Of a stretch of DNA of 64,000 nucleotides, positions 1 through 64,000 are shown in pieces. Within the stretch, counting starts at the first letter, position 1. Each line of letters begins with the position of its first letter. The translations under genes and the position numbers were made by a program. The notes below the pieces were generated by a model, which saw only the letters and a program-made list of their open reading frames with translations, did no database searches and had not been told where the DNA came from. Source of the stretch: Basidiobolus meristosporus CBS 931.73 (taxonomy: Eukaryota; Fungi; Basidiobolomycota); contig MCFE01000231.1 of the NCBI GenBank assembly GCA_002104905.1, positions 57,424-121,423 of the forward strand, read 5' to 3'.

Positions 1-3000
1 AATTTGAGCCCCACTCCACCTTTCTTGCGCGAAACGTATTTTATGGGCCGTCTTCGTCAGGAAATCTAGAGGTAAGTAGCTCTTATTGACGGTACAGTTA
101 AGCCCGTGTCTAATCCTCTCCTATCAAGATAAGATGCCTTAGCTCTCACGACATCAGTATTGCGTCTCGTCTTGCTAACTCGAAAAGCACTGTGTATGCC
201 ATCAGAAGCTTCAACGCTGGGAATGAATACACCATGCTTGGTTAGAAAGAGTATTTTACAATACACCAGAGACTTCATTGGGTTATTAACTTCGTACCGT
301 ATTTTGTGTAGATAACCTTTCAAACAATCTCACTGTGACACCTTTAATATCCTCTATACTCAACTACAAAGTGGAAGCCTCTCAAGAGATGAATACTCCA
401 ATCGAAGACTCGCTAGAAGAGCCATTTGACACCCTTAAATATTCGATGACGCATATAGATGAACGATATCGTGTACAAGTGGAGGAATTATTAGAAACTG
501 TTATAGCCGAGTACTCGCTAAACGAAGACCAGTCAACGTATTGCATTCTTCTTCCATTACACTTTTCTAGTAATAATTTATTTTTTGTACTTAGCGTTCT
601 TAGAAAGATTTCGAAGGATATGATAGAATCGCCCGAAAATGATAAAAAATCACCATTGCTTTTGGTTCATGGTAGGTTCTAACAGATTTATGTATTCTTC
701 TCCATAATAATTCTCATTTATAATTACAGGTGCATATGGGGCTGGAAAGAGGTATGTTGTTGACCATTCAAAGGAGCTCTTTGTTCTAACAATTGGTTCA
801 GTTACCTTATTGGCGTGCTTATAGTGTTTCTAGAGCGTCTAATGAAACTTACAGAGTTGAATACCAAATGTCCATTTAAGATCTTGGTTGCATCGATGAC
901 AGTACGATAAATGCCAGGCATCATGAAAAACCTTGAATCTGATTTTTTGATTTCGATTTCAGAATATTGCCGTAGATAATATCCTTCTTGGATTGCTGAA
1001 ACTGGGCTTCTCTGACTTTGTTCGTGTGGGAAGGTAATACTGAATATATGTGTATTTCTATCAAGCAGCTTAGAATTCACTAACAAGTATATTAGTATAA
1101 AGAAAATAGCCAAGCCAATTCTGCCATATACGGCACAGGTGAAGAATGATCCCAGTGAAGGTACACATACATATTGCTGGCAGATTTATAACAGTATGTA
1201 TGTTCTCACAAATCTACCAGATATCAAGGAACTACAGACGTTGCTAAACGAAGAGACTCTTACCGAAACGGAATATAAGAGCGTAAATGATACAATAAAA
1301 AGATTTACGAAAAACGAAAACAAGGGGCTACTAAAGCGATCAATGGTTGTTGGTAAGTATCACAATAGCAAACTTTAGAAGCAAGCCTAGTATATTTCAT
1401 ATAGCACACGTAAACTAATGCGCTTTGAACCAAGGTACCACTTGCTTGGCATCGACATTTGATATATTTGAAAACATACCCTTTCCAATAATCATACTTG
1501 ATGAATCAAGTCAAGTTACCGAACCGATGGCGCTAGTCCCAGTTTGCCGTTTTGCCTGCGAAAAGTTGATTCTTGTTGGTGATCCACTCCAGGTACACTC
1601 TATTATACATAATAATTACTTGTTCCCGGTACTAAGTTGATTTTAGCTACCCCCAACTCTCTCCACCAATTCTTCTAAAAGCTCTGCTGAATGTGGACTA
1701 GATAGACCTTTATTTGACCGGCTGATTCAGGTACCAAATGGTGTGGAGCGCCTATTAGTGAGCATGACTAATCTGTAATTTCATCAACTAGATGGGCGCA
1801 GAGGTTTGCTTCGCATTTCTCCAAATATTACTGATTATTTATTTATAGTGACATCGTTTTAGCCTGTATTATTAAAAACACAGTACAGAGTTCGTTTGCA
1901 AATTATACTTATCTCCTTAGGTGTACTTCGATCTAATATCAACCTTTTAGTGCCATCCTGCTATCTCTGCTCTCAGTAACCGGTTATTTTATCAGAGCAA
2001 GCTTATTGATGGTGTCTGCGAGTCGGAACGTCAGGCTCTGGTGCCCGATCTTCCACCTTTGTTGTTTATTAACGTCAATGGCAATGTCGGCCCTATTGTT
2101 TCGACTATCAGTTTTCTACAGAAGATTAATCAAGATTAACTCTGCAGGAACAACAACACTCGCGATCGAAATCATATTTCAACAGCAATGAAGTTGGAGT
2201 TGTTGCCCTTGCTGCCAAAGGATTTCTCGAGATTGGTATTCAGCCGCAAAATATTGGTATTATTACACTATGTACTGTATGATGTTGCTTATGTTATTCA
2301 GCACCACTTAATATTAATCTCGATATTTGGACGGTAGATAAACATCAAGCGGATCAGGTTGAGATGAAATTGAAAGACAGTCAAAAGATGAACAAGTTCG
2401 ATTCAGTACAGGCAAGTTATGATTCCGTAGCTAGCGCATAACGTGTTTTGACTTCAGTGCATATTCACACTTAACTCCTTCAGGTGAGTACTGTCGATGC
2501 TTTCCAGGTACATAATATTATAATATATTCATCTTTGCTTGAAAGTACAATTTTACTCATAATGCATTCGTAAGGGAGCGGAAAAAGAAATCATCATTGT
2601 GTCCTGTGTTCGAACGCGCCAGATTGGGTTCATTGATAACCGGCAGAGAGTAAATGTTGCACTTTCACGAGCAAAAAGGTTTAGATATATCAAAGCATCG
2701 TCTAGTATTTGGATGTCTAACCTGTTATATAGGCATCTGATCATTGTTGGATGTGCCAAACTCTTGGAGAGCAATCCACTCTGGAAAACTGTTGTGGCAG
2801 AATGCCGAGGTAGTGCGATTTCAACCAATAGCATTCTATACTACATTATGCTTACTCTTTGTTAAAATGTAGCGAACCCTAACGGATTTATTCACGCCAC
2901 TCAAGTCCCTTCACTATTGAAAAGCTTCGGATGTTCTGGGGAATTCTCTACGCCACTAGCTGCGAGCATGAATCAATTTGAAGAGTCAACCAATCGTGCA

Positions 3001-3534
3001 AAGATAGTAAAAAAGCCACTTCAGCTATACCCGTCTCCTTTAGCGGATTCGAGTTCAGATACTAATAACAACGTCGACAATGCCGATTTGAACAAAGTAA
3101 TGGATCATACAAGTGCTGTTCATGAAGCGAAGAGTCTACTTTCGAGACAAAATCATGAATCTACTTCGGTAAATGCTGTTGGTCAGCTGGACGAAAGTGA
3201 AGCACCATGGCATACAACCCCGAAGTATAGTTTGTTTGCAGGGCCTGGCCTATCTTCTGAAGTGGTTCAGCCACCAAATCCTAGTGAACTTGAAGAGCCA
3301 TCCCTCTTTAATAACGATAGAAGCAACGACAGCACACGAGAACTAACAAGGAAAACCCCTGAAGATGCTTTTAGTGAAAGTCCTTTCTCCGTCGTTAACT
3401 ATAATTCAGACACGGATTTGGTGGCTCGTGCAGAGGATATTTCTAGCAGTGTAGAGTTGGGTAGTCTGAATCAGCCGAAAAACCCATTGTTTACTTTACT
3501 CCGAAACTTAAACCAGCGCGGAAAACCTGAATAA
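1..3534 (+). CDS. ZGRF1: ZGRF1-like Upf1/DNA2-family SF1 helicase, multi-exon, 5'-partial (starts upstream of window)
   Basis: Spliced exons give LVHG|AYGAGK (Walker A), IILDESSQVTEP..CEKLILVGDPLQ|LPPTL, RPLFDRLIQ|MGAE|PVLLKTQYR|CHPAISALSNRLFY, IGIITL, VQ|VSTVDAFQ|GAEKEIIIVSCVRTRQIGFID and NVALSRAKR|HLIIVG. These resemble the ZGRF1 C-terminal helicase as I recall it. The last exon is a low-complexity tail ending at TGA 3532-3534. Confidence 0.75.
2412..2483 (+). other. Non-canonical GC-AG intron in the helicase gene
   Basis: Exon ends ...GTA CAG at 2411, intron starts GCAAGT and ends CCTTCAG at 2483. This splice is needed to join DSVQ to VSTVDAFQ in frame. Confidence 0.8.
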
Positions 3535-3701
3535 ATAAATTGATAGAATCTTGACTTTTGATCAATTTATGCAAAAGAAAATTTTTTGATTGTCCCGTTG
3601 GAGTAAGCTTTGCAAATTTGCTTTTTTCAGCTAAACTTATACGATATTTGATATTGGACTTGTGTGAGCAGGTTTGATACGGTTGGTTCGAACAAGACAC
3701 T

Positions 3702-4524
3702 ATGAGTACCTTACTGAAGAGAGTTATACCTAGTTTGCCCAAGAGTGAGGAATTTAGAATCTAAGCTTTGTTATGTAGAATCTTGGCTAAACGATTTTTT
3801 TGTTTGAAGACCCTTTCCCACAGAGTGTTCAAGCATGGGTGCACGAATTTCGAAACAAGAAACCCCTTCGCATTCTCGATCTTCATAAGAGTGTCTTCGG
3901 CTCTCCTCTCCGTGTTGACATTCTGCATCGTGTTGTTGTGTGGCAAAGAGATGCCCTAAGACAGGGTACCCACTCCACCAAGGGAATTAGTGACGTACGT
4001 GGTTCCACCAGAAAAGCCTTTTCGCAAAAAGGAAGAGGTGCTGCCCGTGTGGGCACTATAAGAGCTCCTCAGTTCCGTGGTGGTATGTATCCAGTTTACA
4101 TTGTGGAAAACTCTTCTATAATGCCATTTTTAATCGTTGAATCCCTTCGAAAGGTGCCACTGTACACGGACCCAAGCCTCGTAGCCATGAAACCGCACTT
4201 CAAAAGAAAGTGGTGGATATGGGGCTTCGTGTAGCGTTATCTACAAAGTACGCCCAAAACCAATTGGTAATCGTCAACAGCGTGGAGCTTACTTCCCATA
4301 AGACCCGTGAGCTTGCCCATATACTTAAATCCAATCAATGGACATCCGCATTGATTGCCATCAAGAAGGAAAACGACAACCTTCGCATTGCTGCCAACAA
4401 CATTCCCGGGATCAAGGTTGTTAATGTCGAAGATCTTGATGTTTATAATGTTCTTCTTCATAAGAATCTCATTCTAGACACCGGCTCCGCCAACTATTTG
4501 CAAACCAAATTGATGGTCCAGTGA
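3702..4524 (+). CDS. MRPL4: Mitochondrial ribosomal protein uL4m (Yml6/MRPL4), 3 exons
   Basis: ATG 3702 with a basic presequence-like start; introns ~3745-3809 and from ~4085. Motifs DILHRVVVWQ, RQGTHSTKGISDVRGSTRK, QKGRGAARVG, PQFRGG and HGPKPR. Confidence 0.9.
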
Positions 4525-5758
4525 TCGTTTATCTTCGCAACCTAACGTTTAAGCATGATCCACCATGGACAGAACCTAGAATAGGAGATTATATGCATTC
4601 ATCTATTTGTCAATATCATCCATTAATAAAAGCGTCAACCTTATCTGCCTTTGTGATCTTTAACAGATGTGGGCATCATCCATCACATGGATCCAAGCAA
4701 CACTTCGGGCAGATAGAATGCATCGAGACATCCATTATTTCGAGTGGATCTCAATCCTGCTATGGACAGCACGAATTAGAGTCCAAACGATACACTCTCA
4801 AGAGGGTTTCATTCTTCATGTATGGGGAATTCGCTCTTAGTGATAATGAAACTCCAATGTAGTGCACGGTTCCTTCTGTTCGCTCGTGGCTGATGATGCC
4901 TCTAGAAAACAGCGCTCCCCTACTGCTGCACCTACAAGCTAACACTAACAAGCGATGGCCAAAGCTCCTCGTGTCGCCCCAAGGCTAACCGTTAGGATGT
5001 TTCGCATGAATATCATGTGATCTTCCATTGATTGTGGGTGTTTGAGATTGACTACCACTATTGTGATAATCGGGAGGCACGCCAAGCATACTAAGTGGCA
5101 ATAGGCTTCCTCAGACGTGTCTAACCTGATTTGGCATCGAGGAAAAAGGATTGTGGTGGATCCGGTCTTCAGATCAGTGCGGATGTCATAAGGTATTCAG
5201 TCGTGATTCGAGATATGCTTCCAGTAACAACTATCCTCATCAAAAGCAGGCGCATGACGGTTGGATTCATGCACAATAGATTACAAGCATCACTTGTAGT
5301 AATGTTACTCGACCAAATGCGGTGTGAATTCGACATCATCTCCAAAACATACATCTGTCCAACACATTGTCACCCAAGGTAGTTGGCTCGGCTGCTAGAT
5401 CCCCGTGTTGAAACGATTTTGAGGCGGTCGTGAGGCAATATCGCATTTCGATAGGTGGAGCTCGCTTTTTCAGTGATAGCAATGCTTACACATGGGAATC
5501 AATTAAATGCTCCTATAATTAAGACTGCTGGCTGACTGTGTGACTGTTAAACAAAGCGACGATATGAGATCGGCTGACGCACGCATTATTTTGGCTATAT
5601 CTCTATTCCCTTTCAACATTCTCTTCTCCACGTCCTCTGTTCTTCTCGTCAGAATAGACCATAGAAAGTCTTTTTGGAGAAGAGGATTTGTTGAAGTTGC
5701 ATAGAGTTCACTCTAGTTGTTCACCTTTGGGCGAGATTCAACACTACGTCTAGATATC

Positions 5759-7927
5759 ATGAAGTTCGCTAAGCAACTCGCTCTACGCTCTATTCCCACA
5801 TGGGCCATATATTACATCGACTACAAGCAGTTGAAGAAGTTCATCAAAGATTCCGAACTCATATATGAAGGTACGTTTTGTTTCAATAGGGCGTGTCCTG
5901 CCACTGCCATTTGCTCATTTGTGGCTACGTTGCCTTACCCCCAATAGAAAACAAAGAAACTGCTCAGCTAGACAAGATCACGCAGGAATTCAGAACGCTT
6001 ATTCATACGGAGCTTGACAAGGTGGATGAAAGATACTCGAGTAAAGAGCAAGAGTCAACAGAGAAGCTCAGGCTTTTGAAAACCAAGGTACCCACAGCTT
6101 AGTTGAGCCTTTTGTCTATTGGCTGAACAAACTTTGGCATCCTAGTGGCGGCCAGATTTCTCTCCCGAAAGTCAGAACCAATGGTCGGTGGTGTACCACT
6201 CTCTTATGTTCCGTTCAAATATTCATATGTAACGTTGCCATAAGGTTGAAGGATTTTACAAAGTTGTTACAGTCGCTTGAATATCTCTCAGGTAGATTGC
6301 TGCCCTTGTTTCAGCTCGGAGGATTTCGAGACCATTAATCGCTCGCACATATAGAGTTTACACAGACGAATATCGTTGGGTTTCAGAAAATCCTCAAGAA
6401 ATTCGACAAGCACTTTGGTGTCACTTGGGGAAGGGATTTTTGGCCAGAGATCACCACCAGGAAATTCGCAAACTCTGAGAAAGAGGAAAACCTACTTCAC
6501 GAAGCAAGACAAGTACGTGAAGCAAGATCATACCTATGTTCAGAAACATATGTTAATGATATTTTAGGTTTGGCGTAAGAGGGTTCCTGTTGCTCCACTG
6601 GAGCCGAAGAGAAGCCTTGATGTGGTCAACTCGGTAATCCCCGATGTATCGGCGTTAGATCTCCAATCACTTCCCACTGGACAAGTGCACCGCTTCTGGG
6701 TTGCCCTTTCAGAAGACGGGCTGAACCTCCCCATTAAAGTGCCAGTCATTATCGCAAAGGTATGTCTTTGATCTCCTGAGCCTGCTCCTGCTGGTAAGCT
6801 AATGACTATCACCCAGGGAGTCAAGCCTGGCCCAACCTTGGGAATTACGGCAGCCTTACATGGAAATGAGCTGAACGGGATTCCTTTGATTCATCGCCTA
6901 TTTCGCGAAGTCACGTGCGACGCCTTACATGGTATTATTGTGGCAGTGCCCGTTGCGAATGCGCCCGGTTATCTCAGAAGCCAGAGGACATTCAGCGATG
7001 GAACTGATCTCAATCGGCTGATGCCAGGGTATTGTTTCACACACTAGCCGGCCTGGCAGAAGCTACATCAGCTAATCCCCCGTTGCTAGGAAAAAAAATG
7101 GCTCCACCTCTCAAGTGTATGCATACAATCTAATGGAACGAATCGTCTCGCACTTTGATTACTTGCTAGATCTGCACACGGCTAGCAAAGGGCGAGTCAA
7201 TTCACTGTATGTCCGTGCAAACATGACTGACATTAAGACCCAGCGCATGGCAACCCTCCAAAACCCTCAGGTATGGTTCGTGCCCGTGAGCCAAGCAGCT
7301 CTTCGCCTAACCTGCATGGCTATGACAGATCATTGTTCATAACACCAGTCCAGATGGGTCTCTCCGTGGTGCAGCGATGGAGCGAGGCATTCCAGCCATC
7401 ACCGGTTTGTTAAGCATGGTTGACCCCTCGAGCCTCACCCACCTCTGATGGCAATGTTGAATTTCTAGTCGAGATCGGAGACCCCTCTCGCTTCCAGAAG
7501 CGATTCGTGAAAAATGCGCTCTTGGGCGTCACAAACATCATGTCGCATCTCCAAATGATCGAGGATGAGCCCGATCACCCGGAGTACGATCCAGTAGTAT
7601 GCTCCAAAAGTGTAAGTGCATTCATGTTGAATATCGGCAAGTTAATGAGCAGCTCTGTGACCATCTGGATGGTAGTATTGGATCTTTGCACCCTCGGGAG
7701 GTATTCTGTCCGTTTTGCCCGACGTGAACACTTGGGTGAAGAAGAACGAGCCTATTGCATATCTTCATAACATATTTGGGGATTTGGAGGCTACGTACTA
7801 CGCTCCCGAGGATGGAATTGTCATTGGCAAAAATGTAGATCCCGTTTGTCAATCAGGTAATCGGATTTTGCATCTGGGTGTGGTGGACAGCACCTTCCCT
7901 GAATACGTCAATGATGGGCATTTGTAG
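5759..7927 (+). CDS. SPX domain fused to succinylglutamate desuccinylase/aspartoacylase (M14-like Zn hydrolase), multi-exon
   Basis: N-terminal SPX motifs MKFAKQL..IPTW..YYIDYKQLKKFIK and N.VGFQKILKKFDK. Phase-0 introns 6513-6567 and 6760-6816 join this in frame to GPTLGITAALHGNELNG, DLNRLMPG, LLDLHTASKGRVNSLYVRA, EIGDPSRFQ and the hybrid-type tail YYAPEDGIVIG. Stop TAG 7925-7927. Confidence 0.85.
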
Positions 7928-8234
7928 GGCCTGCTATCTGCTGCCAACTAATTGGTGCCTGGCTCTTGCACTCCCTTGCCACTCTCGTTCATCATATTTG
8001 TTGGTGTACGACTTGCAGTGGCCGCCCTGCGAGATCTAGCATTCCACTATCAAATAAATGGATTTCACTACACTCCGCAGCATAATCATTGTGGGAAATC
8101 GACCACCATCACGTGATACGAGAATGGATAGACAACCATGGAGATGATCAAGTTGAGGACCGCTTGAAAAAAAGATCGGTAAATCCTCTATCTGCAGGAT
8201 CTCGGGGTAATCCGAAAATATCCACCATGTAGGG

Positions 8235-8258
8235 AAAAAAAAGAAAAAAAGAAAAAAA
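8235..8258. promoter_or_regulatory. Poly(dA)-rich tract ~95 bp upstream of the PA2G4 start
   Basis: A8-G-A7-G-A7 seen directly. A nucleosome-excluding promoter role is inference. Confidence 0.4.
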
Positions 8259-8352
8259 TTTGGGAAAAGAAAATGGCATTGAATCAATGTATATTATCTG
8301 GTGGTCGAGTCCAAGAGTCTTACTTGTTCAGTAGCCCCATATTGATACTGCA

Positions 8353-9730
8353 ATGGAAGTCGTACTTCAAAATACTTTGGATAACGTTGAGCTCAACAAA
8401 TACCAAACTGCTGCTGCTATCTGTGACGGTATTGCATAGAAGAACAATATGTCCGTGAATTTCCGCACTAACTAGACGCATTTCTGTCCGATATAGAGGT
8501 CTTGAAGCAGGTTGCTGGTAAGGTTGTCGCCGGTGCTTTGGTCGCTGACCTGTGCCAATTTGGTGATGAGTTGATTCTCTCCTATGTATGTAACGCGTCT
8601 ATTATTCTTTTGCGTGGACCCAAAGTACTAATGCTCCGTCATCTCTTAGACCAACAGTGTCTACAACAAGCAGCGCGTAGAGAAAGGCATTGCCGTCCCT
8701 ACCACCATTGGTGTCAACAACATTGTACAGAATTTCTCCCCCCTTCCTGCTGAGCCCCATACCATCAACGTTGGTGACTTGGTCAAAATGTAACCATGCA
8801 AATATGCTCTGATTTTCCATATCATTTCATACTTATCACGATCTGATCCTAGCGAGTTGGGTGTCCACATCGACGGCTATGTCGCTTCCTCTGCTCATAC
8901 CACCATCGTCAACCCTAACCCCCAGGCCCCAGTTACTGGTAATTTCTCTACGACATAATTGCCTCCTAAATAGATGACTTACACCTTTATTTACAGGCCG
9001 CGCTTCGGATGCTATCTGTGCTGCTTACTTTGGTTTGGAGGCTGCTATGAGAACCTTGAAGGTTGGCAACAAGAACACTGATGTCATGAAGGTTATTTCC
9101 GATGCTGCTGCTGTCTTTGGCTGTAGCCCAGTCGAAGGAACTGTCTCCAGCCAAGTGAAGCGCTTCTTGTTGAACGGAAACAAAACCATCTTAAACTACT
9201 CTGAGGAGCACAACGTTGAGGAATATGTCTTTGAAGAAAACGAGGTTTACACTTTGAATATCTTCATGAGCACTGGCGAGGGCAAAGTGAACGAGTTGGA
9301 GCACAAGCCTACCATTTACCAGCGTGATGTCAACCAAAGCTACAGCCTCAAGTTGAAGGCTGCCCGTGCTCTTTTCAACCATATCAACGAAACCTTCTCT
9401 GTCTTCCCCTTCCCCATCCGTATGGTTGAGGATGCTCGTCTCCGTCTTGGTCTTCAAGAGTGCGTCAACCACCAGTTGTTGACCCCCTACCCCATTTATA
9501 CTGAGAAGAGAGGAGAGTATGTTGCACAATTCAAACTCACCGTTGTGCTAACTCCCAAGGGCCCTCAACGTCTTACCTCACTTCCTGCTCTCCCATACAT
9601 CCACTCTGACTATACTGTGCCCGAGAACTCAGAGCTGAAGCAGATTTTGGCAGCACCCGTTAAATCATACAACCTCCCACCTCTCCCCACCCCCAAGACC
9701 AACGATTCCTCTGCTATGGATATGTCTTAA
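8353..9730 (+). CDS. PA2G4: Proliferation-associated protein 2G4 / Ebp1 / Cdb4 (catalytically inactive M24 family)
   Basis: KYQTAAAI, GIAVPTTIGVNN..QNFSPLP, GDLVK.ELGVHIDGYVASSAHT, YSLKLKAAR, FPFPIR, ECVNHQLLTPYPIYTEK.GEYVAQFKLTV. The exact start codon is uncertain. Confidence 0.9.
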
Positions 9731-10071
9731 TCTCGCCACTCTACATGAACCATACACACTTTATCCTCCGTTGTTTTAGGTGGTTTTTTTTGGTATATAC
9801 AGTTTCTACTGATTCTCAAGTTGTTCATGCTCCCAAAACTTGTTGATACATATAGTTATAATATTAAAGTAACAAATACTTCAGGAATCGCTAACCATAA
9901 CGACTCTGTCGAGTATGTATCTAAATGGAAATCCATGACTGAGCCAATGGTCGTCAAACCAGCTGATTGGTTTGTGCTTTGGGGTAATGATTTGGGCTTA
10001 AAAACTTTGTTACCGCTTTGTAGCGTTGGTTTATTGTCTGCCAAGCTTTTCGCCCTTGAGCCTTTATTAGT

Positions 10072-10515
10072 ATGACCTTTATGTCCTATATAACAGCATT
10101 TCTGCAGCCCCAGCCAATTCTCTCTACCATTTTTACTGGTCTTGGTGGCTGGTGTGTTTTGTTTCCGCGACAGATCCTTAGACTGAGCTTCCTGTACACA
10201 CCACCGGAAGTGGAGAAAGTGGTCGAAAAGAAGGAAGTCACCAGTACCGACAAGTGGGATAAATTCCACGTCTTGCTGACCCAATGCTTTGGCGCACAAG
10301 CGCTCTTGTGCGGCATTCTTTTGGGAAATGCCGTGTTGACTCCCAGAACCTACAAAGTATTCGGTGCTGCGATTGTTCCTTTCCTGTACTTTGACTATTA
10401 TTATTTCTTCAAGAAGCCCTTGTTCACACGATTCATTGGCCTGGACCTTTTGGGAAACATATTCATGATCATAGCATGCTATATTGGGGCCAAGAAGGCC
10501 CTACCCAAGCCTTAG
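10072..10515 (+). CDS. Small integral membrane protein (147 aa, several hydrophobic segments), function unknown
   Basis: Intronless ATG-initiated ORF with TQCFGAQALLCG, VPFLYFDYYYFF and GLDLLGN segments. It resembles a conserved uncharacterised fungal/bacterial membrane family from recall. Confidence 0.7.
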   Translation: MTFMSYITAFLQPQPILSTIFTGLGGWCVLFPRQILRLSFLYTPPEVEKVVEKKEVTSTDKWDKFHVLLTQCFGAQALLCGILLGNAVLTPRTYKVFGAAIVPFLYFDYYYFFKKPLFTRFIGLDLLGNIFMIIACYIGAKKALPKP

Positions 10516-10731
10516 CTCTTTGGACCCCTCCGGCAAATGTTGTCCCTACTATTGAATAAAATACGATATGATTGACATCTCGCTCCGAGCACGGCCAACG
10601 CCCCTGCACAGAAATTAAACGCCTATATGGCTTGGCATTTTAGTTTACTGGTTAAGTACAGTAGGCTCAAGGGGGCAATTATTTGAACACGTATCATATA
10701 TAAAAATCTACACGGGTAAGAACGGTGGAGT

Positions 10732-11169
10732 CTAAGATCTGGGCTTCTCCTTCTTTTCCTTATACAAAGCAAGAAGCGAGACACCAGAAACCTTAACGAC
10801 CTTGAAGCGAACACCAGGGATATCACCAACAGCGCGTCCCTTACGGCCGAAGCCGGAGATAAGGACCTCATCGTTCTCCTCAACAAAGTTCAAACAGCCA
10901 TCGTTGGGAACAAAGGCGGTGATCTTCTTGCCGTTCTTGATGAGCTGAACACGGACACACTTACGAATGGCAGAGTTAGGCTGCTTGGCCTCAACACCGA
11001 TCTTTTCCAGAACAATGCCCTTAGCGTGAGAAGAACCGCCAAAGGGAGAAGACTTGAACGCAGTGCCAAGAGCTCTCTTCTTGTACTGCTTGTCAGCCCA
11101 GCGTTCTTCGCGACGGTGGTTGCGAAGCTTACGGGCAGCTTGGAGACCTCTAGGCTTTCCTTTGCCCAT
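10732..11169 (-). CDS. RPS23: 40S ribosomal protein S23 (uS12), intronless CDS
   Basis: [15 protein letters not shown]...[30 protein letters not shown]...KEKPRS, full length. Confidence 0.98.
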
Positions 11170-11488
11170 TTTACTTCCAGAAAATCTAGTAAGGTGGAAG
11201 GTCCATCACAGTCCGATCGTTGCTGAATATATAGAGGTTTTCGTACTCAGGTCCTGGAAAATTTGAGCACATCGATCCAGGCGGAACTAGATTTTGATGT
11301 GGTGATGTGATCGAGAATTGACAATTTGCAAACTTTATATACTCTCATCTGATGATACCCTTGAAGGGCCAAATTTTGATTGTCAAATGCGCTGATGGGA
11401 TGTGGGGAGGTGCTTTAAAAACTTTGGATAGCTCCCCCTCTCACGAGTATCGCAACAAAACCTCTCTCGGCCAGCAAGCACACCCAGT

Positions 11489-13832
11489 ATGCTTGGTTAT
11501 CGTCAGCTCTTGCATAAAGGCTTTTGGTCTCGCGCGCCAGTCGCCTTGGCCTCCAAACAGCACCACTCTTATTCTTTGAAGGGTTCCGCTTTTCATTTCA
11601 CCACTCTAGCCGCGACTGCGACGGAGGAAGAGAAGAAGCCCTACTATATAACCACTCCTATTTACTACGTGAATGCTGGTAAGTTTGACGCACTCCTTGG
11701 CCTGGTGGTGCCCAAGTATTGTCCCTAACTTGTCGCCTCGAAGTTCCTCATTTGGGTCACCTCTATACGAGTGTGTTGGCTGATACTATCAAGCGTTATC
11801 AAGAAGTAAAGGGAAACAAGGTCGTCCTGTGCACCGGAACAGACGAGCATGGTCTTAAGGTAAGCTAAGTCTGAATTCCGGAAAATTGAAGTGTTGAGCT
11901 AAATCTTGCCAAGATTCAACAAGCCGCTGCCAAGGACGGCTTGCCACCACAAGAATTTTGTGACAAGGTCTCGGTGAAGTTCAAGGTTTGTTTCTTGCTA
12001 CTATTAAGTTTGCCGCTGTCAAGGATATTCACCAACCAATCATTTTCAACGCTTGACAGGAACTATGCGATGTCTCCAACGTTCAGTACACCGATTTCAT
12101 ACGTACGACCGAGAAACGTCATAAGCTAGCCGTCGCTGAGATCTGGGTACGTATGATCAAGCACGTGTACCGCTTGGAATCATCTCGTAATAATGTTTTG
12201 TTGGGTCTAGAAAACCCTAATGGACAAGGGATTTATTTACAAAGGAAGTCACGAAGGGTGGTATTCAATCTCGGACGAAGCTTTCTATCCCGCTACCCAA
12301 GTCACCGAGAGCGTTGATCCAAAGACTGGCGAAAGTTTTATGGTGGCGTAGTTGCAGTGACCTGTTAATTAAGGTGATCCATGGTTAACCGTGTCGTAGG
12401 TAGCCGCTGAATCAGGGTCCCGTGTGGAATGGACAACTGAGGAGAACTACAAGTTCAAGCTTCCATTGCTACGTGACAAACTTCTGGCGTGGCTGAAAGA
12501 GAATCCAGAGGGTAAATATGGATCCTCGAGCAAAATCCCGCTCATGAAGCTTACGTATTTTCAGTCATTTACCCTAGTTCTCGCCACAACGAGGTTGTTA
12601 CTTGGCTGGAGAATGGTGTGAGTGATCTATCGGTGTCTCGCCCGCGCTCACGCTTAGACTGGGGAATATCTGTGCCTAATGATCCCGAGCACACCATCTA
12701 TGTTTGGCTAGATGCACTCACAAATTATCTAACTGTCACCGGATACCCCTGGACAGGTGATCAAATACCTACGCAAATGAAGCAAGGCGGATACCCTGCT
12801 GATGTCCATATCATCGGAAAAGATATTCTTCGGTAAGCTTCTCACCAACACCGCATTCCGAGTTCCCTTGCTTAGCGCCTTCAACTCCACAGATTCCATG
12901 CCATTTACTGGCCAGCCTTCTTAATGGCGGCCGAGCTTCCGCTACCAAAACGCATCCTATCCCACGCCCATTGGACGATGGGGAAGCAGAAGATGTCCAA
13001 GAGCAGAGGAAATGTGGTCGATCCTACTGAACTGATCCAAAGAGTTGGCCTTGATCCCGTACGCTACTTCTTAATGAGAGACGGTGGAATCACCAACGAT
13101 GGAGGTAATGTCATCCGATATATGCACCCTCCAGATGCATCGGCTGATGCCTTGACTTTAATAGATTACACGGATGAAAACATCATGACCAGGTACAAAA
13201 AAGATTTAGCTGGTCAGCTCGGAAACTTGATGGCGAGAAGCACCTCCAAGACATTGAATATCACCGAAACCATTCCCTCCGTGCAGATTCCCCAGTCGCT
13301 TGAAGAGGTTGATCCTAGAGACCAAGCATTGCACAAAGCATTGATGGAGCTGCCAGGTAGGTTGCACTGGTCTTCTGCGCGAGCTCCCTATTCAGCGTCT
13401 AACTTCATCGTCAGCCCTGTATGAACAAAACCTTGATACATTTGAAACTGGCAGAGGCTTGTCTGCCGTGTTTGAGATGATTGCTGAGGTAAGAGCGTGC
13501 TTGGCGCTGGAGTATCCGAGGGATTCGCTAACATTTTCCGCTCGATGAAATCCTAGGCTAACAAGCATTTTGGCGACAATGCACCCTGGAATCTGGTGAA
13601 GCAGCCATCGGAGAGCGCTCGCCTGCAGACAGTGCTCCGCTACTCATACGAGGCTTTACGTACCGCCGGTATCTTGTTGCAGCCCGTGATGCCAGAAAAG
13701 TCGCAGATCCTGCTGAACAAACTTGCAGTGCCACCCTCCGAGCGTAGCTTCAAGCACTCTTCTCTTGGGATGGGCTGGAAGACCTCAGTTCCCTTGGGAC
13801 CCGATTGTGGCGTGCTTTTCCCCAGATTATAA
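11489..13832 (+). CDS. MSM1: Mitochondrial methionyl-tRNA synthetase, multi-exon
   Basis: Presequence-like N-terminus, then YYITTPIYYVNA|.PHLGH (HIGH), TGTDEHGLK, SVSRPRSRLDWGI, IYVWLDALTNY, HIIGKDILR|FHAIYWPAFLM and KMSKS. Confidence 0.95.
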
Positions 13833-16261
13833 ACATAGCATCGTGGCATTCTTTCAAACATAAAATCATATACTTCAGTAAAGTCATATATCCAAGGTGA
13901 CCCACACGTTCACATCTAGTCAATCTTTCGGAAGTATGCCAAACCATGAGGAGACCATCGAATGTCGATCAGCATGCGATGCTTGATTACCGTCTGGTAG
14001 GATATATATGGGTCAAGGTGATTCAATGTGGATAGACTCGACTGCGGCCTTTGTATGTTGAATGCTCGCAGAGTCATGGCTGGCGACCTTATTAAGGAGC
14101 TATAGTCATGGTCCAGTCAGGATCTCGGCCTAGTTGGCAGCAGATTAATTCAAACGTAGCTGATATCAAGGCGAAATATACAGTGACAAGGTTTTCTGAC
14201 GTAGGAGAATCATCTTTATGGTGCATTGATGGTTGGGAGAATGTCACTAGTTCGAATACAACCAGCGCCAAATGCATTGCGTCCCATGCAGGTGCTGAGC
14301 TAGCAACCTAAATTCTGATCAAGACGCACGAAGCATCACCTAGATAGCGCAGCTTGTTACGCCCGTAATTAGCAAGAGCTGTTCATATCAGAAGAATGGA
14401 ATCTTATCTCCATTTGTGAGATGTCTGAAAGGCATTCATGTTTGAGGTGAATCCGGATTCTATATACAATGTATTAGATCATCCCAACTCAGCAGGCTCC
14501 CTCCACAATGGCTACCCCGAGATCCATTGGGTAGGCTGGTATTCAGTTTGCATTTTCCGTACTACACAGTGTAGCACAGCTCTTTATATATGGACACCAG
14601 TTGTATAAATTGCAATCCCAAAGTGTATTACGTAATCAGTATCTCAGCCAAGTACGTTTCTTAGTGTTGCATCCCACTTGCGTCGAACCACCAGTTTCCC
14701 TGACTCATGAGACTGCTGTAGCTTCCCAACCTTCTCACAGATCATGGTGAGTATGTATGTCAAGCCCTGCTCGGTGTCTCAAATGGCTGGCTGGCACCAG
14801 AGGGTTGCCGTATCCATCACCTAGCAATGCTGTAGGATCGCCACTGCGTATACGGCCACTGCCTAGAAAAGCAACACCTATTGAACGGGAGCCTGTCTAT
14901 GAGCGCAAGAGTGAGCTGAATGAAGCTCACAGTTTCACCTAGACCTATAGAGCGGGTTTGATGTGCGGCAATTATTTGACCAGTGAGGAATCTCAGTTCC
15001 CATAAGTGGTAATAGCTCGTCTGTTGCTCTTGAATGACTATGATATATCACATCATCAGGAATTGTCTCTAATAAGCACCGTGGTGCTAGGCGAAGCAGC
15101 ACTCCAACATGAAACAGCCTCAGCGCGTCACCCTGTGGGGCAAGATGATCTCATATCGTTCGCACAATCATTCACAGAAGGGTGGGGAATGCTGATTTCC
15201 TTGGGCTGATTATCAGCAATACGGGGTAGGCCTCGAAGGCAGAGTACCCACAAACACGTAAAATCTCGGTAACAGCGAGATTGGCCTACCATGGAACCGA
15301 ACTGCAGTGCCAGTCCGACCCCTTTCGCGTTGTAATCATGGGGCCAGCCGTCAAACCGACAGGAATGAAACAGGCAGGATGACCATAAACTGGCTTAATA
15401 TTGATTTTCCATATTGGTCACAAACAGGCCATTTCCCACTTGTGAATGCTCGAATGGAGTATCTCGGTCTCAGGCTGCAAACATCCAGCGATTCCATCCA
15501 GTTCCCTTAGAAAGCAAGGATACAAACGTGGTGACGACAATGAGTAGGAATGCTCCAATGCGTTTCGGTGTGCGGAAAACTCCGCGGACCAAGTGCCCCC
15601 TCGTTAATTTGAGTGCATTCCTTTTTCGTGCTGACCGAGTGATACAATGATTTAGTAGCGTGAATTCTTTTTCTATAGGAAGGTTCACAATGGTACTTCG
15701 TATTAACATAATCGGATGCTTACTATTTAGGGGTTGGTGGCCTCTTTAGTAACCCGAGCCCATCTTGGAGAGATTCGTGGTGTCTCATTGAATACACGTT
15801 CTTTTTGCTTCCGGTAGCGAGAGGGATTGGGAATCGTGTTCTTGACCAAAATTGATGTTACGTCAAACACTTCTTCGAGACACTGGTGTACTCGTTGGTT
15901 GGTTGGAGCCCTTATGAAACAGGTTATTTGACAGCTATCAGCAAATCCAGCCTGGACACTCTCAATCCCTTCCACTCTATACAATACCTACCGATGTAAT
16001 CAGTCAGACGCTATGTTTGCCACCGCAGTCATACTGAACCTAATTAAGTACAACTCTAAGATCAAGCCAAGTAACCATCGATTTGAGGCAAACCTGACTT
16101 CGATGAAAGTTTAAAAAGACCGCCTTCCATGGTATTGATGCAAATAGGAGATCTCTATTGCCCTGTCTATAGAGAAGTCTGTCTGCGAACCCATCGAGGT
16201 ATTCTGTATTTTTCGGGATAGAGTCGATAGATAGCGGTCAGTTAGTTAAGTGTTCCTTGGT

Positions 16262-17320
16262 ATGTTACCTTCACCCTCTCTTCGGTTACAGATAGACTTA
16301 TACGCTGATAGAATGGAATCCCTACCCAGAATTTCAGACCAGACTATACTAACCCCAGAAGCACCCAGCAGTGTGAAAAAAAGCTCATATCTTGAGCAGA
16401 CCACTAACGCGGGAACACCGCCGACTACCATCGCTGGCCCGATAACCCCAAATGTCTTTACAGACCCAATGAATCCCCCGCAATCACTCCCACAGGTACG
16501 CTCGCAAGAAATCTCACGCGGTTACATTAGGAATGGTGGCAAGCTCGCTAACCTTCTTCACCAGTCCACGCAGGACTCGGATTCGATGCCCATGAAGTCC
16601 AAGCCAAAACGACGAACCTGCTATCATTGTGGTGAGACAGGCCATACCACAATGAATTGTGCACAGGCCACGGTGAATCACAATCTGCCGAAACGATCGT
16701 CTGGCAAAAAGCTGACACCAGAGGAGATCCAGCTTGTCATTCACTGCTACTTTAAATGCGAGGAAGAACGGCTAATTCACAAAACCGCTATCAAAGCGGA
16801 TTCAATTCGGCGAACTGCGTTTTATTTAGGGATGAGCAAGAACACAGTGGCTCGTTTAGTCCGTGAATACGCACAGACTGGCAAGTTGCCTATCTCCAAA
16901 ATACAGTCCGAGGTAGGTAAGACCTCAACGGTCACGCCAACACCAAACCGTAAAAAATTGAAGTGGAGGGGAGTGAATTCGCAAAAATCTATCAGTACTG
17001 CAGAACCATCCACTTCTATGATGGATGGCTCCTTTCCGCAATCGCCCACCCTTTCACTCCCAGCAACCATGCTTCATTCTACTTCAGTCCCGATATCAAC
17101 CACGGTATCGCTGCCCCCAGTGTATACACTACCCGAGAGCCCACCCAACGCGAACGCGGCCCCATCCTTGATGGGGATTCATGAAATCCTGATTAATCCA
17201 AACACCAGTTTTTTCGAGTCGGATGCCACCCTTGCGAACATCATGAACCCAGTATCTGAGGAAGAGGACTCTCTGCTAGGCGCTCACATGTTTACCCCAG
17301 ACGTCAACCCAAGACCTTGA
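16262..17320 (+). CDS. Intronless protein with CCHC zinc knuckle, transposase-like HTH and S/T/P-rich tail
   Basis: 356-codon ORF with in-frame ATGs at 16262 and 16313. Motifs CYHCGETGHTTMNC and IRRTAFYLGMSKNTVARLVREY. No DDE domain follows. Confidence 0.7.
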   Translation: MLPSPSLRLQIDLYADRMESLPRISDQTILTPEAPSSVKKSSYLEQTTNAGTPPTTIAGPITPNVFTDPMNPPQSLPQVRSQEISRGYIRNGGKLANLLHQSTQDSDSMPMKSKPKRRTCYHCGETGHTTMNCAQATVNHNLPKRSSGKKLTPEEIQLVIHCYFKCEEERLIHKTAIKADSIRRTAFYLGMSKNTVARLVREYAQTGKLPISKIQSEVGKTSTVTPTPNRKKLKWRGVNSQKSISTAEPSTSMMDGSFPQSPTLSLPATMLHSTSVPISTTVSLPPVYTLPESPPNANAAPSLMGIHEILINPNTSFFESDATLANIMNPVSEEEDSLLGAHMFTPDVNPRP

Positions 17321-18292
17321 ACTACTGAGAGTAGCCATGCGCAGACTTTGAAAAATCACTAGCAATAGTAACGCTATTTTGCTCTGGTAGCCCCATTTGC
17401 ATACCTTCGGCATAATTCCATCATAGGACTAGTTTCGAACAGAATGGTGCACACTCCAAGCCAGCATGCCTTATGTCATTGATTTCGATTCCATTGATTT
17501 TGATGCCTGATTGCGAAGGCTGCCTGTCCAGGATCGCATCTGATCTAACATAGCCATTCCCTATTTGGGCTCGTACTTTAAAAGATTTATATTCCAAGTG
17601 GATTCAGATTGCCCTGTTTTAAGAATCATATTTATATACGTATTGCAGTTGCATATTGATACCAACATTAAATTTTGAGCCCACTATCAACCATCAGCTG
17701 TGCCTTCTGCTCCAAGGAAAGGAATGCGTACTTGCATTCCCATTGGTAGGTGTGGAAAGGCCCAGATCCATGCCAAATCTAGCCCCGGGAAGGCAACTTG
17801 GCAATCAGACTCGCACTCCCAAAAGATGTAACGCAAACCTGGCTGGGTATCCCCACTGGAATATCCATGAGACATGGCCACTTCACAGAGCACACAAGTA
17901 GTATGCTGGAATAGGCAATGTCGCTTACTCGCTGAATCGACTTATGCTATCAATCTTGAGATCTCCAGATAATAGCGTGCACCAATTATAGATCAGTGGA
18001 GAGAATGTTACACAGTGGGAACGTCACTGCCCGAGCTGCAGATGGGTAGCACAAACACGAAACGGGTGCTTGACGTGGTGCGCATGGAGAGACCAACATA
18101 TTTGAGGTCTTTCTGGTCTCACGTGACTGATCGTGAATCACCTGAGGCACCCCATGCCGGTCTTTCCAGTGGCAACCGATGGGTATTTGCAGCAGGCCGA
18201 CCTTTACGAGCCGTCTTGCTGGTGAAATCCGAGTTCGTGTTGTATAAAGCAGAAATGGACATCTCGTGACACGTCGTGGTCTAGACCAAACA

Positions 18293-18600
18293 TCAGTCTA
18301 GATCCCCATGACGTTGCACAAAGCGTTGGTACAAATTCCTCGTGTTTACCGGACACTTCCAACTGGCCAGCATCACCCTGCTCCAATGCTAACCCGATTT
18401 ATCAACATCACTCGTTAATGTCCGATGCCATTCGACCGGTAATCCGGTCCTTCATAAGCATACCTCCTTGCATAGGTTGCGCCATTCGGAACACAAATCA
18501 GACATTGTACTCAAGCTGATTGAGGCGCCTCCAACAGGCTCTGCCGCCTTGCATTCATCCAAGATGTTGGCCAGAGTCGCTTCCGAGAAATGAGGGTAGT
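18293..18600 (-). CDS. Possible terminal exons of an unassigned minus-strand gene
   Basis: ...LANILDECK...DLCSEWRNLCKE|GTATGC intron..TTAG|HWSRVMLASWKCPVNTRNLYQRFVQRHGDLD* joins in phase 0. I could not link it to upstream exons. Only loosely reminiscent of Elongin-A/F-box-like regions. Confidence 0.25.
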
Positions 18601-19152
18601 TCTGGACTCCCGATACTCACACGGAGCGGGCCGAGTCTCATGACATGGAGTAGATATAGTTGTAAGGGCTTCCATCTATAGCAACATGGGGTAGGCCGGA
18701 AACGAAACGGCTATATCTGCATCTCGATCGGCACATCAGGTTTGGCTGGGCCAGCAGCAGGTATACCATACAGTTGAATTGACTTGATCCCGTTGATAAC
18801 AGTAAAATGAATTATCTGGCATCTCCTGGTCGACTATCCAGATGCCTACAAAGGCTACCTTCATCGATAACTGTAATTCAATTCCGTTAACGCCGGAATC
18901 TTCGTTCTTCTATATTGCTGTCTATTAACTAGGATCCTCTTACTCTTGGCGTTACTGTGGTCAATCTTTACGGAGATTGTCCGTTGACGATCGGAGCCAC
19001 GGATCTATTTTTAGTCACTTGCTGTAGGTCACACTTTGGGTCAGGGGGATCAATTGGAGCTTGTGGCGGTTGTGATAGCTCTAACATGGCCGCTCTGGCG
19101 ATCATTTCCTTATCACCCGGCGGCTCCAAGCTGATGAGATTAGCTAGGAAAT

Positions 19153-19172
19153 CACACACACACACACACACA
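19153..19172. repeat. (CA)10 microsatellite
   Basis: Seen directly. Confidence 0.95.
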
Positions 19173-19441
19173 GGGCCTTGAATGACAACCCTCCCTCAAT
19201 CGCTGAGATATGTTGGCCGATAGTGCCGGCGTCGATTTTCTGCATGGCCGCATGTACGATCTGTATTTCGTTTAGGCGCCAGTTCAACTCGCGATAGGGA
19301 CAATGATGTAATGGGATGATCATCAAAATCTTGTTCATATGCACCGCAGCACCTCCACGGTTTTGATTTTTTTTCTCGCTAAACGGTTCGGAGCAGTCGC
19401 TTTAATTGCTTGTTGGGTTGCCTTACTGAACACCCGAGAAA

Positions 19442-20413
19442 ATGTCAAGAGAAAACACACCCCTTCTTCCAACCTCGCAACCAGAGGAAGATGAGAGACG
19501 CCAGGAGCTTATTGGGCTCGTTTGGATGGCCTTCACCTCGTTGGGCTTCAGTTTCAGCTCCTTGTTCGTGAAATTAAGCGGTGCCAGCTTCCCGCCTTTA
19601 GAAATCGTCTTTTCGCGCTCCATCGTCCAATTTCTTTTCGCCTTTTGTGGATGTTTGTATCAAGGTGTTCACCCTTTTGGTAAGCGTGAGTTGGTTTTCG
19701 GCCTCATCATCCGTGGCTTCGCTGGGGCCTTCGGGCTTGCCTTATTCTATGTGGCGGTTGCAAACTTGCCCTTAGCCGATGCCACCGTCTTGTTCTTCAT
19801 GGGCCCGATATTTACCGCCATCTTGGCACGCTTGGTATTAAAGGAATCCTTCGGGCCCTTTGATCAACTCGCTTCGTTCACCTCTTTGTTTGGAGTTGGG
19901 TTGATCGCCAAGCCAGAATTCATCTTCGGAGAAAATACTTCTCACGAGATCGACCCCCAGCAGCGCTTGATTGGTGTGGTTGCTGCCTTGCTCGGAGCAG
20001 TTATGTCGGCCATTGCTTATGTCACTGTTCGTAAGATGGGGAGAGGCGTTCCTCCTTTGGTTCACGTGGTGTACTTCGGCGCGGTCAGTACAGTATTTTC
20101 GCTCTTTGGCACCCTTACATTTGAGAAACCATCGATGCCAGTCAACTCTACCCAGTGGGTGTATCTTGCTATGGTTGGCTTAACCGCATTCGCTGGCCAG
20201 GTCATGTTGACCAAGGGACTTCAGCTCAGCCCAGCTGGTCCTGGTACGTTGATGCGCAACTTCGATGTCGTCTTTGCCTTTGTGTTTGGGATCTTGATAT
20301 TCCACGAGACACCCGACAGGTTCACCATCGGTGGAGCCATTCTAATTATTGGATCTACTGTTGCCATGGGACTTCACAAGTGGCGGCTGAGTGTTGCCAG
20401 CAGTCGAGGATAA
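19442..20413 (+). CDS. EamA/DMT-superfamily transporter (SLC35G-like), intronless
   Basis: 323 aa with two EamA-type halves: EIVFSRS, LPLADATVLFFMGPIFTAILARLVLKE, GVGLIAKP.FIFG, AYVTVRKMG, GQVMLTKGLQ, GILIFHETPD.FTIGGA. Confidence 0.92.
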   Translation: MSRENTPLLPTSQPEEDERRQELIGLVWMAFTSLGFSFSSLFVKLSGASFPPLEIVFSRSIVQFLFAFCGCLYQGVHPFGKRELVFGLIIRGFAGAFGLALFYVAVANLPLADATVLFFMGPIFTAILARLVLKESFGPFDQLASFTSLFGVGLIAKPEFIFGENTSHEIDPQQRLIGVVAALLGAVMSAIAYVTVRKMGRGVPPLVHVVYFGAVSTVFSLFGTLTFEKPSMPVNSTQWVYLAMVGLTAFAGQVMLTKGLQLSPAGPGTLMRNFDVVFAFVFGILIFHETPDRFTIGGAILIIGSTVAMGLHKWRLSVASSRG

Positions 20414-21221
20414 ATACCTGGCTCATAGAAAGTAACTTAAACGGGACTTGAGACTAGCTTCAAGTCTGGAAGACCAAGCAACCATCTCATGTCGTACATA
20501 TTCCTGAAACTATTAAACAGTCCGTTGAACACCCATTATATTCAATTCTCTTCACTGGATTAATGTTGCATAACAAACTCATTAATAAGGTCAACTCGTA
20601 GTTGGGGAGTGAAGATCGGATAAATACACGGATTTCCCCAATCATATGCACAAATTAGCTTCTAAGCAAATTTCCTGGGCGCCCCTACATATTTTATCGA
20701 CATTTCGACGAATGTAGAATGTCACACATTGATATGGCTTCCAAGCAGCAACACGAGAGAACCACTCTACACCCCTTCAATATCAAGCTTGGCCACCAAA
20801 ATAGATGCCTGTATGACGCAGAACTCACGATGCGATAGGATTTTCAAACGCCTCGCCCATCTTGTTTAGTTTCCAGGGAATTTCTGGTAGAATAGCTCGT
20901 GGGAAGAGGGCAATTGAGCATGTCTCAAGTCAAGGTAATGGGGCGAAATCCACTCATGTAGGCGGAAACTTGCCATATTCCACATCATCTACCATTAAAA
21001 TTTCTTAATTTGTGCCTCTAAGCCAACATTCTTCGTCTTCTTGGTTTTCGGATGATTTTTTATGATTTTTTTCGGTATATTGCGATGTACCTGATTTTTC
21101 ATAGGATTTTTATCCGGAAACTTGTCACATCTTTTCACACATTTTGGCTCGAGTGCTTCAGCCATAGGCACTTCCACCCATACCCACACCTACATTCATT
21201 CACGCCCACCCCATCCCACAT

Positions 21222-21250
21222 CCAAAACCAAAACCAAAACCAAAACCAAA
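21222..21250. repeat. (CCAAAA)4 plus partial unit, upstream of the PKA-R start
   Basis: Seen directly, in a C/A-rich stretch 5' of ATG 21336. Confidence 0.9.
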
Positions 21251-21335
21251 CCCACACCACATTACACCACTCCATCGCTTCACCGCACTCACCACACACC
21301 TCTACTCTTCTCCCACTCAGACCTCCCCACATATC

Positions 21336-23242
21336 ATGTCAGCGCCACAGGATAATGAATACATAGCCAAGCATCGGCTGAACGTCTTTTTTGAAGTGAG
21401 TCGGCTCTTTCTTTTTATCTTGTTCCTAGCTAGGTGAGGCTTCAGTGAATTGCTGGGGCTGCCTTCCACCGCGGAAATCCCTCCCATTTGCGTTACTGAA
21501 GAATCCCTCTCCTACATTGGGCTCTAGTAATACTCACTCGCAACCCGTTTTATTTCCTCCTCAGAAATTGAACACCACTTTATTGATATATAAACCTGAA
21601 AACCCACTGACTTTCCTGACCGATTGTTTTAATATTCTAAAAACCAAAGCTGAGTCGCAACCAGAAGTAGATTACGTGGTACTTTCCTTTTATTCCTCGG
21701 GGCGCCCAGCGACCCTGCCGCCTCAAACCTGTACTAAAGCGAAATTACCCTCCCCTCCCCTGCTTCTTTCTATAGGCTCATCTTCAAGACTACCTCAACA
21801 CTCTTGTACAGAAGAGCTCGGAGCAACCGGGTGTCGCCGGAGCCCCCCGCATTCCCACCACTGCAGGTAATCTTCGGGTTGTTTCTTATGTAATCTCAGT
21901 TGGTTCTTACAATGCCCCTGTGCACCTGGTATCTTAGCGGATGGAGAGGCTGGTAAACGTAAGCGAGTCGATAAGTAAACCCCATCTCACCTTTCCCCTT
22001 GTATTCGTCCCTACCTGAACTCACCTTCCTGTGCTTCCGTCTAGCGGGAAACCCATAGAGAGTGAGGAGGAGATCTCTTCAACCGAGGAGACAGACGACT
22101 TCAGCGAGCCCCCACAAAAGCTGTCCTCTCGTTTCCAGCGTACGCAGATGTCCATGAACGCCGTCTACGCTAATCGGGGTCGTCGCGGCTCTGTAAGTGC
22201 CGAGTCGATCAGACCGACGGAGCAAGAGTACCAAAGGGTAATCATCTCCAAGAGCGATGAGGCCAGAATGCGAATCGCTTCTGCCACCTCCTCAAATCTC
22301 TTGTTCAGAAACCTCGAGCCGGACCAGAAGCGCGAAGTGGTATGTGGCTATGTGTGGTGTCTAATGGGCCTGGCTTTTTGTGAGTAACCCTTCATTTCTC
22401 CCGTGGCCAGGTTGATGGGATGTTCGAGCGAAAAGTCACTCAAGGTGAAGTGGTGATACAGCAGGGAGATGAGGGAGACAATTTCTATGTGGTTGACCAA
22501 GGCCTCTTCGACGTGATCAAGAACGGAAGTAAAGTGATCCAAATAGGTGCTGGGGGAAGCTTTGGCGAGCTTGCGCTAATGTACAATGTAAGGGTTGCGC
22601 GAATGTCATTTCTCGGTAGAATTCATGCTCACATTTCATCAGACTCCTCGTGCAGCCTCCGTCCAGGCCGTAACCGACGGGACTCTCTGGGGAGTGGACC
22701 GAGCAACCTTCAGGAGAAGTATCACCAACAACACCTTCCGCAAGCGCAAGATGTACGAGTCGTTCCTGAAAACGGTGCCCATTCTGCGTACCCTCGAGAC
22801 ATCGGAGGTAGTCAAGATTGCTGACGCGTTGGAGCCCGCGGAATACGAGGATGGCGAGACGATCATCGAGCAGGGGACCGTTGGGAATTACTTTTACATC
22901 ATTGAGTCGGGAGAGGCGCATGTCACCCAAATCGACGACATGGAGAACGAGCACGAGCTTCCCGGTTTGAAGGCAGGGAATTATTTTGGCGGTGAGTGCT
23001 GGAGTACAGCTTTCCTCTGACCGTGGGCGTTGACTAATCATGTTGAGGTAGAGTTGGCGTTGTTGAACGATGCGCCTAGAGCAGCCACCATCACAGCCAA
23101 GGGCTCGCTCAAAGTTGCCGCTATGTCCAAGGATGGGTTTGTACGACTTTTAGGGCCTATCGTGGATATCCTCAAGCGAAATACTGCCCAGTACAAGACC
23201 ATCAATCGCCGGCTTTCACTTCCGTCTTCCTCGAGCATCTAG
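21336..23242 (+). CDS. pkaR: cAMP-dependent protein kinase regulatory subunit, multi-exon
   Basis: Inhibitor site [22 protein letters not shown]|TPRAASVQA and CNB-B FG|[17 protein letters not shown]-terminal docking-like exons at 21336-21395 and from 21565. Confidence 0.93.
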
Positions 23243-24307
23243 TCTGCATTGAAGCAGCGGCCTATCCATTCTTTCTATCGGCTAACCTTTCTCCCATCTC
23301 TTCACCAGCCACAAGGATTTTCAAAAGTACTAATGCCAATTTTTATTCAATCACCTGTTCACCTTGCTGTAATCCCCACCTACCATCAATGCGAAAGGTG
23401 GCTGTTCTCGTCGTTGAACGTCAAGGCCTCTCTCGGCGTTTAGTTGGTGCCTACCTTCCCCCACCCCACATATATACTCTCTTTAATCATTGCTATTGCC
23501 CTGGCTCAGCACACATCTGTTAGACCTGTGTTCGAGTTGAGCTCACCTATGCTTGTATATCTTTAGGTACATCTCAGTTCATCAATATCACTAGCTTTTA
23601 GTTCAACAACATGCAGGCGCGGCTCCAATTGACCGAAATCATGACGAGTCCGCTAAATCTAGCTTTCAAAGTACGAATAAACATTCTATTCGATCTGCGA
23701 GGTCCGGGTAAACCTAGAGGTGGGATTCCCAGGAGGGTTGTGGGGGAGCATTGCTTTATCATGGTTAAATACCAAAAATAGTACAATCAATAGGGAATGG
23801 TACAGCCATATATCTAGAGCGATGATGGGGGAGGGGAAGGACTAAACAGCCTTCTCCTGGAGAAAACCTGTTCTTGCGCAATATCACAAAAACCCTCTTC
23901 GTCTGTTAAGCTTCCATCCAAAGACGACTGTCAACCAGCACCATCTATGTCTTTCCTTCAGCAGCGGGCGTTCCCTCCTGGGCTGGGCTGGGTTGGGGTT
24001 GACTTATCTTGACCTGACCTGACCTCGAAAACTCTAACCCCTTCCTCGCCTCTTCTTTCACCGGCATAAATAGTTCGTGTCGAATCCCATCGAATTCAAA
24101 AAAGAGTCACAATAATCATAAGCTTCACGAAAGCTGAGGCACAAACAACTTTCCAAGAGCCTGCAGTAGGTTAGCTCGGATAGATTGGCCTGGAGTGTCA
24201 ACTGACCCATTTACCTGTTAAGCATGGTTGAACTACTATTTACCAGAATGGCTTCTCTTGAAGTTCAACGTCCAATGGGCCCCTGTCAACAACCGCAGTT
24301 GTCCCTT

Positions 24308-25153
24308 TCAAAGCATATCTGGGTTGGTTACTCGTAGCTTTTTTGTGTAATCCACGTCATCTCTCAGGCTAAGACTGGACCTTCTTTGCCATAAGTGGCG
24401 TGTCTGAATACTTTCGTCCGAAGTGAGGTCGTATTCCGTCGTTTGTCGCCTTCTTTGATATAAGACAAACCCCAAAATCCCACATCCCAAGAGTACCACA
24501 CCGGCTAATGTAAACACGGCTGCCATCAGCCCTGTATTATCAATAAACGTTGTGGGCATAGGGTTGATGTTTGGTCCTCCACCGATTCCAGTCGGGAGAA
24601 AAGGTCTCTGTGAAGGTGACAGCGCTGGGGCTGGGCTTTGGACGTTGACTTCCCCGGTTCAACAGGTATTAGTTAAAAGGCAGCACGAACAGTTGATGAC
24701 GCTAAATGTACCTGTGGCTGGGTTTCCCGAAGTACTTGTTGGTACTTCTGTGTTCCCAGGCTGCTCAACAATTAATGAGTAAATGCTTGTATATCCATAT
24801 CCACCACAGTATTCCTTGTTGTTATCTTGGCAGGGGATGTCGCAGTTGCCCTCGCCCACCTTCCCGTTTCTGTGTGGCAACATGTTTCCGCAAGTACACA
24901 ATTTGCCTTCCTGAATCCCTACATACGGGAACTGGTGTCTTCCACAGAACTGTTGGCAGGAGATGAAGATCTGTGAAGGCTCAAACGATGGTGGGCTGAG
25001 GTTTTGGTTAGCTATTCCATTCAAAATTGGAAAGCTACCAGAGTCGCTGTAGCACCCAATCGAAGTCCCTGCCCTAGCCATGGTAAGGGATAAGAATAGA
25101 GTTAGAAGGATGGGAGCTATACAAGTGAGCTTCGGCTGGCTATATAGTGGCAT
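24308..25153 (-). CDS. WSC-domain cell-wall sensor (Wsc1-like), 2 exons
   Basis: Signal peptide, WSC domain (GCYSD..CQQFC..GKLCTCGN..CDIPC..CGG), phase-1 intron ~24649-24710, one TM helix, and tail LSLRDDVDYTKKLRVTNPD typical of Wsc proteins. Confidence 0.88.
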
Positions 25154-26212
25154 CCCACCGGGAACGAACTAGGTTCTAATAATAAACTAAGCGATAACGA
25201 AGAGAAGCACGCTGTGGAGGGGTTGTTATCAGATAGGTGCCGCTGTCAAAATATGGATGTATCTAATGGTGGCAGGCTAGGGGTGGTTCGGTAGAGTTGA
25301 GGTTGATAAAGGAACTTCAGAGGTAAAGGAGCAGAGTTCGAGGTATCAAGCGGAAAGTGAGAGCAAAGGGATCGTCGCAAGCGCTTCCCTAATGATATAA
25401 ACCAAGAAATATTCAGTAATCAAATTGTGCTCCGTGGAAGTGCATCTGGTGATAATCGAATGCATACACGATATTTAGACGAATTGTCTGAATGCAAGAG
25501 ATTGTCGTAGAATAATGTCGCCTTGGTTAGATTAGCCATAGCCGGGCCCTCAACTCTGGAATACGAAGTGAAGGAGCTTCGGAGAATTCCTCTAAATCGT
25601 TGATCTCTGATGGTCATTGTGCTAGGTGCCCAGCTTGTATCAGATGCGTAGGCCCGAGGACGCTGGCTCACTGGTCACCCAATGGACAAGGCCATCCGCC
25701 ATGGCAACTTCACTACCATGTATCGAATGTTGTCCCTAGTGAGAAGGCATTGTCCTGAGCCATGATGTAGCATTCCTCGGCTGACTTGTCTCCAGCAACA
25801 GTATGTAGTATCCATTCATTAGTCATCAGCCAGGTACCATGCAACTTGTTATGTAGGCGGAATACTGCTCCATTACGATTTGTCCAAGAAACCTTAAATT
25901 GAGCATTTAGATATCAAGTCAAATCAGGCTATGTGGATTTGGTGGATGATGAGATCAATCGAGCCATGCGGTCCAATCAATATTTCGTATGATAGTGTAA
26001 AAGAAAACGTGGTCATACTAGGTATAAAGCGATGAATAGTCTTAGGGTATGGCAACTTTTACGTAGCCGCTTGCAGTAATATCCACTCCACTATACAGCG
26101 TGCCCTTTCTTTGGCCCACTAAATCTAACTGGATTTTTTCCTTCAGATCTTCATCGATTGATTGATACGATCCAGTCTTATTGTATAGCTGCATTTACAA
26201 ATCGAACGAGCC

Positions 26213-28319
26213 ATGAGCTATCTATTTGGGAATTCATACGTTCTGAGTGAGGACGAGTCGGAGGAGGAGCAAACCGGAGAGAGTGAGCAATCCGCAGAGG
26301 AGTCGGCATCTGCGGACGAAAATTCGGCTAGTGAGGCAAATGAATCTGAAGATGAAGCGGATAACGCTCTAGAAAAATACAAGTGTTCAGAGTTCGCGAG
26401 CGAAATGTTGATATCTGGGGAGTTTGGTTTCTCGGACTCCTACTTCAATACCAGAAACAAACTAGGGAAAAGACCGTTTCTTGCCAATGTATGTGAGCAA
26501 ATCTCGATGAGAGAATACCTACCACGCCAGTTTTCCCAAGTGTCGGTTGCTCAGGTAGAATTTTGAGTTCTGCTCCTCTGGCTAGTGCACACCATAACTT
26601 TTTCGCTCCAAAGAACTACTGGCCTAACGGGAACGGGAAGGTTGTAGACAAGTATAACGCTCGAGTCTATTCCGGACAATATTCTGAGGATGGGTAAGCC
26701 ATAATTTGAACGAGGATAGCGTACGTATACCAATGCTCCATATCCCCATGTAGATCGTTCTTTTATACTTGCTGCCAAGATTTCCTTGTGCATATATACG
26801 ATACCTCTTCACCTTCGGAGTTTAAAGAGACCAAAGTGATCTCTGGCGAGATAGGTGCGCAGTTCTAGCTAAATTGTCTTGTATATATAGATAACGCTTG
26901 CTAACTTCTGCTCTGCGCATCTTAGGTCGATGGACAATTACCGGTATAGCCATAACATCCCTGATGTCTGATCGCAGACGTATCACTAACTAAATCTACA
27001 CTAGATGCGACACTAAGCGCGGACAACCAATGGATAATTTATTCCTCCATCACACCCGTTGTGTACATGGCCAGAACCGCCCCCGATGACGAAACCCAGA
27101 TTGCACTAAAATTCTCGGAATCTGAACACGCTACCTTTGGAGTAAGCAGTTTGGATGAACGATGCATGGCATTCTTACCCACCTCACACATTGCACGCAT
27201 ATAGCTGTGGTCAATTCGATTTTCTGGCGATGCCAGAGAAATTGTGGCCGGTGCTAGTGATTCCAGTATCTATGGTAAGATTAAATCTGATTGGAAGATG
27301 GAGATGGCCATTCTCCTTTAACCCGAACTCTTTTTCGTAGTGTTCGACGTGGAGACACAGACCATTCTATTTAATCAGCAAGGCCACAACGACGAAGTGA
27401 ACGCCGTGTGCTTTGCCGACCCGCAGTCTTCGCATGTGTTGTTTAGTGGAAGTGATGATTCCTTTGTCAAAGTCTGGTATGTGATTGCTTGTGAATCCTT
27501 CCGCGGCGCGGGCATTGGTCTGAACACTTTCGCTACTCCCGAAGGGATCGGAGATCGATGCGAGGAACGGACTGTAGACCAGCCGGCGTCCTTGTAGGCC
27601 ATACCGAAGGAATCACCTTCGTTTCCTCAAAGGGGGACGGGCGGTATTGTCTTACCAACGGAAAAGACCAGACCATGAAACTTTGGGATATTAGGTAAAA
27701 GGGAGACCACAGAGTAGCAGGAACCAGCACACATCAATGCCTGAACGCCTTCTTCTTGTAGAAAGATGATGTCCTATGATACCTTCGAAAGCTCCGATCG
27801 ATTAGACCTTCGCCTCAAATGGGATTACAGGTAAGACGATCGTTGGCGATCATAAGCAGCAATGCTCTCAGTACTCACTGCAGATGTCAGATTCCAAGAA
27901 TATCCCAGTCCCAAGATCGTCAAGCATCCTCAAGATTGCTCTGTTATGACCTACACAGGACATAGAGTCCTGAAGACACTAATTCGTTGCCACTTCTCCC
28001 CTATACACAGCACCGGACAGAGGTAAGCGCCCAGTACTGGTATTCAACAGTGTGCCACTTATATATTTCGTTTCGTAGATATTTGTATACAGGCTCTCAA
28101 GATGGTCTTGTCCACATCTTCAACTTGGAAGGTGAAGTAGTTCAGATCCTTGATGTTGGAGAGGCCATTGATCCATCCATTGTTGGTTTGCGACGAGCCG
28201 TAGCAAGAGACGTAAGCTGGCATCCCTACCTACCCATCGTTACTTCCACAAGCTGGTACGGAACAGAGGGGGCCTCTGGAACTATTGTTCAACACGACTA
28301 CTCGGCAGACAATCAGTAA
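26213..28319 (+). CDS. DCAF11: DDB1-CUL4-associated factor 11 (WDR23/LEC14B-like WD40 protein)
   Basis: RVYSGQYSED, GRWTIT|DATLS, FGIWSIRFSGDAREIVAG, GHNDEVNAVCFAD, LVGHTEGITFVSSKGDGRY..NGKDQTMKLWDIR, TYTGHRVLKTLIRCHFSP, RDVSWHP. Confidence 0.9.
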
Positions 28320-30172
28320 ATGGGCGTACGTGTCTTGTCAAGTCATTCACGTAAGAAAGTGATTATTTACCTTAGCATACTCGATACATTCCTCACATAC
28401 GAGAAGATGCTTTCGATACTTTTCGGAATTGTTCCAGCGATTTCTTGTACTACGTGTGTCAATTACTAAACATTCAAACTATCAACTACTGCGACATCTC
28501 CCAATGTGTGTTTGTGTGTGTGATGAACATGGTATTAAGCAATATATTATTATCCACTGAGCTCTATCTGCATATAATTATATTCGAGCTGGACGCACGG
28601 TAGCCATATTCATGAGTGAACCATTGCCAATCGACCACATTCTGTCATCTGTCCCCCTCCAATAGGGTGTAGAGCAAGACAGTGCTACCGACTCGAGTTC
28701 GCTTCTCGAACTACTCGTTTACTACTCATTCAGGATTGAATTCTCGAAACAACTGGGCCTCCTCGACCTGTAGCTGGCACAGCGGCCTATTTCCCGTAGC
28801 AACCGCAAAGGAGCATCGTGGCTGATCCTGGATCTAGCTTGGGCCATACAGAAGCCAAATATCATTAATATACAACCCAACAATTATTTAATCCACGGCT
28901 TGCTTGCGGTGAAACTACCAATGGCGCGATAGGCCGGTGGCAATAGAGAAAATGCGCCTAGAAAGTAGCCCAATATAAACATATACATGCACTGTAGTCA
29001 TCTGCCGTTATCCTCTTTCGCAGGTGTCTGCCTGTGTTCATCGAATTGCTCGAATTGGATTTGGAGTTTGGTGTGTTTGTAGGTTGATATACAAACTCAA
29101 TAATCCCAGCAATTGTGACATACGGAATTTGGATCGGCACAGGTCCACATATATTCGGCCAACAATCTACGGCCCTCCATATCGCCATAACACAAACTCA
29201 AACCCGTTGCTAAATATATGGAGGTCTGAACCCAACTCTAGAATCCATTCACAGGGCCGCACCTTCCTTAAATTTGCGCACAAATAAGCACTTGACTACA
29301 GGACCGTGCCTTTGACTATTTGGCTAACGGGTCAGTGAATCTAGGTAGAATTGCCCTGCTACTCTATTTGGCTGTTGAGGACTGTGAGGGTGGGCCTTTT
29401 CCCACTCTCTTCATATGAATCAACAGCAACGGAACTCGGCACAACTCGTCACATTCCACCGCCCAACATCCCTAGATGGCGGTCATTTCCGGGTAAGGAA
29501 ATGGATACATCACTCGACACTAATTTGGACAACTCTTGTGGGGAAATATTAATTGATTAATCGCAAAGTACACACCAATCCTCCACCAACGCTTCCACAG
29601 ACTCGCACCATCTCAACGCCTGGGCTGAGTCATTGCCCTTCTTAACCAGCGTGGAATCGTACACAGCAATGACAGAGCTCCAACATGCGAGACACCAGGA
29701 TCGAAGCATAGAAAAACCTGTAATGGGAACATTCTCTTGGAGCCACCAGAGCACGACAATCTGCCTAACCTCCACATGCGGCTATCCTAGATCGGTTTCC
29801 GAAAGAGCGCAACGTAATACCAATCAGGCTCTTTCCGCTGGCTCTTGCAGGGTCCGTGACACTCCCGCGAGAAAATCACAAGGATTTCTCCGTTCATCAA
29901 GGAATTTGGCTCAAGCTTCATGTGGCATTTCCAAAAATTACTTCAGAGACATCTCTGGTTTACCAAAAGGAGTGCTCGTTGCGGCCCAATATGGCCAGAA
30001 TGATCTCATGTTGAGCTGATGACTGAGTGATCATGGTATGTTCTGTCGTGTAATACACCTCCCCAGCTTGCCAATCGAAATACAGGGTTGAGAATCGCGA
30101 GCAAGGAATTGCATAAATAGGCCTCATGAGTCGGGCGATCAGTAAACATTTCACCTTACAACATTCTCCACT

Positions 30173-31139
30173 ATGGGCCTTGAAGATCCCACGAGGCTTG
30201 ACTTGGGCGATACCTCGTCCTCCCAAGAAGATGTTCCATTAACCAAACTACAAATAGCCATAGACCGTGTCGCATCAAATCTGCGCTACGAGTATCGTGA
30301 GTATTTGGCGGAGTTCCTGAGCACCATGGTTATGCTGATTTTCGGCAACTCCGTGGTCCATCAGGTCCTACTCAACACAAAGGGCACTTCCGGCGAATAT
30401 CTGAGTATCAATTTGGGTTGGGGGTTTGGTTTGACAGCAGCGATCTATTCCAACGCCGGCATTTCAGTAAGTTCGAGGTCACCCCATGGATGTTCGTAAA
30501 ATATGCTGATTTTTGGGAAACTAGGGCGCGCACTTGAATCCAGCGGTAACGGTCACCATGGCCTTGTTCAGAGGCTTCCCCTGGAAGAAAGTCCCAGGCT
30601 TTATCTGTGCTCAGGTAATAGGCGCCTTCTGTGGTGCAGCCCTTGTGCATTCCCTGTGGTTTCAAGCAATCGACGAGTTCGATGGCGGTGTTCGACAAGT
30701 TCTCGGACCCAAGGCAACCGCCGGCTTTTACGCCACATACCCTCAGCCTTACCTTAACATCGGTACGGCATTCTGGACTGAATTGCTGGCCACCAGCCTG
30801 CTGATGATTGGGATTCTGGGCTGTAACGATCCTCGAAATGCGGTTCACATCAGCGCAAATCCCATTTTTGTTGGTATTCTGGTCATTACCATTGGCATGT
30901 GTACTGGCTTCCTAACTGGGTATGCAATCAACCCCGCCCGTGATTTCGGGCCTCGCCTGTTCACCTGGGCAGCAGGATACGGTACTGAGGTATGGTCTGC
31001 CTACAACTACTACTTCTGGGTTCCCATCGTTGGACCCATGGTGGGCGGGGTTGTTGGTGGCTTCATATTCGAATTCTTAATGTGCGGAAAGCCGAAGCCA
31101 AGAAACCTGTTCCAGGGAAGTCAAGACTCAAATTTATAA
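30173..31139 (+). CDS. Aquaglyceroporin (MIP family, GlpF-like), 2 exons
   Basis: GIS|GAHLNPAVT and GYAINPARDFGPRLF: two NPA boxes, with the Asp after the second NPAR that is typical of glyceroporins. Confidence 0.95.
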
Positions 31140-31882
31140 ACCAGGGCCTCGCCAAGAGCGCACCCGGGAAGATCAGAAGCCTTGACTCTACGCCGAGGAG
31201 CGTGAACACATTTCGAGACTTGTCCAACAAATATTTACTCAACTCATACCATTGGATCAATTGGCTAGTCTAATAGATGGAAACTCCATCCGATTCATTC
31301 AGCAGCTATTAATAAATGTACATACGATTCACCCAGAGAATATTAATATCCATATTAAAATGGTACAATGCTTAGTTTCGATAGAGTTTACTGGCTGTGA
31401 TGTAAGCTGGATGTAGATGCAGTGGTTGTCCCACATTTCATGACCAAGAGCCGGAAATTGTGGGCTCTGTTGCGACAACGATCACTTCCTATACAAAGCA
31501 GAATTCTATCCATGTACCGCGTGATTTCCTGATTAAGCTCATCACTACATGGCAATGAGATAAAACATCGCTCATGCAGACAATGACTAATCCATCAAGA
31601 CATGCCAGGAGACGGCCAACCAGGCAACTCTTCAGTAAGCATTGATCAAGATTCTCCAGCTATTGTGTGTGACTTGTCTAGCGCTGACCGAAAATCAAAC
31701 ATCCATGGGTCGCCCAGAGAAACGATTTCTTGCGTCCCGTAAAATAGTTTATTCTAAGCAAACACACGGCTACACGAAACATTGATTTTAATATATGACA
31801 GGTTCCAAGGGAGCCGCTACCATTAGTCTAGAGGGCAGGAAAGATTAGCAAAGGATACCACCACACATAACATTGTAGCCTG

Positions 31883-32532
31883 TCACTTACTCTTCTTCTT
31901 GGAGACACCAACAGTTCTTCCTCTTCTGCCAGTGGTCTTGGTATGCTGGCCACGAACACGAAGACCCCAGTAGTGACGAAGACCACGGTGAGCGCGGATC
32001 TTCTTCATGCGCTCCAAGTCCTCACGGAACTTATTGTCGAGTCCGTTGGCCAAGACTTGGGTGTATTTACCGTCGACAATATCCTTTTGTCTGTTGAGGA
32101 ACCACTTGGGGATCTTATATTGAAGAGGGTTCTGGATAATAGTAACAATGCGTTCCAATTCTTCGTTTGTAAGCTCACCAGCTCTCTTGGTAAGGTCAAT
32201 GTCAGCCTTCTTGCAGACCATGGTAGAATAACGTCTACCAACACCCTTAATGGAGGTCAAGGCGAAGACGACCTTCGTTCTACCGTCGATGTTGGTATTA
32301 AGAAGACGAAGAATGTGCTGAAATTGGTTCTTGTCGGGGACTACGAGAGACTAGAGAAAAAAGAGCATCAATAACTGTCCTCTGGAGTTCGATACGCGTC
32401 ACATAGGGGGGTATGGCTCCGAGAAACTGCAGCTTCCCACGTGTATCGTCCCCACCGACGATTCCATCCATCACCCAAACCACTTCTTGTATATTGATCA
32501 CACATGCGAATAGGATAAGTTTCCCTTACCAT
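31883..32532 (-). CDS. RPS18: 40S ribosomal protein S18 (uS13), ATG-only first coding exon
   Basis: ATG 32532-32530, intron GTAAGG..CTAG 32529-32351, then [23 protein letters not shown]...[26 protein letters not shown]. Confidence 0.97.
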
Positions 32533-32936
32533 GATGAACGCTTAGACACCAAGTTAAGGAGAAGGTGCCAAACTCCGCGATCCCCATACTTTATTGTCCA
32601 GCGCCAATAGGCCGCCAACCTCCGAAAAAAATGCGAAAAAAATCGACGAAATTTTAGATCAACTATGCCATAGCTGAGTTGTCCTTCAGGAAGCCCGATA
32701 AACAAGGAATTCTCGTTTACCAAACCAATAATTCATGCAACTTTCCAAGAGCTATCTAGGCAAGAGTGAATAAAAATGCGTCAGATTCATTCCTAGTCCC
32801 ACAAAATCAATGCAATATTGATGAAGTGAATGACGAGTGACGAACTCTTGATAGACTGTTCTCACTGTTCTAAAATTCTGTTGTTCAGCTGTGCTTGTTA
32901 TCTTCTAGAGATAGAGGCGCATTAGTGTATATTGAA

Positions 32937-35900
32937 ATGGAATTTATTGAGGAACTTTCTAAAGTAGAAAGCAATGCTGGAGAAGGTGCTTTCGCTCAAC
33001 ACCATTGACGCATCAATCACAGACTAACCCATATATATGTACGTGTGTTTGTTAGCTTCTAGTAAAGATCTGGAATTCGACCTTTTAAGTGTCGGAAATT
33101 CTGGTCACGTAAAGCTCACACCGAAGAGTCGGGATCCTGTTAACGTTTATCACGCTGTCAGCGATGTAAGTGTTAAGTATTTCCACTGACTCACGCTCTC
33201 TCAATTCATTCATACCCCCAATAGCACCCTGTGGGATTCTCTCCTCCCATAACAAGGGATGAAATCTTAAGAGATCTGGAGGATAAATATCTCAAGCCAA
33301 AAGCCGCCATGAGCGATAAATGGCTTGCCAAATGCCAAGAGTATGACAACTTAGACAGTTTAAAGTTTGTCTCCATTACAAATTCCTAATGCGAAATTCG
33401 TCCAAAGATACTGGTTCAAGCAGCCTGAATACACCAATCTACTCCAACCGGAATCTTCGAAACCCGCAACAAAAATCAACTTTGTCAGAGATCCAATTAC
33501 TGATGAGATCATCGATTATCAAGAGGTATTTACCATCCAAGCTATTAATGAGCCTTGCCATGTAGTAATCTCGCACCAATTCTTCAAGACCGCAATACCC
33601 GAATCTTCTTTGACGGCCTATAATTCGACATCGCTGCAAAGAGAACCAGGCACAATGAGCAGTTTTGTTCGTGGAAAAGCGGGGAACTACCCATTTGCTC
33701 CAGGTACATGGAATTCATAGCGCGCATCACTTCAACAATTGTTAACAGTGGGGGACCTGGAATGATTTTAGGTGGTTTGGAGTCGGAAGTAATGGTTGAG
33801 ACAATCGAAGATATCGCCAAGGGGATTGAAAAGTCCTTGAGCCTTCGTGAAGGTTGAACACTATCTGAAAACGTGATATTACCCGACACGCATTGAGCTT
33901 TACAATCATGTAGATGAAATATTATCCGTTCCACCTGGCTTTGATCGTGGATTATCGCTTGAGGGTATAGAGGGCTATTTCGCTCTCCAAGACTATGTCA
34001 CTTATTGCTCACTCATCGTCAACTATCGACCTGTAGGACAAGAAAATAGATTCGACTTTGCCATACCGAATTCCTTAAGCATTGAGAATATATTCGATGA
34101 CGACGATTTTGATATTGATCAATACATCAACGAAGCGCCTGTAGGTTAAAAGCGATGCGTAACCAGCCATTTGATTTCTGACTTTCTGTAAATCCTATGT
34201 AGACGAAGGAAGAGGCCACTCAAGACAGTGCCACGGAGGGTAAATCTCTCCCAGTATCCCTACAGCTTTTCTTTACTAACAATCCCCTTCTTTTTGCACC
34301 AGAGAAATTATCGGAAAGCAAAGATGGCATGGAGAAAACCATCGATGAGCTTCTACCTGAGCACGTTAGTATACCTATTCGCCATCATGGCAGGCTTGTT
34401 TATTCAGCAAGCTGATTGTCCAACTACTAGGCACCTCCGATATTGATGGCTCCAAGGCAAGGCCCAGCAATTTCTCGCAACAAAGAGTGGGCACACGTAG
34501 TAGACATCAATAACAATCTACATAACTTCGATGAACTCGTGCCCGAACTAGCTCACGAGGTTAGCAAATTCAATAAGATCGTTCAACGAAACGATATCTA
34601 ACTCGCAGCGCAGTATCCATTCGAGCTAGATACTTTCCAAAAGCAGGCAGTATACCATCTGGAAAACGGTGATTCCGTGTTTGTTGCTGCCCATACATCG
34701 GCTGGTAAAACCGTTGTAGCAGAGTACGCCATTGCCTTGGCTAGCAAGCACATGACTCGGTAGGTTGCCTTTCGATGATGGATGTAACAGCGCGCGTACT
34801 AAACATACCAAACCGCTTTTCCCAAGGGCTATTTACACTTCTCCTATAAAAGCTCTGTCAAACCAAAAGTTCCGAGATTTCAAGAACACTTTCGAAGATG
34901 TCGGTATCCTTACCGGTGATATTCAGATCAATCCCGAAGCTTCCTGTCTGATTATGACTACCGAGATTCTTCGTTCCATGCTGTACAGAGGCGCTGACTT
35001 GATTCGTGATGTGGAGTTTGTGATCTTCGATGAAGTTCATTACGTGAACGACAGTGAGGTATAGTACCACTTATCAGAATGGCTTATCATCGCGCTATTG
35101 GAGGTAGAGTCATATTGACCATCTTTCTATTCGAAGCGAGGCGTTGTGTGGGAAGAGGTGATTATTATGCTTCCTGCCCACGTCAGTCTCATCCTCCTCT
35201 CCGCTACTGTGCCTAATACAAAAGAATTCGCCGACTGGGTTGGGTAATTCACTTTTCACTGGCTGAAATATAGAAATGCCAGTATACTAACAGGGGATTG
35301 CTCTACTAGCCGAACCAAGAAAAGAGACATCTATGTAATCAGTACACCACAACGTCCAGTGCCGCTTGAGCACTATCTGTTTGCCGACAGAGAGATCTAC
35401 AAGATCGTTGACGCGAGAAAGAACTTCTTGACCATGGGGTATTTCATCAATACAAGTCTCCGATGATGACTCATGTTCTTGGGATTTACTGTACGCACGT
35501 TTTGTCTAGATGGAAAGCTGCCAATGACGCATTGACCGGGGTCAAAGCCAAAGACAAGCCTAAAGCTGGTAGAGGCGGCAATGTTGCTTCTAGACAGACT
35601 AGCTACCGCGCGATGGAGAAGCAGGTCAGTTTATTCGTGCTGAAGAGCCTTGACCTATTCTTAATGCTTTGTTAGGACCGAAACCTCTGGATCCATCTAG
35701 TTGGCCTGCTCAAGAAAAAGAATCTGCTACCAGTGGTGGTCTTTACATTCTCGAAAAAGAAGTGCGAGGAGTACGCCAACGGGCTGACAAATACGGATTT
35801 AACCTCCGCCACGGAGAAGAGCGAAATTCATGTGTTCATCGAGAGAAGTCTCGTTCGACTGAAAGGTATGCCGTGCCAATACCATGTACCCACCTCATGT

Positions 35901-38734
35901 CAGGATTGCTTACTCGTTAAACAGGAACCGATAAGGAATTGCCCCAAGTCATGAAAGTACGGGATCTTTTGAGCCGAGGAATCGCTGTCCATCATGGCGG
36001 ACTGTTGCCCATCATCAAAGAAGTAATTGAATGCCGTGCGTATTTCTCTCTACATGTCCACTAACTGGTTGCTCGCCTAATTAGATGGTTGAGATTCTAT
36101 TCGCGCGTAATCTAGTCAAGGTCCTCTTTGCCACGGAGACTTTCGCCATGGTATTAGCCGATTCATCCAATCTGTTGCTCTGCAAATAGTCTAATATGGA
36201 TTCTTCGTAAATAAGGGAGTAAACATGCCGGCGAGAACCGTGGTTTTCTCTGGAATTCGTAAACATGACGGCAAAAGCTTTAGAGAGTTGCTTCCAGGTA
36301 ACGAACCAGGCGTCTTTCGTTTTGGATAGCTATTAACAACATTCATTCCCAAGGCGAGTATACTCAGATGTCTGGACGAGCTGGTCGACGTGGGTTGGAT
36401 TCGACTGGTGTCGTGATCATCGCGTGTGGCGGAGATGCTGCGCCCGAGGTTAGATTGTTGCTACTGTCAAGCCTTAAGAGCTGAATATTGAAGCCTTGCA
36501 TTTAGACCGCCATCTTGAACAAGATGATTCTCGGCCAGCCAACCAAACTTGAGAGTCAATTCCGCCTCACTTACAACATGATTCTCAATTTGCTTCGCGT
36601 GGAGGCCCTCAAGGTCGAAGAAATGATCAAGCGTAGTTTCTCGGAAAACGCCAGCCAGAAGCAGCTCCCTGAGCGTCAAAAGGCTTTCGCTGAGGTAAGC
36701 GCCACCCATAGCGTCTAACGAGACCTCAAGACAGATCTGACCCTGCACCTTAGAGCGAGAAATCCTTAAACAGCTTGGAGAAACTGGAGTGTACAATTTG
36801 TGTTCCTGACATTTACAACTACTACGACACCTCCTCGAGAATCTTGGAGCTGAGTCAGAGTCTAATGGCGAAGATCGCTACCCTACCCATCGGCATGAAA
36901 GCCTCTAATCCTGGTAGAGTCATTGTTTTAAACGCCAAAGTAATCAAGCTTTAACACGTACTGCTATGTTGTGCCTAATCCTGAGATTAACCACCCTCTC
37001 AACTCATAGCCATACAGAAACAGCCCCGCGGTCATCCTCAGGAATGCCACAACTGAGGTTTTGATGCGTTCGTCTAACGAACGATACCTCTGGTGCCTTA
37101 TTCTGACGGATAAATACCACGAAGCACTGACGGCCGAGGAAGGTGATCGAAACTTGTTGACTATGGTTACAATTGCACATGTGCTGATATGAACTTTCCT
37201 CGATCAGATTATTCAGAAGGAATTGTCCCGCTACCGGTAACCCGGGTGGCCCTACCTGATGCAACATCGTACACACATAGAATTGAGATGGTCTCCTTTA
37301 GTGACATCGCTCTCATTACAAGAAACACACTGAAGGTATGGGGGTTAAGACATCTTGCGTATACCACTGTTGCATAATCTTTACGTTGTCTATTTACTAG
37401 GTTGATTCAGAGGCAATTCTGGACCGAGTCAGCGATGTGGAGATTTCCAGAGTCACCAGAGAGCTATTCAAATACGCTGAAGAGGCCAATTCAAGTGAGT
37501 ATTGCATCTTATCTAGTGGACACGCCTTCAGAAGCACGGCGGATTCCTTGTAAACCCGATCCAGCAGCAGAGCCTCATCCCTTTGACTTCTCAGGCTCAA
37601 TCCAGGAGTATGATTGGAGTAAAATCCGCGAACTCGAATTCCAAGAGCAGAGCAAAGAAAAGGAGGCTCTATTCAACAATCTGGACAGATTCCAATGCAT
37701 CAGATGCCCGGACATGAGCGAGCATGTAAGTTAAGAGCCTTGGTCTGTGTGAGATATGACGATATGGATCTAACCTCAAGAACGAAGTACTCCATGGTTC
37801 ACGGTGAACGTCTATTGAAGGCTAAAGTGATGGAGCTTCAACACATCATTTCGGACCAGAATTTGGAACTGTTACCGGATTACCACCAACGCATCGAAGT
37901 GTTGAAACAACTGAAATTCATCGACGAGAACTGCACGGTCTCACTTAAGGGGCGCTTAGGGTGTGAGGTATGTTCTCCACGGCGTCAAGCCAGCTTCTCC
38001 ACAATCGTTAGCCTAACTGTTGGATCCAGATCAACTCGGCCGATGAACTTATTGTTACAGAGCTCATCTTGGACAACATTCTAGCCGAATTCGAGCCTGC
38101 CGAGATAGTTGCGCTGTTATCTTGCTTTGTATTCCAGGACAAAAACGCAAGCCCACCCACCCTAACGCCTCGTTTGGAGAAGGTACGTGCAGCCAGGTGA
38201 TAATGGCCTGATAGTTCGGTGGCTTCTAGACTAACTTGAACGTATCCAACCCAAGGGCCAAAAAATCATCCTCGACATTGCCACTCGAGTAGCCGAAACT
38301 CAAGAGCAATGCGGATTGAATGTTAGAGCGGAAGATTATCTACTCTCCTTGAGGTTTGGTTTGTCCGAAGTAGTGTACGAATGGGCCAAAGGAATGGTTA
38401 GTTCTATGTCAATGGAGTCTTGTTGATGATGTTTCGCCTGTAACCAAATTTCCTCTATAATACCAGTCGTTCAAACAGATCACAGACCTGACGGATGTTC
38501 AAGAAGGTAAGGCCTCTCTTTCTTTATTGAAAGTGTGAAGGGCAACACCATTGATTCCAACCACCTATAATTCTAGGCTCGATTGTCCGTTGTATCACTC
38601 GACTTGACGAGACATGTCGCGAAGTACGTAATGCTGCTAGGATGGTAGGAGATTCGAATCTCTATCAGAAGATGGAGGAGGCAGCAAGCTTAATCAAGAG
38701 AGATATTGTGTTTGCAGCCAGTTTGTATTTCTAA
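32937..38734 (+). CDS. SKI2: Ski2-like DExH RNA helicase (exosome cofactor), many exons
   Basis: Ski2 N-terminal motifs RDPITDEI and [15 protein letters not shown], then [81 protein letters not shown] and C-terminal [13 protein letters not shown]. The start codon is uncertain. Confidence 0.93.
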
Positions 38735-39417
38735 GATGTGCCTCTGCCGCATGCCACCTTCTACACATCCTATCTCAAGGAAGTCTCTTCGCAACCATAC
38801 TCTCTCTGTTTCCTCTCCGCCCCTGCCCCCAATCACTCTATGGTATTTTCGATTGCTCCTCTTAAGGAAACCTAGGGGATTTGTCTTGTAATAAACCCAA
38901 GTATCTGAGTGAAATCTAGCCAACATGTTATCGTATGGTGGATATTGAGAAATCAGCCGCCTTCACAACATGTGCTGCAAGAAACATATGCACATGCGAA
39001 CACCAATCTAACCACGGGATGCTATCAGCCACTTTCTATGATACTAATTGCTGTTCAGGAGATTCAGTGGGCTCTCGTCAGCCAATAGAAGAATCCCTGG
39101 GAGAGCGAGCACAAAAGCTACATGGATCCCATCGTATATGTAGACAACTTCGTCTGGACCAAGTCTCGTATGCTGATGGTACATTATTATCCCCACGATC
39201 GATGCAGTGCTCGTTGTCCCCTACAATCTGGTTCAGAAACGGCTAGTCATTCAAACGATAATGGTATTATTGAAAACTGACAAAAAGTGGAGTGTGGAAC
39301 TCAGCAGACCGAGTGGTATAATATTGTAAATCAAAACGACTCCATGAAGCCACGTTGGGGAAGTTGGGTAGGTCAATTAACTCTATTTCAAATAAAGTAT
39401 TCAAATGTGATGGCTTC

Positions 39418-39908
39418 CTATGGATTATGCGATAGTTGTACGGATAGAGTGGTTGAAGATCTGTAGGAAGGAACTGGTTCATTAACTGCCGTATTGTAAC
39501 TAGGGGGGATGGTTTCTTCCTCCGCTTCTGAAACTAGAATCTGGGTCTCTGTCATTGGCCGCAGAGCTGGCAAGTTGGAGCTGACATAGTCGGTATATGT
39601 CGGATAGGCCGTAAGAGGACCTCCCACCGCAGGAGAGACTGCAGGCGAGAGAGCCTTGCGACTGTGATGGATTTTGCGCAGATAGAATAAGCCCTGTTGT
39701 CATGTAAGTGCTAAATCGAGTACTGAGGTTGCTTTTGTCAAAACCTTACCCTATAGAGAATGTACAAGGCTATGTATGTGCACATGGTGATTACCAGGTC
39801 GCGTATCTTCGGCCGCTTCAGATATATATGACATATTATCAAAACCAATAACAGAATCAGACCGAACACGGTGATACCAATCTGAACTGACTTGAAGTGT
39901 GAATGCAT
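39418..39908 (-). CDS. 144-aa two-TM protein with a PPSY motif, 2 exons (not captured by the ORF track)
   Basis: ATG 39908. Exon 1 39908-39750 is 53 codons (MHSHFKSVQIGITVFGLILLLVLIIC...MCTYIALYILYR). Intron GTAAGG..AACAG. Exon 2 39693-39418 is 92 codons (GLFYLRK...IPPSYNTAVNEPVPSY...). Both junctions are phase 0. Confidence 0.75.
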
Positions 39909-42900
39909 TGTTGATTACGAAGGGTAGAAAGAAAGGAAAGGAAAGGCAGAGAAAGGCGGTTACATTCAAAGAAATCAAATATTTGAAAACAGGCATGGAA
40001 CGAAGGCCGTTGAATCCATATTGGATCTATATCTAATTTCAGACCTTGGTGTTTGTGTAGCTTCGTCTACCTCTTGATTAATTGCCAATAACCGGCATTC
40101 ATTCGTGGTGAACACATGATTCTACCGTGGAAGGTAATGAGGATCAGAAATTTGGAGTTATTAGAGTTGGCTTTAGCTTTTTGGTTTTTGAGTTGAGAAA
40201 CCCTAATTGTTACCGTTGGAGCCTAGCCCGTTGTCCAATCGGCTATTTTCTGATCGGTATTTTACCTGGAACTGGAAAAACGGCAAATTACGAAACCAGT
40301 TTAACATTTCCAACTGGAAACCTAGCTTCCTTTCTTTTGTCAACACAATTTAACACTGAGAATCAAGATGAAGATCACATACTTGCTTGAAGCGCAGAAT
40401 CGTTGTTTCAGCGCTACAATCTATGGATATCAGCATCTACGTATCTCTATTGTTGAACTCGGTGTAGCACCGTATAGGCAACATCCATTGGTAGCTGGAT
40501 TTTCTATCTGATTACAAAGGTCTCAGGAAGGTGACGAACTCGGTCCAATGCACCTGAATTAGCCAAGATTTACCAGAGCTTCCATGGATACGAATCTAAA
40601 AATATTGAGTCTTCGCTTGATAATTCCACAAGCGAACAACACTGGAAATACGAATCCAGCCTCCTTTCGTGGGAGCCGCGGTGAGGTTACAGAACAAACC
40701 ACCTTATGAGGCGAGGGTTGGGGGTATTTTCAAGGAATGAAGCGCATAGAGCGTCTTGATCTGTTGAGCAAAGATAGAGTGTATGTAATCTTGGGGAATC
40801 TTTGTGGAAGCCAGTGGAGATTTGTGCTGTGGAAGATTGGGGTCTTCTGGGCAACTCATCCAGTACCGCGCAACACTATCAGCGGAATACGCCCTGAATC
40901 ATTGAAGAGATTTACCCCTTTGGTAGATATTTGTGTGGCTCAGTATACTACCGTGCTGTAGTGGGCGTCGGAGTTTTGGGTGACAGATCTACTTCAGAAT
41001 TTTCAAAATTTTGATGAATTTGAAAATAGAGTCCACTAGATGAACTATGGATTCGTGATATATGGGTAGTTTGGCGCGATACTGATTCTTGACGACGTAT
41101 TGTTTGAATGCTAACTTGTCTTTTGCATATGCATTTCTACCATAAGAAAATTTCAGGACACTTCGAAGATCAAAATATCCGACACTCATTTAGATCAGAT
41201 GTGCTTGTAACCGGGGGTGGTGCGCTTGCTACTGAATATATGGTGCTGAACTCGATTGGACCCACTCCTGGCAGTCTTTGGACATAGCTCTTCATGCAAC
41301 TATAAAAATCAACTTGGCTACATTGGAGTGATGCCAGGAGGCACACTATGGTAGACTATGGTTGCCAATCCAAAAGATTCCTATTTTCTTGCAGTATGAT
41401 TCTGTATACATCTTTTCATGACTTTCTACAATCAATCACGATATTGAACTCTACCATGCTCTATAAATGTATAATATTTTACTTAAACCTGACAACCCAA
41501 AAAGGGTATCTACAACTTTATCTATTTACCACCCAGCTACTCTTAGCAGGTAAAGTGCACTGGGCTGGCAGTGTGGCCAAAGATTCTCAGATGAGAGCCA
41601 CATTGGTAAAGGGTGATTTTTTTATTTGGTCATGATATAAGGGCCGCATCTATCTGGAAGCTTGTGCAGTACAAGTGGCTGTACACTGCTGAAACTACTT
41701 AGTCTAATGTCTAATGCCTATTGTAGTTACTTGGCTTACAAGCTATTCATATACCATAAGACTCTATTTAGCGCATTGCTGAATTATGAGCTATCTACTT
41801 AGGACTTAGTCCATAGAATAATAACTAATTCTTAGAATTGGTGAAGGCCTGGAAGATATCAGAATTTCCAGGCTTGTCCCAAAGACCTCAAACTATGTAC
41901 ACTACTTCCAGGGGCCATTCTTGAAGCATCCTTATCCTTGGTTTCACGAAGCGCTCTTCAAAGTACGATTAGTCTATTAGAACTCTGTAAAACAAGTGAG
42001 TATCATAAATTCTAGTTTCCCAAATCGCTTCCCATACTCCCTAGAATCTTGCAACAATACCGAGGATACTCATATATCATAGCCAATTGCCAATCTATGA
42101 ACACATGGCCCAAGTGGAAACTTCAGACTTGGTCCACAAGATGGTAGCTAACTCACCGAATTAGTCCAGTCCTGGAAGCTGTCAGAATTTTTAAACTCGT
42201 CGGAATACTTAAAGCCTTGCACACAGTTCCTTTAGATCTTTCTCGAGACACTCAGACTATTAGTGCTATGAAGGGTGCCTAGAAACTGCTCATCCATCCC
42301 CAATAAACCAATAAGCGGGTATCGTGCAAATCTTTTAGTCCTCTCGATCACTTCCAGTACTCCCCAAAACCTTGCAGCATACTCCGCTACACCATGGACA
42401 ATACATGTAATATATAATATGCTAAAGGATTTTGCTCTTATATTATTCATGCACCATAATTTATACTCGATTTGCTAGAAATTTATTGCATTTTACCGAT
42501 TATTCGTGATCGTTGAATCAATAGAAAGATGGAAAATCGTCGGCTAACCAAAAGACCCCAAAGATTGTCTACATTCCACGGCCTTTCACAGCATATTAGA
42601 CTAGTATTTTTACGAGGTTTTCAGACAGTCTAAACATCTCAATGCTTTCTACTAATAATTACCATATCGCTTCCAAGTCTCAGTGCAACATCCAAAGTGA
42701 AGCCCATCTTTGGGAACCATCATTGTTGCAAAGGATTGATAATGCCACATTTCACATTACTTCCCCATAATCTCACGCAAAACGTTTGCTTGGAGCACCT
42801 GCAGAGGATCATTGACAAGGGATTCTCGGTGTTCTCTGGACGAAGAAAATTCGCAAATGGTATCATATAATCAGTGTTTGGTATTTCGAGTGAGGTGCAT

Positions 42901-43477
42901 CTCAATGATAAATTGCCAGAAAGCTAATCGTATATTGAATGATATGTAATCGGAGTTGGTACTCCATAGATCCGACATATTCCTTTGTGGTGGGCCTTCG
43001 AAGTACTGCCAATCTTGATCTCATGATGTACGTAATATAAATGGGATCCCCTCTTACCCCTACGGTTGAGGGCATCTACGATGATAAAACGGACTACTAT
43101 ATCAAGGAAGATGGCTAATTGCGACCCTCAACCCATCCAGATCGTTGATGAATCTTCTGCAACGGCTACTCCCTGGATGCTTGATTCGGCCTGCCCTAAG
43201 ATGCTACGCCCATCTGTGACACAGACCTGTGCTACGCATCAATATCATAGAAAGGGATCTGTGGATGTCCCCGACACACAAAATATACGTTCGTATTAGT
43301 GACCCAGCACAGTCTCCGACTCGTCGACACGTACATTCACAAAAGAAAGGAAAAAACATTCCTGGTTCGGGGTGGGGAAAGCGTTACCGAAGCTCATAGA
43401 AAAGGACGGAAAAGCGGCCTGTGGGCTTGCACCATGGCAGCTCTCTACAACAACGGATCGAACCGCACTATTTTATT

Positions 43478-44424
43478 TTAATGATGTCTAGAGTGAGATG
43501 GGTCGGAGAAAGAAAGGGTATTAAGCTCATATTCTAGTGGTACGTAGTTTTTATCGTCAAAAGTCGTGGTGAAGACCTTGGGGGGCCGTGATGGATTTGA
43601 TACGGCAGCTGAGTTGGTGTTGGATAGGCCAGTTGACGTCTTTTTGCGCCACTCGTGGGAATGAAGCAGCTGCTCAGTCATCAGCTTTGATGCTATGGTC
43701 CCTAGAAACGTGAGGAAAGTTCAGTACGCGATCGATGATTTGCACGCTTCGGTGGGCTCTTACATTCGAAAAACAGCATCTCGGTGTGCTGGGCAATGTG
43801 GAAAATATATAGCAAAGTTATGACAAAGTATATCACGCACCGAGATAGGGCAAATATAAGCCCGTCCCGGATCAGCGAGCTGTAGAAGAAAGCAGGGTTG
43901 AACTTGTGGGTGCGGTAAAGTGTAAGCAAGAATATTACGGTCAAGAAGCCGATAATCACCGCTTCCGTCGACAACAACCCAATCAACCACAGCTCGTTGC
44001 TGATCATCTCGCAGTACCCGTAGGATCTCGTCATGATGCTCGTGTTCACCACAATCATTATCCAACAGCCCATATGGACCATACGGAGCAGAACATGGGT
44101 AGCCAGGATGAAATAGTTGGACCTAGTTGTGTAGTAGGCTTTCATGAACAAGATCATGTCAATGAGCACTATGGAAAGATATGAGCAAGCGCCATAGACA
44201 TAGTTTCGTGCATTGCAATCGAAGAGGACCCCCAATCCGCCGAAAAGCTGTATGACAGCGTTGAGTAGAAGTAGCAAGGACTGTACCAAGTTCAACTTGT
44301 AAATAGGAGGATTGTTTTTTCGAACCATTCTAATGGAATCCCAGGTGTTGCTTATAGCAATAGGGAGTGCCATAGCAGCTATTACATTATTGAAGTTGGC
44401 GTGAAATATGGCGTCAGAGTCCAT
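43478..44424 (-). CDS. Orphan seven-TM (GPCR-like) membrane protein, 2 exons
   Basis: ATG 44424 (MDSDAIFHANF) and seven hydrophobic segments. Intron GTAAG..CTAG 43763-43702 joins FFE|WTIASKLMTEQLL to a polar S/T-rich tail. Confidence 0.75.
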
Positions 44425-46329
44425 ACTGAGCTGTTCCTTGATGCCCGTATGAACCTGACTACGTGGCAGAGAGAACAAGGGGGATAGCCAGTGACGGCTT
44501 GGGAGCTTCGAGGATGATGGATTGCCGCAAGCTCCAAGTACCAGGCAAGGTGCAAGTGAAGATATTGAGGTTGCTAAATGGACACCGACTGCATTGGGCA
44601 AATAGTAACTAATGTCGCTCTGGCCCAATTTATACTCGACTTGCATTTCACAATGACCCGAGGAGTGTGGAAAGAGGAAAAAAATACCAGAAATGGATGA
44701 AGGCCCAGCAGCGATTGGTATATGCTTGAAACCCATATTCTGAGACATGCATTGGATCCTAATCCAAGATATCACATATAAATGGACAGAGTATCTACTC
44801 AGTTGAACGCAATTATTGTATTTCACAGATAGTTAGGTGGCTCACCAATGACGACGGGTGTATGTAAATTGGACCAGGTGGCATCGCCACTACTCGCTCA
44901 TGGACGAATGACGCTACAGAGCATGCGAGATTTTGGTTGGCACCAGAGGCTGCTCCGATACCTGGTCGTTCAATTCTGCTTGGTACTATCCACGAGGGTC
45001 AACACAGACCAATTGGCCGTGTCATGGCCAAGGAAATTCACTTAACTTCCTGATGTCATTGCCACGTTGAAATACACTGTCAGCACGCTGGTGATGAAAC
45101 ACCCGTTGATTGATTCCATCGGACAGGAGCTCCCGTGCCAAGTTCTCACCGTATCCACGACTGCATCCTGAGCCCTGTTCTAAACGCTGTAGCGAAGACA
45201 CTGGTGCATTGGACGGAACGAACTTCATACACGGTTGAGGCTCACGAGCTGGCTCGTGGTTAGGTGTTGGGTAAGGTGGGCCAGTTTGTACGAAAGGCGC
45301 GACGTTTCCTCCGGGAGCGTGTGCCATTTAACCACGGAATCGAAGACTCGTGGCTGATTGCATCAAACGGCTGAGAACTTACACCTAAACTTACATTGAT
45401 TGCCATGAATAAGGTATTGTAAGGCTTTGGGATAGATGCTTACGATGAGCAATCAATGAGCCAATTATAGCAGCAGAATAAATCGCCTATCTTATCTGAT
45501 ATGTGTCAAAGCCAAGCAAAGTGGTGAGGCTAATCTCAATTCACCATTTTCGGTTAAATGCAATCAATAGAGCTTAACTATTAGGCTGGCTTGATGGAAG
45601 ATCCAAACAAGTGCCAGTAGAGGGCGGAAGAACGTATAGCCCAACCTTAAAACTTTCTCATGCCAGATTTTGCGCAGTTAGACTGAGCATACATTGTGGG
45701 GAAGCTGCAGCAGGCGAAGGCCTATTTGAGGGGGTTAATCGGACTGAGGCCAACGAACTTTTTGGGGTGAGGGCCAATGTTACGTTAATACCAGCAGTGT
45801 ACTACACGCTAAAAGGGTGACAACACTGATCACACACTCACACCAACAAATCTACCCTAGACTTCGTGTAACATTTCCCCTCCCAAGAAGATCACTATTT
45901 TCTTGTCCGACAAATAACGCACAAGAGTCGACAACATTTGTGGTTCCCACCTGGATCGACATATGTAATATGTATGCGGGCCAGAATATGATGGTGTAAC
46001 GGTGCTAATCCAATACATACAGGATTTCTGCATATATTCTCACCCAACACCTATTGTAGGTAGTAAACCTGTCTGATTGCAAATCGGATCTTGACCCAGT
46101 GCAGTTCCAGTGGTATCATGAAAAGAAGGCACTGTATGGTGCTCAATGAGGTGGGACGAATGAAAGCGACAAGGCATGTCCTGGATTTTTGGATCAGACG
46201 CATTACTACAAGGTTTGTTTGTCAGCCCGAATTGCTCAGATGTACTGTTTCCTATCTCGCTTGGCCGAGTTTAGCTCCTGGGTAGCTGTTTGCCTGGCAC
46301 GCTGTGAACAATGATTATCCCAAACCTGG

Positions 46330-47160
46330 GGAGGGTTGGTTGAAGTCTCAAATCGATTCTTCAAATACAAGTTCAAGTATTACAGACCAGTTAGCAGTTA
46401 GTTCATGCTTATACCATTAGATAGATTCATATTTCGACTGCATGCATTAGCCGTCCTGTCAGCAGGCCGTGTGTAACAGAATGCATCACTGCCAAATTTA
46501 CATGTGAGACAAATAACTTTGCCTTGAACGTTGTCCTGGTGTACATTTCCCAGAACCCACACATATGACTATTCCCTTGGAATGTTCAGTTGAGTCTGCG
46601 TGGTGTTATGGCGTTACAACAACAGGCTTTAGAGATATCAAATGTCAGATGTTAGGGAATACGGCTGAATTGGTGCGTGCTGCATAGTAGAATAAATGCT
46701 TCAAAGATAGGTCTTCTTGCATAGAATCCGCTTTAATAGACCTGGTATACTACTGCAAATCCATTTGTAGTCACTAGAGGATAGCGAAGAGATGAGATGC
46801 TCTAAAGTGATCAAGCCTATGTTTCTCTTAATGTGCTGATGCAACCTCTGGTGCTTGAGTGTACTTTTCAACTGTGTTATAATCAAATAAAAAAATGTGA
46901 AGTGCAGAGAATGAGATCTGGCATATGTAGCCGCTTTCTCAATGGATATTCTCTAGTGCAGTTGCATCAAACTTGAAACGTAGGGGCAATTTGTGTTCTG
47001 TAGGACCCGAAAACACATATATTATGATTCTGCCAGGGCATTGTACAACTAATAATGCTGTGACATTGTGAGAGCATTCTGGTAAAATAATTCTGTTGAG
47101 TAACCTGAGGCTATGAATCTAATGTAGAACTTGTGGTGACCCAAGTGCCTTTGTAGCTAG
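46330..47160 (-). mobile_element. Possible highly degenerate non-LTR (LINE) RT remnant
   Basis: Minus-strand fragments appear in the expected RT order: KALG (cf. KAPG), SDYKWI..LLKRIL (cf. YRPI..KLLERIL), TFDISKA (cf. FDISKAFD), VQGKVI (cf. xQGSVL), AD. Many stops and frameshifts, so each match is weak. Confidence 0.35.
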
Positions 47161-47664
47161 GATTCTACGCTGATGCAATAGAATATAGTGATACCTGCGT
47201 TACTGTCAAATCAATACAAAATATGTAGTAGAGGGTCCTTGAAAATGATGAGTCAATTCTGGGGGCAATGCACTGGAGAGGATGAAAGCGGGTTAAGGGG
47301 AGTAGTGGTAAATAGTTGCATGCAGTTTAAGCTTTGTTGTAGTTGTGCATCAACATCGAAATTTGGCTGATTTTTACATCCAAGTATTTTTCAAAGCGCC
47401 CTTATTGCTTTTTCCGTGACCCTTTAACAGTTTATTCTTATGATAAGTTAGCAAAGCTATTATTAGGTTATATCTCTAAAGCCTTTGATGCAACAACCTC
47501 TTAGTGTCTTATCTGCTCAGGAAGCGCTTATTATAGATTTTTCATACACTGGGTACTTAATATTGTGGTAAGATATTCAGAATAAGCCTCAACAGAGATT
47601 GTGGGCAAGATTCTATAAGACTCATAGATTATGATCCAAGTAGCCACGTTAATGCAATATCTGC

Positions 47665-47875
47665 TGTAAATCTTTTAGTTACACCTAAATAATCACTTGG
47701 TCACTTATTTCATAGTATACAAATCATAGAGAATTCTGGCAAAATTCCTTGTTTGAATTTACTTGGGGAATTTTCATCTGTACATTAGGTACCCAGCACA
47801 TGAGAAATCTCAAAGTTGTTGGAACAGCTCCAAACTTAGAGCCCATGCTTGTGGGACAGTCCTAAATATACTCTA
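47665..47875 (+). mobile_element. Diverged partial LTR related to the copia LTR
   Basis: Colinear blocks CACCTAAATA, GTCACTTA, AAATTCCTTGTT, AGGTACCCAG.ACATGA, CTCAAAGTTGT and CCAAAC match the 49072-49421 LTR. Confidence 0.7.
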
Positions 47876-47899
47876 CATATTTGTTCTCCAATGTCTTGT

Positions 47900-48297
47900 A
47901 AATGTATAAATACTTAGATCCAGGATCTTCAAATCTGTCTCTAGACAATGACTTTGTCAATACATATAAATCCTTTCATCTGTAGGTCAGTACACTCAGT
48001 TAAATAAGTTATTTTCTGTAGCTTCCCATATGAAATGATGTCCAATATTTACAAGCTTTGTTCCAATGTGGGAAGTTTGAATGCCACCTATTAGTACTCA
48101 TTTGTGATTATCCTGAACTGTATTTATAAAGCATTTCTGACATAAACCTAAATCCTAAAATATGACTCTTAGCCACCATGCTTCCTTTTGGGTGTCACTG
48201 CCTGCCATATACTCTACCTATAAGAAGGCAAGTGCCACCACTAGTTGCTTTCTTGGATTTCATGAGATTGCTCCTTTATAGTATGGATGTTATAAGA
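47900..48297 (-). mobile_element. Older Ty1/copia RNase H fragment (antisense), interrupted by a younger copy
   Basis: Reverse complement resembles GAISWKSKKxxxVALS..EAEYMA, KHxDIxxHFI and PTDE..FTKSLSRDRFE, with stops. Confidence 0.7.
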
Positions 48298-49071
48298 AAT
48301 TTGGCAATATTGGAAGTGATTGGGAGAACATGTCAATTATATGTTTTCACTCAATAATATATTGAAGGTAAGAGTGATACTTATTCTCTTACATGGTCTT
48401 GGCAAGACAAATCTAAAGAATAAGTATAGCAAGGTTCCATGGGCATGTGCGCAAAGTTTGGGGCTATTTGGACAACTATGAGGTATTCCAAATTCTGTGT
48501 ACCTGATATTTTGGTGAAGGTTTTCCAAGTAAATCTTGGCAAGGAGTTTGGTCAGTATTCTCTAGAATTTGAAGGTAATGATTTAAGTGACTAAGTTAGG
48601 TGAATATTTAGGTGGAAATACAAATTTTTACAAAACTCCCACTCAGCTAAATGTTCATACTGACTAGTCCTAATTTTGACACAAGATATTCAAACTTGTT
48701 GCAAGCTAATGGTTTAGTAAATATGTTTGCAATCATTTCATCTGAAGGACAGTATACTAAGCTAACTAAGTTATTCTCTATAGCTTCACTTATGAAATGA
48801 TGTCTAATATCTATGTGCTTAGTTCTAGCTTGAAAAGTTGGATTTCTACCTCATTGTATACATCCTTGATTATCTTGAAATAAAGTAATAGGTGTTTTTT
48901 GACATAGGCCTAAATCTGTAAAAAGCTTTCTTAGCCACATTGCTACTTTTGTAGCTTCAAAGGCTGCCATATACTCTGCCTTTGAGGTAGAAAGTGCTAT
49001 GGTTGGTTGCTTTCTTGAATTCTATGAAATTGCTTCTTCACAGTAAAGAAAGGTGTATCCTCTGGTGGACC
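48298..49071 (-). mobile_element. Antisense 3' fragment of the same copia family: RNase H end, PPT and LTR
   Basis: Reverse complement is colinear with ~52972-53747. PPT GCTGAGTGGGGAG at 48648-48636 and LTR at 48635-48298 (TTTTGTAAAAATTTG...CTTATAACA). Confidence 0.9.
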
Positions 49072-49421
49072 TTTTGTAAAAATTTGTAATTCCACCTAAA
49101 TATTCACCTAACTTTGTCACTTAGATCATTACCCTTAAATCCTAGAGAATACTGACCAAATTCCTTGTTGGGATTTACTTAGAATATTTTCACCAAAATA
49201 CCAGGTACCCAGAACATGAAAATTCTCAAAGTTGTCCAAACAGCGCCAAACCTTGCACACATGTTCTTAGGACCTTCCTTAGCCTATTCTACATGTTTGT
49301 AATGCCAAGACCAGGTAAAAGTATAAATACTACTTTTACATTCAATAAATCATTAAGTGAAAACCACAAAATCTACTTGTCCTCCCAAATCACTTCCAAT
49401 ATCTCCAAGACTCTTACAACA
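49072..49421 (+). repeat. 5' LTR
   Basis: TTTTGTAAAAATTTG...CTCTTACAACA, with about 17-18 differences from the 3' LTR by eye. Confidence 0.95.
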
Positions 49422-49433
49422 GGTTATGAGCCC
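49422..49433 (+). promoter_or_regulatory. Primer-binding site GGTTATGAGCCC
   Basis: Immediately follows the LTR's terminal CA and is one mismatch from the Drosophila copia-type PBS GGTTATGGGCCC. Confidence 0.85.
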
Positions 49434-49452
49434 CAAGCTGTCACTCTCTGCA

Positions 49453-52400
49453 ATGTCTACTACTGCTATTACTGGAATTTTTCCCTCTGCTGAAAAGTTG
49501 GATGGATCCAACAACCAAGTGTGGAAGGTGAAGATGAAGATGCTGCTACAAGAAAGAGGCCTTTGGGATATTGTCATGGGAGAGGAATGCCCTCCTAAAA
49601 ACGTGGGAGAGGAAGCCTTAAAGTACCAGAAGAAAGAACAAAGTGCCTTTAACTGCATTTGCCTTAATGTCAATGACAAATTGCTAATTCAATGCTCAAG
49701 AGCATAAACGGCAAAGAATGCCTGGAAAGCATTAGAAGACACCAACCAGTCATGTTCAGCTGCTAAGAAAATGTATCTGAGACAAAAATTCTTTATTACA
49801 AAGATGCTACCAGGAGAAGAAATGAAAAATCTAATTAACAGAATTACCCTGCTGGTAGATGAAATGAAATCTGTGGGCATACTAACTACTGATGAGGATG
49901 TGATAGTTACCATCCTGAATAGCCTGACAGACAAGTTTCAGGGCCTTGTATCAGCCCTAGAGTCCAGAACTGAAGATTTGACCTTAAATTACGTATATGG
50001 AAGGCTCTTGGATGACAAATTAAGAAAATCAAGCTCCAATAAGAAGGAAGAAGAAAATGCTTTAATAAGCAATGATAACAAACAAAGGAGGTACCCAAGA
50101 CCCTACAAAGGCAACAGCAACCTATTTTGCAACTACTGCAAAAGGAAAGGACACATATCAGACCGGTGTCTCAAAAAAAAGATAATCAGCAAAAGAAGCC
50201 TGAATATGGAAATGCTGCAACAACTGAAGATAGACTATTCATATCTGCACTAAATGTGACCACAAACAAGGATTCTCAGACATGGTACATGGACTCTGGA
50301 GCATCTCAACACTTTACACACCAAAAAGAACTTTTTACCCAATATCAAGAAATTCCAATTAAGAAGGTTTTCATGGGTGACAATAGAACACTTGATGCAG
50401 TGGGAGAAGGAACTATCCAAGTAAACCTTAGAAGCAGTGAAGGAAGCCATACACTGACCTTTAAAGAAGTACTCTATGTACCAGAAATAGCCAAGAACCT
50501 ACTCTCTGTAAGTAAGGCCACAGCAGAAGGACTCAGTTTCAGTTTTGACAATTCTGGATGCAGGATCACTGATCAAAATGGTGCCCATATTACTTCAGGC
50601 ATCAGAGATCAGAATCTATACAAGTTGACTTATATTCCATCATATTTGGAAGCCAATATAAGTAACTTAAATGAAGAAACACCAATGCTTTGGCACAGGA
50701 GATTTGGACACATCAATTTTGATTATTTGCGTAAAATGATCAAAGATCAGCTAATTTCTGGAGTGAAAATTGATCCCCCAGCTAATTTGGAGCACTGTGA
50801 AGCCTGCATATATGGGAAATAAGCCAGACAACCGTTCAAGAGCTCTGGTTTAATCAAAACTAAGAAAAAATCAGATCTAATTCACTCAGATCTGTGTGGA
50901 CCTATACAAAATTTATCCTTAGGCAGGATGAAGTATTTAATCACTTTTATTGATGATTATACAAGATACACATGGGTCTACTTCATGGAGAGAAAGGAAG
51001 AAGCTCTGTCTAAGCTCAGGGAGTTCAAAGCCATGGTGGAGAGAGAAACTGGTGAAAAAATCAAGCAAATACGCTCGGACAATGGTGGAGAATATACCTC
51101 AAAACTCTTCATCCACTTCTGCAAAATTCATGGGATAAAGCAAGAGACTACTGTTCCATACTCCCCACAGCAAAATGGAGTAGCAGAACAAGCTAACAGA
51201 TCAATAACTGATATGGCAAGATCTATGATCCATGATCAAAAATTATCCTATGATTTTTGGGTGGAATCAGTTGCCACTGCTGTATACCTTAAAAATAGGG
51301 GTTATAACAGAATACTTTGTGATTCTACTCCATGTGAAGCATTTCATGGATACAGACCAAGTGCAGAACATCCAAGAATATTTGGGTGTACAGCATATGC
51401 CAAAAAACTGGCCAGATATCAGTCAAAATTTGAGCCAAAAAGTGTAAAATGCATATTTTCGGGCTACTGCAATGAGAGTAAGGCATACAGACTCTACAAT
51501 ACCAAAGCAAAGAAGCTGATCAAATCCAGGGATGTGTTGTTTGATGAAAATTCAAAATTTACACAAAAAATTACATCAGATGATGACAAAAATTTGATCT
51601 CAAGTCCACCAATTGTAAGGATTAAATCAGAGCAAAACAATGAAAATTTTTTCACTACAGAGGACTCTACAACTGTGGTTCAGCCAGAATCAGTGCCTAG
51701 GAATAACCCAGAAGTGATCATTCCAGTATCAAATGCCTGGAGATCCAATCGGACAAGAAATAGCCCAAATTACTATATCAATGAGGGTACAAACTTAGCC
51801 TATGCCTGCTCAGTCCATATTAATGAACCCCAGACTGTAAAAGAGGCCCTAAATAGCTCTCAGACAAGGTTTTGGAGATCTGCAATGACTGAGGAATATC
51901 AGGCCCTAATGGAAAATCAAACTTGGGACTTAGACAAATTACCAATCAACCAAAAATCAATTGGATGCAGACGGGTCTTCAAGACAAAATACAAGGCTGA
52001 TGGTACAATTGAAAGATACTAAGCAAGAATTGTAGCCAAAGGATATTCTCAAGCAAAAGGACTTGACTATACTGAGACCTTTGCACCGGTAGCCAAGTTT
52101 AATTCCACCAGATTAATATTGGCTATTGCAGCCAAATATAAGTTTTTTATTCATCAAATGGATGAAAAAACTGCATTTTTGAATGGAGAACTTGATGAGG
52201 ACGTGTATATGGACCAGTCTGATGGGTTTGTTGACCAAGATAACCCCCATTTGGTCTGCAAGCTTAAAAAGTTACTATCTGGTCTCAAACAATCACCGAG
52301 AGCCTGGAATTGCAAGATAGATTCTTATTTGGGATATTTGAGTTTCAAAAGGAGTAATGCTGACTATAGTATATACTATAAGCCAGATAGAGCAAATCCA

Positions 52401-53387
52401 GTTCTATTAGCTCTATATGTGGATGATCTAATTATAGCTGCCAATAACCTAGCAACATTGGAAGAGACTAAATCCAGCCTATCTAAAGAGTTCAAGATGT
52501 CCAATCTAGGAGAACGCAGTTACTACTCAGGGATTAAGTTCTCCATAGACAGAAGTACCCAGACTATCACCCTAAGTCAATCCAAGTATATTCAAGATAT
52601 ACTAAAGAAGTACAGAATGGAAAACTGTAAACCGGCAGCTGCCCCAATGGAGACAAACCTTGACTTGGTCAAAACTCAGCCAAATCAAGAGAGCTTGGTG
52701 CCATCTGAAAGCCCTGACTTTCCTTATCAATCTATGGTTGGCAGTCTGATGTATATCATGCTTGGAACATGTTGAGATATCTCATATTCAGTGGGAGTTG
52801 TCAGCCAACATAATCAGAACTATGGATCTGATCATATTGCAGCGTTTAAGCGGATTTTTAGATACCTAAAAGGAACTGCTGATATCTGCTTAAGATACAC
52901 TTATAATGATTCAGAACAGGATCTTGTGAGATACTCTGATGATGATTGGGGACAAAATTTGGAAGACAGAAGATCCACCACAGGATACACCTTTCTTGAC
53001 TGTAAAGGAGCAATTTCATGGAATTCAAGAAAGCAACCAATCGTAGCACTTTCCACCACAGAGGCAGAGTATACGGCAGCCTGTGAAGCTACAAAAGAAG
53101 CAATGTGGTTAAGAAAACTCTTTACAGATTTAGGCCTATATCAAAAAACGCCTATTACTTTATTTCAAGATACTCAAGGATGTATACAATTAGGTAGAAA
53201 TCCAACTTTTCATGCTAGAACCAAGCACATAGATATTAGACATCATTTCATACGTGAAGCTATAGGGAATAACTTAGTGTACTGTCCTACAGATGAAATG
53301 ATTGCAGACATATTTACCAAACCATTAGCTAGAGACAAGTTTGAATATCTTAGGTCAAAATTAGGACTAATCAGTATGAACATTTAG
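49453..53387 (+). pseudogene. Disrupted copia gag-pol
   Basis: KLDGSN..W..KMKMLLQERGLWDIV (gag), CNYCKRKGHISDRC, WYMDSGASQH (protease), LWHRRFGH..CEAC, FIDDYTRYTW..DNGGEY..QQNGVAE (integrase), YVDD (RT) and KHIDIRHHFIRE (RNase H). In-frame stops at ~49707, 50822, 52022 and 52775, plus a frameshift near the A-run at ~50172. Confidence 0.93.
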
Positions 53388-53398
53388 CTGAGTTGGAG

Positions 53399-53747
53399 TG
53401 TTGTAAAAATTTGTAATTCCACCTAAATATTCACCTTACTTAGTCACTTAGATCATTACCCTTAAATCCTAGAGAATACTGACCAAATTCCTTGTTGGGA
53501 TTTACTTAGAATATTCTCACCAAAAAACCAGGTACCCAGAACATGAAAATTCTCAAAGTTGTCCAGACAGCCCCAAACTTTGCACACCTGTTCTTGGGAC
53601 CTTCCTTAACCTATTCTACGTGTTTGTAATGCCAAGACCAGGTAAAAGTATAAATACTACTTTTACATTCAATATATCATCAAGTGAAAACCACATAATC
53701 TACTTGTTCTCCCAATCACTTTCAATATCTCCAAGACTCTTACAACA
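53399..53747 (+). repeat. 3' LTR preceded by polypurine tract GAGTTGGAG (53390-53398)
   Basis: TGTTGTAA...TTACAACA terminal inverted repeat. Confidence 0.95.
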
Positions 53748-54959
53748 CAAACAGCCAGTATTCAAAAGTTCAACTTACTGAAAGATGAGTAGATATGCAA
53801 AGAACAGCAATTGCAAAATGCAGGAGTATCTGTTTGATACAAAGAGTTGGATTATCTCTAGTTAAACTATGAGGTATAGAGTGTTCACATGGGTGATCCA
53901 CAAAGCAAGTGGTGCTAGGAACTTGGGGAGATTTGGAGTAAGTGGGTGAAAGTACAGTTTTACAACAAAGTATTTCAGAACTTTATACATCTTAATTACT
54001 TGCAATGCCAAATTGTTAGTAGATGTATTGAATCTCTAAAGTCCTGATTTACAACCACTTTTCTATAAGAATTGATATGAGAGAGATAGCACTCTCAAGT
54101 CCAGAATATTTTTTTGGCTTCTTAAGGGCTTCTCTCCAATGATGAGATAAGTAATAAAGCAGGGTTGATCACCGCAACAACCACAATATCCAAAAGCCTC
54201 ATAGACTTGAGCCTCATATTGGGGATATGTGAGTAGTTGCACAGAGAGGCTAGTTGTAGCAGTATGGATACTGCACCAGGTAGGGAATCCCTGTAAGCAG
54301 AGTGCGCAGCAGATTTAGCAATGAATGTCTAAAACTGAAGTAAGAAACAGGTTTTACGGATATGCATCTTTGAGTACTCTTTGGCACATTCACATTCGAA
54401 TCGTGTATTACTTTTTATTTCCCACGAAAAACCTAAATCACAGGGCACGATAGGTCATTTACATTTTCACCTACCAACCTCCACTTGGCAGCGTCATTGA
54501 ATCAACTTCATCCCTTCGACTAGTCACATAGGATTGATCCTTGTTCATTATTTCAATTAAGCGGTAGCGAAGAGTAACACACTTCCAGCAACTTCATTGA
54601 ACAGATCGCATAATAACGACGTTTAAAGGACAGTAAGGTCTAGTGATATCGGTAGCCACTACATTAATGATTTATATAAAGCTGATTGAAGCAGTACGTA
54701 ATTTTGTTATTTAAATTGTCATTACGTTGATTTGTTACATTATATCATTACAAGCACAAACCACCATATTAGAAAATCTTACCATTTGCAAACCACCAGC
54801 GCTCACATATGAGCCTCGGCTGGTATATCCTTGGCAATAGGAAGAAAATACCATTATTGATGTAAATGCTAATTGTCTTGCGTTTTGGTATTGATTTTTG
54901 CCCGTCTCTTACCCAATTGCATTAATCTACCTAAGGATTGTTCATTTCCAATTTACTTC

Positions 54960-57900
54960 TCCCAAAAATACTTAATATCACTGGCAAACGTTTTATTCCA
55001 CGCTACATTTCTCATCAATACAATCGATACATTGGCTTTTCGTCCGTGGCCTGGCGTTCAGAGATGATCGGAAACGAACCGGAAGTCAAGCGAGCGTAGC
55101 AACACTTTGCAGAATGGTGAGCTCCAGATGCAAGGCTGGGTTGCGGAGACCTTGTAGGCGGAATAATCGGCTTAACGGTGAGGCTTTTGGAGAGTGGAAA
55201 GTAGTACAATGCTCATCAGTTGACAGCCTTCCTTTTATACTGCATTCTTCGGTATTGATTTATCCACTCTTTACATATTGCGTAATGAGCCGCCGGATCC
55301 ATGCACCAGGGTACTGGCTGGAAGTATTCCAGTGGTACTTCGGAGTCAGTCACTTCACTCCAAGCATCTCGAGCCATTTCTATTTTCGCAATCTTCCCTA
55401 ATTGGACTGGTGACTGTGTAGTATTAATTCCAAATAAAGCGGCATCAAATCCGCGAGAATGTAACTTGGTCCACATAAGGCCATAGATAGTCTATTTGTT
55501 GCACACTATCTAATACTAGAATATACCGATGCCCCATTGACCAAATGACGGGCAAATTGAACCCTGGCCTCAAGGGGTGTCTGTGATTGGACCTACATGC
55601 CCGCCAAATTCAGATGCCTTCGATCTATACAGAACATTTCACAGAATATGACTTGCCTTCATTGAATTACACTTCTCCTCACGCAAGGGGACAGATAGTA
55701 ACTGAAGAAGTATATTTTTGGCGTGATCAGGTAAGTAGATAGGTGATAGCAACCATTTTTGTGGATATACCGGATTCGAAATATCAGGAATTTAGGAACA
55801 CAACAACAGAGCTAGATGGAATGTGCGACCCGTAAAATCTTCGTAAATTTTCTGACAGACCTGGAACTCGGCTTCGGAAAATATGATTTGATGTTGTTAA
55901 GTATAAAGACAACAACAACAACCAATGCTTTAGAAAATCCGTGTGATAATTCCACTATTTGGGATCTAAGCGTATGCTCTTAATTGAATCAATGATCGTT
56001 TCATATTATACTTTGTAGCTGCCAAATCCCTAATATGACGCTTTGTTGCCAATTCTCTACCCAGGAGTTACTAGTGCGAGTATTCCAGCAGTACTTCAGA
56101 GGTTATGACCTCACTCCAAGTATCTTTAGCCATCTCCATTCTCACAATCTTTCCTTAATTGGGACAGTAGCTATGGAGTGTTGACTGCAGATTTAGCCGC
56201 ATCAAATCCCGGAAAATATACCTTGGCCCCAAACAATTGTAGATTATCCGTTTCTTGAGTACTATGTAATACAAGATTGTGCTGGGGCCGCGTTGATGTG
56301 TATAAGGCTTAATGATAAAAACCAAAGGAGCGTTTGAAGATATATGAGCAAGAAATAAACGCTGTGGAAGCGTCCAGCTGGTTCGATTTATCAGATTTGG
56401 GATATCAAAGATCCTAATTTGTAGAGTCTGACATGGCAACTGCTAAGAGATTAGTAGAATGTGCAGTTCGGTAATTTGTTGTAGGGCCTGGATTTCGCTG
56501 TGACTGATATTAAGAATTAAAAAGAAAAAACCAATGTTTTTGAAACATGTTTTTGAAACATGGAGGGTGTATTCCACTGTTCTGTATCGAGCCGTTTGGT
56601 TCACTGATTAGATATTATTTTATGTGGCTTTAGCAACATACAGAGTCACACAGAAACCACCTCAAATCAAAAGTTGGTTGGATTCACTGCCATACCGTAA
56701 ACCATTAACCGGGGTCACGGTTGATACAAACTGCACATTTTCAGTATGGTGAAAAAATGAATTATCACCAGGACGTAAAAACACTTAAGATAACTGTTGA
56801 TTACTGTAGGATCGATTAATTCCCACGCTTTTGACCCATATTCAAGAGACTTTCCATTCTCGAACACTGGCTTAGTATGTGCCAGTACCCTCAACAAGCA
56901 AAATACAAAAATATCATCGGTAAGCTTTTTATTCCATGTCACAATTCTCATCAATACAATCGATACATTGGCTTTTCGTCCGTGGCCTGGCGTTCAGAGA
57001 TGATCGGAAACGAGCCGGAAGTCAAGCGAGCGTAGCAACACTTTGCAGAATGGTGAGCTCCAGATGCAAGGCTGGGTTGCGGAGACCTTGTAGGCGGAAT
57101 AATCGGCTTAACGGTGAGGCTTTTGGAGAGTGGAAAGTAGTACAATGCTCATCAGTTGACAGCCTTCCTTTTATACTGCATTCTTCGGTATTGATTTATC
57201 CACTCTTTACATATTGCGTAATGAGCCGCCGGATCCATGCACCAGGGTACTGGCTGGAGGTATTCCAGTGGTACTTCGGAGTCAGTCACTTCGCTCCAAG
57301 TATCTCGAGCCATTTTCATTTTTTCAATCTTCTCTAATTTTAACCAGTAACTGCATAGCATTGATTCTAGATTAAGCCGCATCAACCCCGGGAGAATGTA
57401 CCTTGGGCCATCCACAGCCGTAGATAATCCATTCGTCGCGTACTACCTAACATAGGAATATACCGGTGCCTCATCGATGTGAACATGGTGCACCCAAGTA
57501 CCAATGAACTTGGGTGCTGGCTTCGACGAAAATAGCAAAACATCTATGATAAAACTTCTCAAACAAACCCGGTAGCTTGAGATTAATACAGATCACTGCC
57601 AAATGCAAGACTCATATTTAAATCAGATCTAACCTCCCAAATGGTACTGATAATAACTAAAGGAGAATTTGAGGGCATAGGTGCAAAAAACTCACGCGGT
57701 GGATATACCACATTTGGGATATCAAGATCACCACCAAAACTCCTAATTAGTAGAGACTGACAGGTCAACAACGAAGATAGAGATTAATGGTATGTGCGAT
57801 TTGGCCTCCAGAACGGTGTGGCAATGGTTGATATTACGAATTAAAAGAAAAGACCAATGCTTTTAAAACTTGAAGCGTGATTACCATTGTTCTATATCGA

Positions 57901-60670
57901 GCCTGATTAAATATTATTTCATATAGCTTTAGCAACATACAGAGTTCTCCCGAAGGTTGGAATCACTACCATTCCGTAAACCAATTATCCAGTATATGGA
58001 TGATACTGTAAATAAGAGATTCTTCTGAGAATATAAAAACACTTTGTCAATGGAAAACCAAATTCTCGCTGTTTTCTGTTGTTTCGATTTCTTTCCATCC
58101 CGTGGATCCAAATTGAACAATCTAGCTAGGGACTTTCCATCCTTAGACTTTAGCTTGGTATGTCCCAGCTCGTTCAATAAACAAAATACAAAAATATCAC
58201 TGGTAAACGTTTTATTCCGTGTTACATTTCGAATCATCTACGGCCCGGTATTCAGAGATATTCTGACATGAATCGGAATTCAAGTGAGCAGAGCAACTCC
58301 TTTGCAGAATGGTGAGCGCCAGATGGAAGGCTGGGTAACGGAGACCCTGTAGGCGGAATATTCGGCTTAACGGTGAAGGTTTCGGAAGGTGGAAAGTAGT
58401 ACACGGATACGTATTTGACAGCCGTCCTTTTATACTGCGTTCTTCGGTATGGATTTATCCACTCCTGACATGTTGCATCATAGGCTGACGGATCTATACT
58501 GCAGGGTTGTTGTACTCAGCATCCCAGTGGTACTTTGGAGTCAGTCACTTCACTCCAAGCATCTCGAGCCATTTCTATTTTCGCGATGTGGACTAGTTGC
58601 TGTGTGGTGTTGAGTCTAGGTTAAGCGGCATCAAATCCGCGAGAATGTACCATGGCCCACAAAAGGCCATAGATAGTCTATTTATTGCACACTATCTAAT
58701 ACTAGAATATACCGATGCCCTGTTGACTGAATGAGTGCACCTATGTTATGGTCAATTTAGACCCTGGCTTCAAAGGCCATTTGTGATTGGACCTACTTGT
58801 GCGCCAAATTCAGATGCCTTCGATCTATACAGAACATTTCAAAAAATAAGACTTGCTCTCCCACAAAGGTATGGATAGTAACTGTGGAAGTATATTTATA
58901 GCATGATCTGGTAAGTAGATTGGTGATAGACGCCAACACTACGGAAATGAACACCTTGGGATATGCCGGATTCGGTGTATCGAGATTGCAAAAATATACC
59001 TACTGCATAAAGATCAACAATGGGGCTAGATAGAGCGTGCGGCCCGATAGTTTTCTGGCTTCGGAGAATAGGATTTGGTCATGATGATACTAAGAATTAA
59101 ACAGAAAAGGCCAATGCTTTTGAAACTTGAAAAGTGAGTTCCGTTGTTCTATATCAAACCGCCAGGATCCCTGGTTGAATATTATTTCATATGGCTTGAG
59201 CAATATACAGTGTTCTCCTAAAGGTTGCCGTACGGTAAATCAATAATCTGATGCAGTGGATATATCGTGGAAATGTATTCTTCGGAGGAGTTAATAGCAC
59301 GTTGCTAGTGGATAAAATTTAGGTTGTTTTTTGTGGGATTGATCTCTTCCAATGCCGTGGACCCAAGTTCAAGACTTTTCATCCTCGTGCTCTAGCTTAG
59401 TATGTGCCAGTAAGCTCAATAAACAAAATACAAAAATATCACTGGTAAACGTTTTATTCCGTGTTACATTTCGAATCAACACAATGATTATATTGACTCA
59501 TCATCTACGGCCCGATGTTAGACATGAATTGAAATTCAAGTGAGCATAGCAACTCCTTTGCAGAATGGGAAGCACCAGACGCAATCCTGGGTAGCGGAGA
59601 CCTTGTAGGCGGAATAATCGGCTTAACGGTGAGGCTTTTGGAAAGTGGAAAGTAGTACAATGTTTGTCAAGCTATACTCCTCATTTTATAGTGCACCTAT
59701 GGCAAGAATTGATCCAGCCCTTGCATGTGGCACCATGGGATGAAAATCTTTGTTCCGGGATTCTGGCCAACATTCTAGCAGCACTGTAGAGTTGGTAATT
59801 GCACTGCTTTGTAGAACACCTACCCTCTCACAATAGTATTGATAGTACCGAAACAAGAATTTTGCTTTATAATTGGTATCTGCTATGAGGTGCCCATATT
59901 CTCCGATTTCTCATATTTGGTATGTCAAGGTTACCAAGGAAATACCTAGTTTGTATTGATTGTGATGATAATTGCCAAGATTGGAATAGAGGGTATGTGC
60001 GGCCCCTCCAATTATTGATGGATTAAGAATACATCCTTTAAAAACAAGATTTGGCCATCGCTGATAATAGCTGCAGAGAAAATACCAATCTTCTTGGGCT
60101 TGGCATGCGAATTCTATTATTTTGAATCTAGGCATCGCAATCCCCAATTAAATCACTAATCGTTTGATTGGAGTCGCTCAGAAATCAACTGTTTGTTAGA
60201 TTCACTGTTATACCATGAACCAATAATCGGGTAAACGGGTGATACAAAACTGCGGATTTTCAATATAGTGGAAGTGAAAGCTTCTGTAGACGTAAAAACA
60301 CGTTGTTAATGGAAAACCAAACTCTCATTGGTTTCAGTAGGTCCAATTTCATCCCTTGTGTTTGGCCCAAGTTCAAAAATCTAGCGATTGCCTTTTCATG
60401 CTCAGACTTTAGCTTATTACGTGTCAGTACGCTCAATAAACAAAATACAAAATATCACTGATATGCGTTTATTCCGTATTGCATTTCTTATCAATACAAT
60501 GATTATATTGACTCATCATCTACAGCCCGGTGTTCAGAGATCATCTGAAACAAGTCGCAAGTCAAGTGGGCATAGCAACCACTGTGCAAAATGGTGAGCT
60601 CCAGATGCAAGACTGAGTAGCAAAGATCTTGTAGGCCAAAATATCAGCTTAATGGCAAGGCTTTGGGAAA
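54960..60670. repeat. Degenerate subtelomeric tandem repeat: five core copies plus one partial unit, period ~1.0-1.9 kb
   Basis: The core ...GCAGAATGG..CCAGA..GGAGACC.TGTAGGCGGAATA.TCGGCTTAACGGTGA.. recurs at ~55110, 57047, 58306, 59562 and 60590. Shared flanks include CAAAATACAAAAATATCA, GCGGCATCAAATCC, GAATATACCG and CCAATGCTTT. Confidence 0.95.
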
Positions 60671-60685
60671 GGGTTAGGGTTAGGG
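60671..60685 (+). repeat. Interstitial telomeric seed GGGTTAGGGTTAGGG
   Basis: Directly abuts the truncated fifth subtelomeric repeat copy. Confidence 0.9.
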
Positions 60686-61142
60686 GAGGGAAAGTCACCA
60701 AGTGGTGAAATCTTTATTTACCCATGACAAGTATCTAAAAAAGCCAAGTAAATCTGAAGTTATTCCTAGAAAGCTAGGTCTGAGAGATATCTTCCTGGTA
60801 AGCTAGGTCTGAGAGTTGAGAAGCTGAGTGGTACTATATTTCCTAGTTGGCTAGGTTGGAGAGAGGTTTCTTAGGGGAGGGAAAGTCACCAAGTTGGTGA
60901 AATCTTTATTTGAGTTAACAACTAATCTAAGTACAAATAAAGAAGCCGATTAAGAGGTCTAGAACCTTTCTAATAAGTAATCTAATTTATGTTTGTTTCA
61001 TCTCTAATGTTTGGGTTAGGGGGAGGGAAAGTCACCAAGTTGGTGAAATCTTTATTTGAGTTAAGAACTAATCTAAGTACAAATAAAGAAGCCAATTAAG
61101 AGGTCTAGAACCTCTCTAATACGTAATCTAATCTATGTTTTG
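60671..61142 (-). mobile_element. Three short (~130-200 bp) head-to-tail elements sharing the LINE 3' terminus
   Basis: The motif TTAGGGG(G)AGGGAAAGTCACCAAG(T)TGGTGAAATCTTTATTT occurs at 60680-60719, 60871-60911 and 61016-61057. Units 2 and 3 are near-identical over ~120 bp. Confidence 0.8.
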
Positions 61143-63795
61143 TTAGGGGGGGGAGACAGTCACCAACAGGTGAAATCTTTATTTCAGTTGAAACAAAGAA
61201 GCCAGCGCTACTGTTGTAGCTTTGATACAAGAGTGTGTAGCTGAGGGGAATTTGTAGGTAAGTTAATAAGAAGTGATGATAGTTCTTCAGTGCTCAAGAC
61301 ACTGTTCAGTGGGAAGGGGGGTAGCAAGAGAGGTAAGAATGACTTGTGAACAACATTAATGAGGGGAATGTGATAAGGATTGATATTCATCATAAAGGGA
61401 GTGTGCTGCTGCAGATATTGCTGCCAAAGGTCTGTCAAGTACTTCAGGTAGGCCAGCTTGGGTTTTTCTGACTGCAGAATATAGTGAGCAAACTTCTTGA
61501 CTTCAGGATCTCCAAGTATAGTTCTCCAGCAGGAGCCAGGTGTTGTGTGGTGTGTTCTCTTCCAGGCCTTAATCAGTGGGTTGTTGCAGTTGTGAAGTCT
61601 GAGGTATAATCTGGTTCTAAGGTAGAGAAGTCTAATCTTATAGGGCATAAACCCAAAAGCACCAAGAATAGCATGTCTGTAGGGGCATTCAGGCAAATGA
61701 GGCACCAAGGAGGTAATGCACCATACTGCAAACTTGTCAAGCTTAGTGCAGTCTCTAGAAGTAAGAGAGAGAAGTGGTAAGCCAAATTCCAGGACAGGGA
61801 AGACAAACTGCTTGAGTAGAAGGAGGCAGCTGGGAGCTGAAGTTGTAGGAGGAGTAACAGCCAGTAGCTTGTGGAGTGCCTGTCTTGCCAGGATAATTCT
61901 CTTCTTCAGGTGTGCTCCAGAGTCTAGTCCAGTAGGAAGGAAAGGAAAGCCAAGATATGTAGCAGAAACCTGAGCAGGTAGAGTGGAGTTCTCCAAGTTG
62001 ATGGGAGAGCCCAAAGGTACTGTCTTTGCAATGGAAAGCTGGAGATTATTCTTCTGCAGATACTGGTGGATGGCCTGGGAGTCTTGTTGCACATTGGAGG
62101 AGGATATTCTGATGTCATCAGCAAAGAGAGTAACCAGGCAGTCAGCTGAGAGTCTTGGGAAATCATTCAGGAAGATGGCAAACAGTATAGGACCAAGCAC
62201 AGAGCCTTGAACCACTCCATTAGGAACTGAGAACACAGCTGATTGCTCACTTGGGTGCAGAATTCTTGCTTGTGGATCCAGAAACAGAGACCTGACAAGG
62301 AGGGTGAGAGAGGTACTGGAGAAGCATTGCAACTTGGACCAAAGCAGATTTCTGTCAACTGAATCAAAGGCCTTAGTAATATCAAACAGAACAGAGGGAT
62401 ACTTGCACTGGAGAGAGTGATCTTGGCTAAGTATGACTGCATATTCCAAGGAGAGGCCAGGAACAAAGCCAAACTGTGCAGGATGAAACTTGAGAGAGTC
62501 AGAGTAGAGCTCCTGAGCAAGCAGAAGCTCAAACACCTTTCTGCAGGTGGGCAGCAGAGATATTGGCCTGTAGGAGCTAGGATCCAGGTGCTTTCCTTTA
62601 CCCTTGTACAGTGGCAGAACATTTGCAAAGGACCATTCCTCAGGAGTAGAAAGCTGGGCTGAGCATTGCTGAAACAGTGGAAGCAGAAGTGCAGACATGG
62701 CGTTGGTACTAGTCTTCAGAAGCTCATAGGAGATTGTGTCCACACCTGGAGCAGTAGAGTTGGGAAGCCTCTTGAGCACATTATGGATTCTCCTTTGATC
62801 AAGTGCAAGTGGGATGGGCAGAGTCTTGAAGTCAGGATGAAAGCCAGGAGTTGAGTACTGCTTTGTAGAGAAGAAGATGTTAGCCAGCTGTTCTGTTGAA
62901 GGTAACTTCCTGGAAGAGGGCCTCATTGCCCTGTAGAGTCTTGATACTGTTCTTGTTATAGAGTTGGAAGATTGCAGAGGCAAGGAACTCATAATATGAT
63001 CCCAGAGCTGAGTATGCAGAGTGTGGTGAATTGCCTTGGAGTGGTGTATTGCTGTCAGGAGGAGTTTCTCTGTTTTTGGGTTAGGGAAGCTCAGGTAGCT
63101 TTGTTGCAGGGCTGAAACAATGGATTCCCATTTCCTTGAGGTAACAGCAGTAGTCTTGCATGGCAGTGAGAGGGAGGCAGACACCAGAATCAGATGCTTC
63201 ACAAAGAGCCAGGCAAAGTTGAGATCATCTGGCAGAGAAAGTAGCAAACTGGCAAGCTTCAAGTAGTTCCCAAAGTCTTTCTTCTGATTCTTGGTAGCTT
63301 TGTGGGTGAGCACAGTAAGTTTTGGCAGCTTCTTCTTCACAACTGGTTGCATAGAAAGGGACCAGGCTGGGTGGTCAGAGGCTCTCAAGGATCCTAGCTC
63401 AGCTCCAGAGAATTGCTTAACTTCATTCACAAAGTAGAGGGCAGCAGCAGAAGGGCAGATCCAGTCAACACATCTTTTCTCAGATTGAGCACCTAGTGCT
63501 AGCAGATGGCTTTCTCTCAGGAAGTTCAGTAGGAATGTAGACCTTGGCTTCATTCTTGCAGTCAGAGTAGTCTTGTTCTCAGGATGGGGAATGTTGAGAT
63601 CTCCAAGCAAGATAATAGGTGTTGATATAGATTGCTGGTATTGCTGAACTTTCTGGCATATAACTTGCACTTCCTGAAGGGCAAGACTTGGAGGCAGATA
63701 GCAGAGCACCAGACTGATAGTTGGCAACTGGAGAGCAGCACAGTAAGGGGAGTAAAGAGGAACACAGAGCTGAGGAGTATTGATGGTAGGGTAGA
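61143..63795 (-). mobile_element. Telomere-abutting non-LTR retrotransposon (APE + RT), 5'-truncated
   Basis: APE C-terminal half (CYLPP, LLGDLN, VDWI, SDH) and RT (PGVDTI, YRPISLL, QFGF, FDITKAFDSV, GVVQGSVLGPILF, LFADD, YLG). ~65-nt 3' UTR ending AATAAA-hairpin-CCCCCCCTAAC. Confidence 0.93.
61208..63795 (-). CDS. Intact APE(partial)-RT ORF, stop-free up to the telomere
   Basis: 839 aa from TTG 63727 to TAG 61210-61208. The frame continues upstream without stops (YPTINTPQLCVPLYSPYCAALQ) into the repeats. First in-frame ATG is at 63553. Confidence 0.9.
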
Positions 63796-64000
63796 GGGTT
63801 AGGGTTAGGGTTAGGGTTAGGGTTAGGGTTAGGGTTAGGGTTAGGGTTAGGGTTAGGGTTAGGGTTAGGGTTAGGGTTAGGGTTAGGGTTAGGGTTAGGG
63901 TTAGGGTTAGGGTTAGGGTTAGGGTTAGGGTTAGGGTTAGGGTTAGGGTTAGGGTTAGGGTTAGGGTTAGGGTTAGGGTTAGGGTTAGGGTTAGGGTTAG
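63796..64000 (+). repeat. Telomeric (TTAGGG)n, ~33 full copies to the window end
   Basis: Perfect array seen directly, G-rich strand running 5'->3' toward the end. Confidence 0.99.

What the first reader, a model, noticed from the sequence alone, without database searches (positions are those of the whole stretch)
5759..7927. SPX sensor fused to an M14-type deacylase: candidate phosphate-regulated enzyme of a type I do not recognise
Seen: one spliced frame runs from a complete SPX domain, with both halves of the basic ligand surface (YKQLKK and KILKKFDK), through a short linker into an AstE/AspA-family hydrolase. The hydrolase keeps its Zn-ligand motifs HGNE and DLH plus a downstream Glu (EIGD). 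Established: SPX domains bind inositol pyrophosphates and regulate fused partners such as Pho81, Vtc2-4, Pho87/90/91, Gde1 and Syg1/XPR1. An amidohydrolase/peptidase partner is not among the architectures I know. Inference: this couples phosphate status to N-acyl-amino-acid, polyglutamate or peptide hydrolysis, linking P and N metabolism.
Basis: partly seen in the sequence, partly recalled or inferred. Interest (0 to 1): 0.85.

Follow-up and report, generated by a model that had tools for sequence, protein, structure and literature searches.

The report
SPX phosphate sensor fused to deacylase
This is a real fungal gene that joins an SPX phosphate-status sensor to a zinc amide-cleaving enzyme; the fusion is conserved in many early-diverging fungi and some protists but has never been studied, and its relatives sit next to an ATP-dependent ligase that probably makes its substrate.

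Summary
Window 5759-7927 (+) holds one gene of 11 exons encoding 516 aa, one mini-exon more than a first hand model. It is 91% identical to Basidiobolus ranarum K7432_002412.

- **Domains:** aa 1-170 form a complete SPX domain that keeps all six ligand-surface residues. A roughly 20-aa flexible linker follows, then an AstE/AspA-type zinc amidohydrolase with all catalytic residues.
- **Not unique:** about 100 of the 120 best database hits carry both Pfam domains. They come from Glomeromycotina, Mortierellomycotina, Kickxellomycotina, Entomophthoromycotina, chytrids, Saitoella, Pneumocystis, Balamuthia and Spongospora. They are named only "SPX domain-containing" or "hypothetical". Seven paper searches found no description.
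- **Not a known enzyme:** the hydrolase is not a DoeB, AstE or ASPA equivalog.
- **New here:** its closest bacterial homologues sit in an operon with a circularly permuted ATP-grasp-like ligase of about 485 aa (52 of 80 loci), often with a GshB/RimK-like ligase as well. The 485-aa ligase gene also lies beside the SPX-deacylase gene in Balamuthia and in one unidentified eukaryote.
- **Best reading:** a hydrolase gated by inositol pyrophosphates that degrades a small amide made by that ligase. Ligand binding, regulation and substrate are inferred, not shown.

The scan noted a second SPX-deacylase copy elsewhere in this genome (s1-216180).

The parts
5759..7927 (+). Whole coding region of the SPX-deacylase gene. 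Eleven exons: 5759-5870, 5948-6087, 6146-6183, 6245-6291, 6355-6512, 6568-6759, 6817-7028, 7090-7270, 7329-7404, 7469-7611, 7676-7927 (stop included). Product 516 aa.
   Evidence: Hand model checked against homologues. It is 90.9% identical over the full length to B. ranarum P0153. Exons are 77% and introns 48% identical to the B. ranarum locus.
5569..5758 (+). 5' untranslated region (minimum extent). It has no upstream ATG and no CACGTG/CACGTT Pho4-type site.
   Evidence: An RNA contig of a relative starts at 5569. Motif scan.
5759..6512 (+). Exons 1-5, encoding the SPX domain (aa 1-165, helices to about aa 171).
   Evidence: Pfam SPX hits on three exons. The AF2 model of the 91%-identical orthologue shows the helical hairpin plus long helices. 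Foldseek TM 0.87 to the XPR1 SPX domain 8TYU.
5822..5839 (+). YKQLKK: Y22 and K26 of the phosphate-binding cluster.
   Evidence: Y22 is kept in 85 of 90 and K26 in 86 of 90 fused proteins. Residue roles are taken from the published SPX structures (my knowledge).
6146..6183 (+). Mini-exon 3 (WRPDFSPESQNQW), easily missed.
   Evidence: Homologues carry the 15-aa segment WRPDxSPExQxxWxK here. The frame closes with GT..AG sites. Reads do not cover it as spliced.
6387..6410 (+). KILKKFDK: K124, K127, K128, K131 (lysine surface cluster plus the third phosphate-binding residue).
   Evidence: Kept in 83, 81, 86 and 79(+5 R) of 90 fused proteins.
6568..6642 (+). End of the last SPX helix (conserved VWRKRVP motif) and the flexible linker (aa 166-190).
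   Evidence: AF2 pLDDT is below 50 at aa 173-179 of the orthologue. The consensus LWRKxxP is conserved in 50 fused proteins.
6643..7611 (+). AstE/AspA catalytic domain (aa about 191-433, exons 6-10).
   Evidence: Pfam PF24827. Foldseek TM 0.82-0.85 to DoeB/EutE 6TWM and 3CDX.
6859..6870 (+). HGNE: zinc ligands H244 and E247.
   Evidence: H in 88 of 90 and E in 89 of 90. It aligns with HGDE of DoeB and 3CDX.
6985..7017 (+). R286 ... DLNR (N295, R296): carboxylate-binding and transition-state residues.
   Evidence: R286 in 90 of 90, N295 in 89 of 90, R296 in 89 of 90. Roles are by analogy with aspartoacylase (my knowledge).
7169..7177 (+). DLH: third zinc ligand H329.
   Evidence: H in 89 of 90.
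7471..7473 (+). E387 of VEIGD: general base.
   Evidence: E in 89 of 90. It aligns with TELG of DoeB.
7676..7927 (+). Exon 11: most of the C-terminal beta domain that caps the active site (aa 434-516).
   Evidence: The AF2 model has strands 429-503. The segment aligns to the C-terminal domain of DoeB to its end.
7928..7982 (+). 3' untranslated region (minimum extent).
   Evidence: An RNA contig of a relative runs to 7982.

Best explanation
The gene encodes a soluble two-module enzyme.

Module 1 (aa 1-170) is an SPX domain. It should bind InsP6 and inositol pyrophosphates on its basic surface (Y22, K26, K128; K124, K127, K131).

Module 2 (aa about 191-516) is a zinc amidohydrolase of the AstE/AspA superfamily. 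Zinc is held by H244, E247 and H329, and E387 is the general base. R286 and N295/R296 hold the free alpha-carboxylate of the leaving amino acid. A C-terminal beta domain caps the pocket, which favours small substrates.

A flexible linker of about 20 residues lets the SPX domain dock on or release the hydrolase (its own or a neighbouring subunit's) according to ligand occupancy. Hydrolysis would then follow cellular phosphate status.

The substrate is most likely a small N-acyl or isopeptide-linked amino acid (gamma-glutamyl, beta-aspartyl or succinyl-like acyl group). It would be made by a circularly permuted ATP-grasp-type ligase that is the conserved gene neighbour of this deacylase family.

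Shown: gene structure, domain identity, residue conservation, wide conservation of the fusion, and the ligase linkage. Inferred: ligand binding, allosteric gating, its direction, and the substrate.
For: - **Gene model and fusion:**. Uninterrupted single ORFs with both domains occur in other eukaryotes: P0243 (587 aa, L015:10001-11764) and P0014 (602 aa). Transcriptome-derived complete ORFs with both Pfam domains also exist (P0249, P0251).
- **Conservation of the architecture:** about 100 of 120 top hits carry PF03105 plus PF24827. The fused proteins form one clade (SH-aLRT 96).
- **Residues:** one search gives 79-90 of 90 for every SPX ligand residue and catalytic residue listed.
- **Purifying selection on both modules against B. 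ranarum:** pN is 0.11 for SPX and 0.02 for the hydrolase, with pS about 0.8.
- **Structure:** pLDDT 90, a disordered linker, TM 0.82-0.85 to DoeB/EutE and 0.87 to the XPR1 SPX domain.
- **Family precedents for small N-acyl or isopeptide substrates among the structural matches:** DoeB, CphZ (beta-Asp-Arg), AstE and aminoacylase 3.
- **Ligase partner in bacteria:** 52 of 80 bacterial loci have the 485-aa gene, mostly directly upstream on the same strand, and 35 have a GshB/RimK-like ATP-grasp gene.
- **Ligase partner in eukaryotes:** the same 485-aa family lies 478 bp downstream of the SPX-deacylase in Balamuthia. It lies divergently about 1.9 kb upstream in an unidentified eukaryote.
- **Ligase fold:** its AF2 model matches circularly permuted ATP-grasp proteins, putative gamma-glutamylcysteine synthetase, glutathione synthase and GspS.
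Against: - There is no biochemical datum for any member. PP-InsP binding and regulation are inferred from residue conservation only.
- Five other eukaryotic loci (B. ranarum, Synchytrium, Calcarisporiella, Fonticula, L013) and this 64-kb window have no ligase gene nearby. I could not test whether this genome encodes the ligase at all.
- The bacterial sister group of the eukaryotic clade is unresolved (support 64 and 26).
- pTM of 0.64 shows that the relative position of the two modules is not predicted.
- RNA contigs of the relative carry three introns unspliced, one of them the intron between the SPX exons and the hydrolase exons. An SPX-only product from intron retention cannot be excluded.
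Confidence: 0.6

Rival explanations
1. It is an eraser of a protein or peptide C-terminal modification. The deacylase would act as a carboxypeptidase that removes residues added by the RimK/TTL-like ATP-grasp ligases, as cytosolic carboxypeptidases do for tubulin, with SPX tying this to phosphate status.
For: The operon partners include a GshB/RimK-like ligase. AlphaFold DB names the eukaryotic homologues of the 485-aa ligase 'tubulin-tyrosine ligase family'. The fold belongs to the M14 carboxypeptidase superfamily (MpaA and carboxypeptidase D matches).
Against: The C-terminal capping domain typical of small-substrate AstE/AspA enzymes is present and aligns to its end with DoeB. The best structural matches are all small-molecule amidases. 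TM to true carboxypeptidases is only about 0.4.
Confidence: 0.15
2. It is an N-alpha-acetyl-2,4-diaminobutyrate deacetylase (DoeB/EutE), as one orthologue (Smittium culicis) is annotated, acting in ectoine-type catabolism.
For: DoeB is the best NCBIfam hit and the best solved-structure match. One marine bacterial homologue (P0054) sits beside a creatinase/M24 gene like DoeA.
Against: Scores are 57-65 bits against an equivalog cut-off of 402.7, with about 21% identity. The nearest bacterial relatives are linked to ATP-grasp ligases, not to DoeA. No ectoine pathway is known in these fungi (my knowledge).
Confidence: 0.05
3. The SPX domain does not gate the enzyme in cis. It acts as a docking or oligomerisation module, or regulates another protein in trans as stand-alone SPX proteins do, and the hydrolase is constitutive or serves as a metabolite-sensing part.
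For: The AF2 model gives no confident interdomain contact (pTM 0.64 with pLDDT 90). RNA contigs of a relative retain the intron after the SPX exons, which would give an SPX-only product.
Against: The fusion has been kept as one clade since before the split of fungal phyla and in protists. The junction motif LWRKxxP is conserved. Catalytic residues are invariant.
Confidence: 0.12
4. It is a gene-model artefact: two adjacent genes (an SPX-only gene and a deacylase) joined by the reader.
For: No read-derived contig covers 6156-6494, and intron 5 (6513-6567) is unspliced in the one contig that crosses it.
Against: That same contig is continuous from the SPX exon into the hydrolase exons. Contig depths are similar (5.9, 5.1 and 4.6). 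Intronless single ORFs and transcriptome ORFs with both domains exist elsewhere. Exon phases close exactly and the junction is conserved.
Confidence: 0.02

Closest known systems
SPX-domain enzymes and transporters of fungi (Vtc2/3/4 polyphosphate polymerase, Pho81, Pho87/90/91, Gde1, Syg1/XPR1)
   Same: An N-terminal SPX domain with the same six basic-surface residues. Sequence hits to Vtc3, Vtc4 and XPR1 SPX structures and TM 0.87 to XPR1 SPX. Like Gde1, it is a soluble hydrolase fused behind SPX.
   Different: The fused partner is an AstE/AspA zinc amidohydrolase, which none of the characterised SPX proteins has. There is no transmembrane, ankyrin, GDPD, VTC or EXS part.
DoeB/EutE, N-alpha-acetyl-L-2,4-diaminobutyrate deacetylase (PDB 6TWL, 6TWM)
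   Same: Best solved-structure match (TM 0.82-0.85 over about 320 residues). It has the same HGxE / DxNR / DxH / E motifs and the same C-terminal domain.
   Different: About 21% identity. NCBIfam score is 57-65 against a cut-off of 402.7. DoeB has no SPX domain and a different gene context.
CphZ, cyanophycin dipeptide (beta-Asp-Arg) hydrolase (PDB 8EIN, 8EIP)
   Same: The same superfamily fold (TM 0.64-0.69). It is a precedent for a member that cleaves an isopeptide made by an ATP-grasp-type synthetase.
   Different: 14-16% identity. No SPX domain. The partner ligase here is not a cyanophycin synthetase (15 bits against a cut-off of 850).
Aspartoacylase (ASPA), aminoacylase 3 and succinylglutamate desuccinylase (AstE)
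   Same: Pfam family PF24827, the zinc site and the catalytic glutamate.
   Different: NCBIfam scores are 20-27 bits against cut-offs of 170-306. TM is only 0.54-0.59.
HutD-AstE/AspA fusion proteins of chytrids and Mucorales (P0033, P0034, P0057/Absidia, P0071, P0137)
   Same: Sister clade of the SPX-fused hydrolases (SH-aLRT 93). The hydrolase domain is 43-51% identical, and they also carry an N-terminal small-molecule-binding module.
   Different: The N-terminal module is HutD (PF05962) rather than SPX. They are equally uncharacterised.

Membership tests
SPX domain (Pfam PF03105) | Profile match above the curated cut-off, at the N-terminus | tested here: met
   Exon 1 alone scores 38 bits (cut-off 27.8). 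Two further exons hit the middle and the end of the profile. The orthologue P0153 and about 100 relatives carry PF03105.
SPX domain (Pfam PF03105) | Helical hairpin plus long-helix bundle fold | tested here: met
   The AF2 model of the 91%-identical orthologue has helices 3-10, 13-18, 22-38, 43-85, 92-134, 138-147 and 156-171. TM is 0.87 to the XPR1 SPX domain 8TYU.
SPX domain (Pfam PF03105) | Basic ligand surface: Y22, K26, K131 plus K127, K130, K134 (Vtc4 numbering) | tested here: met
   Y22, K26, K128 and K124, K127, K131 are present in the window protein and kept in 79-86 of 90 fused proteins.
SPX domain (Pfam PF03105) | Binds InsP6 and inositol pyrophosphates | not testable with these tools
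   Needs ITC or a similar assay on recombinant protein.
AstE/AspA zinc amidohydrolases (Pfam PF24827, M14-like) | Profile match above the cut-off | tested here: met
   55.2 bits (cut-off 25) for the HGNE exon and 24.5 bits for the DLH exon.
AstE/AspA zinc amidohydrolases (Pfam PF24827, M14-like) | Zinc triad H-x-x-E ... H, catalytic Glu, Arg and Asn-Arg carboxylate clamp | tested here: met
   H244, E247, H329, E387, R286, N295 and R296 are kept in 88-90 of 90.
AstE/AspA zinc amidohydrolases (Pfam PF24827, M14-like) | C-terminal beta domain capping the active site | tested here: met
   Strands 429-503 in the model. The alignment to DoeB runs to the C-terminus.
DoeB/EutE equivalog (TIGR02994) | Score at or above the curated equivalog cut-off of 402.7 bits | tested here: not met
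   56.9-64.8 bits for three fungal fused proteins (P0006, P0086, P0153) and 51.7 for Balamuthia P0017.
Succinylglutamate desuccinylase AstE (TIGR03242, NF003706) and aspartoacylase (NF002601) | Score at or above the curated cut-offs (305.65, 170, 180 bits) | tested here: not met
   About 20-27 bits.
CphZ cyanophycin dipeptide hydrolase | Close structural and sequence similarity, and linkage to cyanophycin synthetase or cyanophycinase | tested here: not met
   TM 0.64-0.69 and 14-16% identity. The partner ligases are not cyanophycin synthetase.
Characterised SPX architectures (VTC, Pho81, Pho87/90/91, Gde1, Syg1/XPR1, SPX-RING, SPX-MFS) | The partner domain that defines each class | tested here: not met
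   The only Pfam families found are SPX and AstE_AspA_cat.

The most novel reading that the evidence does not exclude
The SPX-deacylase and the circularly permuted ATP-grasp-type ligase (with or without the GshB/RimK-like ligase) are the two halves of an undescribed make-and-break cycle. The cycle would turn over an unknown small amide metabolite or short storage peptide. It would have been inherited from bacteria by an early eukaryote and placed under inositol-pyrophosphate control in early-diverging fungi, Amoebozoa and Rhizaria. That would be a direct, enzyme-level link between phosphate sensing and nitrogen or amino-acid reserve turnover.
Probability: 0.35. Interest if true: 0.8.

Novelty: new variant of a known kind. 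Interest (0 to 1): 0.62.

Why it matters
SPX domains are the eukaryotic receptors for inositol pyrophosphates. Every output studied so far handles phosphate itself: transport, polyphosphate synthesis, the PHO pathway or glycerophosphodiester breakdown. Here the output would be an amide-bond hydrolase of amino-acid metabolism.

The fusion has been kept since before the fungal phyla split, and it survives in the reduced genome of Pneumocystis. It would therefore be a new class of SPX output and a concrete entry point to phosphorus-nitrogen cross-talk.

The conserved ligase neighbour makes the question testable. Cultured bacteria such as Lewinella cohaerens, Kordia periserrulae and Tenacibaculum species carry the operon and could reveal the metabolite.

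Tried and rejected
- **First gene model:** the 10-exon, 501-aa model was replaced after alignment with homologues revealed the mini-exon.
- **Literature:** seven searches found nothing on this architecture or on the operon. They combined SPX with succinylglutamate desuccinylase, aspartoacylase, AstE_AspA, deacylase, Mortierella and domain architectures, plus COG3608 alone and desuccinylase with ATP-grasp. The single SPX-plus-deacylase hit is a fission-yeast inositol paper that I did not open.
- **Fungal homologues of the 485-aa ligase:** a search with the bacterial protein listed only bacterial proteins, because more than 3,500 hits swamp the top 120. The eukaryotic copies are no closer to each other (48%) than to bacterial ones (about 60%), so a second search would not have helped.
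  - Presence in fungi therefore rests on an ESM Atlas cluster (539 aa, mostly Mucoromycota, TM 0.97).
  - It also rests on AlphaFold DB hits whose organisms were not shown.
- **Ligase genes in this window:** none found.
- **Pfam and NCBIfam on the 485-aa protein:** no hit, even at E = 10.
- **Promoter:** no CACGTG or CACGTT upstream.
- **dN/dS:** could not be computed because synonymous sites are saturated. Only pN and pS are given.
- **Bacterial sister group:** not resolved.
Full report
**1. What is in the sequence**

Reading 5400-8400 and translating in three frames gave a spliced frame on the + strand from the ATG at 5759 to the TAG at 7925-7927. My first model had 10 exons and 501 aa.

Alignment with the closest database proteins showed that they all carry 15 more residues (WRPDxSPExQxxWxK) between two SPX helices. 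The window encodes this segment as a 38-nt mini-exon (6146-6183), followed by an exon that starts at 6245.

The final model has 11 exons and 10 GT..AG introns of 55-77 nt, and encodes 516 aa. It is 90.9% identical over its whole length to Basidiobolus ranarum K7432_002412 (P0153, 517 aa). It is 86% identical to a second, partial B. ranarum protein (P0068, K7432_008318). The window therefore comes from a Basidiobolus-like fungus.

Against the B. ranarum locus, exons are 77% and introns 48% identical. Nonsynonymous differences are 0.11 per site in the SPX part and 0.02 in the hydrolase, while synonymous sites are saturated at about 0.8. Both modules are under purifying selection.

**2. Transcript evidence**

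One public RNA run holds the locus. Its organism is coded and its contigs are 90-95% identical to the window.

Its contigs show introns 1, 6, 8, 9 and 10 removed exactly at my splice sites. They place the 5' end at or before 5569 and the 3' end at or after 7982.

Three introns appear unspliced at contig ends or inside contigs: intron 2 (6088-6145), intron 5 (6513-6567) and intron 7 (7029-7089). Introns 3 and 4 are not covered.

The contig covering 6495-7084 is continuous from the last SPX exon into the hydrolase exons. All three contigs have similar depth. This supports one transcription unit but is not a full-length cDNA.

**3. Domain identity**

| Test | SPX part | Hydrolase part |
|---|---|---|
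| Pfam on single exons | 38 bits for exon 1 (cut-off 27.8), plus hits from two more exons to the middle and the end of the profile | AstE_AspA_cat at 55 bits and 24.5 bits (cut-off 25) |
| PDB by sequence | SPX domains of Vtc3, Vtc4 and XPR1 | DoeB/EutE, 3CDX, 3NA6, 2QJ8 |
| Foldseek on the AF2 model | XPR1 SPX domain, TM 0.87 | DoeB/EutE 6TWM and 3CDX, TM 0.82-0.85; 3NA6, TM 0.81; then CphZ (0.64-0.69), AstE and aminoacylase 3 |

The AlphaFold2 model was made from the orthologue with 50 homologues and has mean pLDDT 90. It shows the SPX helices up to residue 171, a disordered stretch at 173-179, and then the alpha/beta hydrolase with a C-terminal beta domain. Its pTM of 0.64 means that the mutual position of the two modules is not predicted.

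**4. Conservation of the functional residues**

In 90 full-length fused proteins, the SPX phosphate-binding and lysine-cluster positions are kept as follows. Numbering is for the window protein.

| Residue | Kept in (of 90) |
|---|---|
| Y22 | 85 |
| K26 | 86 |
| K124 | 83 |
| K127 | 81 |
| K128 | 86 |
| K131 | 79 (+5 Arg) |

The zinc ligands (H244, E247, H329), the general base (E387) and the carboxylate clamp (R286, N295, R296) are kept in 88-90 of 90. The assignment of roles comes from published SPX and aspartoacylase structures (my knowledge). The junction motif LWRKxxP is also conserved.

**5. How common is the architecture**

A profile-free scan with the HGNE exon found many relatives in which the hydrolase starts 180-560 residues into the protein. 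A word-indexed search with a full-length relative listed 120 proteins, and about 100 of them carry both PF24827 and PF03105. The taxa are:

- Glomeromycotina: Ambispora, Geosiphon, Paraglomus, Entrophospora.
- Mortierellomycotina: many genera.
- Kickxellomycotina.
- Entomophthoromycotina: Basidiobolus, Neoconidiobolus, Massospora.
- Calcarisporiella.
- Chytridiomycota.
- Taphrinomycotina: Saitoella and Pneumocystis.
- Non-fungi: Balamuthia, Spongospora and several unnamed eukaryotes.

No other Dikarya appeared among the 120 listed hits.

Two members are uninterrupted single ORFs (P0243 and P0014). Two come from transcriptomes. The fusion is therefore not an annotation artefact.

All are named "hypothetical" or "SPX domain-containing protein". 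One Smittium protein is auto-named a DABA deacetylase.

In an IQ-TREE analysis the fused hydrolases form one clade (SH-aLRT 96). Its sister clade (93) holds fusions of the same hydrolase to HutD in chytrids and Absidia, plus a stand-alone Rozella protein. The bacterial sister group is unresolved.

**6. What it is not**

Curated NCBIfam models give 52-65 bits for DoeB (cut-off 402.7) and 20-27 bits for AstE and aspartoacylase (cut-offs 170-306). It is a separate subfamily of "predicted deacylase".

**7. A conserved partner**

The closest bacterial homologues are 45-56% identical to the window's hydrolase domain. They lie in an operon with a roughly 485-aa protein that has no Pfam or NCBIfam match, and with a GshB/RimK-like ATP-grasp ligase.

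I examined 80 species-representative genomes from Bacteroidota, Myxococcota, Planctomycetota, Cyanobacteria, Acidobacteriota and others. Several contigs are truncated, so the counts below are lower bounds.

| Gene found within the flank | Loci (of 80) |
|---|---|
| 485-aa gene, mostly directly upstream on the same strand | 52 |
| GshB-like gene | 35 |
| Both | 30 |

The 485-aa protein resembles GshA (PF08886) and circularly permuted ATP-grasp proteins in the ESM Atlas. Its AF2 model (pLDDT 87) matches 3N6X, 3K1T, glutathione synthase, glutathionylspermidine synthetase and YgiC/YjfC. It is very probably an ATP-dependent carboxylate-amine ligase.

The same family is encoded 478 bp downstream of the SPX-deacylase in Balamuthia mandrillaris (37-52% identity, E = 6e-137). 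It is also encoded divergently about 1.9 kb upstream of it in an unidentified eukaryote.

It is not adjacent in B. ranarum, Synchytrium, Calcarisporiella, Fonticula or locus L013, nor anywhere in this window. A eukaryotic cluster of the family, mostly Mucoromycota, exists in the Atlas.

I could not test whether it is the same family.

**8. Interpretation**

- **Firm conclusion:** this is a real, conserved and uncharacterised class of SPX protein whose output module is an intact zinc amidohydrolase.
- **Mechanism:** PP-InsP occupancy of SPX gating hydrolysis through a flexible tether is inferred by analogy with other SPX proteins. The direction of regulation cannot be inferred.
- **Substrate:** a small N-acyl or isopeptide amino acid made by the partner ligase is inferred from three things. 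These are the family precedents (AstE, ASPA, DoeB, CphZ), the capping domain, and the gene linkage.

It overstated rarity and could not see the partner.

**9. Limits**

- No biochemical data exist for any member.
- There is no full-length cDNA.
- Co-occurrence with the ligase in fungi is not established.
- The organism of several hits is masked.

Noticed in passing
P0033, P0034, P0057 (Absidia), P0071, P0137; not in the window: A sister clade fuses the same deacylase to an N-terminal HutD (PF05962) domain in chytrids and Mucorales. This is a second uncharacterised 'sensor-like domain plus deacylase' architecture. HutD is linked to histidine and N-formylglutamate catabolism in Pseudomonas (my knowledge), which hints at an N-acyl-glutamate type substrate.
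   Followed up: partly
L010:4500-5951, L007:4535-5998 and 50 further bacterial loci (L016-L095): A protein family of about 485 aa has no Pfam or NCBIfam model. It is very widespread (more than 3,500 hits) and has a circularly permuted ATP-grasp/GshA-like fold. It sits in a conserved operon with a GshB/RimK-like ligase and the deacylase. The product of this cassette is unknown.
   Followed up: partly
Same genome, other pieces (scan notes s1-216180, s1-199501, s1-243016): The scan lists a second SPX-deacylase copy, which is consistent with the two paralogues seen in B. ranarum. It also lists an SPX fused to an ACT-phosphoserine phosphatase, and an SPX with neutralised lysines. This genome seems rich in unusual SPX proteins.
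   Followed up: no
window 6088-6145, 6513-6567, 7029-7089: Three of the ten introns are unspliced in the RNA contigs of a related organism, while five others are cleanly removed. Retention of 6513-6567 would end the frame soon after the SPX domain. This may be assembly of pre-mRNA at low depth (about 5x) or regulated intron retention.
   Followed up: no
window 3800-4524 (+), 9035-9730 (+), 10732-11169 (-), 12924-13424 (+): By reading the ORF translations, the neighbours look like housekeeping genes: a ribosomal protein L4-like gene, a PA2G4/Ebp1-like (M24-fold) protein, ribosomal protein S23 and a methionyl-tRNA synthetase fragment. There is no metabolic cluster around the SPX-deacylase. These assignments were not checked with tools.
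   Followed up: no
L004:3360-8273 and L005, L006 (marine metagenome contigs): One bacterial homologue (P0054) has a different context. It sits with a LysR regulator, a 476-aa protein without Pfam match, a creatinase/M24 hydrolase (DoeA-like), an aminotransferase and a second AstE/AspA gene. It looks like a catabolic island for an ectoine-like solute.
   Followed up: no
P0246 (Fonticula alba, 771 aa) and P0247: These two proteins nest inside the SPX-fused clade and have a long N-terminal extension (438 aa in Fonticula). Pfam finds no SPX in that extension. It is either a diverged or lost SPX domain or a gene-model problem.
   Followed up: no
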